A DNA stretch of 64,000 nt, from contig CBDBGH010000003.1 in NCBI GenBank assembly GCA_965205265.1, positions 4,352,001 to 4,416,000 of the forward strand, in the 5' to 3' direction. Position 1 is the first letter of the stretch, and each line of letters starts with the position of its first letter. A model generated the notes under the pieces. That model saw nothing but the letters and a program-made list of their open reading frames with translations, was not told the origin of the DNA and did not search any database. Source of the stretch: Alphaproteobacteria bacterium. Its GTDB lineage: Bacteria > Pseudomonadota > Alphaproteobacteria > Bin95. The position numbers were made by a program, and so were the translations under genes. This document shows, one piece after another, positions 1 through 64,000 of this stretch.

Positions 1-1062
1 AGGACTCGCAGGTTCTGCTGGCGCTGATGGTGACGCGCGAAGGGCTGCCGATCAGCTACGAGGTCTTCCCCGGCGCCACCTACGAGGGACACAGCATGGT
101 CCCGGTCCTGCAGGACATGCAGCGCCGCCACCAGGTGGAGCGCACGGTATGCGTGGCCGACCGGGGCATGCTGAGCGCCGACAACCTCGACGCCATGGAC
201 GCCATCGGCGGCGAGTATGTCGTCGGCGCGCGGCTGCGCAAGCTGCCGCTCGCGCTGCTGGGGCAGGTTCTCGACCCCGGGACCTATGCCCCGCTGGAGG
301 GCTCACAGGACCGCCGGGTCGGCGAGTGGGAGTACAAGGGCCGTCGCCTGATCGTCGTCTTCTGCCCCCAGCGCGCACGCAAGGACGCGCACGAGCGCCG
401 CCATCAGGTGGAACGCCTGCTCGACAGGCTGGCCCGCAGCGACAATCCCAGGGAACTGCTCTCCAATCACGGGGCGAAGCGCTTCATCGCCGTCGAGGGC
501 GACGCACGGCTCACGGTGAACCCGGAGAAGATCGCCGAGGCCGCACGATGGGACGGGCTCACCGGCGTCATCACCAATCTGCGCGACGCGCGCGTCACCG
601 AAGTGATGGCTCACTACCAGGGGCTCTGGCAGGTCGAGGAGAGCTTCCGGATCACCAAACACGACCTGAAGATACGTCCCATCTGGCACTGGAACCCGGA
701 CCGGATCCGCGCTCACATCGCCATCGCCTTCCTGGCCTTCGCCTGCGTTCGACACCTTGCGTACCGCGTCGCCATCCAGAAGCGGCGGATGTCCCCGGAG
801 GTCATCCGCTCCGCCCTCGTCCACCGCCAGTGCTCCCTGCTGCGCTGTCGGCAATCGGGCAACCGCTACGTCATCCCCTCGAAGCCGACACCGGCGGCGG
901 AGCAGATTTACGCAACCATGGGGCTGCCCCTGACGATCACCCCGTATCAACTCGCCTGACCGTCGACGAAGCACGGCTCGAAGAAATGCCGGATGTAGTG
1001 CCTAGCCGAAATGAGAACCAGGCAATATCAACTACTTATGCGAATCAACCGTCGAAGTCAGG
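1..1062 (+). mobile_element. IS1634-family insertion sequence, right part
   Basis: Transposase ORF followed by terminal ...GTCGAAGTCAGG (ends 1062), after which a different reading frame (SPFH) starts abruptly. Confidence 0.8.
3..959 (+). CDS. IS1634-family DDE transposase (5' part outside window)
   Basis: GLPISYEVFPG, VADRGMLS, YQGLWQVEESFRITKHDLKIRPIWHW..RIRAH motifs. Confidence 0.88.
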   Translation, partial: DSQVLLALMVTREGLPISYEVFPGATYEGHSMVPVLQDMQRRHQVERTVCVADRGMLSADNLDAMDAIGGEYVVGARLRKLPLALLGQVLDPGTYAPLEGSQDRRVGEWEYKGRRLIVVFCPQRARKDAHERRHQVERLLDRLARSDNPRELLSNHGAKRFIAVEGDARLTVNPEKIAEAARWDGLTGVITNLRDARVTEVMAHYQGLWQVEESFRITKHDLKIRPIWHWNPDRIRAHIAIAFLAFACVRHLAYRVAIQKRRMSPEVIRSALVHRQCSLLRCRQSGNRYVIPSKPTPAAEQIYATMGLPLTITPYQLA

Positions 1063-1581
1063 TTCGAGGCCCGTATCCTCGACCCGAAACAGCGTTCGGC
1101 GGCCAAGGCGGCGCTGTCGATGTTCCCGGCCGACCGGATGATCCGCAATCGCCAGAAGGCCGTCGCCGCGATCATGACCGGCATGACAGCCGAATTGGAT
1201 GGCTTTCCGATCACCATCAACTCGCCGCAGATCGAGAATATCAGGCTACCGAAGGAATATGCCGAGGCGGTGCTGGAGAAGGAGCGTTCGCGCGAGAACG
1301 CCGAACGCGAAAAGCATGCGCTGGAGCGCCAGCGGCTAACTGCGCTGCAGGCGGTCAACACCGCCGAGGCTGACGCCCGGGCCAAGCGCATCGAGGCTGA
1401 GGCCGAAGCGTTCCGCGTAACGAGGGAGGCAGAAGCCGAGGCGGAGGCGATCCGGCTGGTGAACGAGCAGCTCGCCCGCTCGCCCCGCTATATCGAACTC
1501 ACCCGGGCCAAGCGCTGGAACGGCGTCCTGCCGACCACCGTGCTGAACGAGGGCGCGACGCCCCTGCTGTCGCTCAAATAA
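1063..1581 (+). pseudogene. SPFH/prohibitin-family protein, C-terminal remnant cut by IS1634
   Basis: Frame open from the IS end (FEARILDP..); QIENIRLPKEY, A/E-rich coiled coil and KRWNGVLPTT typical of prohibitin-like proteins. Confidence 0.75.
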
Positions 1582-1832
1582 CGCCCCAATCACGTGAGGC
1601 CAAGTCCCGGCGTCCGTACATGATTGTGGGCGCGTCCGGGACGTCTTCGCTTGTCGCCAGGCAGATGGCCCCGACCTGTCAGAATCCGGCTGGATCGATA
1701 TCCGGGCGGGCCGGTCGCTATCGAGCAACATTCTGAACCCGGTAGCCGCAGCCTGTCGCGGTAGATGAATTTCCCCCCGGCCTCGTCCATGCTGTCCGGT
1801 GCTTTGCGGCCAGGGCGAAAGGAGCGGCGGCA

Positions 1833-2960
1833 ATGACCTCGAAGGACAACGGAGGCAACGACCCGTCCCCGCCGGACCGAGCCGGCAACGTTATGGACCT
1901 GCTGATCGGCTGGCGCGCGGGCGGGACAGAGGCGGCGGGTGAACCGGCGGCCGAACGCAATGCCGAGGAAGCCGCCGAACCCGGCGCCGAGGCCGTGTCC
2001 GTTCCAGCTCCCGATCCTGCTGTCGCGACGACGGCGGAACTCGCCGCCGGCCAGCAGCGTATCCTGGGCCTTCTGGAGCAGCTCGCGCCAAAGCAGGCCG
2101 AAGCGACGACCGGCGAGGCCGGAACCGACCTGCAGGAGGCTGCGGCTGCGATCCAGGCGGCGACGGAGTGGGTGAGCGACATCCGCGCGGCGATCGAGAC
2201 CGTGCTGGCCGCGACGGGCAAGTCGATCCAGAACCTGAATGCGGCCGAACAGGGCCTCGGCGAGGAAGCGGCAGCGCTGAAGACCCGCGCCGGGGAGATC
2301 GACGGCCAGGTCGAGGCGCTCAGGTCGGGCGCGCGGGTACTCGGCACTCGGCTCAGGCAGCTGGACGAGGCGCGGCAGAATCTGGATGCGCGCTCTGCCG
2401 AACTCCAGGCGGTGAAGCAGGAGATCGCGAAATACTACGGCGAGTGGACTGCAGCGGCGTTGACCTACCGGCGGGAGATGGCGGGGCTGACGAAGCGCCT
2501 GGACGAGGGCGAGACGCTGGCGGCGCGCGTGGAGCAGTCGATCGACCCCTGGACCGAACGAATCGAGAAGAGCCTCGACGAGAGCGCGAAGGCGCAGAAG
2601 CGGGCTGCGGCGGAGACGTCGGGCAATGTGGAGCGGTTGACCCAGGGCGGCGACGCTTTCCTCGACAAGTTCGGTACAGCGTACAGTGAGGCGCTGGAAG
2701 GATTCCGGGCGGAGTGGCGGCGCACGCGGCGCTGGACCGTACCGGTTCTGGCGTCTGCGCTGATTCTGGCCTTGCCCGGTTTCACTGCGGTGGGAGCGTT
2801 CGGGCAAAGCCAGTTCGGCATTTTCAAGCCCTACGACGACACGGACGGCTGGAAACAGGCCGTGTGGGACTATCAGGGAGAAGACGTAAAGCGGTGCCTG
2901 ATGAGAGCCTCGAAGTCCCCGACGCCGGTCATGTGCAACTTTGAGGTCGACTGGCCATGA
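1833..2960 (+). CDS. Hypothetical coiled-coil protein with a C-terminal TM helix; relaxase-associated
   Basis: AAGGAG RBS; heptad-rich middle; hydrophobic WTVPVLASALILALPGFTAVGAF; directly upstream of the relaxase. Confidence 0.7.
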   Translation: MTSKDNGGNDPSPPDRAGNVMDLLIGWRAGGTEAAGEPAAERNAEEAAEPGAEAVSVPAPDPAVATTAELAAGQQRILGLLEQLAPKQAEATTGEAGTDLQEAAAAIQAATEWVSDIRAAIETVLAATGKSIQNLNAAEQGLGEEAAALKTRAGEIDGQVEALRSGARVLGTRLRQLDEARQNLDARSAELQAVKQEIAKYYGEWTAAALTYRREMAGLTKRLDEGETLAARVEQSIDPWTERIEKSLDESAKAQKRAAAETSGNVERLTQGGDAFLDKFGTAYSEALEGFRAEWRRTRRWTVPVLASALILALPGFTAVGAFGQSQFGIFKPYDDTDGWKQAVWDYQGEDVKRCLMRASKSPTPVMCNFEVDWP

Positions 2961-3013
2961 GCGTTGTTGCCCCGCACGGCAAGTTTGCGGTTCTGTCAGG
3001 CTGATCGAGGCGC

Positions 3014-6000
3014 ATGGTTGCGAACCTGAACGACCTCAGTTCGACCACGATGACGGTCGAGTATTTCGCGGAGGAGGGCTACTACGCGAAGAACGACCCG
3101 CGGCAGCGCCGGGCGAGCTTCTGGCACGGGGGCGCGGCCCGCGCGCTCGGCCTGCCGAAGCATGTCTCGCCGCGCCGTTTCGAGCGCATTCTGCTGGGCT
3201 ACGTGCCGGGCACGGATATCCGGCTCGGTCGGGCGCGTGACGGGGAGCACCAGCACAGGCCGGGCTTCGATCTCACGCTGTCGGCGCCGAAGACGGTCTC
3301 GCTGGAGGCGCTTCTGTATGGCGACCGGCGGGTTCTGGGCGCGCACGATGCGGCGGTGAAGACGACGCTCGACTGGCTGGAAGGGACCCTGCTGCAGACA
3401 CGGTCGTACGATCCCGTGACCCGCCAGCGTCCGCGCGTGGCGGCGAACGGCCTGGTGGCGGCCGGGTTCCGGCACTTGACGAGCCGGGACGAGGACCCTC
3501 AGCTGCACACGCACTGCATCATCGCCAACATGACGCGCAACCGTTCGGGCGAATGGCGAAGCGTCGAGCCGACGGAGATGCGGCGCAATGTGCGGTTGAT
3601 CGGGGCGGTCTACCGCCAGGAGCTGGCGCGGCGCCTGCTGGCGCTCGGGTTCCGGATCGAGTCGACGATGATCGGCGGCGTGCCGGGGTTCGAGATCGCG
3701 GGCTACGGGCGGGAGTTCGTGGACGCGTTCTCGTCCAGGCGGCGCGAGATCCTGGCGTGGCTGGACGAGCACGGGCTGCCCTGGAGCGCGGCGCTGACGC
3801 AGCAGGCGGCGCTCATCACCCGCAAGAAGAAGACGGACAAGGACATCGACGATCTGAGGGCGGAGTGGAAGGCGCGGGTCGAACGGCTCGGGCTTGTCCG
3901 GGACCGCAGCGTCGCGAAGCCGGGCCTTGGTCGCAGGGCGCAGGCAACGCAGAAGGCGGCGCGCAAGGCCGGGCGTCCCTATGTGCGCACGGCGGAGGAG
4001 CTCAGGCCCGAGCCGCCGGGGCTGAGTGCGCGGGAAGTGGTCTGGCGCGCGGTGGAACATCTTGCCGAGCGCGCCTCGGTCATCCGGGAAACCGACATAA
4101 GGGCGCTCGCGCTCGGTCACGCGCCCGGCCGGCACGAACTCGGAGATATAGACGCAGCGGTGACGGGGCTGGTTGCCGACGGCCACCTGGTGGAGGCGCA
4201 GGTCCTGGGCGGCCGGTCCTTCGCGACCCGGGAGGCGCTCGGCCTGGAGCGCGCGATCATGGCCCACAGGCGCCGGGCGCTCGGCGCCTCGGAACCGGTG
4301 GCGGAGGAAGGGCTCGTCTCGGGCCGGCTTGCCGAAACGATGCTCACCGAAGGGCAGAAGGAGGCGGTGCGCACGATCCTGTTGTCGCATGACCGCATCG
4401 TCGCGGTGCAGGGCGCGGCAGGCACCGGCAAGACGACCATGCTGAAGGAGGCGCTGGGACTGCTGGGCGAGCGCAAGGCGGTCCTGCTGGCGCCGTCGGC
4501 CGCCGCCGCGCGGGTCCTGCGGGAGGAGACCGGGTCCCGGGCGCGGACGCTGCAATGGTTCCTCACCCGCCATGGCGACCTCGGCAACGCCGCGCGTGTG
4601 GCGCGGGACCGGCAGGAACACGAGGGCTCGGTGCTGGTGCTGGACGAGGCGTCGATGGTCTCGACGGCGGAGATGGAGCTGCTGTTGCGGGTCGCGGAGC
4701 GGCTGCGGGTTGCGCGGCTGGTGCTGGTTGGCGACCGGCGCCAGCTTCGCGCCGTGTCCGCCGGCGAGCCGTTCCGGGCGCTGCAGGAGGCGGGCGTGGC
4801 GACGGCGGAGATGGAGGAGGTCCTGCGCCAGCGCGACCCGGCGCTGAAGGCCGCGGTCGAGCATCTGAAGGAGGGCCGCGCGCGCGAGGCGCTGCAAGGG
4901 CTCGAACATGTGCATGAGGCGCCGCAGCAGGAGCTGGGCGCGGAGGCGGCCCGCATCTGGCTTGCGCTCGATCCCGGCGAGAGGGAGCGGACGGCGATCC
5001 TGGCGCCGACGCATTTCATCCGGGCGGAGATCCACCGGGTCGTGCGGGACGGGCTTGCGCGCGAGGGTGTGCTGCACGGGCGCGAGCTGGAGATCGAGCG
5101 CTATGTGAACCGGCACCTGACAGCGGCGCAGCGGGCGGACCTGCGCAACCACGAGCCGGGCGACATCGTGCTGTTCCATTCGCGCGTGGCGCCGCTGCGG
5201 GTCGAGAAGGGCGACGCCTGCCGGGTGATGCGCACGGAGGGGGAGCTCGTCTTCCTGGAGCACCCGACGGGGCGCACCTTGCACATCCGGCCGGGCGACA
5301 ACTGGGTGCGCTACCGGTTCGGGCTCTACGAGACGGCGCGCATCCGCATCCGGGCGGGCGACCGCATCCGCTGGACGATGAACGATGAGCCGCGCGGACT
5401 CGTGAACGGCGGCGAGGCGGTCGTGCGGGAGATCGGCCCGCGCCGGGTGAAGTTCGATCTCGGCGACGGCAAGACGCTGTCGCTCGCCCGCACCGACCCG
5501 CAGCTTCGCCATATCGACCATGCCTGGAGCACGACCGTGCATGCGGCGCAGGGCATGACCCGCGATCGCGCGATCGGCGTGCTCGACACGGGACACGGGG
5601 CATTGACCGGCCAGGCGGGCCTCTATGTGGAGGTGAGCCGGGCCAGGGACCAGTTCGTGCTGGTGACCAACGACCGCGAGCGGCTGGAAGAGGTTCTGGA
5701 AGCGAATGACGGCGCGCGCATGACGGCGCTGGAGGCGGTGGGCGAGGGGGAGGACCCGCCGCCGGGCGCGCCTGCCGCAGCGCTTGCGATGCTGCGCGGG
5801 CTGGAGGCGGACTGGCGCCGGCTCGTCGTCCAAGCGGAAACACAAGGTCGGGAACTCACCCGCATGGAAGACTATGCCCGCATCGTCACCGGCGCGGCGA
5901 TGCTGGCGGAGGACATGGCGCTTCCCGCGGACCTGCGGGCGTTCGTGGAGGAGGTCCGGCGCCGGGACGCGCAGGCGATTGCGGAGCGCAAGCGCGGGTT

Positions 6001-8251
6001 CGCGTTCCTGCGCAGGGCCGAGATGCACTGCCGAGGCTGGCCGCTGCTGAAATGGGCGGCAGCAAAGCGCGGGCATTCGCTCGCCGCGCTACCGGAGCAT
6101 GCGGCCTGGCTGGCCGACGGCGAGGCGCTTGCCGGGACGGGAGAGCGGCTTCGGGCGGCGAGCGGCAGGAGCGTCGCCGGAAGGATTGCATCCGCGCTCC
6201 GGCGCCTGGAGCGCAGCCGCGAGGTGGACGAGGCGGAGCGGTTCCGGGAGGCCGCGGCGCGGCACGAGGCTGGCGCGCGGGCGGCGGGCCTCGATCCCCG
6301 CGAGGCGGCCGGTGCCAGGGCGCTGGCGCAATGGGCGGGACGGCTCCGGGGCCGGGAGATACCGGAGGCCGTGCGTCCGACCGTCGAGGCTTGGTGTGAG
6401 GCGGCCAGGGAACCCGTGCCTGCTTCCGAAACGCGCCGCCGGGAAACCTCTCCGACGCCCGACGACAGGAAGGCCGCGCTGCAGATCGAGCTGTTCCTGG
6501 CGGATTGCGACGGTCTCCTGTTCGAGGCCAGCCCTGGAGCCGCGGAACTGCCAGCCGGCGCCGGACAACCGGTCCCCTGGAACGATCGGGCGGAGATGCT
6601 TCGCCGGCAGGGGCTCCGCATGCTGGGCGAGGGACCGGGCGCCTGGCTCGACGATCCGCTGCGTATCCGCCTTGCGCGTGTCGAGGCAGACCGCGTGCGG
6701 GTCCGCGAAGCCGTTGACAGGATCGCAGAGGCAGCGCTGCAGCGCCGCTCGGAGGAGTTCATGGCGCTTGGACGCCTCGTCCGGCGGCGCTACCGGGAGG
6801 CGAAGTCCGATCCGGTCGACGTCGAGGAATGGGCCGCGCTCCGGGACCGGGCGGAGGCGCTGCGCGGCGAGCCCGGCCTGTCGCCGTCGGTGGAACGCGC
6901 CGTGCGCTGGGTGCGGGAGCGGGACGCCCGCGCCAGGGCCGAGACCCGGCCGGTCGCGGCGTTCCTGGAAACCGGCGGCGCGCATCTGCGGCGGCGAGAG
7001 GCAATCGAGGAGACGGCCCGGTCGCGGGGCGTCGCGCCCGTAACGCTGGAGGAAACGGCGGCCTGGCGGGACGGCTGCGCCGGTATCCGCGGCGCCGGGC
7101 GGCGCCTGCTTGGCGAGACCAGCGGCGATGAGGCGGAGACCCGGGCCGCCCGCCGTCTTGCCGACATGCCCCGTTTGAGAGGCCGGGTACGGGAGGTCCT
7201 GGACCGGCTGGATGCGGCTGAGATGCAGGACCGGAGAGACCGGTTCCATGCGCTTGCGGACGAGGTCGAGGCGCAGGCCGTCGAACGGGACGCGCTGGCG
7301 CTTCATGCCGATGGCTATGCGGGCGCAATGGCGCTCGCGGAGGAACTGCAGAGCTCGGAGGCGCTACCGGAAACGCTCCGGCAGAGGGTCGAGGGCTGGC
7401 TCTCCCGCGACCGCCAGTGGCAGGAGGAGCTGGCGTCGGTCGCCCGGCTTGCGGGCGCGACCGCGAAATCGGCCAATCCGGCCGCGCGCCGCGAGGCTGC
7501 TGGCCGGCCTGCGGTGGCGGAGGCCATACGCCGCGAGACCGCCCGGCTCGCGCGTCTGCCGGAACCCGGGCGCACGATTCGCTGGACCGGGGAGGAGCCG
7601 CTCGTTCCGGGCGACCGGGTCCGCATCGCCGAGGGCGCGCACATGGTCGAGGCCGTCGTAATCTCCGCAGGAGCGGCAGGCGGCATACGCCCCGACGATG
7701 CGATACGGCTGCTGATCCTGTGGCCCGGGGCTGCGGGAGCGCCGCCCCGGGCCGGAGTCGTCATTCCCTATGATGCCGGGTATCTCGCCAAGTCCGGTTG
7801 CGTCCGCGCCGCCTGGGCCGATGAGGGACTACGGGAGCTGGAGCTGGCCCGGCATGTGTCCGTGCCATCGGCCTTCTGCCGCCTGCCCTGCGACGAACCG
7901 GTCCGCGGCGACCGCATCGCCTGGACCGAGACCGCCGGGGAGGATGGCCAGGTCCGCACCATCGAGGCCAGGGTGACGGCGCGGGCCAACGACATCCTCT
8001 ACGGCAGCGCCAGGCTGGAACTTGAAGCTCTCGAAGCCGCCGGTCCCGACGCACCCGAGCCGGGCAGTGGTATCGAGAGGACGGCCGCCGCCGTCGCCGC
8101 CCGTGGCTGCTTCCGCGCCGAGTGGGGCGACGAAGCGCGCCGCGAGCGCATACTCAACCCGCCAAAGCCCGTCCAGGCGCCGCGGCAGGCGCAGCAACAG
8201 GAGCAGACACAGCGCATCGACCGCTCTGAAGGTGGCGGTTTGCGCATGTGA
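3014..8251 (+). CDS. MOBF (TrwC/TraI-like) relaxase-helicase with long C-terminal extension
   Basis: N-terminal EYF..GYY tyrosines, FDLTLSAPK, HLTSRDEDPQLHTH (HUH), Walker A QGAAGTGKTT, VLDEASM, LVGDRRQL, TVHAAQG, YVEVSRAR. Confidence 0.93.
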   Translation: MVANLNDLSSTTMTVEYFAEEGYYAKNDPRQRRASFWHGGAARALGLPKHVSPRRFERILLGYVPGTDIRLGRARDGEHQHRPGFDLTLSAPKTVSLEALLYGDRRVLGAHDAAVKTTLDWLEGTLLQTRSYDPVTRQRPRVAANGLVAAGFRHLTSRDEDPQLHTHCIIANMTRNRSGEWRSVEPTEMRRNVRLIGAVYRQELARRLLALGFRIESTMIGGVPGFEIAGYGREFVDAFSSRRREILAWLDEHGLPWSAALTQQAALITRKKKTDKDIDDLRAEWKARVERLGLVRDRSVAKPGLGRRAQATQKAARKAGRPYVRTAEELRPEPPGLSAREVVWRAVEHLAERASVIRETDIRALALGHAPGRHELGDIDAAVTGLVADGHLVEAQVLGGRSFATREALGLERAIMAHRRRALGASEPVAEEGLVSGRLAETMLTEGQKEAVRTILLSHDRIVAVQGAAGTGKTTMLKEALGLLGERKAVLLAPSAAAARVLREETGSRARTLQWFLTRHGDLGNAARVARDRQEHEGSVLVLDEASMVSTAEMELLLRVAERLRVARLVLVGDRRQLRAVSAGEPFRALQEAGVATAEMEEVLRQRDPALKAAVEHLKEGRAREALQGLEHVHEAPQQELGAEAARIWLALDPGERERTAILAPTHFIRAEIHRVVRDGLAREGVLHGRELEIERYVNRHLTAAQRADLRNHEPGDIVLFHSRVAPLRVEKGDACRVMRTEGELVFLEHPTGRTLHIRPGDNWVRYRFGLYETARIRIRAGDRIRWTMNDEPRGLVNGGEAVVREIGPRRVKFDLGDGKTLSLARTDPQLRHIDHAWSTTVHAAQGMTRDRAIGVLDTGHGALTGQAGLYVEVSRARDQFVLVTNDRERLEEVLEANDGARMTALEAVGEGEDPPPGAPAAALAMLRGLEADWRRLVVQAETQGRELTRMEDYARIVTGAAMLAEDMALPADLRAFVEEVRRRDAQAIAERKRGFAFLRRAEMHCRGWPLLKWAAAKRGHSLAALPEHAAWLADGEALAGTGERLRAASGRSVAGRIASALRRLERSREVDEAERFREAAARHEAGARAAGLDPREAAGARALAQWAGRLRGREIPEAVRPTVEAWCEAAREPVPASETRRRETSPTPDDRKAALQIELFLADCDGLLFEASPGAAELPAGAGQPVPWNDRAEMLRRQGLRMLGEGPGAWLDDPLRIRLARVEADRVRVREAVDRIAEAALQRRSEEFMALGRLVRRRYREAKSDPVDVEEWAALRDRAEALRGEPGLSPSVERAVRWVRERDARARAETRPVAAFLETGGAHLRRREAIEETARSRGVAPVTLEETAAWRDGCAGIRGAGRRLLGETSGDEAETRAARRLADMPRLRGRVREVLDRLDAAEMQDRRDRFHALADEVEAQAVERDALALHADGYAGAMALAEELQSSEALPETLRQRVEGWLSRDRQWQEELASVARLAGATAKSANPAARREAAGRPAVAEAIRRETARLARLPEPGRTIRWTGEEPLVPGDRVRIAEGAHMVEAVVISAGAAGGIRPDDAIRLLILWPGAAGAPPRAGVVIPYDAGYLAKSGCVRAAWADEGLRELELARHVSVPSAFCRLPCDEPVRGDRIAWTETAGEDGQVRTIEARVTARANDILYGSARLELEALEAAGPDAPEPGSGIERTAAAVAARGCFRAEWGDEARRERILNPPKPVQAPRQAQQQEQTQRIDRSEGGGLRM

Positions 8252-8302
8252 AGGCGCGTATTTAAGAGGATTATGTCGGGTAGTGCCCAAATGGGCTGAA
8301 AT

Positions 8303-8476
8303 TCAACCCGGAGGCTGGCTTGGTTTCCGGGCTTCTTTCTCCGGCACCCATTTGCCGTCTTGCCAGTATTCCAGTTCACCGGGTCGGGCACCATGACGCA
8401 CTCTTACAGCGGGCGCGTTCAAATCAGGCTCTCCGGGCGGGGTCCTCGGCTTGTCCTTGTTCTCGCCTATTTTCAT
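8303..8476 (-). CDS. Putative 57-aa small protein (MKIGENKDKP..ELEYWQDGKWVPEKE..)
   Basis: ATG with upstream AAGGAG and TGA at 8303-8305; below the ORF-track length cutoff; no family recognised. Confidence 0.35.
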   Translation of the reverse strand: MKIGENKDKPRTPPGEPDLNAPAVRVRHGARPGELEYWQDGKWVPEKEARKPSQPPG

Positions 8477-8572
8477 CGAGATGGTAGTCTCCTTAGAGCC
8501 TGACCCGAAAAGAGTTGAGCGGTTTCAAGGGTTTGTGATTCAGTTCGTTTGGAAGCCGAACGGAGATCACGG

Positions 8573-9003
8573 ATGCCCTGGACCGAAACCGCTCGCCGAG
8601 AGTATCGGCGGGATTGCCCGCGCTATGCAAGCGATGTGACTGATGGTGAATGGGCTTTGATCGAGCCCTTCATGCCGTCGCCCTGCGGTATCGGCCGCCC
8701 GCGCAAGACCGATCTGCGCGAGGTCGTGAACGCGGTGCTGTATATGGCCTCGACGGGATGCCAGTGGCGCCAGTTGCCGAAGGACTTCCCGCCGGTCTCG
8801 ACGGTGCAGCGCTATTTCTACCAGTGGCGTGACAGCAGGCTGTGGCAGACGATCCGGTTCCATCTGGCCGTGCAGGCACGCGAGCGCGAGGGGCGCGAGG
8901 CCCAGCCGAGTGCGGGCGTGATCGACAGCCAGACGGTGAAAACCACCGAGGCGGGCGGGGTCAGCGGCTATGACGGTGGAAAGAAGATCAAGGGCCGCAA
9001 GCG
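8573..9003 (+). pseudogene. IS5 transposase, N-terminal half
   Basis: YASDVTDGEW, TGCQWRQLPKDFPP, IDSQTVKT, KKIKGRKR; cut by IS66. Confidence 0.9.
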
Positions 9004-9093
9004 GTAAGCATCCGACAAGGGCCGCAGGGTATGTCGGTTTGAGTTTGTCGGCGGCGCGCGGCTGATCGGGACGGATCAGGTGAGCTTGTCTGG

Positions 9094-9316
9094 CTATGCG
9101 GCGTGATTGTGCCGCTGGCTGTCCTGCCAGTTCCAGGGGAGGAGTTCGCCGAGCCGGCTCTGCGGCGTCTCTGCGATCCGGCGCAGGACATCGGCGAGCC
9201 AGGCCTGGGGGATCGACGTTGTTGAGCTTGGCGGTGCCGATGAGGGTATACATGGCTGCGGCGCGCCTGCCGCCGCGGTCGGAGCCGGCGAACAGCCACG
9301 CTTTGCGGCCGAGTGC
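9094..9316 (-). pseudogene. tnpC: IS66 tnpC C-terminal fragment
   Basis: ALGRKAWLFAGSDRGG..MYTLIGTAKLNNVDP, then a frameshift in the G5 run 9207-9211, then QAWLADVL..LLPWNW. Confidence 0.88.
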
Positions 9317-9801
9317 GATCGTGCATTCATTCTGCCCATGTCGGGCAGGACTGCGTCATCCATTACCCGTGGCATGCCCATTTCGGCCGCCGTGTCCGCC
9401 TTGAAGTTATCGAACAGCGTGCCGACGGCCTCATGGCCTCTGTCGAGGTAGAGCCCGGGCTGGTCATCAAGATTCCCGCCTGGTCGCTCGATCCTGCGTC
9501 ATGCGCCGGCATGGAGATCGGCGCGCCGCGTGTATCCCTGGCCGCTCTTGCCGCGCTTCACGAGGTTCTCGTCGGCCAGGGTTTTAGACGAAGCTCCTCC
9601 GCTGACGGGACGGTTAGTGAGGAGGAGCTCAATGAAGTCTTTGGCTGTACCGGCGAGGCCGCCGGGCGAGTTCCGACAGCTCAGCATGCTGTTGGACACA
9701 CCGGCGCTGCGTGGCCTGAACCGGGAGGAACGCGACGCGGTCGTGGGCGCGCTGGCCGGGCTGCTTCTGGAAGCGGCGGATTTCGCGGTGAAGGAGGATG
9801 A
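9313..9801 (+). CDS. Accessory ORF1 of the integrase element; native start lies across attP
   Basis: HSAH..IHYPWH..IPAWSLDPASC..PRVSLAALAAL; in frame with ATG 11891 after circularisation. Confidence 0.6.
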   Translation: MRSCIHSAHVGQDCVIHYPWHAHFGRRVRLEVIEQRADGLMASVEVEPGLVIKIPAWSLDPASCAGMEIGAPRVSLAALAALHEVLVGQGFRRSSSADGTVSEEELNEVFGCTGEAAGRVPTAQHAVGHTGAAWPEPGGTRRGRGRAGRAASGSGGFRGEGG

Positions 9802-9817
9802 CGATGAGCACCTCTGA
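9632..9817 (+). CDS. Accessory ORF2 (61 aa) overlapping the integrase start
   Basis: GAGGAGG RBS; RQLSMLLD..LNREERDAVVGALAGLLLEAA amphipathic helix. Confidence 0.6.
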   Translation: MKSLAVPARPPGEFRQLSMLLDTPALRGLNREERDAVVGALAGLLLEAADFAVKEDDDEHL

Positions 9818-20500: not shown

Positions 20501-21653
20501 GCACGACGATGCAATGACAGCGCCGATACAGGCCCCCGAGCTCCGCTTCGACTTGGTCACGGTGAACGATGGCTATGCGCGGCGCCGCATCGGATCGTCG
20601 AAACCGGCGGACGGCTTCGGCCGTGTCGAATACGAGCCCGCGGGCAGCCGGCTCCTCCGTCCCGGAAGTCGCCTCCCGGACAAGATGACAGGCAAAGGCA
20701 AGTGCGTCGCCAGGAGAGTCTGCCGCGACGACGAAAGGCCTCTCCGGTGGCGAAGCCAGCCAGCGTCGAAAGTCCTCGATCGAGCCATGGGCCACCGAAA
20801 ACAGCCCCGACGTCAGTGCCGGCTTACAGGCGTCGGCCCAGTCCGACCAACCCATGTCGGGCGAACGATAATCGCTCATCGGGTTGCCGAGCCGCTCGGC
20901 GAACCAGATCTGCGTCTCCGCCGATTGCTCAAGCCACTGTTCGAGATCGCTCGCGTCATAGGCGCGAACATCTCCCCATTCCTTCAGGGTCGCTTTTTCG
21001 GTCGCCCATTTCTCCTTTCCCCGCCAATCGTGTGGTGTGACGAAAACGAAGGTCGTGTCGCGCCGCTCGTCGGAGGGTACGGTCCTGACGCGTTGCGCGT
21101 AGTCGCTATTCGCCTTGGACACCGGCCTTGCGTCGCAGCCGAACTCCCAGAGAGATCGACCTGCAGGTATCCAGGCGCTCGGTATCGTCGTTTCGACCTG
21201 TCCGTCCGGACCGGGTCTCTGGGCATTGTCAAAGGCGGGAAAATCGGCACGGGTAAGCCCGACCCCGGTCGCCCGGACAAGCCGTCGCAACAGTGCCGGC
21301 AACTCTTCGCGGGCTCGCGTTCCATCGGCCCACTCGCTGATTTGACTTGCCTTGATTTCAACCAGGGTCGGCGCATTCCGCTCGGCAACGACGAGCGCGC
21401 GTAGCGCCTCCTGCCGGCGGTCGTGCTGAGCCTGAAGATTCAGCAGGTGTTCCCTGTCTGCCTCGAAGACCTGCTCCAGCCTTCGCGCCATGTCCTGCGA
21501 CAGGGACGCCTTGCCGCTCAGGAAGGTGGACAATGCCGGTCGCCCGATCCCGAGCAAGGCGGCGGCCTTCGTGACGGTCATGTCCTTCAATACATGCTGC
21601 CTGACATATGGACCGGGATGCAGTGGCTCGCCCGGTTGATTGCTCTTGGCCAT
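17577..21653 (-). CDS. HigA/XRE-HTH fused to a nuclease-like domain and long helical region (1358 aa); putative defence protein
   Basis: GGAGG RBS; HPGPYVR..TVTKAAALLGIGRPALS..SLSQDMARRLE (HigA); then GPDG..WEFG..KANSDY..FVFVTP; long Leu/Trp-rich helical C-terminus. Confidence 0.8.
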   Translation of the reverse strand: MAKSNQPGEPLHPGPYVRQHVLKDMTVTKAAALLGIGRPALSTFLSGKASLSQDMARRLEQVFEADREHLLNLQAQHDRRQEALRALVVAERNAPTLVEIKASQISEWADGTRAREELPALLRRLVRATGVGLTRADFPAFDNAQRPGPDGQVETTIPSAWIPAGRSLWEFGCDARPVSKANSDYAQRVRTVPSDERRDTTFVFVTPHDWRGKEKWATEKATLKEWGDVRAYDASDLEQWLEQSAETQIWFAERLGNPMSDYRSPDMGWSDWADACKPALTSGLFSVAHGSIEDFRRWLASPPERPFVVAADSPGDALAFACHLVREATSGTEEPAARGLVFDTAEAVRRFRRSDAAPRIAIVHRDQVEAELGGLYRRCHCIVVRPGNDVDRQPDIRLGLPGWQEFSEALDAMGLSRDDIDRLARESGRSPAVLRRRLSEIPGVRAPDWAKDPSIAGKLLPAALLGAWRRDSAADCEVVRALARTDDDGEVEIHVAELLNLPDSPLWSTGSHRGVVSQIDALFGIAGFVTGPDLDNFFSAAQRVLSEPDPALDLPEGERWTAALHGKTRNHSSALRKGICEALTLLSLHGGNLFRDRPDMNIADRVSSLIRELLTPLTTDRLLLHLDDLPAYAEAAPDTFLQLIETDLRQSEPAVFGLLKPIEGGPFGPGQQRSGLLWALECLGWQHLGRVSKILARLAEFPIDDNWVNRPIASLEALYRSWLPQTSAPLDERMRSLQMLVNCCPNVGWRVCVAQLKTGPQFASPSYRPYWRGDASGAGHGVTRGEFDRFRREALGLVLSWPNHDQGTLGELVELFHDFGDEERDRVWTLIEEWAVCETDDKARAAVRERIRQHALTRRSRRSGVSEEALDRARAAYELLEPRDPVVRHRWLFSGSWIEPSADENDENLDYEAYHQRIGRLRDEAMKEIWQERGFEGVMALLADCGAPSIIGGYLEPHIANAGAQVDFLGGCLSVTGPLQETVEWCVRGFLGSVDDDARGALLASTAEGSDPDRVARLYSMAPVRSHTWRLLNEYGEDVGEHYWRQVQPEWHHRTDAELTELVDRLLDVQRPRPAFFAAHLDWSKIGTTQLKRLLYEIGTVNAESDHRHVPAAHDISNAFEELDRRSDIDRDEMVGLEFMYLPVLEHSRHGLPNLERRIAESPIDFVQLLAIVFKRDDDGQDPPDWQIGNPEMRGEFAKRAYGLLQRTESIPGIGKDGAVDAEALRRWVAETRQLCTKYGRAKLGDDFIGRLLSGAPGGEDGIVPSPAVSAVLEEIGSEDVRLGFAVGVFNGRGVTTRAVGEGGVQERNLAQQYLEWASRRAPDFPFVGSILEHIASDYDRWARREDEEVQIERRLRH

Positions 21654-21902
21654 GGTTCGGCCTCCTGCGTCTTGTTTCGTCCAACATAGCGTTGCCTGTC
21701 GCGCAATACAAGACAAAAACACAATCTGCTGTTGTATGGTTCATCAAGGCCAGGAGCGTGGCGCTACCTTCGGCGACTAAGCTGCATGTGCCGGGACTGG
21801 AAAGAGTGCGTGACGCCGTCCGTAGAATGGTGGAAACAAAGCAAAGCCGGGGGGCCACCGCGCTTGAGCGTACGACCAAGGGGAAGACGGCGACGCCCGC
21901 GA

Positions 21903-22352
21903 TCAGCCGAGCAGCTGCGGCGCGTTCTCCATCCACCTGCGGAACTGCCGTTCGATCACCGGCGCATGGTCGGCGCCGAATGCCTCCGCCAGCAGCGGCC
22001 CGAGCTCGTCCTGCCGGCCCTGCCGGACCATGTCGCGCAGCACCGTCATGAGCAGCAGCTCCACCGATTGCCGGAGCCGTTCGATGGAATTCCCGCGCGG
22101 ACCGGCCGCCGCCAGCGCGTTTTCCGCCATGCGGGCAACCCGGTCGAACAGAAGCCGCTGCTCCGCCTCGGAAAGAACAAGAGCTGGCCCGGACAACGCC
22201 TTCGGGTCGAGTTCGACGGTCAGCCCCGCCGAAATCATGTGTTCGTTGATCGAGACGCCGCGCCGCTCCGCAATCTCCCGGCTTCGCTCCCAGTCCAGGT
22301 CGGAGCATGAGATGGTCAGCCGTACCCGCTCCCCCGAACCGCGCGCCCTCAT
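21903..22352 (-). CDS. Ribbon-helix-helix / MobC-like protein 3
   Basis: RLTISCSDLDWERSREIAERRGVSINEH; ATGA-coupled to the upstream gene. Confidence 0.7.
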   Translation of the reverse strand: MRARGSGERVRLTISCSDLDWERSREIAERRGVSINEHMISAGLTVELDPKALSGPALVLSEAEQRLLFDRVARMAENALAAAGPRGNSIERLRQSVELLLMTVLRDMVRQGRQDELGPLLAEAFGADHAPVIERQFRRWMENAPQLLG

Positions 22353-22678
22353 CGGTCCGTCCCGTCCGAACGGCGCTCCCAAAGCTCGCGCTGGATAAAC
22401 GCGATCGCGCCGAACAGCGAAAGGTCCGTGCCGGGAAGTGCCTCGTGCAAGGCACGATGGACGGCGTCCATCCGCGCTACCCGGTCATGCAATACCCGCT
22501 GTTCCTCCTCCGAGAGCACGAGCCGGGCTTTCTCGCGAGGCGGGGTGTCCGCATCCTCGTGCAGCGCGCAGGCTATCAGGAAGTGGGAAACCGGCATGCC
22601 CGCCTCCTCGGCCCTCTCCCTGATCGCAGCCTTCTCGACCGGTGTGCAGCGCAGGGTGCGGCGAACCAGCCTTGCCAT
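22349..22678 (-). CDS. Ribbon-helix-helix / MobC-like protein 2
   Basis: RTLRCTPVEKAAIRERAEEAGMPVSHFLIACAL. Confidence 0.78.
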   Translation of the reverse strand: MARLVRRTLRCTPVEKAAIRERAEEAGMPVSHFLIACALHEDADTPPREKARLVLSEEEQRVLHDRVARMDAVHRALHEALPGTDLSLFGAIAFIQRELWERRSDGTDR

Positions 22679-22685
22679 GGCCGCC

Positions 22686-23069
22686 TCAGGGCTGCGGCGC
22701 GGGGCCGCCCTCCGGATCGGCGCTGCCGGAAACCGCCTGCCAGCGCGCCGCTGCGCCGGGATCGGTCAGGCGGTCAAGGTCCCCCTCCCGGGTAAGCCAG
22801 GCATCGACGGCATCGCCGATAGCGGCCCAGCGGTCCCCCAGGTCGAGATCCTCCATGCGCTCCTGCTCTATCTTCGCCAGCACAAGCAGTTCGCGCACAG
22901 CGCGCCGCATGACGACGGCCGGCACGACCTCCGCCATGGTGGCCCGGTGAACGATGTAGCGCGAGATTTCCATGCCCGCCTCGTCGGCAAGCTCCCTGAT
23001 GCGCGCCCACTCGTTCGCCGTCGCCATCACCGCATGCTGGGTACGGCGGCCCCCCGGAGACCGGCTCAC
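22686..23069 (-). CDS. Ribbon-helix-helix / MobC-like protein 1
   Basis: GTG start after GGAGG; VMATANEWARIRELADEAGMEISRYIV. Confidence 0.7.
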   Translation of the reverse strand: MSRSPGGRRTQHAVMATANEWARIRELADEAGMEISRYIVHRATMAEVVPAVVMRRAVRELLVLAKIEQERMEDLDLGDRWAAIGDAVDAWLTREGDLDRLTDPGAAARWQAVSGSADPEGGPAPQP

Positions 23070-23351
23070 GACGACGCCTCCGCAACCGCCGTAGCCGTCG
23101 CCATTCCGATTTCTGCCGGCAAGTACCCTTGTATTTCTCCTGTATTGATTATCATATCTTCTCTCTCCCAAGTTGATTCGGTGCATCATCGCGATGGCCC
23201 TGACTACCTTCGAATCAGAGCAGCAATCATGCATCAAATTACCCTCTTTGCCTCCCCACGACAACGCATTATCGCTATTTCAGTTCCCCAAGTGCAATTG
23301 CCGCCTCCAAGACCTTCCATGTAGGTCATCATGATTGTGTGCCATTGCCTC

Positions 23352-23380
23352 TTGCCAATCCTGAAAATATGTTGTATTCA
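23352..23380 (+). promoter_or_regulatory. Putative sigma70 promoter facing out of the island
   Basis: TTGCCA-17 nt-TATTCA in an AT-rich tract. Confidence 0.4.
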
Positions 23381-23433
23381 AGCTTCCTTCATGGGAGGAA
23401 TGAGACTCTCTGTCAGATAGTGCCCTACAGGCA

Positions 23434-23453
23434 TAAATCTCATTTGAGATTTA
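23434..23453. repeat. Palindrome TAAATCTCA-TT-TGAGATTTA at the island boundary
   Basis: Perfect 9-bp IR overlapping the cbiD stop, at an abrupt AT-to-GC transition. Confidence 0.7.
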
Positions 23454-24483
23454 CACCGGCCTCGCCGATCACCCGGCCGCGGCGGTCGATCACGCGGACA
23501 TCGACGTCGGTGCCGCCGGCGAGCGCGGCGAGCGCGGTTTCGCGCGCCTGTTCGGCGATGCGCCGGGCGAGCGGCAGGTCTCCGGCGAGCGCCAGCACCG
23601 CGCCGGCGCTGTGGGCGCCGCTCGCGTCCGGGCCTCCGAGCGCCTCAAGTTCGGCGGCCAGGCGGGCAATGTCCACGGGCGCGCGGTCGGAATGCAGGTC
23701 CAGATGCCCCGCGGCGAGCTTGGAGAGCTTGCCGAAGCCGCCTGCGAGGCTGAGCCGCGCCACCGGCCGCCGGCGGAGATATTTGAGCAGCGCACCCGCG
23801 AAGTCGCCCATGTCGATCATGCCGTGGTCCGGCAGGCCGATCAGCGCCTGCAAGGCCGCTTCCGAGCCCCGCCCGGTCGCCGCACCGACATGGTCGAGAC
23901 CGGCGGCGCGCGCCACGTCCACGCCGCGATGCACCGCATGGATCCAGGCCGCGCAGGAATAGGGGATGACGACTCCCGTCGTGCCGAGCACGGAGAGCCC
24001 GCCGGCAATGCCGAGCCGGGCATTGGCTGTCTTGTGCGCCAGCGCCTCGCCGTCCTCTATGCCGATTTCGGCCTCGAAGTCCGCCCCGAGCCCGTATTCG
24101 TCCGCGACGGCGCGGAGATTGGCGGCGATGATGGCGCGCGGCCCCGGGTTGATCGCGGGCTCGCCGACCGCGAGCGGCAGGCCCGGCAGGGTGACGGTGC
24201 CGACGCCGGGTCCCGCGCGGAAATGCACGCCCGAGCCGGGCGAGGCGGGATGCAGGCGGGCGCGCACGATGGCGCCGTGGGTCGCATCCGGGTCGTCGCC
24301 GGCATCCTTCCTCACACCGACCCAATCCCCGGTTTCGGCAAGCGGGAAGGAGGCTTTCAGGCCGCGCGGCAGGTCTATCGCGACCGGGTCCGGCAGCCGC
24401 CCCGTGAGCAGGCGTTCGCAAGCGGCCCGCGCCGCCGCCGCCGCGCAGGCGCCTGTCGTCCAGCCCCGCCGAAGCTCCGCCAT
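23440..24483 (-). CDS. cbiD: Cobalt-precorrin-5B C1-methyltransferase
   Basis: LRRGWTTGACAAAA, KDAGDDPDATHG, GEPAINPGPR, GGLSVLGTTG. Confidence 0.95.
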   Translation of the reverse strand: MAELRRGWTTGACAAAAARAACERLLTGRLPDPVAIDLPRGLKASFPLAETGDWVGVRKDAGDDPDATHGAIVRARLHPASPGSGVHFRAGPGVGTVTLPGLPLAVGEPAINPGPRAIIAANLRAVADEYGLGADFEAEIGIEDGEALAHKTANARLGIAGGLSVLGTTGVVIPYSCAAWIHAVHRGVDVARAAGLDHVGAATGRGSEAALQALIGLPDHGMIDMGDFAGALLKYLRRRPVARLSLAGGFGKLSKLAAGHLDLHSDRAPVDIARLAAELEALGGPDASGAHSAGAVLALAGDLPLARRIAEQARETALAALAGGTDVDVRVIDRRGRVIGEAGVNLK

Positions 24484-24517
24484 GGCGGGAGTTTAACCCG
24501 GATTTCGCCGTTTATCT

Positions 24518-24636
24518 GCCCGGCTCGTTGTCCCGGCGAAGAGCGCCGTATCCCGGCCTCAGGATCGGCTTCCGATCCGTCTCCTCACCGGGATTGACCG
24601 ACGGCCGGGCCGCCTCCGAGCGGCCCGCTTTCTTTT
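24518..24636 (+). ncRNA. Candidate structured leader/sRNA ending in an intrinsic terminator
   Basis: Nested stems ATCCCGG/CCGGGAT, GGATCGG/CCGATCC, GCCGT/ACGGC; family unassigned. Confidence 0.45.
24606..24636 (+). terminator. Rho-independent terminator
   Basis: CGGGCCGC-6 nt-GCGGCCCG followed by CTTTCTTTT. Confidence 0.7.
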
Positions 24637-24780
24637 GTGCGCCCATTACGCCGAGAGGGCCCTTGCGCGCGGAGGCGGTGGCATGCCAGAACCGGCTGCG
24701 ACCCTCTGGCCTGCCGGCTGCGTCTCGACCGGCGCGGCGGCACGGCCTATGTCTGGCGGCCCGCTGTCCGGAAAGGCCGC

Positions 24781-25335
24781 ATGCTCGCCCGTTTCCAGGC
24801 CCTGCCGCCCATCGCCCGGGGCATGTCCCCGATGGTCGCCACCACGATCTGCTTCACGGCGATGCACAACATGGCGCGCATGATGGGCGAGGCGCTGCCG
24901 CCCTTCGAGGTTGCCTTCTTCCGCAACCTGTTCGGTCTGCTGGCGCTCGTGCCCGTCTTCCTGTGCCACGGGGGCTGGATCCTGCTGATCGTCGCCGCCT
25001 CGGTCGCCCGGGGCCTGACGATTACCCTCGCGCCGGCGCTGTTCGTGTGGGAGTGGCCGGAGCCTGCGCACTATCCCTGGCTTGCAGCCATCGGCATCTT
25101 CGGCACCCTCGGCCACATCGCCTTCGCGCAGGCCGTCAAGCTCGCCGATTCGACGGCGGTGCTGCCGCTCGACTTCCTGCGGCTCATCTGGGCAAGCCCC
25201 GCCGGTTTCTTCCTGTTCGCGGAGGCGCCCGACGCGCTCGCCTGGCTCGGCGGCGCGGTTATTTTCGGCTCCGCCACCTATATCGCGATCCGCGAAAGCC
25301 GGCTGGTCCGGACCGCTTCCACCGACACGCGGTGA
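24781..25335 (+). pseudogene. Internally deleted duplicate of the EamA/DMT transporter
   Basis: N- and C-terminal blocks closely match 25342-26250 but ~120 central residues are missing; still in frame. Confidence 0.75.
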
Positions 25336-25341
25336 AACCCG

Positions 25342-26250
25342 ATGCTCGCGCGCTTCCAGGCCTTGCCGCCCACCGTCCAGGGCATGTCGCTGATGGTCGC
25401 CACGACGCTCTGCTTCACGGCGATGCAGACAATGGTGCGGATGATGGGCGAGGTGCTCCCGCCCTTCGAGGTCGCCTTCTTCCGCAACCTGTTCGGCCTG
25501 CTGGCGCTCGCGCCGATCTTCCTTCGCCACGGCGCCGCGCCGCTGCGCACGGGGAAGCTGCACCTCCATGCGCTCAGAGGCGCGGTGCAGGCGGGCGGGA
25601 TGCTGGCCTTCTTCACCGGGGTCACGATGATCCCGCTCGCCGAGGTCACGGCGCTGTCCTTCTCCGCGCCGCTGTTCGGCAGCCTGCTGGCGGTGGTCCT
25701 GCTGGGCGAGGTCATCCGGGCGCGCCGCATCACGGCGCTGATCGCAGGCTTCGCCGGCGTGCTGCTGGTGCTGCGGCCGGGCTTTGCGGAGATCAGCACG
25801 GGCGCGCTGCTGATCGTTACCTCCTCGCTCACCTGGGGCATGGCGATCACCCTCATCAAGGTGCTGGCAAAGACCGAATCGAGCGTGACCCAGACCGTCT
25901 ATATGGGCCTCTTCCTCACCCCGATCACCTTCGTGCCGGCGCTGTTCGTGTGGGAGTGGCCGGCGCCGGAGCACTATCTCTGGTTCGCGGCCATCGGCAT
26001 TGTCGGCACGGTCGGCCACATCGCCTTCGCGCAGGCCGTCAAGCTCGCCGATTCGACGGCGGTGCTGCCGCTCGACTTCCTGCGGCTCATCTGGGCGAGC
26101 CTGGTCGGATTCTTCCTGTTCGCGGAGGTGCCGGACGCCCGGTCGTGGCTTGGCGGCGCGGTCATTTTCGGCTCCGCCACCTATATCGCCTTCCGCGAAA
26201 GCCGGCTGGCCCGGTCCAGGGCGGTTCGCGACGCTTCCACCGACACTTGA
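25342..26250 (+). CDS. EamA/DMT family transporter
   Basis: 302 aa, ~10 TM, FEVAFFRNLFG, PLAEVTALSFSAPLF, LPLDFLRLIWA. Confidence 0.92.
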   Translation: MLARFQALPPTVQGMSLMVATTLCFTAMQTMVRMMGEVLPPFEVAFFRNLFGLLALAPIFLRHGAAPLRTGKLHLHALRGAVQAGGMLAFFTGVTMIPLAEVTALSFSAPLFGSLLAVVLLGEVIRARRITALIAGFAGVLLVLRPGFAEISTGALLIVTSSLTWGMAITLIKVLAKTESSVTQTVYMGLFLTPITFVPALFVWEWPAPEHYLWFAAIGIVGTVGHIAFAQAVKLADSTAVLPLDFLRLIWASLVGFFLFAEVPDARSWLGGAVIFGSATYIAFRESRLARSRAVRDASTDT

Positions 26251-26275
26251 ACAAGCCGCCAAACAACCCTATAAT
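26247..26275 (+). promoter_or_regulatory. sigma70 promoter of ftsK-lolA
   Basis: TTGAAC-17 nt-TATAAT. Confidence 0.65.
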
Positions 26276-26306
26276 AACAACAAATTAGCACTTCGGAGTC
26301 ATTCCG

Positions 26307-28679
26307 ATGACCAGCGCAATCATGCGTTCCGAGCGGCCGATTCTGTTTCCGCCCCGGCTGCGCCGCGGCCTTCGGCGGCTGGGCCTGAGGGCGCTCGGAA
26401 GCGTGCAATTGGCGGCGGGACTGGCGCTGGCGCTGGCGCTGATCACTTACGACGCCTCCGATCCGTCGGCCAATGTCGCCTCGGGCGGCTCGACCTCAAA
26501 CGTGCTCGGCGGCGGCGGCGCCTGGATTGCGGACTGGCTGCTGCGCGGCTTCGGCGCCGCGGCCGCGGCCGCGGCCATCGCCCCGATCGCCTGGGGATGC
26601 CGGGGCCTCAAGCTGAAGCGGAACCGCCGCACCGCGCTCCGCCTGGGCGCGCTGGTCCTCGTGCTGTCCTGCCTTGCCATGGGCCTGGCGACGCTTCAGG
26701 GCATTGCGGACTGGCCGCTTCGCGAAGGCCCCGGGGGCGTCGTCGGAACCGTGCTGCTCCAGCATGCGGACCTGCTGGCCGGCGGTTCGGCATGGATCGC
26801 CAGCGCCGCGGCCCTGGCTCTGGGCATAGTGCTGGCGGCCTGGGCCTTCGGCTTCGACCTTGAGGACTGGGCCTGGGTCGGCGCCGGAGTGGTTGCCGCG
26901 GGGCGCGGGTTTCGCCGGCTGGCCCGCGCGGTGCCGGTGCCGTCGGTCAGTCTTCCCGGCCATGCGCGGCAGACGGAAGCACCGCAGCGCACCCGCCGCC
27001 GGGCCGCGCCGGTCCTGCGCCAGGCCGAAGTCGAGGAGGACGACCCGGTTCCTCCTCCGGAGGCGGAGGAGGTGCCGCCCGTGCCGCCGCCGCCCGCGCC
27101 TGAGCAGCCGGCGCCGCGGCGCCGGAAACGCGGGCCGGCGATCCAGCAGCGCAGCCTGCCGCTCGACGACGGCTACATGCCGCCGCCCGTCGAACTGCTG
27201 CAATTGCCGCCGCCCGACGCCGAGCGCGGCATGCCGGACGAAGAAACGCTGGAGCGCAACGCCGCCCTGCTGATGTCGGTGCTGGAGGATTTCGGCATAG
27301 GCGGCGAGGTCGTGGCGACGCGGCCCGGCCCGGTGGTGACGCTCTACGAGTTCGAGCCCCAGGCCGGAATCAAGTCTTCCCGCATCATCGGCCTTGCGGA
27401 CGATATCGCGCGCTACATGTCCGCGGTTTCGGTGCGCGTCGCGCTGGTTCCCGGCCGCACGGTGATCGGCATCGAGATGCCGAACCGCATCCGCCAGACG
27501 GTCTTCATGCGCGAGCTCATCGAGACCGACGCCTACGAACTCGCCAATGCCGACCTGCCGCTGATCCTCGGCAAGGATATCGGCGGGGCCCCGAGGATCG
27601 CCCAGCTGGAGCGGATGCCGCATCTGCTGATCGCCGGCACGACGGGTTCCGGCAAGTCGGTGGCGATCAACACCATGATCCTGTCCCTGCTCTACGGGCT
27701 GGCGCCGGAACGCTGCCGGCTCATCATGGTCGATCCGAAAATGCTGGAACTCTCCGTCTATGAGGGGATCCCGCACCTTTTGACCCCTGTCGTGACCGAT
27801 CCCAGGAAGGCCGTCACCGCGCTCAAATGGACCGTGCGCGAGATGGAGAACCGCTACCGGGCGATGTCCGCGCTCGGGGTGCGCAATATCGGCGGTTACA
27901 ATGCGCGCATCGCCGAGGCGCTCAGGCAGGGCGAGACCCTGACCCGCCGGATGCAGACCGGCTACGACCCGGAGACGGGCGCGCCGGAATTCGAAGACCA
28001 GCCGCTCGACATGCGCCCGCTGCCTTTCATCGTGGTGGTGATCGACGAACTCGCCGACCTGATGCTGGTCGCGCGCAACGACATCGAGACCGCGATCCAG
28101 CGCCTGGCCCAGATGGCGCGGGCCGCCGGCATCCATCTGCTGATGGCGACCCAGCGACCCTCCGTCGATGTCATCACCGGCACGATAAAGGCGAACTTCC
28201 CGACCCGGATCAGCTTCCAGGTCACCTCCAAGATCGACAGCCGCACCATTCTGGGCGAGGGCGGTGCGGAGCAGCTTCTCGGCCAGGGCGACATGCTGTT
28301 CATGGCCGGCGGCGGGCGCATCGCCCGCATCCACGGCCCCTTCGTCTCGGACGAGGAAGTCGAGGAGGTCGTCGCCCATCTGAAGGCGCAGGGCGCGCCG
28401 GACTATCTCGACGCGATTACCGAGGACGAGGATGTCGCCTCCGGGATTCCCGGTTTCGAGAAGGCCGAAGGCGAAACGGGCGAGGACGACCTGTACGACC
28501 GCGCCGTGGCCTTCGTGGCCCGGGAGCGCAAGGTTTCCGTCAGCCTCATCCAGCGCCATTTGCGCATCGGCTATAACCGGGCTGCGCGGATCGTGGAGGA
28601 GATGGAGGCCCAGGGCGTGGTCAGCGGACCCAACCACCAGAACAAGCGCGAGGTGCTGGTGGGCAGCCATGGCGACTGA
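26307..28679 (+). CDS. ftsK: DNA translocase FtsK
   Basis: N-terminal TMs, [38 protein letters not shown], gamma domain IGYNRAARI. Confidence 0.97.
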
Positions 28680-29322
28680 CCGTCCCGGCCGCGCCGCCGC
28701 GGCGGCCCTGCTGTCTCTTGCGCTCGCCTGGCCGGCCGCAGCCGATAATGCCGCGCTCGACGACGGCGACCGCGCCGCCATCGCCCGCGCCGAGGCCTAT
28801 CTCAACAGCGTGACCACCCTGCAGGCGCGCTTCGTGCAGCTCGATGCGTCGGGCGACGCTGCCACCGGCAGGCTCCAGGTCAAGCGTCCGGGGCGGATGC
28901 GCTTCGAATACGACCCGCCGACGCCGATTCTGCTGGTGTCGCACGGTACGGAGCTGGTCTATTATGATCGCGACCTGAAGACGGCGACCCGCCTCGACTG
29001 GGAGGACACGCCCGCCTGGTTCCTGCTGGCGGACAGGGTGTCGCTGGCGCCGGGCGGCCCCTACCGGGTCGTGGATGTCCATCGCGCGCCCGGCCAGCTC
29101 GTCTTCACGGCCGTCGACGCCGATGCGCCGGAGGACGGACGGATCGCCGTCAGCTTCGCCGACCGGGACGGAGGGTTGAAACTGGCGGGGTGGGTCGCAG
29201 TGGACGCGCTCGGCCAGCCGACGCGGGTCACGCTCTTCAACCTGGCGGCGAACCTGCCGGTGGACGACAAGGCCTTCGAGTTCGATGAACCGGTCGGCGC
29301 CCTGGAGCGGCAGGACCCCTAG
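28669..29322 (+). CDS. lolA: Outer-membrane lipoprotein carrier LolA
   Basis: Signal peptide, [18 protein letters not shown]; follows ftsK. Confidence 0.9.
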
Positions 29323-29387
29323 CGGTGGCGTATCCGGCGCCGGCCGCGCTATAGTGACCCGCTGACAGCCGGAAGGAACGGATCGGC

Positions 29388-29582
29388 ATGGCGTTGTCCG
29401 AGTCACTCGATCACACCGACGCTTGGCGCGAGCGAATCAAGGCGGATCTGGCCGCGCAGATCGAGGCAGGCGCGACGCTTTACGGGCGCCGCGCCGATGG
29501 CTGCTTCGTCGCCCGCAGCAAAAGCGGGGACGTGGTGCTGGCCCGGAAGGGTGAGCCGGTGCCGCCGCCCGAAGACGACTGA
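29388..29582 (+). CDS. Small protein, probable partner (antitoxin) of the downstream kinase
   Basis: 64 aa, immediately upstream of the zeta-like gene. Confidence 0.55.
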   Translation: MALSESLDHTDAWRERIKADLAAQIEAGATLYGRRADGCFVARSKSGDVVLARKGEPVPPPEDD

Positions 29583-29599
29583 AGCCGGGGACCGGAACC

Positions 29600-30175
29600 C
29601 TGCCGACCCTGTTCGTCGTCGCCGGTCCCAACGGCGCCGGCAAATCCACGCTGACGAAATCCGCCCGCTTCCGGCATGCGCGGATTCTGGACCCGGACGC
29701 GGTTGCCCGCGAACTCTCGCCGAACGATCCCGCTTCGGCCGCGGTGGCGGCTGGACGGCTGACAGCGCAGAAACGCCGCGCAGCCATCGCCGCCGGCGAA
29801 ACCCTCGTGCAGGAAACCACCCTCTCCGGCAGGGATACGCTGCGGCTGATGCGAAGCGCCCGGGAAGCGGGCTACCGCGTCGAGTTGCACTATGTCCGCC
29901 TTCAATCCGCGGAAGCCAGTCTGCGCCGCATTCGTTGCCGCGTCCGGGCTGGCGGCCATGACGTGCCGGAGGCGGATGTGCGCCGGCGTTTCGCGCGCTC
30001 GCTGGCGAACCTGCCCGACGCCATGGCATTGGCGGACGAAACCCGCTTCTACAGCAACGACGACATTGCGAACCCGTGCCGCGAAGTCGCCGTCTTTCCG
30101 GATGGGCCGCCGCCGCGCTGGGTGGCCGAGGCCTGCCTGGCCGTCCTGCTCCCGCCGGAAGCGGAAGACGGTTGA
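29600..30175 (+). CDS. Zeta-toxin-like P-loop kinase, probable CTG start
   Basis: VVAGPNGAGKST, LDPD, QETTLSG, RVRAGGHDVPE..RRFARS; in-frame TGA at 29552 and no ATG/GTG/TTG before the P-loop. Confidence 0.85.
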   Translation: MPTLFVVAGPNGAGKSTLTKSARFRHARILDPDAVARELSPNDPASAAVAAGRLTAQKRRAAIAAGETLVQETTLSGRDTLRLMRSAREAGYRVELHYVRLQSAEASLRRIRCRVRAGGHDVPEADVRRRFARSLANLPDAMALADETRFYSNDDIANPCREVAVFPDGPPPRWVAEACLAVLLPPEAEDG

Positions 30176-30233
30176 AACCGCGCAGCGCGCGGCGAATAAT
30201 CGGGCGAGTCCGGCCGCGACGGAGCCAATTGAA

Positions 30234-31097
30234 ATGCAGACGCTGACCCCCGAACAACGCCGCAACTGGGACATCGACGGTTATCTGCTGGTGGAGGGCG
30301 CGCTCCCGCCCGACCGGATCGCCTTCTTCTCGGACAAGATCGACGAAATCCGCAAGCGTCCCGGCTACGAGCCGCTGTCCGGCATGCTGCCGCGCGGCCA
30401 TTACGGCTGGGTCGAGCAATGCGCCGACCAGAACCCGGAAGCCTTCATGGACCGGCGCGACCTGCTCTCCTACGACCAGGCCTTCATCGACCTCATCGAC
30501 CATGCGCCCGTGTTCGACCTGATCGTGGACATCATGGGGCCCAACCTCGCCTTCAGCATGTCGCAGGCGATCGTGCGCGCTTCCGGCGACGGGTTTGAGG
30601 GCTTCACCCACACCGATGGCGGCGAGGGCCAGCGCGAGGTGCGGGTGACCGAAACGAGCCGGCCCATCGCGGTCAAGGCGCTCTACCTGCTCACCGACGT
30701 GGAAGGCCGCGACGCCGGCAATTTCACGGTGTATCCCGGCAGCCACATGCGCCCCTTCCCCTGGGACCGCCAGCCGCCATTGTCCCCGCAATCGCCGGGC
30801 GCGGTGCATCTGGAGGGCAAGGCGGGCGACTGCTTCATCTTCTCCCACGCCCTCTGGCACGGACCGGCGCCGAACCGCTCGGGCCGGGCGCGCAAGACCC
30901 TGCTCTACAACTATTCGCAGATGTTCATGCGCGCCTATGACTATAACGGCGCGCACGCGCTCACCCAGCGGGCGACGCCGCGCCAGCGCCGCCTGATGGG
31001 CGATCTCGGCTACGACTTCCGGCCCGGCTCCTATTTCTACGTGCCGGACGACCAGACGGAGGTCATCATGGGGGGAGCCGGGGCCGCCGCCGAATAA
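30234..31097 (+). CDS. Phytanoyl-CoA dioxygenase (PhyH) family
   Basis: DGYLLVEGAL, HTD, VYPGSH, GDCFIF..LWH..N..R. Confidence 0.9.
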   Translation: MQTLTPEQRRNWDIDGYLLVEGALPPDRIAFFSDKIDEIRKRPGYEPLSGMLPRGHYGWVEQCADQNPEAFMDRRDLLSYDQAFIDLIDHAPVFDLIVDIMGPNLAFSMSQAIVRASGDGFEGFTHTDGGEGQREVRVTETSRPIAVKALYLLTDVEGRDAGNFTVYPGSHMRPFPWDRQPPLSPQSPGAVHLEGKAGDCFIFSHALWHGPAPNRSGRARKTLLYNYSQMFMRAYDYNGAHALTQRATPRQRRLMGDLGYDFRPGSYFYVPDDQTEVIMGGAGAAAE

Positions 31098-31118
31098 GGC
31101 AAGGGCGGCCGGAAAGGC

Positions 31119-32570
31119 TCAGAAGGCGGTGAAATACTCCGCCTGCTCCCATTCCGAGACGGTTGCGAGGTAGCGGTCCCATTCGGCGCGCTTGAGCCGC
31201 GCCAGATAGGACACGAAACTCTCCCCGAGCGCGGCGCGATACATCCCGGACGCCTCGAAATGCTCGATGGCGGCCAGCAGGCTTGCGGGCAGGCGCTCGG
31301 CGTCCTCGTCGTCATAGGGCCGGGAAAGCGGCGGCGGCGCGGCGCGGCGGTTCTCCAGCCCGTCCAGTCCGGAGAGAATCTGGAAGGCGAGCGCGAAATA
31401 CGGGTTGGCAGTGCTGTCGGGCACGCGGTTTTCCACCCGGCTTGCCGGGTCTCCCGGAGCGAGGAGCGTACGCAGCATGGCGCCGCGATTGTCCTCCGCC
31501 CAGCCGATGCGGTCGGGCGCGAGCAGATAGGCCGTGTAGCGCTTGTAGCCGTTCACCGTCGGCGTCGTCGCGATGCAGGAGGCCGCGGCATGGCGCAGCA
31601 GCCCTGCGATCCAGCCGTCCGCTTCGGGCGTCAGCGCGCCGTCCGCGCCGGGCGTGAAGAGGTTCCGCCCGTTCGCATCCGCGAGCGACTGGTGGATGTG
31701 CCAACCGTTGCTCGCCGCGTTCGCCAGCCTCGGTCGCGCCATGAACGAGGCCAGCAGCCCCTCGCGGTGGCAGACCTCCTTGGCCATCGTGCGGAAATTG
31801 ACTGCCATGTCGGCAATCGTCATCGGGTCGGCAGCGGCGAAGGTGAACTCGAATTGGCTCGGCCCCATTTCGATCTCGACGCTGCGCACAGGCATGCCCA
31901 TCGCCTGCGCAGCACGGCGGAGTTTGTCCAGAATCGCTTCGTTCTCGCCGTAACGGGTCTCCGTCAGATACTGGTAGCCTTGGTTGAGCGCGCGCGTTGC
32001 GGGCGGGCGGCCCGGCATGGCGGTGTCGGCGTGGTCGAGCGCGGGATCGGTGACTTCGAAGACCTGGAACTCCACTTCCAGACCCATGACCGCCCGCATG
32101 TTCCGTTCGGACAGCCGGTCGCAAGCCGCCTGCAGCACCTGGCGGGAGGCGAAGGAAACGGGCTCCCCCGAAGTCGTCGCCACGTCGCAATGGATCAGCG
32201 CGGAATGCGACGACCAGGGCAGCCGGCGGAATGTGTCCGGCAAGGGCGCAAGCAGCAGGTCGCTCGCTCCGAGCATCGGCGCGCCGCCCGCATCCGACCA
32301 GACGGGAAACACGGTCCGGTGCGAGACGTCCTTGAGCAACAGCGTGCTCGGGACGCGAATGCCGGAGGCGAAGGCGTCCGTCAGCGCCTCGGCGGTAATC
32401 GTTTTGCCGCGCAATATGCCGTGCGGGTCGGCAAGCACCGTGCGAACGGTCTCGATCCCCTCCGCTTCGACCAGGGCAACGACCTCCGCCGCGCGGGCGA
32501 TATCGTCGGCGGAATACGCCCCGGAGCCTGCGAGCGCGCCCGCCCTTATCCTGTCTTCAACGGGGCTCAT
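31119..32570 (-). CDS. Glutamine-synthetase-like gamma-glutamyl ligase
   Basis: DPHGILRGK, GLEVEF, EMGPSQFE, NGWHIHQSL, NGYKR, DNR, RVENR. Confidence 0.9.
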   Translation of the reverse strand: MSPVEDRIRAGALAGSGAYSADDIARAAEVVALVEAEGIETVRTVLADPHGILRGKTITAEALTDAFASGIRVPSTLLLKDVSHRTVFPVWSDAGGAPMLGASDLLLAPLPDTFRRLPWSSHSALIHCDVATTSGEPVSFASRQVLQAACDRLSERNMRAVMGLEVEFQVFEVTDPALDHADTAMPGRPPATRALNQGYQYLTETRYGENEAILDKLRRAAQAMGMPVRSVEIEMGPSQFEFTFAAADPMTIADMAVNFRTMAKEVCHREGLLASFMARPRLANAASNGWHIHQSLADANGRNLFTPGADGALTPEADGWIAGLLRHAAASCIATTPTVNGYKRYTAYLLAPDRIGWAEDNRGAMLRTLLAPGDPASRVENRVPDSTANPYFALAFQILSGLDGLENRRAAPPPLSRPYDDEDAERLPASLLAAIEHFEASGMYRAALGESFVSYLARLKRAEWDRYLATVSEWEQAEYFTAF

Positions 32571-32576
32571 GCCCGC

Positions 32577-33893
32577 CTACAGGGACGCATCCCAGGGGCA
32601 CGCGGCGCGGCGTTCCCGGTCGGTGCGCATGCTGGCGGCCTCCCAGTCCGCCGTGTCCGCAATGGCGTCGTTGGACAGGGGCCCGGCGATCCGGGCCGCG
32701 TCGCGGTTCAGCATCGGCAAGGCGGCCCCGTCGCCCGCGGCCAGGCTCTCCATCGCCGCCTGCAGCAGCCTGCGGTAACGGACGATGCCTATGTCGGTGC
32801 TGCCCAGATGCTCTTCGGTGCGGTCCTGAATCGGGCCCATGCCCTCGACGGCCCACTGGTCGTGCACATTGATGTCGAACCCCATGCCGGTCCAGGTCCG
32901 GGTCGCCTGCTCCTCCGGATCGTATCCGTAATCGTTGCGCCGGTTCTTCAGCGGCGCGTAGGCGGGCAGGCTGTGCTCCTTCAGCCTTTGCGCGCGCATC
33001 GTGTCCTTGTCCACGGGTTTGTCGAAGCTGGTGAACAGCGAATACCAGTAGCAGGTCTCGTCATCGACCGGCACATGCCACTGGGTGATCGTCATTTCGC
33101 GGCTCATCGGGATGCAGATCGCGCCGGGAAAGATCTGGTTGGTGACGCGCACATGGGTCAGGCCGTTTTCCATATGCCGGAGCGTGGTCAGCCTGAGGCC
33201 GAAATCGGTTTCCTCCACCCTGATCTCGGGGCGCGGATAGTCCCGCAGCAGCCGGGTCATGGGGATGTTGGAGCCGGCGGCAGCGCTGTCCCGGAACTGC
33301 CTGCCATAGCCGTCCTTCGGGTCCTCGTCTTCCAGGAAGCGGTGCAGGAAGGAGGCATGGGCGGGGTCGATGCCGATTTCCAGCGCCTGCAGCCAGTTGC
33401 ATTCCCAGAGGCCCTTGAAGGCGAAGACATGGCTGCCGGGCGCCCGGAAACAGTCGAAATTGGGGAAGGCCGGCGGCTCCCCCGGGCCCAGATAGGCAAA
33501 GACGACGCCGTTCTTTTCGACGACCGGGTAGGAGGTCGTCCGAAGCCGTTCGCGCATCCGGGAGCCCTCGGGCTCGCCCGGCTGCTCCAGGCACCGGCCG
33601 TCGCGGCCGTACAGCCAGCCGTGGAACGGGCAGCGCAGGCCGTTGTCCTCCCGGCGGCCGAAGCAGAGGTCCGCGCCCCGGTGCAGGCAGTGCCGGCCGA
33701 TCAGGCCGAGCCCGCCTTCGTCGTCGCGAAACAGCACGAGCCGCTCGCCCAGAAGCGTCACCGGCGCCACCGGGCGCCCGCCGTCCAACTCCTCCGCCAG
33801 CGCCGCCGGCTGCCAGTAGCGGCGAAGCACTTCGCCGGCGGGTGTGCCCTTGCCCGTGCGGGTGATCCGTTCGTTCAGTTCCCGGCCGATCAT
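32577..33893 (-). CDS. Rieske oxygenase alpha subunit (phthalate 4,5-dioxygenase-like)
   Basis: CLHRG..CPFHGW, NWLQALE..DPAHASFLH, HDQWAVE. Confidence 0.92.
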   Translation of the reverse strand: MIGRELNERITRTGKGTPAGEVLRRYWQPAALAEELDGGRPVAPVTLLGERLVLFRDDEGGLGLIGRHCLHRGADLCFGRREDNGLRCPFHGWLYGRDGRCLEQPGEPEGSRMRERLRTTSYPVVEKNGVVFAYLGPGEPPAFPNFDCFRAPGSHVFAFKGLWECNWLQALEIGIDPAHASFLHRFLEDEDPKDGYGRQFRDSAAAGSNIPMTRLLRDYPRPEIRVEETDFGLRLTTLRHMENGLTHVRVTNQIFPGAICIPMSREMTITQWHVPVDDETCYWYSLFTSFDKPVDKDTMRAQRLKEHSLPAYAPLKNRRNDYGYDPEEQATRTWTGMGFDINVHDQWAVEGMGPIQDRTEEHLGSTDIGIVRYRRLLQAAMESLAAGDGAALPMLNRDAARIAGPLSNDAIADTADWEAASMRTDRERRAACPWDASL

Positions 33894-33916
33894 GGGTTCC
33901 GCTCCTGCAATTCGGG

Positions 33917-35152
33917 CTACCCGGCCTGACGGACCGCGGGCGGCGCCAGGCATGCCTTGAGCGGCGTGCTCGAATCCGCCGCGGCAGACCTGTCGAACCG
34001 GCCGGGCGCGCCGACCATCCGGCGCGAGGCCATGTGGTCGGCGACCGCATTGACGGAATAGACGGCGACCAGACGTTCGCCCAGCGTCTCGATCAGGCTG
34101 AAGCTGCCGCTTTCGACATCGCCGCGGACCGTGATTTCGCTTCCGGCAAGCGACAGGCCCGTCATCTGGAGCTTCATGTCGAACTGGTCGCTCCAGAACC
34201 ACGGCACAGGATCGTAGGCCGCGCCTGCGCCCGCGATCTGCCCGGCCGCCGCCTTGCCCTGATCGACGGCGTTCTGCACCGATTCGAGCCGCACCCGGCG
34301 GCCCGCCGCCGGCAGATGGAAGGCCGTGCAGTCGCCGATGGCGTACACATGCGGAAGCGAGGTCCGCAACGCTGCGTCCACAAGCAGTCCGCCGAGTTCG
34401 GTCGCGGCGCCCGCCTCTGCGCCCAGGCCTGTCTCAGGCCGGTTGCCGACGCCCACCAGAACGAGGTCGGCCGCCAGGGTTGCGCCGTTCGAAAGCGCGA
34501 CCGAGGCGATCCGGCCGGCATGGGCGGCGACCCTGTCGATTTGCGCGCCGAGGTGGATGCTCACGCCCCCGGCCCTGTGCCGGTCCGCGATGTAGTCCGA
34601 CAGGAAGGCGGGCGCCGCGCGCTTCAGCAGCCGCTCCTCGGCCTCGACGACATCGACCGAAAGCCCGAGCTTGCGCGCCGTGGCGGCCACCTCCAGCCCG
34701 ATGAACCCGCCGCCGACGACAACGAGCCTCGCGCCGGGCGCAAGCGCATCCTGCAGCGCAAGCGCGTCCCGCATGCTCCGGAGATGGAAGACATTGGCGT
34801 AGCGGAAATTCTCGAGCATCCGCGCGCCGGCTCCGGTGGCGAGCACGGCCTTGTCGTAGGCGAGGGTCCCGTCTTCCAGGCGCACGGTTTTCGATGCCGG
34901 GTCGAGCGCCAGGGCGCGGGTCCCGGGAAGGAGCTCGATGCCGTTGCGCTCGAAGAAGTCCGGCCCCCGGAGCGCGATCTGCTCCGGCCGCTTCTCGCCC
35001 GCCAGCATCGCCTTGGAGAGCGGCGGCCGGTGATAGGGCGGACAGTCCTCTTCCCCGACCAGCCGAATCGGCTCCCCGTAGCCCGCCTGGCGCAGCGAGA
35101 CGGCGGCCTGAACGCCGGCATGGCCTGCGCCGACGATGACGGTGCCGGACAT
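33917..35152 (-). CDS. FAD-dependent ferredoxin reductase
   Basis: GAGHAG, PYHRPPLSK, GGGFIGLE, AIGD, PWFWSDQ. Confidence 0.93.
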   Translation of the reverse strand: MSGTVIVGAGHAGVQAAVSLRQAGYGEPIRLVGEEDCPPYHRPPLSKAMLAGEKRPEQIALRGPDFFERNGIELLPGTRALALDPASKTVRLEDGTLAYDKAVLATGAGARMLENFRYANVFHLRSMRDALALQDALAPGARLVVVGGGFIGLEVAATARKLGLSVDVVEAEERLLKRAAPAFLSDYIADRHRAGGVSIHLGAQIDRVAAHAGRIASVALSNGATLAADLVLVGVGNRPETGLGAEAGAATELGGLLVDAALRTSLPHVYAIGDCTAFHLPAAGRRVRLESVQNAVDQGKAAAGQIAGAGAAYDPVPWFWSDQFDMKLQMTGLSLAGSEITVRGDVESGSFSLIETLGERLVAVYSVNAVADHMASRRMVGAPGRFDRSAAADSSTPLKACLAPPAVRQAG

Positions 35153-35475
35153 CAGACCTGCACGCCCGGCAGGTCGAAGACCGCTCCTTCCATGGACGGC
35201 TCCAGCTCGATCTGGCAGGAAAGCCGGCTGTTCGGGCGCCGTTCGTCCGCCGTGAAGTCCAGCATGTCCCGTTCGTATTCGTCGGTCGCCTCCCCGACCA
35301 TCTCAGGCGCGTACACATGGCAGGTCGCGCAGGCGCAAGCCCCGCCGCATTCGGCCTCGATGCCCGGCACGTCGTTGCGGATGGCGGTTTCCATCACGGT
35401 GGCGCCGCGAAGACCGCTCACCCGGAACGTCTCTCCCTCGGCAGTCCTGAAGGCGATATTGATTTCATCGGTCAT
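35152..35475 (-). CDS. 2Fe-2S ferredoxin (putidaredoxin type)
   Basis: CGGACACATCH..SRLSCQ. Confidence 0.93.
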   Translation of the reverse strand: MTDEINIAFRTAEGETFRVSGLRGATVMETAIRNDVPGIEAECGGACACATCHVYAPEMVGEATDEYERDMLDFTADERRPNSRLSCQIELEPSMEGAVFDLPGVQV

Positions 35476-35506
35476 GCGGTCGATGCCCCTGCCGGCCGAA
35501 GCGGTC

Positions 35507-36346
35507 TCAACCCTCGAAGGCGATGAAGGTCCTGAGTTCGATGCTCTCGCGCGGCGGGGCGGCGGGGTCCTGGTCCGGCAGAGCGAAGGCGCCGTGGGGC
35601 GTGTAGCGCGCGCGGCCGTCGTCCAGGCTGTCCCAGCCCTTGATGAGCAGCACCTCGTCGCGCTCCATATGCGGCGCCCAGTACCAGCGATGCGCGGGCG
35701 AAAAGGCGAGCTGGTAGATTTCGCCCACCCGGTCGGGAAAGACCTGGTCGGTGGCCAGCAGGTCCTCTTTCGGGATGCTGCCGGTATCGGCCAGCGCCAG
35801 CGGCGAGCGCGCGACCGGCCCCCGGATCGGCCGCCAGACATTGATCTGCACGATCCGCCCGCCCGAGCCCAGCACGCGGTCCACGGTCTCGCCGCCCAGC
35901 ACGTCGCGGGCGCGCTTCGGCCCCGAGTCGTCCGTATAGTCCACATGCACCCGGCCCGCCGGCATGCGCATGCCGTCCGGATTGGACGCGCTCGTGCCCG
36001 CATCCGAGCGCCGCGTGCGGTCGAACACGGTGGCGATGTCCGCTCCGGTCAGGCCTTTCAGCAGGTCCTCGACCTCCCGGTCATAGGCTTCGGCGCCTGC
36101 TCCGTCGTCGTAGAGGTCGTCCACCGCCGTCTCGTGCCGGCGCAGCTCGAATCCCGTCGCATCCAGCGACAGCCGATCCCGCTCGGCGCGCATGTCGTGG
36201 ATGACGACCGGGCGGTTCTCGGTCCTGAAATGGATCCGGGGCACTCCGCCCGTGATCTGCGAACTCTCGAACCAGGGCTTGGCGTCCTGGCGGACCGTGA
36301 AGGTGAGGTCCGCAACGATTTGGCTCGCATTGTGGGCATCCGGCAT
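35507..36346 (-). CDS. CmcJ/NvfI-family oxidoreductase
   Basis: HVDYT, INVWRPIRGPV..PLALAD, TPHGAF, PRESIELR. Confidence 0.85.
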   Translation of the reverse strand: MPDAHNASQIVADLTFTVRQDAKPWFESSQITGGVPRIHFRTENRPVVIHDMRAERDRLSLDATGFELRRHETAVDDLYDDGAGAEAYDREVEDLLKGLTGADIATVFDRTRRSDAGTSASNPDGMRMPAGRVHVDYTDDSGPKRARDVLGGETVDRVLGSGGRIVQINVWRPIRGPVARSPLALADTGSIPKEDLLATDQVFPDRVGEIYQLAFSPAHRWYWAPHMERDEVLLIKGWDSLDDGRARYTPHGAFALPDQDPAAPPRESIELRTFIAFEG

Positions 36347-36460
36347 GGCGGCACCGAAGCTCCTTTACGTCTTTCGCTCGGGGGGCGACATTCGGGTTTT
36401 ACAGGTGGACCGAAACCGGCGGGCGGTCAAGGGCGCGGGCCGGAAGGAGAGGGGATTTCC

Positions 36461-37189
36461 ATGCGACTCGAAGGCAAGACGGTTCTGGTGACGGCCGCGG
36501 GACAGGGCATCGGGCGGGCGATCGCCGTTGCGGCGGCGGCCGAGGGCGCGCGCGCAATCGCAACGGACATTGCGACCGAAAAGCTCGCCGGTTTGGGCAC
36601 GGGCATCGAGACGCACCGCCTCGACGTGACCGACGGCGCGGCCGTGGCGGCATTCGCCGGGCGGACCGGGCCTGTGGATGCGCTCTGCAACGTCGCGGGC
36701 TTCGTCCACCACGGCACGATCCTGGAGGCGACGGAGGCGGAGCTGGATTCCGCCTTCGACCTCAATGTGAAGTCGATGTTCCGCACCATCCGGGCCTTCC
36801 TGCCCGGCATGACCGAGAGGGGCCAAGGCTCCATCGTCAACATGGCCTCGGTCGCCTCCAACCTGAAGGGCGTGCCCTTCCGCGCGGTCTATTCCACCAC
36901 AAAGGCGGCGGTGATCGGGCTGACGCGGGCGGTGGCGGCGGACGCCATCTCGACCGGTGTGCGCTGCAACGCGATTGCGCCCGGCACGGTGCAGTCGCCG
37001 TCGCTGGACGAGCGCATCGCCGCCTTCGACGACCCCGTGCAGGCGCGCCGGGACTTCATCGCCCGCCAGCCGCTCGGCCGCCTCGGCACGCCGGAGGAGA
37101 TCGCCGCGCTGGCCGTCCACCTCGCCGCCGATGAAAGCGCCTACACCACCGGCGCCGTCTTCATCGCCGATGGCGGGATCACGCTGTAG
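36461..37189 (+). CDS. SDR oxidoreductase (BDH2-like)
   Basis: TAAGQGIG, YSTTK, CNAIAPGTV.SPSL. Confidence 0.92.
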   Translation: MRLEGKTVLVTAAGQGIGRAIAVAAAAEGARAIATDIATEKLAGLGTGIETHRLDVTDGAAVAAFAGRTGPVDALCNVAGFVHHGTILEATEAELDSAFDLNVKSMFRTIRAFLPGMTERGQGSIVNMASVASNLKGVPFRAVYSTTKAAVIGLTRAVAADAISTGVRCNAIAPGTVQSPSLDERIAAFDDPVQARRDFIARQPLGRLGTPEEIAALAVHLAADESAYTTGAVFIADGGITL

Positions 37190-37284
37190 GACGGTGCGCC
37201 GGCAGCCTGCCCCGGATCGGAGTCCGGTAGCCGCGCCCTCCTCGAAGCCGACGGCGGGGGTGTTCGAGCAGCGCCGAAGCGCGG

Positions 37285-38958
37285 TCAGAACAGGCCGACC
37301 ACCTCGCCGCCTTCGTCGAGGCCGATGGCCTCCGCCGCCGGCACGCGCGGCAGGCCGGGCATGGTCATGATGTCGCCGCAGACCGCGACCACGAACTCCG
37401 CCCCGGCCGCGAGCCGCACCTCGCGCACCGGGATGGTGTAGCCCTCGGGCGCGCCCCGAAGCACCGGGTCGGAGGAGAAGCTGTATTGCGTCTTCGCCAT
37501 GCAGACCGGCACATGGCCGAACCCGCCGGCCTCGAAGCGCGCGAGCTGGTCCTTCACCCGCGCCGGCGCCTCGGCCCCGTCGGCCCGGTAGATTTCGCGC
37601 GCTACGGCCTCGATCTTCTCCCAGAGCGGCAGGCCGTCCGGATAGACCGGCGCGAACTCCGCATCGCCGCTGTCCGCCAGCGCAGCGACCGCCCGGGCCA
37701 GGCTCTCCGTGCCGCCGCCGCCCTCGGCCCAGTGGGTGCAGACATGCGCGGAGGCGCCGCGCTCGTCGGCAAGGCGCCGGACCGCTGCGATCTCCGCATC
37801 CGTATCCGCGGTGAAGCGGTTGATCGCCACCACCGCCGGCACGCCGAATTTGGCGATATTGTCGAGATGGCGGCCGAGATTGGCGAAGCCCCGCTCGACC
37901 GCGGCGACATCCTCCTCGCCCAGTGCACCCCGTTCGATGCCGCCATGCATCTTGAGCGCGCGCACCGTTGCCACCACCACAACCGCGTCGGGCGCAAGCC
38001 CCGCCTTGCGGCACTTGATGTCGAAGAACTTCTCGGCGCCGAGATCGGCCCCGAAGCCCGCTTCCGTCACCACATAATCGGCGAGCTTGAGCGCGGCCCG
38101 TGTCGCGACCACGCTGTTGCAGCCATGCGCGATATTGGCGAACGGGCCGCCATGGACGAAGGCCGGATTGCCTTCCAGCGTCTGCACGAGGTTCGGCTGC
38201 AGCGCGTCCTTCAGCAGCACCGTCATCGCGCCGTCGGCCTTGAGGTCGCTGGCCGTGACCGGCGACTGGTCGCGCCGCCCGCCGACGTGGATCTGGCCGA
38301 GCCGGCGCTGCAGGTCCGCGCGGTCCGAGGCGAGGCAGAGGATCGCCATGATCTCCGAGGCCACCGTGATGTCGTAGCCCGTCTGGCGCGGGAAGCCGTT
38401 GGCGACGCCGCCGAGCGAGACCGCGATGTCGCGCAGCGCCCGGTCGTTCATGTCCACCACGCGCCGCCAGGTTACCCGGCGGGCGTCCAGCTCCAGCCCG
38501 TTGCCCCAGTAGATGTGGTTGTCCGCCATGGCGGAGAGCAGGTTGTGCGCGGCGCCGATGGCGTGCATGTCGCCGGTGAAATGGAGGTTGATGTCCTCCA
38601 TCGGCACGACCTGGGCGTAGCCGCCGCCGGCAGCGCCGCCCTTCATGCCGAAACAGGGGCCGAGCGAGGGTTCGCGCAGGCAGATCGCCGTGTTCCGGCC
38701 GATGCGGTTCAGCCCGTCGCCGAGGCCGACCGTGGTGGTCGTCTTGCCTTCGCCCGCGGGCGTCGGCGTCATGGCGGTCACCAGGACGAGCTTGCCGTCG
38801 GGCCGGTCCGCCAGGCCGTCGATGAAAGCGGCGCTCACCTTGGCCTTGTCGCTGCCGTAAGCCACCAGCGCGCTCTCGGGGATTCCGAGCCGCTCGCCGA
38901 TTTCGCCGATCGGCCGCAAAACCGTTTCGCGGGCAATTTCGATATCGCTCTTGGCCAT
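37285..38958 (-). CDS. fhs: Formate--tetrahydrofolate ligase
   Basis: [50 protein letters not shown]. Confidence 0.97.
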
Positions 38959-39065
38959 GGGGGGCGCCCTCTCCTCGCCGGACGGAAGGGGCGCAGAATG
39001 ACAAGCCGGCGCGCCCGGCGCAAACGGCTAATGCGCGCGGCCGGGAGACCCTGCTGCGGCCGGAG

Positions 39066-39863
39066 TCAGCCCGATCTCCGCCGGAGCGCGCCGAGGGAAC
39101 AGGAGACGGCGAAAAACGCCACGGCCAGGGTCACGATGGTGGGGCCGGTCGGCGTGTCCCAGCGCCAGGACGCGGCAAGGCCGGCGAACACGGAGGCGAC
39201 GGCGATGAGCGTGGCGCCGGCCGCCATGCGCTCCGGCGTGCTGGAAAACGACCGGGCGGCTGCAGCCGGAACGATCAGCATGGCGGTGATGAGCAACACG
39301 CCGACCACCTTGATCGAAACGGCGACAAGCACGGCAATCGCGATTGTGATGACAAGCTGCTCACGTCCCGGATCGATGCTGCCGCCGCGCGCGAGTTCGG
39401 GGCTGAGCGTTGCCGTCAGAAGCGCCGACCAGCGCCAGACGACCAGGCCCAGCACCACCGCCGCCCCGCCCCAGATCACCGCGAGGTCCCCGCGCGTCAC
39501 GGCCAGGATTTCGCCGAACAGATAGGCCTCCACGTCTATGGAGCGCGGGGATACGACCGCGACCGCCACGAGGCCGACGGCGAGGCTGCCATGCGAGGCG
39601 ACGCCCAGCAGCGTGTCCATGGGGAGGCCGCGACCGGAGAAGGTCGAAACGGCGACCGCCATCGCCACCGCGGCGGCGAGCACGCCAATGACGGTGGACA
39701 TCGAAAAGGCGAGCGAAATGGCGACGCCCAGGATCGCGGCATGGGCGGTCGCGTCGCCGAAATAGGCGATGCGCCGCCAGACGACGAAGCAGCCGAGAGG
39801 GCCCGCCGCCAGCGCCACACCGATACCGGCAAGACAGGCGCGGGTCAGGAAGTCGTCGAGCAC
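39066..39863 (-). CDS. znuB: Zinc ABC permease
   Basis: GCFVVWRR..FGDA.AH, YLFGEIL; operon context. Confidence 0.92.
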   Translation of the reverse strand: MLDDFLTRACLAGIGVALAAGPLGCFVVWRRIAYFGDATAHAAILGVAISLAFSMSTVIGVLAAAVAMAVAVSTFSGRGLPMDTLLGVASHGSLAVGLVAVAVVSPRSIDVEAYLFGEILAVTRGDLAVIWGGAAVVLGLVVWRWSALLTATLSPELARGGSIDPGREQLVITIAIAVLVAVSIKVVGVLLITAMLIVPAAAARSFSSTPERMAAGATLIAVASVFAGLAASWRWDTPTGPTIVTLAVAFFAVSCSLGALRRRSG

Positions 39864-40564
39864 CCGTCCTCCGGCGTGTGGCGGTTGAAGGCGAGCGCGC
39901 CCGGCTCCGCCTCGCCGAACAGCATGCGGTATTCCGCGGCCGAGGACACCGCCACGGGCGGCCCCTCGCACCAGATGACGCCGTTGAGCGCGATAACGCG
40001 GTCCGTCGCCCCCATGACCACATGCAGGTCGTGGCTGACCATCAGCACGCCGCAGTCCATGCGGTCGCGCACGGCGCCCACCAGCCGGTAGAGCGCGGCC
40101 ATGCCCGGATAGTCCAGGCCCTGCGCCGGCTCGTCGAGCAGCAGCAGGTCGGGTTCGGCGAGGAGCGCGCGCGCCAGCAGCACGCGCTGGAACTGCCCGC
40201 CGGAGAGCGCCGTCATCTGCCGGCCGCCAAGCTCCGGCACGCCGGTTTCCTCCAGCGCGCGCGCGACGCTGCCGTTTCGCCGCCGGGCGCCGAGGCGCAG
40301 GAACCGCTTCACGGTTATCGGCAGGGTCGAATCGAGATGCAGGCGCTGCGGCACATAACCGATACGCAGCCCCGGCGCCTGCTCCACGCGCCCGGCCGCC
40401 GGCGCGACGGCGCCGACCAGCGCGCGCAGCAGCGTGGTCTTGCCCGAGCCGTTGGGGCCGACGACGGTCACGATCTCGCCGCGCTCCACGGCGAGGTCGA
40501 TATCGTGCAGCGCCAGTTGCTCGCCGAGGCGGACCGAAAGGCCGTGCGCCGCGATCAGCGGCAC
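39845..40564 (-). CDS. znuC: Zinc ABC ATPase
   Basis: GPNGSGKT, LSGGQFQR, LDEP, SHDLH. Confidence 0.92.
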   Translation of the reverse strand: MPLIAAHGLSVRLGEQLALHDIDLAVERGEIVTVVGPNGSGKTTLLRALVGAVAPAAGRVEQAPGLRIGYVPQRLHLDSTLPITVKRFLRLGARRRNGSVARALEETGVPELGGRQMTALSGGQFQRVLLARALLAEPDLLLLDEPAQGLDYPGMAALYRLVGAVRDRMDCGVLMVSHDLHVVMGATDRVIALNGVIWCEGPPVAVSSAAEYRMLFGEAEPGALAFNRHTPEDGCSTTS

Positions 40565-41076
40565 GGCGCGCCCCCTTCCCCGGCGCAGGCGCGGCAGAGC
40601 CCCTCCGCCTCCATCACCGAGCGCTCGATGGCGAAGCCCGCCGCCCGCGCTTCCCGCAGCAGCGGGGGCGGCGACGGCGACACGCAGGTCTCGGCCACCG
40701 AGCGGCAATTGCGACAGACCAGGAAAGCGGGCGTGTGCGCCTCATGCGGATACATGCAGGCGACGAAGGCGTTCAGCCGCTCCACCTTGTGGACGAAGCC
40801 CTGCTGCATGAGGAAATCGAGCGCCCGGTAGGCCACCGGCGGCTGCGAGCCGAAACCGTCCTCATCCAGACGCTTCAGCAGGCCGTATGCGGGCATGGCG
40901 GCGTGGCTTTCCAGCAGAATCTCCAGCGCGTGCCGGCGGACCGGCGTGAAATTCACCTTGTCTTCCGAAGCCCGGCGCTCGGCCTCGTCGAGCACGCGGC
41001 GGACGCAGTCCCCGTGGTCGTGCGGGCGCATGGCCTCCGCAGCCGTGGTCCGTTCCGTCTGTCTTGCTGCCACCAT
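40555..41076 (-). CDS. zur: Zinc uptake regulator (start may be 41031)
   Basis: HDHGDC, TPVR, PPVAYRALDFL, CRNC..CRAC. Confidence 0.9.
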   Translation of the reverse strand: MVAARQTERTTAAEAMRPHDHGDCVRRVLDEAERRASEDKVNFTPVRRHALEILLESHAAMPAYGLLKRLDEDGFGSQPPVAYRALDFLMQQGFVHKVERLNAFVACMYPHEAHTPAFLVCRNCRSVAETCVSPSPPPLLREARAAGFAIERSVMEAEGLCRACAGEGGAPCR

Positions 41077-41095
41077 CCGCCTTCCCGCCGCTCTT

Positions 41096-41115
41096 GAATG
41101 TTATAGTATAATGTC
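41096..41115. promoter_or_regulatory. Zur box
   Basis: GAATGTTATAGTATAATGTC resembles the Zur palindrome; lies between divergent zur-znuCB and znuA. Confidence 0.8.
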
Positions 41116-41153
41116 CAGAAAATCGATCAGCCCCCAAGATACAGGATGCCCGC

Positions 41154-42197
41154 ATGAAACGCCGCCTCTTTCGACTCCCGCTGTTCGCCGCGTTTGCCTC
41201 GCTGGCCGCCCTGCCGGCCGCGGCGGCGCCCCAGGTCGTGACGGATATCGGCCCGGTCCAGTCGCTCGCGGCGCGCGTCATGCAGGGCGTGGGCGAGCCC
41301 GCGTCGGTCCTGCCACCGGGCGCAACGCCCCACAGCTATTCCATGCGGCCCTCCGAGGCGGCCCGGCTGCAGGCGGCCGACATCGTGTTCTGGGTGGGCG
41401 AGGGGCTGACGCCATGGCTGCACGATGCGGTGGAGAGCCTCGCCGCGGACGCCGTGTCGGTCGAGCTGATGGAGGCGCCGGGGGTGGCGCTGCTCGAGTT
41501 CGGTGAGGAGGGGCACGGCGACCATGACGACGACCATGGCCGCAAGGAAGAGCATGCGCACGAGGACGACGACCGCAAGCACGAACATGCGCACAAAGAG
41601 GACGACGACCACAAGCACGGGCACGACCATAAGGACGAGCACGCTCACAAGGACGAGCACGGCCACGAGCACCATGGCGACATGGACCCGCATATCTGGC
41701 TCGACCCCGCCAACGGCAAGGCCATGCTGGCCGAAATGGCCGCGCGCCTGGCGGCGCTCGACCCGGCCAATGCCGACGCCTACAGGGCCAATGCCGCCGC
41801 CGGGGCGGCCGAGCTCGACGCGCTGGCGGCGCAGGTGGAGGCCCTCGTGGCGCCCGTGCGCGGCAAGGCGTTCTTCACCGCGCATGACGCCTACCGCTAT
41901 TTCGAGCACCGCTTCGAGATCGAGTCCGCCGGCTCGGTGGCGCTGTCCGACGCCGCCCCGCCCGGCCCGGCGCGGCTCGACCGCATCCGCAGCGAGATGC
42001 GCGAACACGGCGCGCTCTGCGTGTTCGTGGAGCCGCAGCTCGACCCCAAGCTCGCGCGGACGGCCGCCGAGGGCAGCGGCGCGCGCGTCGCCGTGCTCGA
42101 CCCGCTGGGTGCGGACCTCGAAGCCGGCCCGGGGCTCTACCCCGCGCTGATCGGGAACCTGGCCCGGAGCCTCGCGGGCTGCCTCGCCGCCTCGTAG
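41154..42197 (+). CDS. znuA: Zinc ABC substrate-binding protein with His/Asp-rich loop
   Basis: TPHSY, DPHIWLDP, HDAYRYFE, LDPLG. Confidence 0.93.
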   Translation: MKRRLFRLPLFAAFASLAALPAAAAPQVVTDIGPVQSLAARVMQGVGEPASVLPPGATPHSYSMRPSEAARLQAADIVFWVGEGLTPWLHDAVESLAADAVSVELMEAPGVALLEFGEEGHGDHDDDHGRKEEHAHEDDDRKHEHAHKEDDDHKHGHDHKDEHAHKDEHGHEHHGDMDPHIWLDPANGKAMLAEMAARLAALDPANADAYRANAAAGAAELDALAAQVEALVAPVRGKAFFTAHDAYRYFEHRFEIESAGSVALSDAAPPGPARLDRIRSEMREHGALCVFVEPQLDPKLARTAAEGSGARVAVLDPLGADLEAGPGLYPALIGNLARSLAGCLAAS

Positions 42198-42204
42198 CCA
42201 GCGC

Positions 42205-43272
42205 TCAGTAGGAGAAGGGCCAGGCGCGGAGCCGGTTGCGCGCCCGGCGCCAGAGCGCGGCCAGGCCCTCCGGCTCCAGCACCAGGAAGACCAGGATCAG
42301 GATGCCGAAGGTTATCTGGCGCACCTGCGCCACCGCCTGCGCCATATAGGCGAGGTCCACGAACCAGGACCCGGCCGTGGTCATGGCGAGGAACACGAAG
42401 CGCGGCACGAGGCTGAGGAAGGCGAGCCCCAGCAGCGCCCCCCACACGCTGCCGAGCCCGCCGATGATGTTGACGGCGAGGTAGTAGATGGAAATGGCGA
42501 AGGTGTATTGCTGGTAGTTGGCGACGCCCAGATAGTAGGTGAACAACACGCCCGCGACGCCGCCATAGGCCGCCGAAAGCGCGAAGGCGGCGAGCTTCAC
42601 CCGGGCGGTGTCCACGCCCATGAGGGAGGCCGCCGTCTCGTGCTCGCGCACCGCGACCATGGCGCGGCCGAGGCGCGAGCGGCCGAGATTGAGCGCCGCC
42701 AGCAGCCCGGCGACGGCCACGGCCATGACGAACAGGTAGAGCTCCGCCGCGCTGTCGAGCCGGAGCCCGAACAGCTCCGGGCGCGGCACATGGATCGAGG
42801 CCTGGATGCCGCCCGAGATCGCCGGCGTGCGGTTGATGATCCACTCGATGACCAGCTGCGCGGCGAGCGTGGCGATGGCGAGATAGAAGCCGCGGATGCG
42901 CAGCGACGGTAGGCCGACGACAATGCCGATCAGCGCCGCCAGCGCCGCGCCGGCCGGGAGCGTGAGCCAGAACGGCATGTCGAGGCGCACCGCGAGATTG
43001 GCGGCCGTGTAGGCGCCGACCGACATGAAGGCCCCGTGGCCGAGCGAGATCTGGCCGGCATAGCCGAGCAGGATGGTGAGCCCGAGCGCGCCCACGAGGT
43101 TGATCGCGTTGAGCGTGAGCACCGCCAGCAGGTGCTCGTCGCCGAAAAGCGGCACCGGCACGAACAGCAGGAACAGCGAGGCCCAGACGGTCCGCCGGAC
43201 GGCCGGATGCGGGAAGAGCGCCATGTCGGCGCGGTAACTGGTCTTGTAATGGCCGGATTCGCGGAGGAACAT
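42205..43272 (-). CDS. Branched-chain amino-acid ABC permease (LivM-like), orphan
   Basis: GYAGQISLGH, GFYLAIATLA, SRLGRAMVAVRE, IIGGLGS. Confidence 0.88.
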   Translation of the reverse strand: MFLRESGHYKTSYRADMALFPHPAVRRTVWASLFLLFVPVPLFGDEHLLAVLTLNAINLVGALGLTILLGYAGQISLGHGAFMSVGAYTAANLAVRLDMPFWLTLPAGAALAALIGIVVGLPSLRIRGFYLAIATLAAQLVIEWIINRTPAISGGIQASIHVPRPELFGLRLDSAAELYLFVMAVAVAGLLAALNLGRSRLGRAMVAVREHETAASLMGVDTARVKLAAFALSAAYGGVAGVLFTYYLGVANYQQYTFAISIYYLAVNIIGGLGSVWGALLGLAFLSLVPRFVFLAMTTAGSWFVDLAYMAQAVAQVRQITFGILILVFLVLEPEGLAALWRRARNRLRAWPFSY

Positions 43273-43312
43273 GCCCGCCCGAACGGGTAACGGATGAGCG
43301 GGTGAGCAAAGC

Positions 43313-43720
43313 ATGAAACTCAAGCGCGTGGAACATGTCGCCATCGCGGTGCGCGACATGCGGGCATCGATGAAGATGCTGGAGGAGACGCTCGGTCTCG
43401 AACTCGACTATGAGGAGCGCATCGGCGACACGCGGCTCGCCATGTATCCCGTCGGCGAGACCAGCATCGAGCTGCTGCAGGCCGAGGGCCCGGCCTCACA
43501 GGTGAACGGCTGGATCGAGGACAACGGCGAGAGCATCTACCATCTCTGCTTCGAGGTGGACGACATCGACGCCGCGCTGGCGGAGCTGAAGGGCAAGGGT
43601 GTCCGCCTGATCGACGAGACGCCGCGCACCGGCCATGGCGGCAGCCGCATCGCCTTCCTCGACCCGGCCTCCACCGGCGGCATCGTCATCGAGCTGGCGG
43701 AACTGCCGGCGGGGCATTAG
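43313..43720 (+). CDS. Methylmalonyl-CoA epimerase / VOC family
   Basis: HVAIAV, IELL, HLCFEVDDI, FLDP.STGGIVIEL. Confidence 0.82.
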   Translation: MKLKRVEHVAIAVRDMRASMKMLEETLGLELDYEERIGDTRLAMYPVGETSIELLQAEGPASQVNGWIEDNGESIYHLCFEVDDIDAALAELKGKGVRLIDETPRTGHGGSRIAFLDPASTGGIVIELAELPAGH

Positions 43721-43767
43721 GGCGCGATCGATTCGGGTTGAAACCGGCGGAGCGCCGCCCCCCTTTT

Positions 43768-43857
43768 CGTCGCCCCGGACGCCCGGAGGGCGATCCGGGG
43801 CCTTGACGCCATAGCGCTCAGGCGTCGCGAGGCCCCGGCTCAAGGGCCGGGGCGACG
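43768..43857. repeat. REP/RPE-like intergenic palindromic element
   Basis: CGTCGCCCCGG..CCGGGGCC..GGCCCCGG..CCGGGGCGACG nested IRs between convergent genes. Confidence 0.65.
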
Positions 43858-43865
43858 GTTCCAGG

Positions 43866-45464
43866 CTACCCCAGAACCTCCCCGCGGCGGCGGAGGAGGC
43901 GGCCGGGGAGCGCGCCGGTGTGTTCGCCCTCGTGGATAACGACTTCGCCGTTGACGATCACCGTCCCGACGCCCGCCGGATAGGTGTGCGGCTCGTCGAA
44001 GGTCGCCTCGTCGCGGATCGCGCCCGCGTCGAACAGCACGACATCGGCGGCCTGGCCTCCGCGCAGCAGGCCCCGGTCCGCCATGCCGAGCGCGCGTGCG
44101 GCATTGCCGGTCATCTTCGCCACCGCCTGTTCCAGGGTCAGCAGCCCCTCGTCGCGGGCGTAGCGGCCGAGCACGCGCGGGAAGGTGCCGTAGAGCCTCG
44201 GATGCGGCTTGCCCTGGGAGGTGACGCCGTAGGGCGCGACGCAGGGGCCGTCCGAGCCGACCGTCATGGAGGGCTCGGCCGCGATGCGCCGCACGTCCTC
44301 TTCTGACATGCTGCGCACCAGGATGCGCGTGCCGCCCCGGTCTTCGACCACGATGTCGAACACGGCCTCCAGCGGGTCGCAGTCGCGCGCGGCCGCGATC
44401 TCCGCGATCGTTTTCCCCGGCTCCGCGGCGCCGGGCGAGTTGGCGATGCGGATATCGTCCCAGCTCTCGATATGGCCGAAATTGTTGAAGCCGACCTCGG
44501 CGATCTTCTGGCGCACGCGCGAGCGAATCTCCGGGTTGGCGAGCCGCGCCAGCATGGCGTCGATGCCGCCCTCCTGCAGCCAGACCGGCAGCAGGAAGCG
44601 CAGCGGATTGGTCGCCCAGTCATAGGGATACTGGTCGCAGTGCACATCGACGCCCCGCGCGCGCGCCGCCATGAACTGGCCGAGCAGCTTGTCCGCCTCG
44701 CCCCAGCGCCCGGTGCCGGAGAGCTTGAGATGCGCCACCTGGACATGGATGCCGCATTGCTCGCCGACGTCGATGGCCTCCGCCACCGCCTCATGCACCT
44801 CGTGGCTCTCGTCGCGCACATGGCTCGAATAGCGCCCGCCATGCGCCTTCACCACCCGGCCGAGCGCCAGCACCTCCTCCGGCTTCGCGTAGCAGCCGGG
44901 CGCGGTAAAGAGGCCGGAGGAAAGCCCGAGCGCGCCCGCCTCCAGCGCCTCGGCCAGCATCTCCTGCATGTGCCGGAGTTCCGCGTCCGAGGGGTCGCGG
45001 TCCTCCATGCCCATCGCCATCAGCCTCAGCGTGTTGTGGCCGGCCTGCATGACGGTGTTCAGCGAAAGCGCCGGCCATGTGTCCATGTAGCGGGCGAAGT
45101 CCGTCTCCTCGAAGGGCAGCCAGGGCGCGCTCGCGGCCAGGTAGTCGCGCAGCATCTCCACCCTGCCGGGCAGGGCGGGCGCCACGGAGAAGCCGCAATT
45201 GCCGACCACCTCGGTGGTCACGCCCTGGCGGATCTTGCATTCCGCCTTCGGGTTGAGCGGCAGGGTGAAGTCGGAATGGGTGTGGATGTCGATGAAGCCG
45301 GGCGCGACGGTCAGGCCGTCCGCGTCGATCACCCGTTCCGCGCTGCCCGCATAGCCTTCCTCGACGGCCTGGATGCGCCCGCCCCGGATCGCCAGGTCGG
45401 CCTTGCGCCCGGGCGCTCCGGTCCCGTCCACGACCTCGCCGCCCCTGATGAGAATGTCGTCCAT
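43866..45464 (-). CDS. N-acyl-D-amino-acid deacylase
   Basis: PGFIDIHTHSD, GNCG, SHVRDE, GSDG..HPRLYGTFPR. Confidence 0.92.
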   Translation of the reverse strand: MDDILIRGGEVVDGTGAPGRKADLAIRGGRIQAVEEGYAGSAERVIDADGLTVAPGFIDIHTHSDFTLPLNPKAECKIRQGVTTEVVGNCGFSVAPALPGRVEMLRDYLAASAPWLPFEETDFARYMDTWPALSLNTVMQAGHNTLRLMAMGMEDRDPSDAELRHMQEMLAEALEAGALGLSSGLFTAPGCYAKPEEVLALGRVVKAHGGRYSSHVRDESHEVHEAVAEAIDVGEQCGIHVQVAHLKLSGTGRWGEADKLLGQFMAARARGVDVHCDQYPYDWATNPLRFLLPVWLQEGGIDAMLARLANPEIRSRVRQKIAEVGFNNFGHIESWDDIRIANSPGAAEPGKTIAEIAAARDCDPLEAVFDIVVEDRGGTRILVRSMSEEDVRRIAAEPSMTVGSDGPCVAPYGVTSQGKPHPRLYGTFPRVLGRYARDEGLLTLEQAVAKMTGNAARALGMADRGLLRGGQAADVVLFDAGAIRDEATFDEPHTYPAGVGTVIVNGEVVIHEGEHTGALPGRLLRRRGEVLG

Positions 45465-45568
45465 CCGGGCGTCCTCCAGCAATCGCAAGCGTCAGCCCGC
45501 AGGATAGCGCAACTTGCCCTCCGAATGCGCGGGGCAAAGAGGAAGGAACGGCCGCCTTCGCAGGATAG

Positions 45569-45701
45569 CCCTCTCCCGCAAGCGGGAGAGGGTTGGGTGA
45601 GGGGCCGCTTGCGCGTCAGCGCAAGCGGCGGGCGAAGCCCCGGCAACCGCCCGTCGCGCGGAGAGGCCTTCCCCCGACCCCTCCCGCCCAGCGGGAGGGG
45701 A
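45569..45701. repeat. Alphaproteobacterial intergenic palindromic repeat (CIR/RPE-like)
   Basis: CCCTCTCCCGC-AA-GCGGGAGAGGG-TTGGGTGAGGGG ... CCCCTCCCGC-CCA-GCGGGAGGGG. Confidence 0.7.
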
Positions 45702-45719
45702 GGCCGTCCGGCTTCCGCT

Positions 45720-47162
45720 TCAGCCCGCCCCGCCCGCGATCGGCGGCTTGCGGGCGAACCAGGGGCGGGCGGCCTCGATCTGGGCGGAGAAGCGGAAGAG
45801 CGCCGCCTCGCCGCCATAGGGCGCGACCGCCTGCACGGCGACCGGCAGCCCGTCCGCATTCGTTCCCACGGGCAGCATCACCGCCGGCTGGCCGGTGATG
45901 TTGAACCAGACGGTGAAGGGCGAGAAGGCGAAGACGCGCCGCCAGTATTCGTCCACGTCCTCCATCGTCATGTCGAGCCAGCCGAGCTCGACCGCGATGC
46001 CCGTCGCCAGCCCCGGCGTCAGCAGCAGGTCGTACCGGCTGTGGAAGGCGGCCATCTGCCGGCCGAGCCGGTGCATGGCCTGCGTCGCGCGCACATAGTC
46101 GGCCCCGCTCACCCGCTCCGCCATTTTCGCGGAGAGCCAGGTGATGCGCTCGACCTCGTCCTCGCGCGCCGCGCGGCCGGCGGTGGGGTGGCTCGCGAGA
46201 TTGACCGCGGTGTTGGCCGCCATGAGGGTGAGGAAGGTGGGCACCGCCGCCCCGCCGTCTATGGCGGGGTCGGCCTCCTCCACCTCGTGCCCGAGTTCGG
46301 CGGCGAGGCTTGCGGTCTCCTCCAGCACGCGGAGCGCATCCGCCCCGACCCCGGCGCCGTTTGGCGCGCGGCGGGTGAACGCGATGCGCAGCCTGCCGGG
46401 GTCGGCGCCCGCTTCCTCCAGGAAGGGCCGGGCCGGGGGCGCGGCGCTGTAGGGGTCGCCGGCCCCCGGCCCGCATGTGGCGTCGAGCAGGGCCGCGCTG
46501 TCGCGCACGGTCAGCGTGACGGCGTGCTCGGTGGACAGGCCCCCCAGCCCCTCGCCCATATAGGGCGCCATGGTGTTGCGGTTCCGGGTGGGCTTGAGGC
46601 CGACCAGCCCGCAGCAGGCCGCCGGGGCGCGGATCGAGCCGAAGCCGTCCGAGGCGTGGGCGGCCGGCAGCATGCGCGCGCCGACCGCCGCGGCCGCCCC
46701 GCCGCTGGAGCCGCCCGATATGCGCGCCGTGTCCCAGGGGTTCTTCGTCGCCCCGTGCAGTTGAGGCTCGCAGGTGAGGCTGAGGCCGAGCTCGCAGGTG
46801 TTGGTCCGCCCGAAGATGACGACGCCGGCGCGCTTCAGCCGCTTCACGAGCTCGCTGTCCTCCGCCGGGACGGCGTCCTCGAAGAATTTGCAGCCCCGCG
46901 TGGTCGGGAAGCCGGCGAGCGAGGCGCTCAGGTCCTTCAGCAGATAGGGCACGCCCCGGAGCGGCCCGTCGGGCAGGCCCTCGGCGATGGCCTGCCGGCC
47001 ATGGTCGTAGAGCCGGGCGGTGACGGCGTTGACCGCGCCGTTGCGCGCCTCGACCCGCTCGATTGCCGCTTCCAGAAGCGCCTCCGGCGTCGTCGCGCCG
47101 CTTGCGACGAGCGCGGCCAGCCCGACCGCGTCGTGGTTTTCGTAATCCGCAAAAGCCGCCAT
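45720..47162 (-). CDS. Amidase (amidase-signature family)
   Basis: GVPYLLKDL, GGSSGG, SDGFGSIR.PA. Confidence 0.93.
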   Translation of the reverse strand: MAAFADYENHDAVGLAALVASGATTPEALLEAAIERVEARNGAVNAVTARLYDHGRQAIAEGLPDGPLRGVPYLLKDLSASLAGFPTTRGCKFFEDAVPAEDSELVKRLKRAGVVIFGRTNTCELGLSLTCEPQLHGATKNPWDTARISGGSSGGAAAAVGARMLPAAHASDGFGSIRAPAACCGLVGLKPTRNRNTMAPYMGEGLGGLSTEHAVTLTVRDSAALLDATCGPGAGDPYSAAPPARPFLEEAGADPGRLRIAFTRRAPNGAGVGADALRVLEETASLAAELGHEVEEADPAIDGGAAVPTFLTLMAANTAVNLASHPTAGRAAREDEVERITWLSAKMAERVSGADYVRATQAMHRLGRQMAAFHSRYDLLLTPGLATGIAVELGWLDMTMEDVDEYWRRVFAFSPFTVWFNITGQPAVMLPVGTNADGLPVAVQAVAPYGGEAALFRFSAQIEAARPWFARKPPIAGGAG

Positions 47163-47393
47163 CCCGACCCCCGTTCGCATCCGCCGCCGCGCTGCGCGCG
47201 GCGAACATTGCATATGGCGGCGTTGGCGCCGCCGCCGCCACTATAGCCGCGACGGCGGACCGGAGACATGCAGGGGCTTTTCCGGCCGCATCCCTTCTTC
47301 CTCTCTCCCCGCTTGCGCCGGCGCGCCGGTTCCGGTCCGCGAAGGGTGGTATAACCTCCGGCGCGCGATACCGGCCCCGCAGGGAGGAAGACC

Positions 47394-48182
47394 ATGCGCC
47401 CGACGGCAAGGGAAAAGGCGGATTTCGACCGCGACGGCGCGGTGCTGATGAAAGGTGTCGTGCCGGCGGCATGGCTCGGCGTGCTCGCGGACGCGGTCGA
47501 GCGCGACATCGCGGAGCCGGGGCCCTATTTCAACGGCTACCGGCCGGAAGCCGGGCGCTTCCACGGCAATCTGCGCATCTGGGAGACGCATGAGGGCTTC
47601 CGCGCCTTCTGCTGCGAAGGACCGCTCCGGGCGGTGGCGGCGCGGTTCCTGGACGCCGAGCGGCTCAACCTCTTCTACGACCAGCTGTTCGTGAAGGAGC
47701 CGGGCACGCCGCAGCCGACGCGCTGGCACAACGACCAGCCCTACTGGCCGGTGCGCGGCTGGCCGGTCATGTCCTTCTGGCTGCCGCTCGACCCCGTGAC
47801 GCGCGAGAGCGGCGCGCTCTCCTTCGTCGCCGGCTCGCACCGTTGGGAGCGCTGGTTCCAGCCGGAGCCCTTCGCGAAGGGCGGCGCGGAATACGAGCGC
47901 GGCGAGAACTACGAGCCGATGCCCGACATCGACGCCGGCGGCTACGACATCCTCTCCTGGGACATGGAGCCGGGCGACGCGCTCGCCTTCCACGCCATGA
48001 CCGTCCACGGCGCGGGCGGCAACCTCACCTCCGATACCCGCCGGCGCGGCTATGCGGTGCGCTATTGCGGCGAGGGCTGCGCCTATTTCGCCGGTCCGGG
48101 CCCGAACAACGACCTGCGCAACCCGGCGCTGGCCGACGGCGACCCGCTAGACAGCGCCCAGTTCCCGGTCGTCTGGCCCTGA
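47394..48182 (+). CDS. PhyH-family dioxygenase
   Basis: WHNDQPYWP, GSHRW, PGDALAFH..TVH. Confidence 0.9.
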   Translation: MRPTAREKADFDRDGAVLMKGVVPAAWLGVLADAVERDIAEPGPYFNGYRPEAGRFHGNLRIWETHEGFRAFCCEGPLRAVAARFLDAERLNLFYDQLFVKEPGTPQPTRWHNDQPYWPVRGWPVMSFWLPLDPVTRESGALSFVAGSHRWERWFQPEPFAKGGAEYERGENYEPMPDIDAGGYDILSWDMEPGDALAFHAMTVHGAGGNLTSDTRRRGYAVRYCGEGCAYFAGPGPNNDLRNPALADGDPLDSAQFPVVWP

Positions 48183-50471
48183 GGCCTGTTCTGTTTCTGC
48201 CCGGTCGCGGCCAAGGTCACCACGCGCGACCACCCGATCCTGAAGGACGTGATCTGCATGAAGGGCGCCTATGCGCCGAAGCATTTCGCGCATCCCGACC
48301 GCATCCTCTATCCGCTCAAGCGCGTGGGCGTGCGCGGCGACGGCCAGTGGCAACGGGTCACCTGGGACGAGGCGATGGACGATATCGCCGAACGCCTCCA
48401 GGCGGTGATCGACAAATACGGGCCGGAAGCCTTCGCGGTCGGCCAGAGCGGCGCGACCGGCCTGTCCGACCACGGCCTCTGCCGGCGTTTCATGAACCAT
48501 GTCGGCTCGCCCAACTGGATCAGCGGCGTCGCCTATTGCGCCGGCAACACGGCGGCGGTGAACCGTTATGTCTATGGCTGGTTCCCGCGCGGCGACGTCC
48601 TGAACTCCAAATGCATCGTGCTGCTCGGCCACGATCCGCGCCGGCACAGCTGGACGATGGAATACAAGGCGATCCGCATGGCGCAGGCCGCGGGCGCCAA
48701 GCTCATCGTGGTCGATCCGCGCCGCAGCGGGAACGCCGAGCGCGCCGACATCTGGCTGCCGCTCCGGGCCGGCACCGATGCGGCCCTGCTGCTCGGCTGG
48801 CTCCGGGTCATCGTCGATGAGGAGCTCTACGACAAGGCGTTCGTGCGCGACTGGACGATCGGCTTCGACAAGCTGGTCGAGCGCCTCCAGGAATATCCGG
48901 TGGAGCGCGTCGCGGAGATTACCGGCCTCACGGAAGACCGGATCCGCGATCCGGCCCGCATGTATGCGACGACGGCGCCCGCCTGCATCCCCTGGTCGCC
49001 GATCACCGACCAGCAGGTGTCCAGCACCTCGGCCATCCGGCTGCAGGCCATGCTGCGCGCGATCACCGGCAATATCGATGTCAAGGGCGGCGAGGTGTTC
49101 GTCGGGCCGAGCCCCGTCATGCGCTTCGACTCCGAGATCGAGATGGCGCACCTGCTGTCCGAGGAGCAGAGGGCCAAGCAACTGGGCGCGGACAAGCACC
49201 CGGTCTTCACCTTCCGCGGCATGAAGGCCTTCGAGGACGCCACCGAGCGCGTCTGGGGCCACCGCTACGTCAATCTCGTCAACGGCTGCTACATGGCCAA
49301 CCCGATGGCGGTGTTCAAGGCCATGGAGGACAGCGACCCCTACCCGGTCAGGGCCTTCTTCATGATGGCCAACAACGCGCTGATGGCCTACGCCAACGGC
49401 GAGCGCGTGTACCGGGCGATGATGAAGCAGGACCTGCTCGTCTCCTTCGAGCACAACATGACGCCGAGCGCGCAGATCTCGGACTATATCCTGCCGGGCG
49501 ACTCTTGGCTGGAGCGGCCCTCCATGCAGGCCGGCATCAGCGACCAGGCGATGGAGCCGCCGGGCGAATGCCGCAATGTCACCTATTTCTGGCACATGCT
49601 CGCCAGGCGCATGGGGTTCGGCGACGCCTTCCCCTGGACGAACCAGGAGGACTTCATCAATTACCGCCTGGAGCCGGGCGGGGCGGTCTGGAAGGGCGTC
49701 GTCGCGGCCGGGCGTCCGCCCAACCTGCATCGCGGCCAGGCGCCCGATCCCGGGGAGAAGCAGTATCTCAGGACCGGCTTCGCCACGCCGTCCGGCAAGG
49801 TGGAGCTCTATTCCGAGGTGCTCGAAAATCTCGGCTTCGACCCGCTGCCCTACTACCGCGAGGCGGCGGAGCCCTGCGAGCGTTTCCCGATGGCGAGTTT
49901 CGTCGGCTGGCCCGAGGACGAGTATTTCCGCTCCGGCCACCGCCACATCCCGGAGCTGCGCCGGCGCGCGGCGGACCCGATGTTCATGATCTCCCCGGCG
50001 GAGATGGAGCGGCTCGGCTTCGAGGAAGGCGACTGGGCCCGGCTCGAGTCCTCGACCGGTGCCATGGTGGCCCGCGTCTATGGCCGCTCGTCCATGCCGA
50101 AGGGCCTGGTGCGGATCCCGCATGGCTGGTGGAAGCCGGAATCGCGGCCGGGGCTGGAGAACATGTCCGGCATGTGGGCCTTCAATGACGGGCAGGTGAC
50201 GCCCGACGACGAGGAGGCGCTGATCGACCGCGAACAGGGCATCCCGCACATGAAGGGCATGCCGTGCTCGCTGGTCGCGCTGACGGCCGAGGAGGTCGCC
50301 GCGCTTGAGGCGGAGTTCGGTCCGACCGCCGATCTGCCGCGCGGCCCGGAAGGCAAGGTGCTGCAGTCCAGTTCCAAGCCCGGCGATTTCATGTTCGACG
50401 ACATCACCGGCGACGGCGTGGAGTTCGAGGCCGTATCCCTCTCGATCTACGGCCGCACCTCGGCGATGTAA
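48183..50471 (+). pseudogene. Acetylene-hydratase-like Mo/W-bis-PGD enzyme lacking its N-terminus (possible GTG start 48249)
   Basis: ICMKG..HPDRILYPLK, GSPNW..YCAGNT, MANP.A, TPSGKVEL; first two FeS cysteines absent. Confidence 0.75.
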
Positions 50472-50559
50472 CGAAAGACTGCGCCCCCTTCCCCGGTCTC
50501 CGGCCAGCGGAAGGGGGCGGCGGTTCCACCTGCAGCGGAAATGCTGTAGGGGACGGCGC

Positions 50560-51435
50560 ATGTCTCTTCGGGGGGATGCGCCGTTGTCGTATGAAACGCT
50601 GGCCGTCGAAGTCGAGAACGGCCTGCTTACGCTCACGCTCAACCGGCCGGAGCGGTTGAACGCCGTCAATGCCGTGATGATTGGCGAGTATCTGGCGGCG
50701 CTGGACGCGGCCGACCGCGACGACGAAGTGCGCGCGGTCATCGTCACGGGCGCCGGGCGGGGGTTCTGCGCGGGCGCGGACCTCTCCGGCGGGCCAGGCA
50801 CATTCGACCGCACCCCGCCGGAGCCGGGCGCGCGGCACCGCGACGGCGGCGGCCTCGTGGCGCTCCGCCTCTTCGACATGAAGAAGCCGGTGATCGCGGC
50901 GGTGAACGGCCCGGCCGTCGGCTTCGGCGTCACGCAGATCCTGCCGATGGACATCCGCCTCGCCTCCACCGAGGCGCGCTTCGGCTTCGTCTTCTCCCGG
51001 CGCGGCGTGGTGATGGAGGCCGCGTCCTCCTGGTTCCTGCCGCGCCTTGTGGGCATGCAGCGCGCGATGGAATGGGTCGCGACCGGCCGCGTCTTCCCGG
51101 CCGAAGAGGCGCTCGAGGGCGGGCTGGTGCGCTCGCTGCATGCGCCCGACGATCTGCTGCCGGCGGCGCGTGCGCTCGGGCGCGAGATCGCGGACAACGC
51201 CTCGCCCATGTCGGTCGCGCTCTGCCGGCAGATGATGTGGAAGATGCTGGGCGAGGCCCACCCGATGGCGGCGCACCGGATCGACTCGCTCGGCATGGCC
51301 CATACCGGCGCCTCCACGGATGCGCGCGAGGGCGTCGCTTCCTTCCTGGAGAAGCGCCCGGCCGCCTTCGCCTCCACGCCCGGCAAGGCGATGCCCGGCT
51401 TCTATCCCTGGTGGGACGAGCCCCGCTTCGGCTGA
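50560..51435 (+). CDS. Enoyl-CoA hydratase/isomerase
   Basis: LNRPERLNA, FCAGADL, KPVIAAVNGPAVG, EAASSWFLPRLVG. Confidence 0.92.
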   Translation: MSLRGDAPLSYETLAVEVENGLLTLTLNRPERLNAVNAVMIGEYLAALDAADRDDEVRAVIVTGAGRGFCAGADLSGGPGTFDRTPPEPGARHRDGGGLVALRLFDMKKPVIAAVNGPAVGFGVTQILPMDIRLASTEARFGFVFSRRGVVMEAASSWFLPRLVGMQRAMEWVATGRVFPAEEALEGGLVRSLHAPDDLLPAARALGREIADNASPMSVALCRQMMWKMLGEAHPMAAHRIDSLGMAHTGASTDAREGVASFLEKRPAAFASTPGKAMPGFYPWWDEPRFG

Positions 51436-51475
51436 GGCAACGGGTCCCGCCCCGAATCCCGCGCCGGAGAGTGTC

Positions 51476-52996
51476 ATGGCCCGCAACCTGCCCAACATCC
51501 TGCTGATCCAGGCGGACCAACTGAAACCCCAGATGCTGTCCGCATATGGAGGCCCGGCGCTGACGCCGCATCTCGACCGGCTCTCAGGGGAAGGCGCGGT
51601 TTTCGAGAACGCCTATTGCAACTTCCCGCTCTGCGCGCCCTCCCGCTTCTCCATGCTGGCCGGGATGCTGCCCTCGCGCGTGCGCGCCTTCGACAATGCC
51701 GCGGAGTTCGCCGCCGCCACGCCCACCATGGCGCATTACCTGCGGCTCGCCGGCTACCGCACCGCGCTCGCCGGCAAGCAGCATTTCGTCGGGCCGGACA
51801 TGCTGCACGGCTTCCATGAACGCCTCGTGCCGGAACTCTACCCGACCGATTTCCACTGGACGCCGGACTGGGACGAGACCCGCATGGAGTCGAACAACGA
51901 TTCGAGCGGCGTCATCCGCTCCGGCATCTGCGCGCAGAGCATGCAGATGGACCATGACGAGGCAGTCCTTGCCCGGTCGGCCGCATGGCTGCGGGACCGT
52001 TCGCGCCAACGGGACGGACAGCCCTTCTTCCTCGCGGTCTCCTTCACCCACCCCCATGAGCCTTATTTCGCCAAGCGCGAGCACTGGGCGCGCTACCGCC
52101 ACGAGGACATCCCGATGCCCGCGACGCCGCTCCCGCCGGAGCCGGAGCGCGACCTCCACAGCCGGCGTATGCTCGCCCATCACGGCCTGCTGGAAGGGGA
52201 CATTACGGACGCGCATGTGCGGACCGCCCGCCACGCCTATCTCGCCAATTGCTCCTGGCTCGACGACATGGTGGGGACGCTGCTGGCGGTGCTGGAGGCG
52301 GCGGGCTTCGCGAACGATACCGCGGTCCTGTTCACCTCCGACCACGGCGACATGCTCGGCGAGCGGGGCCTCTGGTTCAAGAAGCACTTTTTCGACCACG
52401 CGGCGCGGGTGCCGCTCATTCTGCACGCACCCGGCCGGTTCGCCGCCGCCCGCCGGTCCGAACCCGTCTCGCTGGTGGACCTGCTGCCGACGCTTTGCGG
52501 CCTCGCGGGCTTCGACCTTGCGGACCGCGCGCCCCGCCCGCCCGACGGCGCGAGCCTGCTGCCGCTTTGCGAAGATGCGGCCGCTGCCTGGAACCGGCCG
52601 GTGTTTGCGGAGATGACCTCCGAGGGCGTGCCCTCGCCGATGTTCATGGTCCGCAACGGGCGCTTCAAGCTCATGACCGGCGGCGGGGCACCCGACCTGC
52701 TCTTCGACCTCGAAGCCGACCCGGAAGAGCGGCGCGACCTCGCCGCCGACCCGGGCAGCGCCGATGCCCTCGCCGCGCTCCGCCTTCTTGCGGAAGAAAC
52801 CTGGGACGCGGCCGCGCTGGAGCATGAAATCCGCGCGAGCCAGCGTGAGCGCCGGCTCGTCCAGGCCGCGCATGGAAACGGCCCCGCGCCGCTCTGGGAC
52901 GCGCTCGAATCGGACCCCGTGCGGGCGTCCTGCCTCCGCGCGCCCGACGACTACAACGACTGGGCCTGGCGCGGAATCGAGCCCTCTGCTCCGTGA
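51476..52996 (+). CDS. betC: Choline-sulfatase
   Basis: ADQ, PLCAPSR, GKQHFVGPD.LHGF, YPTDF.WTPDW, SDHGDMLGERGLW.K. Confidence 0.8.
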   Translation: MARNLPNILLIQADQLKPQMLSAYGGPALTPHLDRLSGEGAVFENAYCNFPLCAPSRFSMLAGMLPSRVRAFDNAAEFAAATPTMAHYLRLAGYRTALAGKQHFVGPDMLHGFHERLVPELYPTDFHWTPDWDETRMESNNDSSGVIRSGICAQSMQMDHDEAVLARSAAWLRDRSRQRDGQPFFLAVSFTHPHEPYFAKREHWARYRHEDIPMPATPLPPEPERDLHSRRMLAHHGLLEGDITDAHVRTARHAYLANCSWLDDMVGTLLAVLEAAGFANDTAVLFTSDHGDMLGERGLWFKKHFFDHAARVPLILHAPGRFAAARRSEPVSLVDLLPTLCGLAGFDLADRAPRPPDGASLLPLCEDAAAAWNRPVFAEMTSEGVPSPMFMVRNGRFKLMTGGGAPDLLFDLEADPEERRDLAADPGSADALAALRLLAEETWDAAALEHEIRASQRERRLVQAAHGNGPAPLWDALESDPVRASCLRAPDDYNDWAWRGIEPSAP

Positions 52997-53087
52997 GCCT
53001 GCCGGCGCCTTCGCACAAGGTCGCCCTGCATGCAGTTTGTTGATTTGTTCCTCATTCGTGGTACATTGGGGACAGTGGGAGACTGCC

Positions 53088-53345
53088 ATGACGAAGACAG
53101 CCACGATTCGGGCCCGTGTAGAACCGGCGCTCAAGGAAGAGGCGGAAACGGTGTTTTCGCAATTGGGGCTTTCGGCAACCCAGGCGATCAGGCTGTTCTA
53201 CAGGCAGGTCACCCTGCAGCACGGGCTGCCCTTCGAGGTGAAAGTCCCCAATGCCGAGACGCGCGAGGCCCTTCGTCAAGCCGTTGAGCGCGAAGACCTT
53301 ACCGAATACGAAAGTCTGGACGCACTCAAGGCCGCACATCGCTGA
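53088..53345 (+). CDS. dinJ: DinJ/RelB antitoxin
   Basis: IRARVEPALKEEAE..LGLSATQAIRLFY..GLPFEVKVPN. Confidence 0.9.
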   Translation: MTKTATIRARVEPALKEEAETVFSQLGLSATQAIRLFYRQVTLQHGLPFEVKVPNAETREALRQAVEREDLTEYESLDALKAAHR

Positions 53346-53348
53346 AAC

Positions 53349-53615
53349 ATGCGGCTGCTCACGACGAAGCGGTTCGAGAGAGAAATCCGACGCTGTCGCC
53401 GACGCGGCAAGGACCTTGGGAAATTATGGTCCGTCGTGGACCGGCTTCTGTCCAGAGAGCCGCTGGAGCGGCGCCATCGCGCGCACCGCCTGTCCGGTGA
53501 ATGGTCCCGGTCCTGGGAATGCCACCTGGAACCCGACTGGCTCCTGGTCTGGCATGTCGATGACGACGCCCTCATCCTGACGCGGACCGGAACGCATTCG
53601 GACCTGTTCGGATGA
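53349..53615 (+). CDS. yafQ: YafQ mRNA interferase toxin
   Basis: HRLSGEW..ECHLEPDWLLV..RTGTHSDLF. Confidence 0.92.
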   Translation: MRLLTTKRFEREIRRCRRRGKDLGKLWSVVDRLLSREPLERRHRAHRLSGEWSRSWECHLEPDWLLVWHVDDDALILTRTGTHSDLFG

Positions 53616-53650
53616 CGAAACTGCCGGATTCGCGCGTTCGTCGCCGACCG

Positions 53651-54496
53651 CTATGCCTCCGCGAATTCGAGCGGCACGCCGCAGGCGTCTTCCGGCGCGA
53701 CGCGAACCCAGCCGGTACTACCACCCGCAGGAGAAATACCGCCCTCGCCCAGTGCGCGCAGAACAGGCTCGATCGAAGGCACTTCGATCCTGAGGCCCAG
53801 ATAGAAGGGCCGCGCGGGCAGCGGGTCCGGCAGCGGCCCGTAGGGGCCGGCGCTTTCCGCCGCGTCTGCCGGCCTCGCCAGATAGACATGGCCCCGCCCG
53901 ACATCCAGTTTGCCGCCGGCCGCCGGCCGCCCCAGCAGCCGCGCCCAAGGCCCGGCCACCGCCTCGACATCGTTCACGACGGCAGCGGCGGCCACGAGGT
54001 TCTGCGCGCCGTTGGCGTGGTCCATCGAGCCCGGTGGGCGCATCAGTTCCGGCGTCTTGTGCCCGCAGAGAAAGGTGCCGAGGCCGCCCGTCTCCCCCTC
54101 CGGGATCTGGAGGTTGCGGAAGCGCACGATGGCGTCGGGCCGGTCGGTCAGCGGGCGCGCGAGATCGTCCGGCCCGGTCGGGGAGAAGCCTTGCGCCTCG
54201 ATGTCGGCGCGGGCGGCGTCGGCGTCCGGTGTGCCGAGCGCGATCTTCACAAGCCCTTCGCCGCGCGTGTCGAGGAATGCGCCGAGCCCCAGAGTGTCGA
54301 GATGTTCGGGCTCGTTGATGCCGAGCAGCTCCAGATAGCTGTCGGCGAACATGATGCAGTGGTTCGCCGTCGCCTTGCCGACATGGTTGCCGAGCGGAGC
54401 GGCGGTGAAGCCGAGACGCTCGAACTGTGCGCGCGCCGCGTCGAGGTCGCGGACGCCGATAATGGCATGGTCGATCCCCCGGATTGCATCGGTCAT
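53651..54496 (-). CDS. VOC/glyoxalase-like protein
   Basis: IDHAIIGVRDL..LGF..TANHCIMF..YLELL. Confidence 0.85.
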   Translation of the reverse strand: MTDAIRGIDHAIIGVRDLDAARAQFERLGFTAAPLGNHVGKATANHCIMFADSYLELLGINEPEHLDTLGLGAFLDTRGEGLVKIALGTPDADAARADIEAQGFSPTGPDDLARPLTDRPDAIVRFRNLQIPEGETGGLGTFLCGHKTPELMRPPGSMDHANGAQNLVAAAAVVNDVEAVAGPWARLLGRPAAGGKLDVGRGHVYLARPADAAESAGPYGPLPDPLPARPFYLGLRIEVPSIEPVLRALGEGGISPAGGSTGWVRVAPEDACGVPLEFAEA

Positions 54497-54585
54497 GGGG
54501 TCTGGCCTCCTGTTTCCGTCCGTGCAGCCTGAATCCGGGACGAGCTTAGCGCAGGAGCCGGCCCGGTTTAATCGCCGGGCGGTCG

Positions 54586-54995
54586 TCAGCCGAGCAGCGG
54601 GTTGCGCGCGGCGAGGCCGGGAAAGCGGCCGAAATCGCGGTCGGCGGTCCAGAATTCCGTCACGCCATGCGCGATGCAGAGCGCGGCCACCCGCGCATCG
54701 TGGACCATCGGCCCCCGGATGCGCCCGGCGAGAAGCTGCTCCTTCAACACCGTCCAGTGCGCCCCGGTTTCGGCCAGCAGTTCCGCGACCGGGGATTCGA
54801 GCCAGGTATCCACCTGCTCCAGGGCTTCCGCCATCGAGGACGGCGGGTCGTAGATGTTCGGATGGCTCGCAATGGCAATGAATTCGTGGATGCACGGCCA
54901 GGGCAGCCCCCAGCGCACGCGTCCCTCGGCCAGTTCCCTTACGTGGAACCGGGCCGGCTCGTGCCATTCCGAATCGGCCCGGTGAGCGTAAACTA
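54586..54995 (-). pseudogene. vapC: VapC PIN toxin, 3' part
   Basis: VYAHRADS..IHEF..VHDARVAAL..TADRDF; joins 62261-62285 to give 144 aa. Confidence 0.9.
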
Positions 54996-56173
54996 GTATC
55001 CTGATCGAGAAGTTTATTAGAATAAGATTATCGGTTTTGATGGAGGGCTGACCGGTGGGGAGAGCAGCGGTCGCGATTACTTTGTCGGCAGCAGAACGAC
55101 GAGAGTTGGAGGGTTTGACGCGGCGTCGGAAGACGGCGCAGGGACTGGCGCGTCGGGCTCGGATTGTCCTGGCTGCTGCTGAGGGTCTGGAGAACAAGGC
55201 GATAGTTGCGCGCTTGGGAGCGGATGCGAATACGGTCGGCAAATGGCGGCGGCGTTTTGCCGAGCGCGGGCTTGACGGGCTCTATGACGAGCCGCGCCCG
55301 GGCGCTCCGCGCAAGATCGGTGACGAGGAGGTTGCGGAGGTCATTGCCCGCACCCTGGAAGAAACACCCCCCGACGGCACGCATTGGAGCCTGCGCTCGA
55401 TGGCGCGCGCTGCAGGCTATGCGCCCTCGACGATCCATCGCATCTGGCAGGCTTTCGGCCTGCAGCCGCATCGCTCGGAGACGTTCAAGCTGTCGTCGGA
55501 CCCACTGTTTGTGGAGAAGGTGCGGGACATTGTCGGCCTCTATCTCGACCCGCCCGAGCGCGCGCTGGTGCTCTGCGTCGATGAGAAGAGCCAGATCCAA
55601 GCTCTGGACCGCTCCCGCCCGCTGCTTCCCATGCGGCCGGGTCAGGTCGAGCGGCGTACTCATGACTACACGCGCCATGGCACCACCACGCTGTTCGCGG
55701 CGCTGGACATCGCCACCGGCCGGGTCATCGGCCAGTGCTTGCCGCGCCACCGCAGCCGGGAGTTCCTCAAGTTCCTGCGCACGCTCGAAGCCCAGGTCCC
55801 CGGCGAGCTCGACGTCCATCTGGTGATGGACAACTACGCAACCCACAAGACGCCCGCCGTCCGGCGTTGGCTGGCCCGGCATCCCCGCTGGCATGTCCAC
55901 TTCACGCCCACCGGCGCCTCCTGGCTCAACCAGGTCGAGCGCTTCTTCGCACTCTTGACCGAGAAACAGCTCAGGCGCGGGGTTCATCGCTCGCCCCAGG
56001 AACTCGAGCAGGCCATCCGGAACTACATCGACACCGTCAACGCCGACCCGCGACCCTTCCGCTGGACCAAATCCGCCGACGACATCCTTGCCACCATCAA
56101 GCGCTTCTGTCTGCGGACGCTGGAAACTGCCGAACGCCAGATGAAAATCATCAAAACTTCAGAATCAGGACAC
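54996..56173 (+). mobile_element. IS630 element A1 (intact)
   Basis: IRs GTATCCTGAT../GTGTCCTGAT..; flanked by TA. Confidence 0.92.
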
Positions 56174-56176
56174 TAG
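55055..56176 (+). CDS. IS630 transposase
   Basis: [26 protein letters not shown]; stop TAG supplied by the target site. Confidence 0.94.
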
Positions 56177-57227
56177 AGCGGAATCCGATCATGTTGCGGA
56201 GTATCCTGCGGCGTTGAAGTAGTTTTTGCATTCTTGCGGTGAGAAGGTCTGGGAGATTTGTCCGATGGTGTTCCAGAGGCTGTCGACAGTTCTCTCGGCA
56301 GCTTTTCGTAGCCTTGCCTTGAGCTTTGCGAAGGCGAGTTCGATGGGATTGAAGTCAGGGCTGTAGGGCGGCAGGAAGAGGAGTTGCGCGCCGGCGTTTT
56401 CGATCATCTTGCAAACCCTGGGTCCCTTGTGGCTTGAGAGGTTGTCCATGACGACGATATCGCCGGGCCTCAGTTCGGGGACGAGGACCACTTTGACGTA
56501 GGCCTCGAAGGCATCGCGGTCGATGGCGCCGGAGAGCACGAAGGGGGCAATCATGCCGCGCGGCGTGAGCCCGGCGACGAAGGTGGTTGTGTTCCAGTGT
56601 CCGTGAGGGACGGCCATGCGCAGACGTTTGCCGCGCGGGGCCCAGCCGTGGGTGCGGGCCATGTTGGTCTTGGCCCCTGTCTCATCGATGAACACCAGCC
56701 GGTCGGGGTCGAGGCCGGGCTGGCTGTCGCGCCAGGTGCGCCGTCGGCTCAGCACGTCCGGGCGATCCTGCTCCGCCGCCTGGCCGGTCTTTTTTTGCGC
56801 GTGATGGCGTGGCGCACGAGGAAGCGCTGTATCGCCCCGTAGCTGAAGGCGAGGCCCCGGTCCCCGAGAGCCGCGCGCAACTCCTCGATGGTCATGTCCC
56901 GCTTCTCCTCAAGAAGACCCAGGATCACATCGCGCTGCGCTTCGATCCGCCCCGAGCGACGGTCCCCGCCAAGCGCCTTCGGGCGCGCGTCTCCCTGTTC
57001 GCGCGCCAGCGCACGCCAGCGGCTCACGCTCGCCGCACTCACCCCAAAACGCGCACCGGCCGCTCTATGGCTCATGCCCGCACATACCGCCGACAGAACC
57101 CGATTACGAAGATCAAGGGAAAGCGCTTTCGGCATCTCAGCCGGCCTCCTCATCCCGGCCGACATCTTGAATCACAAATCCTCCGCCCCGTGAATCCCCC
57201 TCGATTCAATCAGGTCAGATCATGCTC
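56176..57227 (-). mobile_element. IS630 element B (1052 bp; orfA from 57135, orfB to 56189, frameshift type)
   Basis: SLDLR..GVSAASV; A7G slippery site near 56790; [24 protein letters not shown]; TA flanks. Confidence 0.92.
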
Positions 57228-58254
57228 TAGTGTCCTGATTCTGAAGTTTTGATGATTTTCATCTGGCGTTCGGCAGTTTCCAGCGTCCGCAGACAGAAGC
57301 GCTTGATGGTGGCAAGGATGTCGTCGGCGGATTTGGTCCAGCGGAAGGGTCGCGGGTCGGCGTTGACGGTGTCGATGTAGTTCCGGATGGCCTGCTCGAG
57401 TTCCTGGGGCGAGCGATGAACCCCGCGCCTGAGCTGTTTCTCGGTCAAGAGTGCGAAGAAGCGCTCGACCTGGTTGAGCCAGGAGGCGCCGGTGGGCGTG
57501 AAGTGGACATGCCAGCGGGGATGCCGGGCCAGCCAACGCCGGACGGCGGGCGTCTTGTGGGTTGCGTAGTTGTCCATCACCAGATGGACGTCGAGTTCGC
57601 CGGGGACCTGGGCTTCGAGCGTGCGCAGGAACTTGAGGAACTCCCGGCTGCGGTGGCGCGGCAAGCACTGGCCGATGACCCGGCCGGTGGCGATGTCCAG
57701 CGCCGCGAACAGCGTGGTGGTGCCATGGCGCGTGTAGTCATGAGTACGCCGCTCGACCTGACCCGGCCGCATGGGAAGCAGCGGGCGGGAGCGGTCCAGA
57801 GCTTGGATCTGGCTCTTCTCATCGACGCAGAGCACCAGCGCGCGCTCGGGCGGGTCGAGATAGAGGCCGACAATGTCCCGCACCTTCTCCACAAACAGTG
57901 GGTCCGACGACAGCTTGAACGTCTCCGAGCGATGCGGCTGCAGGCCGAAAGCCTGCCAGATGCGATGGATCGTCGAGGGCGCATAGCCTGCAGTATAGCG
58001 CGACAATCTGGGTGAGAGCCGCGCGTCAATCAGGATGAGATTCCCCGGCGGCATCGGCGAGTTGATGATTGTCGCGCGGGGCGCGGATTGCAAGCGGTTT
58101 CGGATTTTGATTGTCGCGGCGCGACAAACAAGGTTTTCGGAGAGCGTTTTGATTGTCGCGGGGGGGCCGTCGGGTCGGAGAAGAGACGGCCCGCGGAGGC
58201 GATTCCCGCGGGCCGTGAGTGTTGTGGCCGCTGGGCCGATCTGGCGGCAGCGGT

Positions 58255-60602
<2,348 letters not shown>

Positions 60603-61206
60603 CTACTCGGAAAAACGTCACCGTTCGCCCAGCCGACCGACCCCGCCAGAAGGTCCAGGAAAAATTTTTTGAGGCGGCGGCCCGGAACTCCGGTCGGGCT
60701 ACGCCCTCCCTCCGTTCCGGGCCGCCGCCTTCCCCCGTCTCATCCTGATTGTCGCCAGCGTCTCAAGCTGATTGTCGCGCCGCACTGCAGCGCGCGCCAT
60801 CGAGCGCAGGCTCCAATGCGTGCCGTCGGGGGGTGTTTCTTCCAGGGTGCGGGCAATGACCTCCGCAACCTCCTCGTCACCGATCTTGCGCGGAGCGCCC
60901 GGGCGCGGCTCGTCATAGAGCCCGTCAAGCCCGCGCTCGGCAAAACGCCGCCGCCATTTGCCGACCGTATTCGCATCCGCTCCCAAGCGCGCAACTATCG
61001 CCTTGTTCTCCAGACCCTCAGCAGCAGCCAGGACAATCCGAGCCCGACGCGCCAGTCCCTGCGCCGTCTTCCGACGCCGCGCCAAACCCTCCAACTCTCG
61101 TCGTTCTGCTGCCGACAAAGTAATCGCGACCGCTGCTCTCCCCACCGGTCAGCCCTCCATCAAAACCGATAATCTTATTCTAATAAACTTCTCGATCAGG
61201 ATACTA

Positions 61207-62258
61207 GAGCAGATTCGTTTCATTTGGGTTCATATCCGCATGCAGTGAAGAAGCTTCGGGCGTCCTGTGGAGTGACAGCATCGATGGCGTCGCGGATCGC
61301 ATCCCAGAGCGTATGGACGGAGCGTGCTGCGGCCTTTTTCAGGAGAGCCTTGATTTTGGAGAAGGCCATCTCGATGGGGTTGAAGTCGGGGCTGTAGGGC
61401 GGCAGGAACAGGATGCCGGCGCCTGTGGCCTCGATAGCTTCTCGGATGGCGATGGGCTTGTGGGCCGGCAGATTGTCGAGGATGACGGTGTCGCTTGGCC
61501 TCAGGGTCGGGGCCAGGACCTGTTCGACATAGGCAAGGAAGGCTGCCCCGGTCATCGCCCCATCGATGGTCATGGGGGCGAGGATGCCGTCGAGCGTGAG
61601 GCCGGCGACCAAAGTGGTGGTCTTCCAGTGACCATGGGGGACGGGAGCGCGGCAACGCTCGCCCCTGGGAGCCCGGCCATACATGCGGGCCATCTTGGTC
61701 GAGGTCCCGCTTTCGTCGATGAAGATCAGGCGCTCGGGGTCGAGCCCGGGCTGGTCTTCGAACCAGGCCTGACGCCGGCGTGCGACGTCCGGTCGGTCCT
61801 GCTCGGCAGCATGGGCCGTCTTTTTTTGCGCGTGATGCCGCGACGCTTGAAGAACCCATGCACCACGCTGGGCGGCGGCCGGTAGCCGACCGCCTCCTCA
61901 AGCCTGGCCGCGATCTCCTGGAGGGTCAGGTCGGGCTCCACCTCAACCCACCCCATGATCAGATCGCCGTGACCCTCAATGCGCCCTGGACGGCTACCGC
62001 CGCGTGGCTTCGGCGAGAGGTCGCCTGTCAGGCGCGATTGGCTCACCCAGCGGATCGCAGACGACACCCCGACGCCAAAACGCGCCGCAGCCTGCCGACG
62101 CGACATCCCGGACTCAACCGCTGCAACCACGCGCCGACGAAGATCAACAGAAAGAGACTGCGCCATGCGAGCTGGCCTCCTTCACCAGCCCCCATCGTGA
62201 ATCACATAATCCGCCAATTGGGAATCCCTCAACGATTCAATCGCCCGCGAATTCGCTC
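61207..62258 (-). mobile_element. IS630 element C (1052 bp; orfA from 62166, orfB to 61220, frameshift type)
   Basis: SVDLRRRVV, A7G near 61820, [24 protein letters not shown]; TA flanks. Confidence 0.92.
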
Positions 62259-62260
62259 TA

Positions 62261-62285
62261 GAATGTTGGTGTCGACGGCGATCAA
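62261..62285 (-). pseudogene. vapC: VapC 5' fragment (MIAVDTNI)
   Basis: TTG start overlapping the vapB stop; PIN DTN motif. Confidence 0.85.
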
Positions 62286-62527
62286 CTGCCCCGCCCGTCA
62301 TAGGCGGCATCGCGGACGCGTTCCCAGCCCGCATCCCGGAACGCCGCCTGCAACCCCCTGCCGCTGACGCTTGCGTCCCGCAGCGCGAACGGCCGGGGCT
62401 CCTGCCCGGCGCGCAACACTTCGCGCAATCCGCGTTCGACCACTGAACGGAAGGTCGCGCCTTCCCGAGCCATATACGCCCTCACCTCTTCGGCGAGGCC
62501 GTCGGAAATTTCCACCGTAGTCTTCAT
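62282..62527 (-). CDS. vapB: VapB-type antitoxin
   Basis: MKTTVEISDGL..TFRSVVERGLR; coupled to vapC. Confidence 0.87.
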   Translation of the reverse strand: MKTTVEISDGLAEEVRAYMAREGATFRSVVERGLREVLRAGQEPRPFALRDASVSGRGLQAAFRDAGWERVRDAAYDGRGS

Positions 62528-62609
62528 ACCGTAGCTCCGCAGTCATGAATATGGGTTCCCATACAACATGGTGCGGATGGATGGCGTCAAGTATGCCGTT
62601 TCGCCGCCC

Positions 62610-64000
62610 TCAAGGCCGCATGCGGAAGTAGCTGGGGCCTGTTTCCCGAAGCGGGGCGGAGAGGTTGGCGAATTCGCAGAGCAGCGGGCGGGTGTTGCGC
62701 GGGTCCACGATCTCCTCGATCCAGAAGGTCTCCGCCGAGCGGAAGGGCGAGCGCAGCTTCTCCAGCCGCTCCTCGATCTCGGCGAGCCTGGCGTCCGGGT
62801 CCTCGGCCTCGTCGAGGTCCGCCCGGTAGGCCGCCTCGATGCCGCCTTCCAGCGGCAGCGAACCCCAGAAGCCCGAGGGCCAGGCATAGCGGTAGGAGAG
62901 CCGCCCGCCGTTCTGGTGCGCCGCGCCCGCCACGCCGAAGACATTGCGCAGGATCACCGCGCACCAGGGGATGGTGGTCTGCCAGATCGCCGACATCGCC
63001 TCGACGCCGTAGCGGATCGTCGCCTCGCGCTCGGACTTCGAGCCGATCAGGAAGCCCGGGCAATCGACCAGATAGACCATCGGCAGGTGGAAGGTCTGGG
63101 CGAGATCGACGAAGCGGCGCACCTTGCGGCAGGCGTCCGCCGTCCAGCCGCCGCCGAAGAAATAGGGGTCCGACGCCATCACCGCCACGGGCCAGCCGTC
63201 GAGCCGCGCGAAGCCGGTGGCGACCGACCGGCCCCATTCCCGCCCGAACTCGAAGAAGCTGCCCCGGTCCACCACCGCCTCGACGATGGGGCGCACGCGA
63301 TAGACCTTGCGCCGGTCGCGCGGCACGGCCTCCAGCAGCCAGTCCTCGCGCCTTTCGGGGTCGTCGGTCTGCGGGCCCTGCTCGGCGAGGCTGTCGATGG
63401 AGGAGGGCAGGTAGGAGAGGAACCGGCGCGCGAGGTCGAAGGCGTGCTCCTCGCTGTCGGCCGCATAGTCGATGGCGCCGTTGCGCGCATGGATCTTCCA
63501 GCCGCCGAGCTCCTGCTTGTCGAGCTTCTCGCCGAGGCGCTCGACCACGGGCGGGCCGGCGACGAACAGCGCCGCCTGCTTCTTGACCAGCACGGAGAAA
63601 TGCGCCGCCGCCAGATGTGCCGCGCCAAGCCCCGCCACGGAGCCCAGGCCCAGCGCCACGCGCGGCACGGTCCCCATGTTCTCGACCACCCATTCCCAGC
63701 CCTTGACGCCGGGCACGTTCGAGCGGCCCTCGGTCTCGATGGTCTTGACCGAGCCGCCGCCGCCCGAGCCCTCCACCATGCGCACCAGCGGCAGGCGAAG
63801 CTGGTTCGCCATCTGCTCGCACATGATGTGCTTTTCCTTGATGGTGGCGTCGGCCGAGCCGCCGCGCACGGTGAAGTCGTCGCCGCCGACGACAACCGGC
63901 CGCCCGTCGAGGCGCGCGCGGCCGAAGACGAAGTTGGACGGCAGCAGGTGTTCGAGGTCGTTGCGGCCGTCATAGCTTGCCAGCCCCGCAATCGCGCCGA
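62610..64000 (-). CDS. Acyl-CoA carboxylase carboxyltransferase subunit (5' end outside window)
   Basis: DDFTVRGGS, LFVAGPPVV, VDCPGF, IVDPRNTR. Confidence 0.92.
   Translation of the reverse strand, partial: GAIAGLASYDGRNDLEHLLPSNFVFGRARLDGRPVVVGGDDFTVRGGSADATIKEKHIMCEQMANQLRLPLVRMVEGSGGGGSVKTIETEGRSNVPGVKGWEWVVENMGTVPRVALGLGSVAGLGAAHLAAAHFSVLVKKQAALFVAGPPVVERLGEKLDKQELGGWKIHARNGAIDYAADSEEHAFDLARRFLSYLPSSIDSLAEQGPQTDDPERREDWLLEAVPRDRRKVYRVRPIVEAVVDRGSFFEFGREWGRSVATGFARLDGWPVAVMASDPYFFGGGWTADACRKVRRFVDLAQTFHLPMVYLVDCPGFLIGSKSEREATIRYGVEAMSAIWQTTIPWCAVILRNVFGVAGAAHQNGGRLSYRYAWPSGFWGSLPLEGGIEAAYRADLDEAEDPDARLAEIEERLEKLRSPFRSAETFWIEEIVDPRNTRPLLCEFANLSAPLRETGPSYFRMRP

Follow-up and report, generated by a model that had tools for sequence, protein, structure and literature searches.

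The 64,000-nt stretch of alphaproteobacterial DNA analyzed here, which we call the window, carries an insertion-sequence-like element of 2590 bp (9317-11906) that encodes ORF1, a nested ORF2, and a large serine recombinase (LSR). The three genes are co-directional and overlap one another, and the element splits the gene of an IS66-family transposase, the two parts of which flank it on the opposite strand (Table 1).

Table 1. Coordinates of the element, its genes and its flanks in the window, with the basis of each assignment
Feature	Position	Strand	Basis or remark
Host flank, C-terminal part of the IS66-family transposase gene (attB arm)	9094..9314	-	PF13817 (DDE_Tnp_IS66_C) on the translation of 9097-9381; flank common to copies L001-L004
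GC crossover dinucleotide, left junction (attL)	9315..9316	.	Last bases common to copies with differing flanks; unitig
Left terminal arm, P' half of attP; motif CATTCTGCCCAT also codes for ORF1 His-Ser-Ala-His	9317..9348	+	Inverted repeat; no synonymous variation
ORF1 body, 485 nt, without a start codon of its own	9317..9801	+	Conserved domain to ~9630; tail overlaps ORF2 and ends at the LSR start
ORF2, 61 aa, own GGAGGAG RBS, other frame, nested in the 3' half of ORF1	9632..9817	+	GC by codon position; conserved sequence
LSR, 692 aa; resolvase, recombinase and zinc-ribbon domains, coiled coil, C-terminal HTH_17	9798..11876	+	Domain matches; LSR start overlaps ORF1 stop (ATGA)
Shine-Dalgarno-like purine tract GAAGAGGGGG, 6 nt ahead of the junction ATG	11875..11884	+	Anti-SD duplex energy -12.4
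Right terminal arm, P half of attP, includes the ATG	11886..11904	+	Inverted repeat; motif [CT]A.[AT]ATGA once in 33/34 intact copies
ORF1 start codon and first 16 nt, cut off from the rest when integrated	11891..11906	+	ATG at 11891-11893; joined form natural in L092
GC crossover dinucleotide, right junction (attR)	11905..11906	.	Copy comparison, unitig, relatives
Host flank, N-terminal 473 codons of the IS66-family transposase gene	11907..13286	-	PF03050, PF13007 and PF13005 matches; unoccupied site

Anatomy of the element and its genes

Five copies of the element, with 99-100% identity, are present in the window's genome. Their identity extends from the GC at 9315-9316 to the GC at 11905-11906, and the sequences outside diverge; four of the copies are flanked by IS66 variants and the fifth by a darT gene. 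A 2592-nt assembly unitig from run X1 corresponds exactly to 9315-11906, and an unoccupied, diverged IS66 site in the same genome comprises 33 nt where the window has 18 + 15 nt plus the element. Integration occurs at a 2-bp core within a conserved coding motif of the IS66 transposase, R-x-I-A|L-G-R-K, and there is no target duplication past the core. The termini form an imperfect inverted repeat, with 22-nt arms at 9314-9335 and 11886-11907 that are 77% complementary. Relatives of the element occupy 238 places among species-representative genomes, 80 of which were retrieved as loci, and are found in 200 plasmid records, mostly rhizobial. In 25 of 28 distinct relatives the two junctions share one core dinucleotide, mostly GC and also TT, AG, GT, or AC, and the element is found in both orientations and in unrelated genes.

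The LSR contains catalytic, recombinase, and zinc-ribbon domains, with matches to PF00239 (E 8e-22), PF07508 (E 4.5e-17), and PF13408 (E 2.8e-7). It also matches the integrase family phrog_95 (E 5.5e-56), and the nearest solved structure is that of the SPbeta integrase (E 2e-6). In the AlphaFold model (mean pLDDT 67.8), ribbon strands at residues 336-377 are followed by helices at 379-439 and 445-473, which together are predicted to form a coiled coil (379-473) inserted in the zinc ribbon. Read from the sequence, the anatomy as a whole corresponds to that of serine-recombinase elements that use a 2-bp core.

Upstream of the LSR, GC content by codon position is coding-like in the ORF1 frame up to ~9630 and in the ORF2 frame beyond, and the ORF2 ATG is located at +304 from a His codon of ORF1 in nearly all relatives. 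Searches of Pfam, NCBIfam, and PHROGs found no family for either ORF1 or ORF2. A match of ORF1 to Raffinose_syn, obtained for 26 of 51 alignment members (best E 1.7e-5), was judged to reflect local composition, and other weak Pfam matches were likewise considered spurious. The tail of ORF1, which overlaps all of ORF2, is weakly conserved as protein. Nevertheless, 27 of 28 distinct elements keep its reading frame open through ORF2 as far as the LSR start, versus 6.2 expected from synonymous resampling of ORF2, a contrast somewhat inflated by relatedness among the elements; none of 200,000 simulations reached 27 open frames, and no element (0 of 28) keeps the third frame open. In all 22 distinct elements with an intact LSR of at least 650 aa, the stop codon of ORF1 either overlaps the LSR start or adjoins it (21 with NTGA and one with TGA-2 nt-ATG; the other 27 of the 49 distinct ORF1 sequences lack such an LSR and were left out). 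The simplest reading of this arrangement is translational coupling, by which ribosomes that start at the junction ATG described below would be delivered to the LSR start, passing over the ORF2 start.

ORF1 in the integrated element

A protein search identified 29 relatives of ORF1. In an alignment of 57 distinct sequences, the residues encoded by codons 11-51 are preserved and synonymous sites vary freely, with, for example, a Tyr encoded by TAC in 28 cases and by TAT in 28, and an invariant Arg encoded by four to five different codons. In the first six codons counted from the His (CAT TCT GCC CAT GTC GGG), synonymous change is nearly absent, also among loci that were identified by the amino-acid motif alone; this stretch is constrained as DNA, as the binding arm of the recombinase. 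Among 61 distinct sequences, the first internal in-frame ATG, GTG, or TTG ranges from codon -3 to codon +52; none of these positions is conserved, and most lie past conserved residues. On this codon-level evidence, ORF1 is a real protein with selection acting on its residues ahead of any internal start, and its N-terminus needs a start codon located upstream.

Such a start is not dependably provided by the host. The flank contains no in-frame start before a stop codon in 29 of 52 distinct integrated left junctions. Eight of the 52 have an ATG ten codons upstream, derived from the antisense of a Ser-Trp codon pair (TCATGG) in IS66, and 15 have some other in-frame start; since 23 of the 52 junctions thus carry a start in the flank, ORF1 may be made at some sites without excision. 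Database proteins with N-termini of the type M-T/I-F were considered as a possible trace of attP, an explanation that was rejected, as these arise at attL in IS66, where the antisense TCATGG provides an in-frame ATG. In the integrated window copy, the sole in-frame start is a host-derived GTG at 9313, in agreement with the first-pass annotation made from the sequence, which had described this GTG as lacking an evident RBS; no purine tract precedes it, and the other copies in the genome have GGG or AGG at this position. ORF1 is not called in the RefSeq records, one of which calls only ORF2 and another an antisense ORF (the PLSDB feature table is incomplete, and pseudogene calls would not show). 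Annotation pipelines appear to miss ORF1 because the integrated form offers no start.

Translation signals at the right end

The same annotation had pointed to a purine-rich tract and an ATG at 11891 just past the LSR stop, and had proposed that joining the two ends of the element at the GC core would place this ATG in frame with ORF1. Its statements about the sequence all hold (tract 11875-11884, ATG 11891-11893, LSR 9798..11876), and a computed join of 11891-11906 to 9317-9801 reproduces the open frame of 16 + 485 nt, or 166 codons. The junction ATG is placed 17 nt and the core 29 nt past the LSR stop, and the crossover site falls between codons 5 and 6 of ORF1.

We repeated the attP reconstruction in homologs, as the annotation had suggested, and both frame and RBS recurred. 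Exactly one right-end motif falls between -10 and +60 nt of the LSR stop in 33 of the 34 copies from relatives whose LSR is intact; in L027 no motif lies in this span, and a looser screen found one further upstream. When the right end was located by the repeat motif, with no filter for a purine tract, the joined ORF1 was open in 28/28 distinct right ends, and a Shine-Dalgarno-like tract plus ATG was present in 28/28. The looser screen, which did demand a purine-rich tract, gave an open joined ORF1 of 161-176 codons in 40/40 cases (30 of 70 left anchors had no right end to offer, due to a contig end, a broken LSR, or an inserted element). The mean anti-SD duplex energy before the junction ATG is -9.58 in the 28 distinct relatives. 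ORF2 starts are similar at -9.29, unlike the 1011 ATG triplets inside LSR genes that served as controls (-2.99). The tract reads AGGAGG in acidobacterial relatives, where the junction ATG overlaps with the stop codon of the LSR.

The geometry of the site is constant, consisting of ATG, 11 nt, the 2-nt core, 11 nt, and CAT (14 + 2 + 14 = 30 nt). Since the junction ATG mirrors the His codon CAT of ORF1 in the inverted repeat, the in-frame join is set by the geometry of the site and not by independent selection. The first-pass annotation had put the probability of a chance frame match at 1 in 3, a figure that is invalid for a frame fixed in this manner. Moreover, the ATG and the adjacent G run are both located within the inverted repeat, so that recombinase binding alone could conserve both of them. 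The outer purine tract would then be the only part that the repeat leaves unexplained. The recurrence of the entire layout in 28/28 relatives is, by this comparison of right ends, more than chance.

A naturally joined copy

When 241 million metagenome records were searched for ATGA followed by 23 free bases and the motif of the left arm, a sole match was obtained, contig L092. Its minus strand reads uninterrupted from the 3' end of an LSR gene (homologous to the window LSR over residues ~580-692) into ORF1 by way of a purine tract, the ATG, and the core; ORF1 is cut by an IS3-family element after ~100 codons. The contiguous junction exists in nature, whether circular, in tandem, or persisting in some other form, and the copy in L092 may be a tandem or persistent form and not a transient circle. 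The joined-form pattern occurred in none of the other 91 loci, in no viral contig, and not in the window's own genome. Similarly, the joint 11906->9317 was not seen in the Logan contigs of runs X1, X2, X4, and X5 covering 9200-12020; these contigs drop rare forms, and their silence does not imply that the joint is absent. Indirect signs of mobility are the five copies at differing sites and the one natural joined form in a relative.

Predicted complex of ORF1 and the recombinase

The conserved domain of ORF1 comprises ~100 residues and, in its model (pLDDT 75.6), consists of a small beta-barrel and a helix. A Foldseek comparison of this model with the PDB gave no significant match, the best (E 0.23) being small barrels of the Tudor, chromo, PsaE, and KOW-like types. 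Prediction of a complex between the LSR and the ORF1 domain resulted in a score of 0.66 (0.67, 0.65, and 0.66 in individual runs), whereas the best of three controls scored 0.00. The mark set for this score is reached by 58/80 solved complexes and 2/110 mismatched pairs, counts that are only a rough guide here since our own alignments were used. Contact agreement among the runs was at least 77%, and the partner pLDDT was at least 69. The predicted interface on the LSR comprises residues 337-344, 388-405, and 481-540, which correspond in the LSR model to the zinc ribbon, to the proximal portion of the first coiled-coil helix (379-439), and to the segment that follows the second helix (445-473). 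In the portions of the literature available to us, the hotspot for RDF binding to serine integrases is the junction of DBD2 and the coiled coil (PMC11795197; PMC5814800; PMC11722253). The interface predicted for ORF1 matches this hotspot, and from the models ORF1 looks like a directionality-type cofactor.

Discussion

To our knowledge, all known answers to the question of how a serine integrase chooses its direction use a separately regulated RDF. For the element described here, we consider it likely that excision is needed before ORF1, the first gene of an overlapping ORF1-ORF2-LSR operon, can be translated from its own signals. In the integrated state, the RBS, the ATG, and the first five codons are stranded at the right end past the LSR stop, with the startless body of ORF1 at the left end. 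Excision by recombination between attL and attR would join the two ends, and only then could ORF1 be translated from its own signals. A factor made only from the excised form would most likely favor re-integration or block re-excision, a wiring opposite to that of a phage RDF; a canonical RDF promotes excision and would be a poor fit to a protein that is made only after this event. The recombination-state switch proposed in the first-pass annotation gains support from the selection on codons 11-51, the lack of a conserved internal start, the 29/52 startless junctions, the 28/28 right ends, and the joined copy in L092. Taken together, the comparative sequence data argue that a conserved switch of this kind, acting at translation, is real. 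With regard to the circle-specific factor that the switch was thought to express, a role in directionality is favored by the predicted complex at the RDF site, while the suggested roles in maintenance or targeting found no support.

A more elaborate version of this model is possible, and we put it forward tentatively. ORF1, with a gene that exists only on the excised circle and a synthesis thus tied to DNA topology, could act as an inverse RDF that binds the LSR at the hotspot and turns it to integration. Its translation could drive that of the LSR by stop/start coupling and run over the start of ORF2, with ORF2 being an excision-side factor, and the design may extend to DUF5372-like genes near serine recombinases, as discussed below.

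Three other explanations were weighed against translation of ORF1 from its own signals after excision. The right-end ATG and G-rich tract might be nothing but the attP binding site of the recombinase, with ORF1 translated in some other manner (by read-through from host genes, or from host-supplied or non-canonical starts) or mainly when integrated, and no switch at all. This would account for the position of the ATG inside the inverted repeat, where it mirrors the CAT codon, and for the conservation of the left-arm codons as DNA and not as protein. It would also fit the 23/52 integrated junctions with some in-frame start in the flank and the database proteins with M-T/I-F N-termini that derive from such attL junctions. 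We give this explanation little credence, since 29/52 junctions lack any start, the host starts vary in position with the common one lacking a purine tract, and the insertion of the element in both orientations and in unrelated target genes means that no host signal could be depended upon. In addition, the purine tract, although situated beyond the repeat, is retained in 28/28 relatives with energies like those of true starts, and is the canonical AGGAGG in acidobacterial relatives.

The junction start might alternatively serve a mere leader. Ribosomes passing through ORF1 would re-initiate at the LSR and yield more recombinase in the circle, which would be the counterpart, at translation, of the junction promoters of IS elements and Tn4451, and the ORF1 protein itself would have no role in directionality. 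The overlap of ORF1 stop and LSR start in 22/22 elements, the open ORF1 frame across ORF2 (27/28 versus 6.2 expected), and the weak conservation of the ORF1 tail as protein are all compatible with this idea. A leader, however, would have no need for ~100 N-terminal residues that are strongly conserved, fold into a defined domain in the model, and are predicted to bind the LSR when controls score 0.00, and we regard a leader function alone as unlikely. The main alternative for the role of ORF1 is that of a conventional RDF acting in trans. Here, ORF1 would be pro-excision and anti-integration; produced from the first circle, it would act on other copies to cause a burst of excision and delay re-integration at the vacated site. 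The five copies per genome make action in trans possible, and the predicted binding site coincides with the RDF hotspot as described in the available part of PMC11795197. This too appears unlikely, given that a 2.6-kb circle that does not replicate would be lost if it blocked its own integration, that we found no sign of bursts, and that the initial excision event would have to come about in some other way.

Under the favored interpretation, in which ORF1 becomes translatable upon excision, the element appears to sense its own state without a regulator, simply by having its crossover site cut a cofactor gene from its translation signals. The choice of direction by serine integrases is an active question with relevance to genome engineering. 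If ORF1 biases the reaction toward integration, it would represent a new kind of directionality factor and would provide integrase tools with a control module that is both compact (~2.6 kb) and self-limiting. Our analysis also brings to light a widespread family of elements with an unannotated gene, and its parasitism of IS66 transposase genes bears on the ecology of mobile elements.

Activation of expression by the joining of ends has precedents at the level of transcription. Circle-junction promoters of insertion sequences activate transcription when their ends are joined, and in the circle of Tn4451 the promoter of TnpX is reportedly formed at the joined ends. The likeness to the latter is considerable, as TnpX is also a large serine recombinase and both elements are recombinase-driven and change their expression upon end joining. 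In Tn4451, however, a promoter is assembled and the recombinase is transcribed, whereas here an RBS and start codon would be joined to the body of an accessory gene, with an effect on translation. A simple scan of the integrated sequence (9000-12100) found no sigma-70-like promoter, and it is the RBS and ATG that the junction brings together. State-dependent promoter switching of int has been described for ICEKp1, ICEclc, and ICEEc1, where, according to the available part of the report, only the excised state allows a signal located at the 3' end of the element to drive a gene at its 5' end, thereby favoring re-integration (PMC13023037). These systems differ in that they comprise tyrosine integrases on ICEs of 50-100 kb under transcriptional control, and that the gene is intact in both states (PMC13023037).

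A gene that is whole only upon excision is known from the archaeal SSV-type ‘suicidal’ integrases, in which the att site is located inside element coding sequence, a trait that the accessible text of a review calls exclusive to archaea (PMC8371274). As far as that text goes, the split gene is the archaeal tyrosine recombinase itself (PMC8371274). The present element is bacterial and encodes a serine recombinase, and the split gene is a cofactor-like accessory gene from which only 16 nt and the RBS are separated. Its core does not fall within the recombinase gene but 29 nt past the LSR stop, in codons 5-6 of ORF1. With the RDFs of serine integrases (phiC31 gp3, Bxb1 gp47, the TG1 RDF, and SPbeta SprB), ORF1 shares small size, being encoded on the element, the lack of a fold common to the group, and predicted binding where DNA-binding domain 2 meets the coiled coil, as judged from the available portions of the relevant reports (PMC11795197; PMC11722253; PMC5814800). 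In contrast, expression of the known RDFs comes from the prophage in its integrated state, and their effect is to promote excision, whereas ORF1 would be expressed from its own signals only after excision, and this gene layout argues against the canonical RDF direction. Our literature search, with subscription journals and supplements outside its scope, found no description of the element family, of an attP-split start codon in a serine-recombinase element, or of DUF5372. We therefore found no report of a serine-recombinase element that parts a cofactor gene from its RBS and start codon, although junction-activated expression as such is already known at the transcription level.

DUF5372 (PF17342) came to our attention as the nearest cluster to ORF1 in a language-model atlas (score 0.94, 29 of 30 matches), and the two have an H-P-L-x-G-like motif in common. 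The PF17342 HMM matched none of 51 ORF1 alignment members at E values up to 10, and did not match the window protein, and an hhalign comparison of ORF1 with DUF5372 gave a probability of 7% and an E value of 0.005 over 34 columns around the H-P-L motif. Of two DUF5372 loci, one (L095) supports an extension of the design to this family and the other (L096) does not. At locus L096, a DUF5372 gene has its own ATG and no adjoining LSR. At locus L095, a DUF5372 gene is located upstream of an HTH gene and an LSR, and a purine tract and ATG are present right past the LSR stop.

Target choice and the core dinucleotide

The coding motif that the element family targets for insertion is R-x-I-A|L-G-R-K, the best-conserved one in transposase genes of the IS66 family, as seen in the window and at the related loci L010, L034 and L080; the family is therefore a parasite of another mobile element. 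Insertions are found pointing either with or against the transposase gene, which is expected because the GC core is palindromic. A close copy of the window's IS66 lacking the element was not found in the window's genome, where the flanks of the sole unoccupied IS66 copy are 87-88% identical.

Not all members of the family carry a GC core. Among relatives, the cores TT, AG, GT and AC occur (L018, L020, L042, L062, L071 and L086), each the same at both junctions, and the terminal arm sequences differ correspondingly. This combination points to retargeting within the family. At four further loci (L033, L037, L059 and L065) the left and right dinucleotides do not match, which suggests that these copies have decayed or been rearranged. 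The large serine recombinase (LSR) itself carries a C-terminal extra, an HTH_17 domain of the excisionase/MerR type, preceded by a beta-rich segment that follows the coiled coil; this arrangement is unusual among serine integrases.

Element copies, possible rearrangements and the joined form

One of the five copies in the window's genome (L005) lies within a darT gene, encoding an ssDNA ADP-ribosyltransferase toxin, at a site similar to the IS66 target. Two others (L003 and L004) stand head to head with approximately 270 bp between them and have a common left flank that is inverted between the two. L056 shows an identical attB arm on both flanks. Together, these arrangements suggest recombinase-mediated inversions between element copies. 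The only natural copy found in the joined form, with the element ends contiguous, is L092. Its ORF1 contains an IS3-family insertion sequence, so the junction-bearing DNA lasted until another element could insert into it.

Possible reach of the split-start design

The split-start design may extend beyond the window element's family. At L095, a locus with DUF5372 (PF17342, the nearest language-model atlas cluster to ORF1), the gene order of DUF5372, HTH gene and LSR is the same as in the window element; the DUF5372 ORF lacks any ATG or GTG ahead of its domain, and the LSR stop is followed directly by GAGGTG and an ATG. This element is flanked by fragments of a tyrosine integrase and an rve transposase, and adjoins tRNA-Gln. 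L096 is contrary to the design, since DUF5372 there comes with an ATG of its own and an LSR is absent.

Coordinates of features in the window and at related loci
Feature	Locus	Position	Detail
Relaxase/helicase-like ORF	window	3014-8251	1745 aa; by eye
IS5-like transposase N-terminus	window	8549-9007	truncated; by eye
IS66-family transposase gene	window	9094-9314 and 11907-13286	
HTH_17 domain	window	11649-11786	LSR residues 618-663
Head-to-head copies	L003/L004	G000:C3:2326463-2332103	
Element copy in darT	L005	G000:C3:3806223-3811827	
darT host gene	L005	1240-1512	PF14487, E 3.9e-23
Joined-form copy with IS3-family insertion in ORF1	L092	190-1745	
DUF5372, HTH gene, LSR	L095 (G178:C22:13500-21500)	2244-5660	

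Genomic setting and annotation

Just upstream of the element, inspection by eye shows an ORF resembling a relaxase/helicase and the truncated N-terminus of an IS5-like transposase; the region therefore looks rich in IS elements and derived from a plasmid or ICE. ORF1 is unannotated in public records (the RefSeq plasmid records L093 and L094), and the annotation of the Variovorax plasmid has a 'hypothetical protein' running antisense across it. Relatives of the element are present in 200 plasmid records, mostly from Rhizobium and Sinorhizobium.
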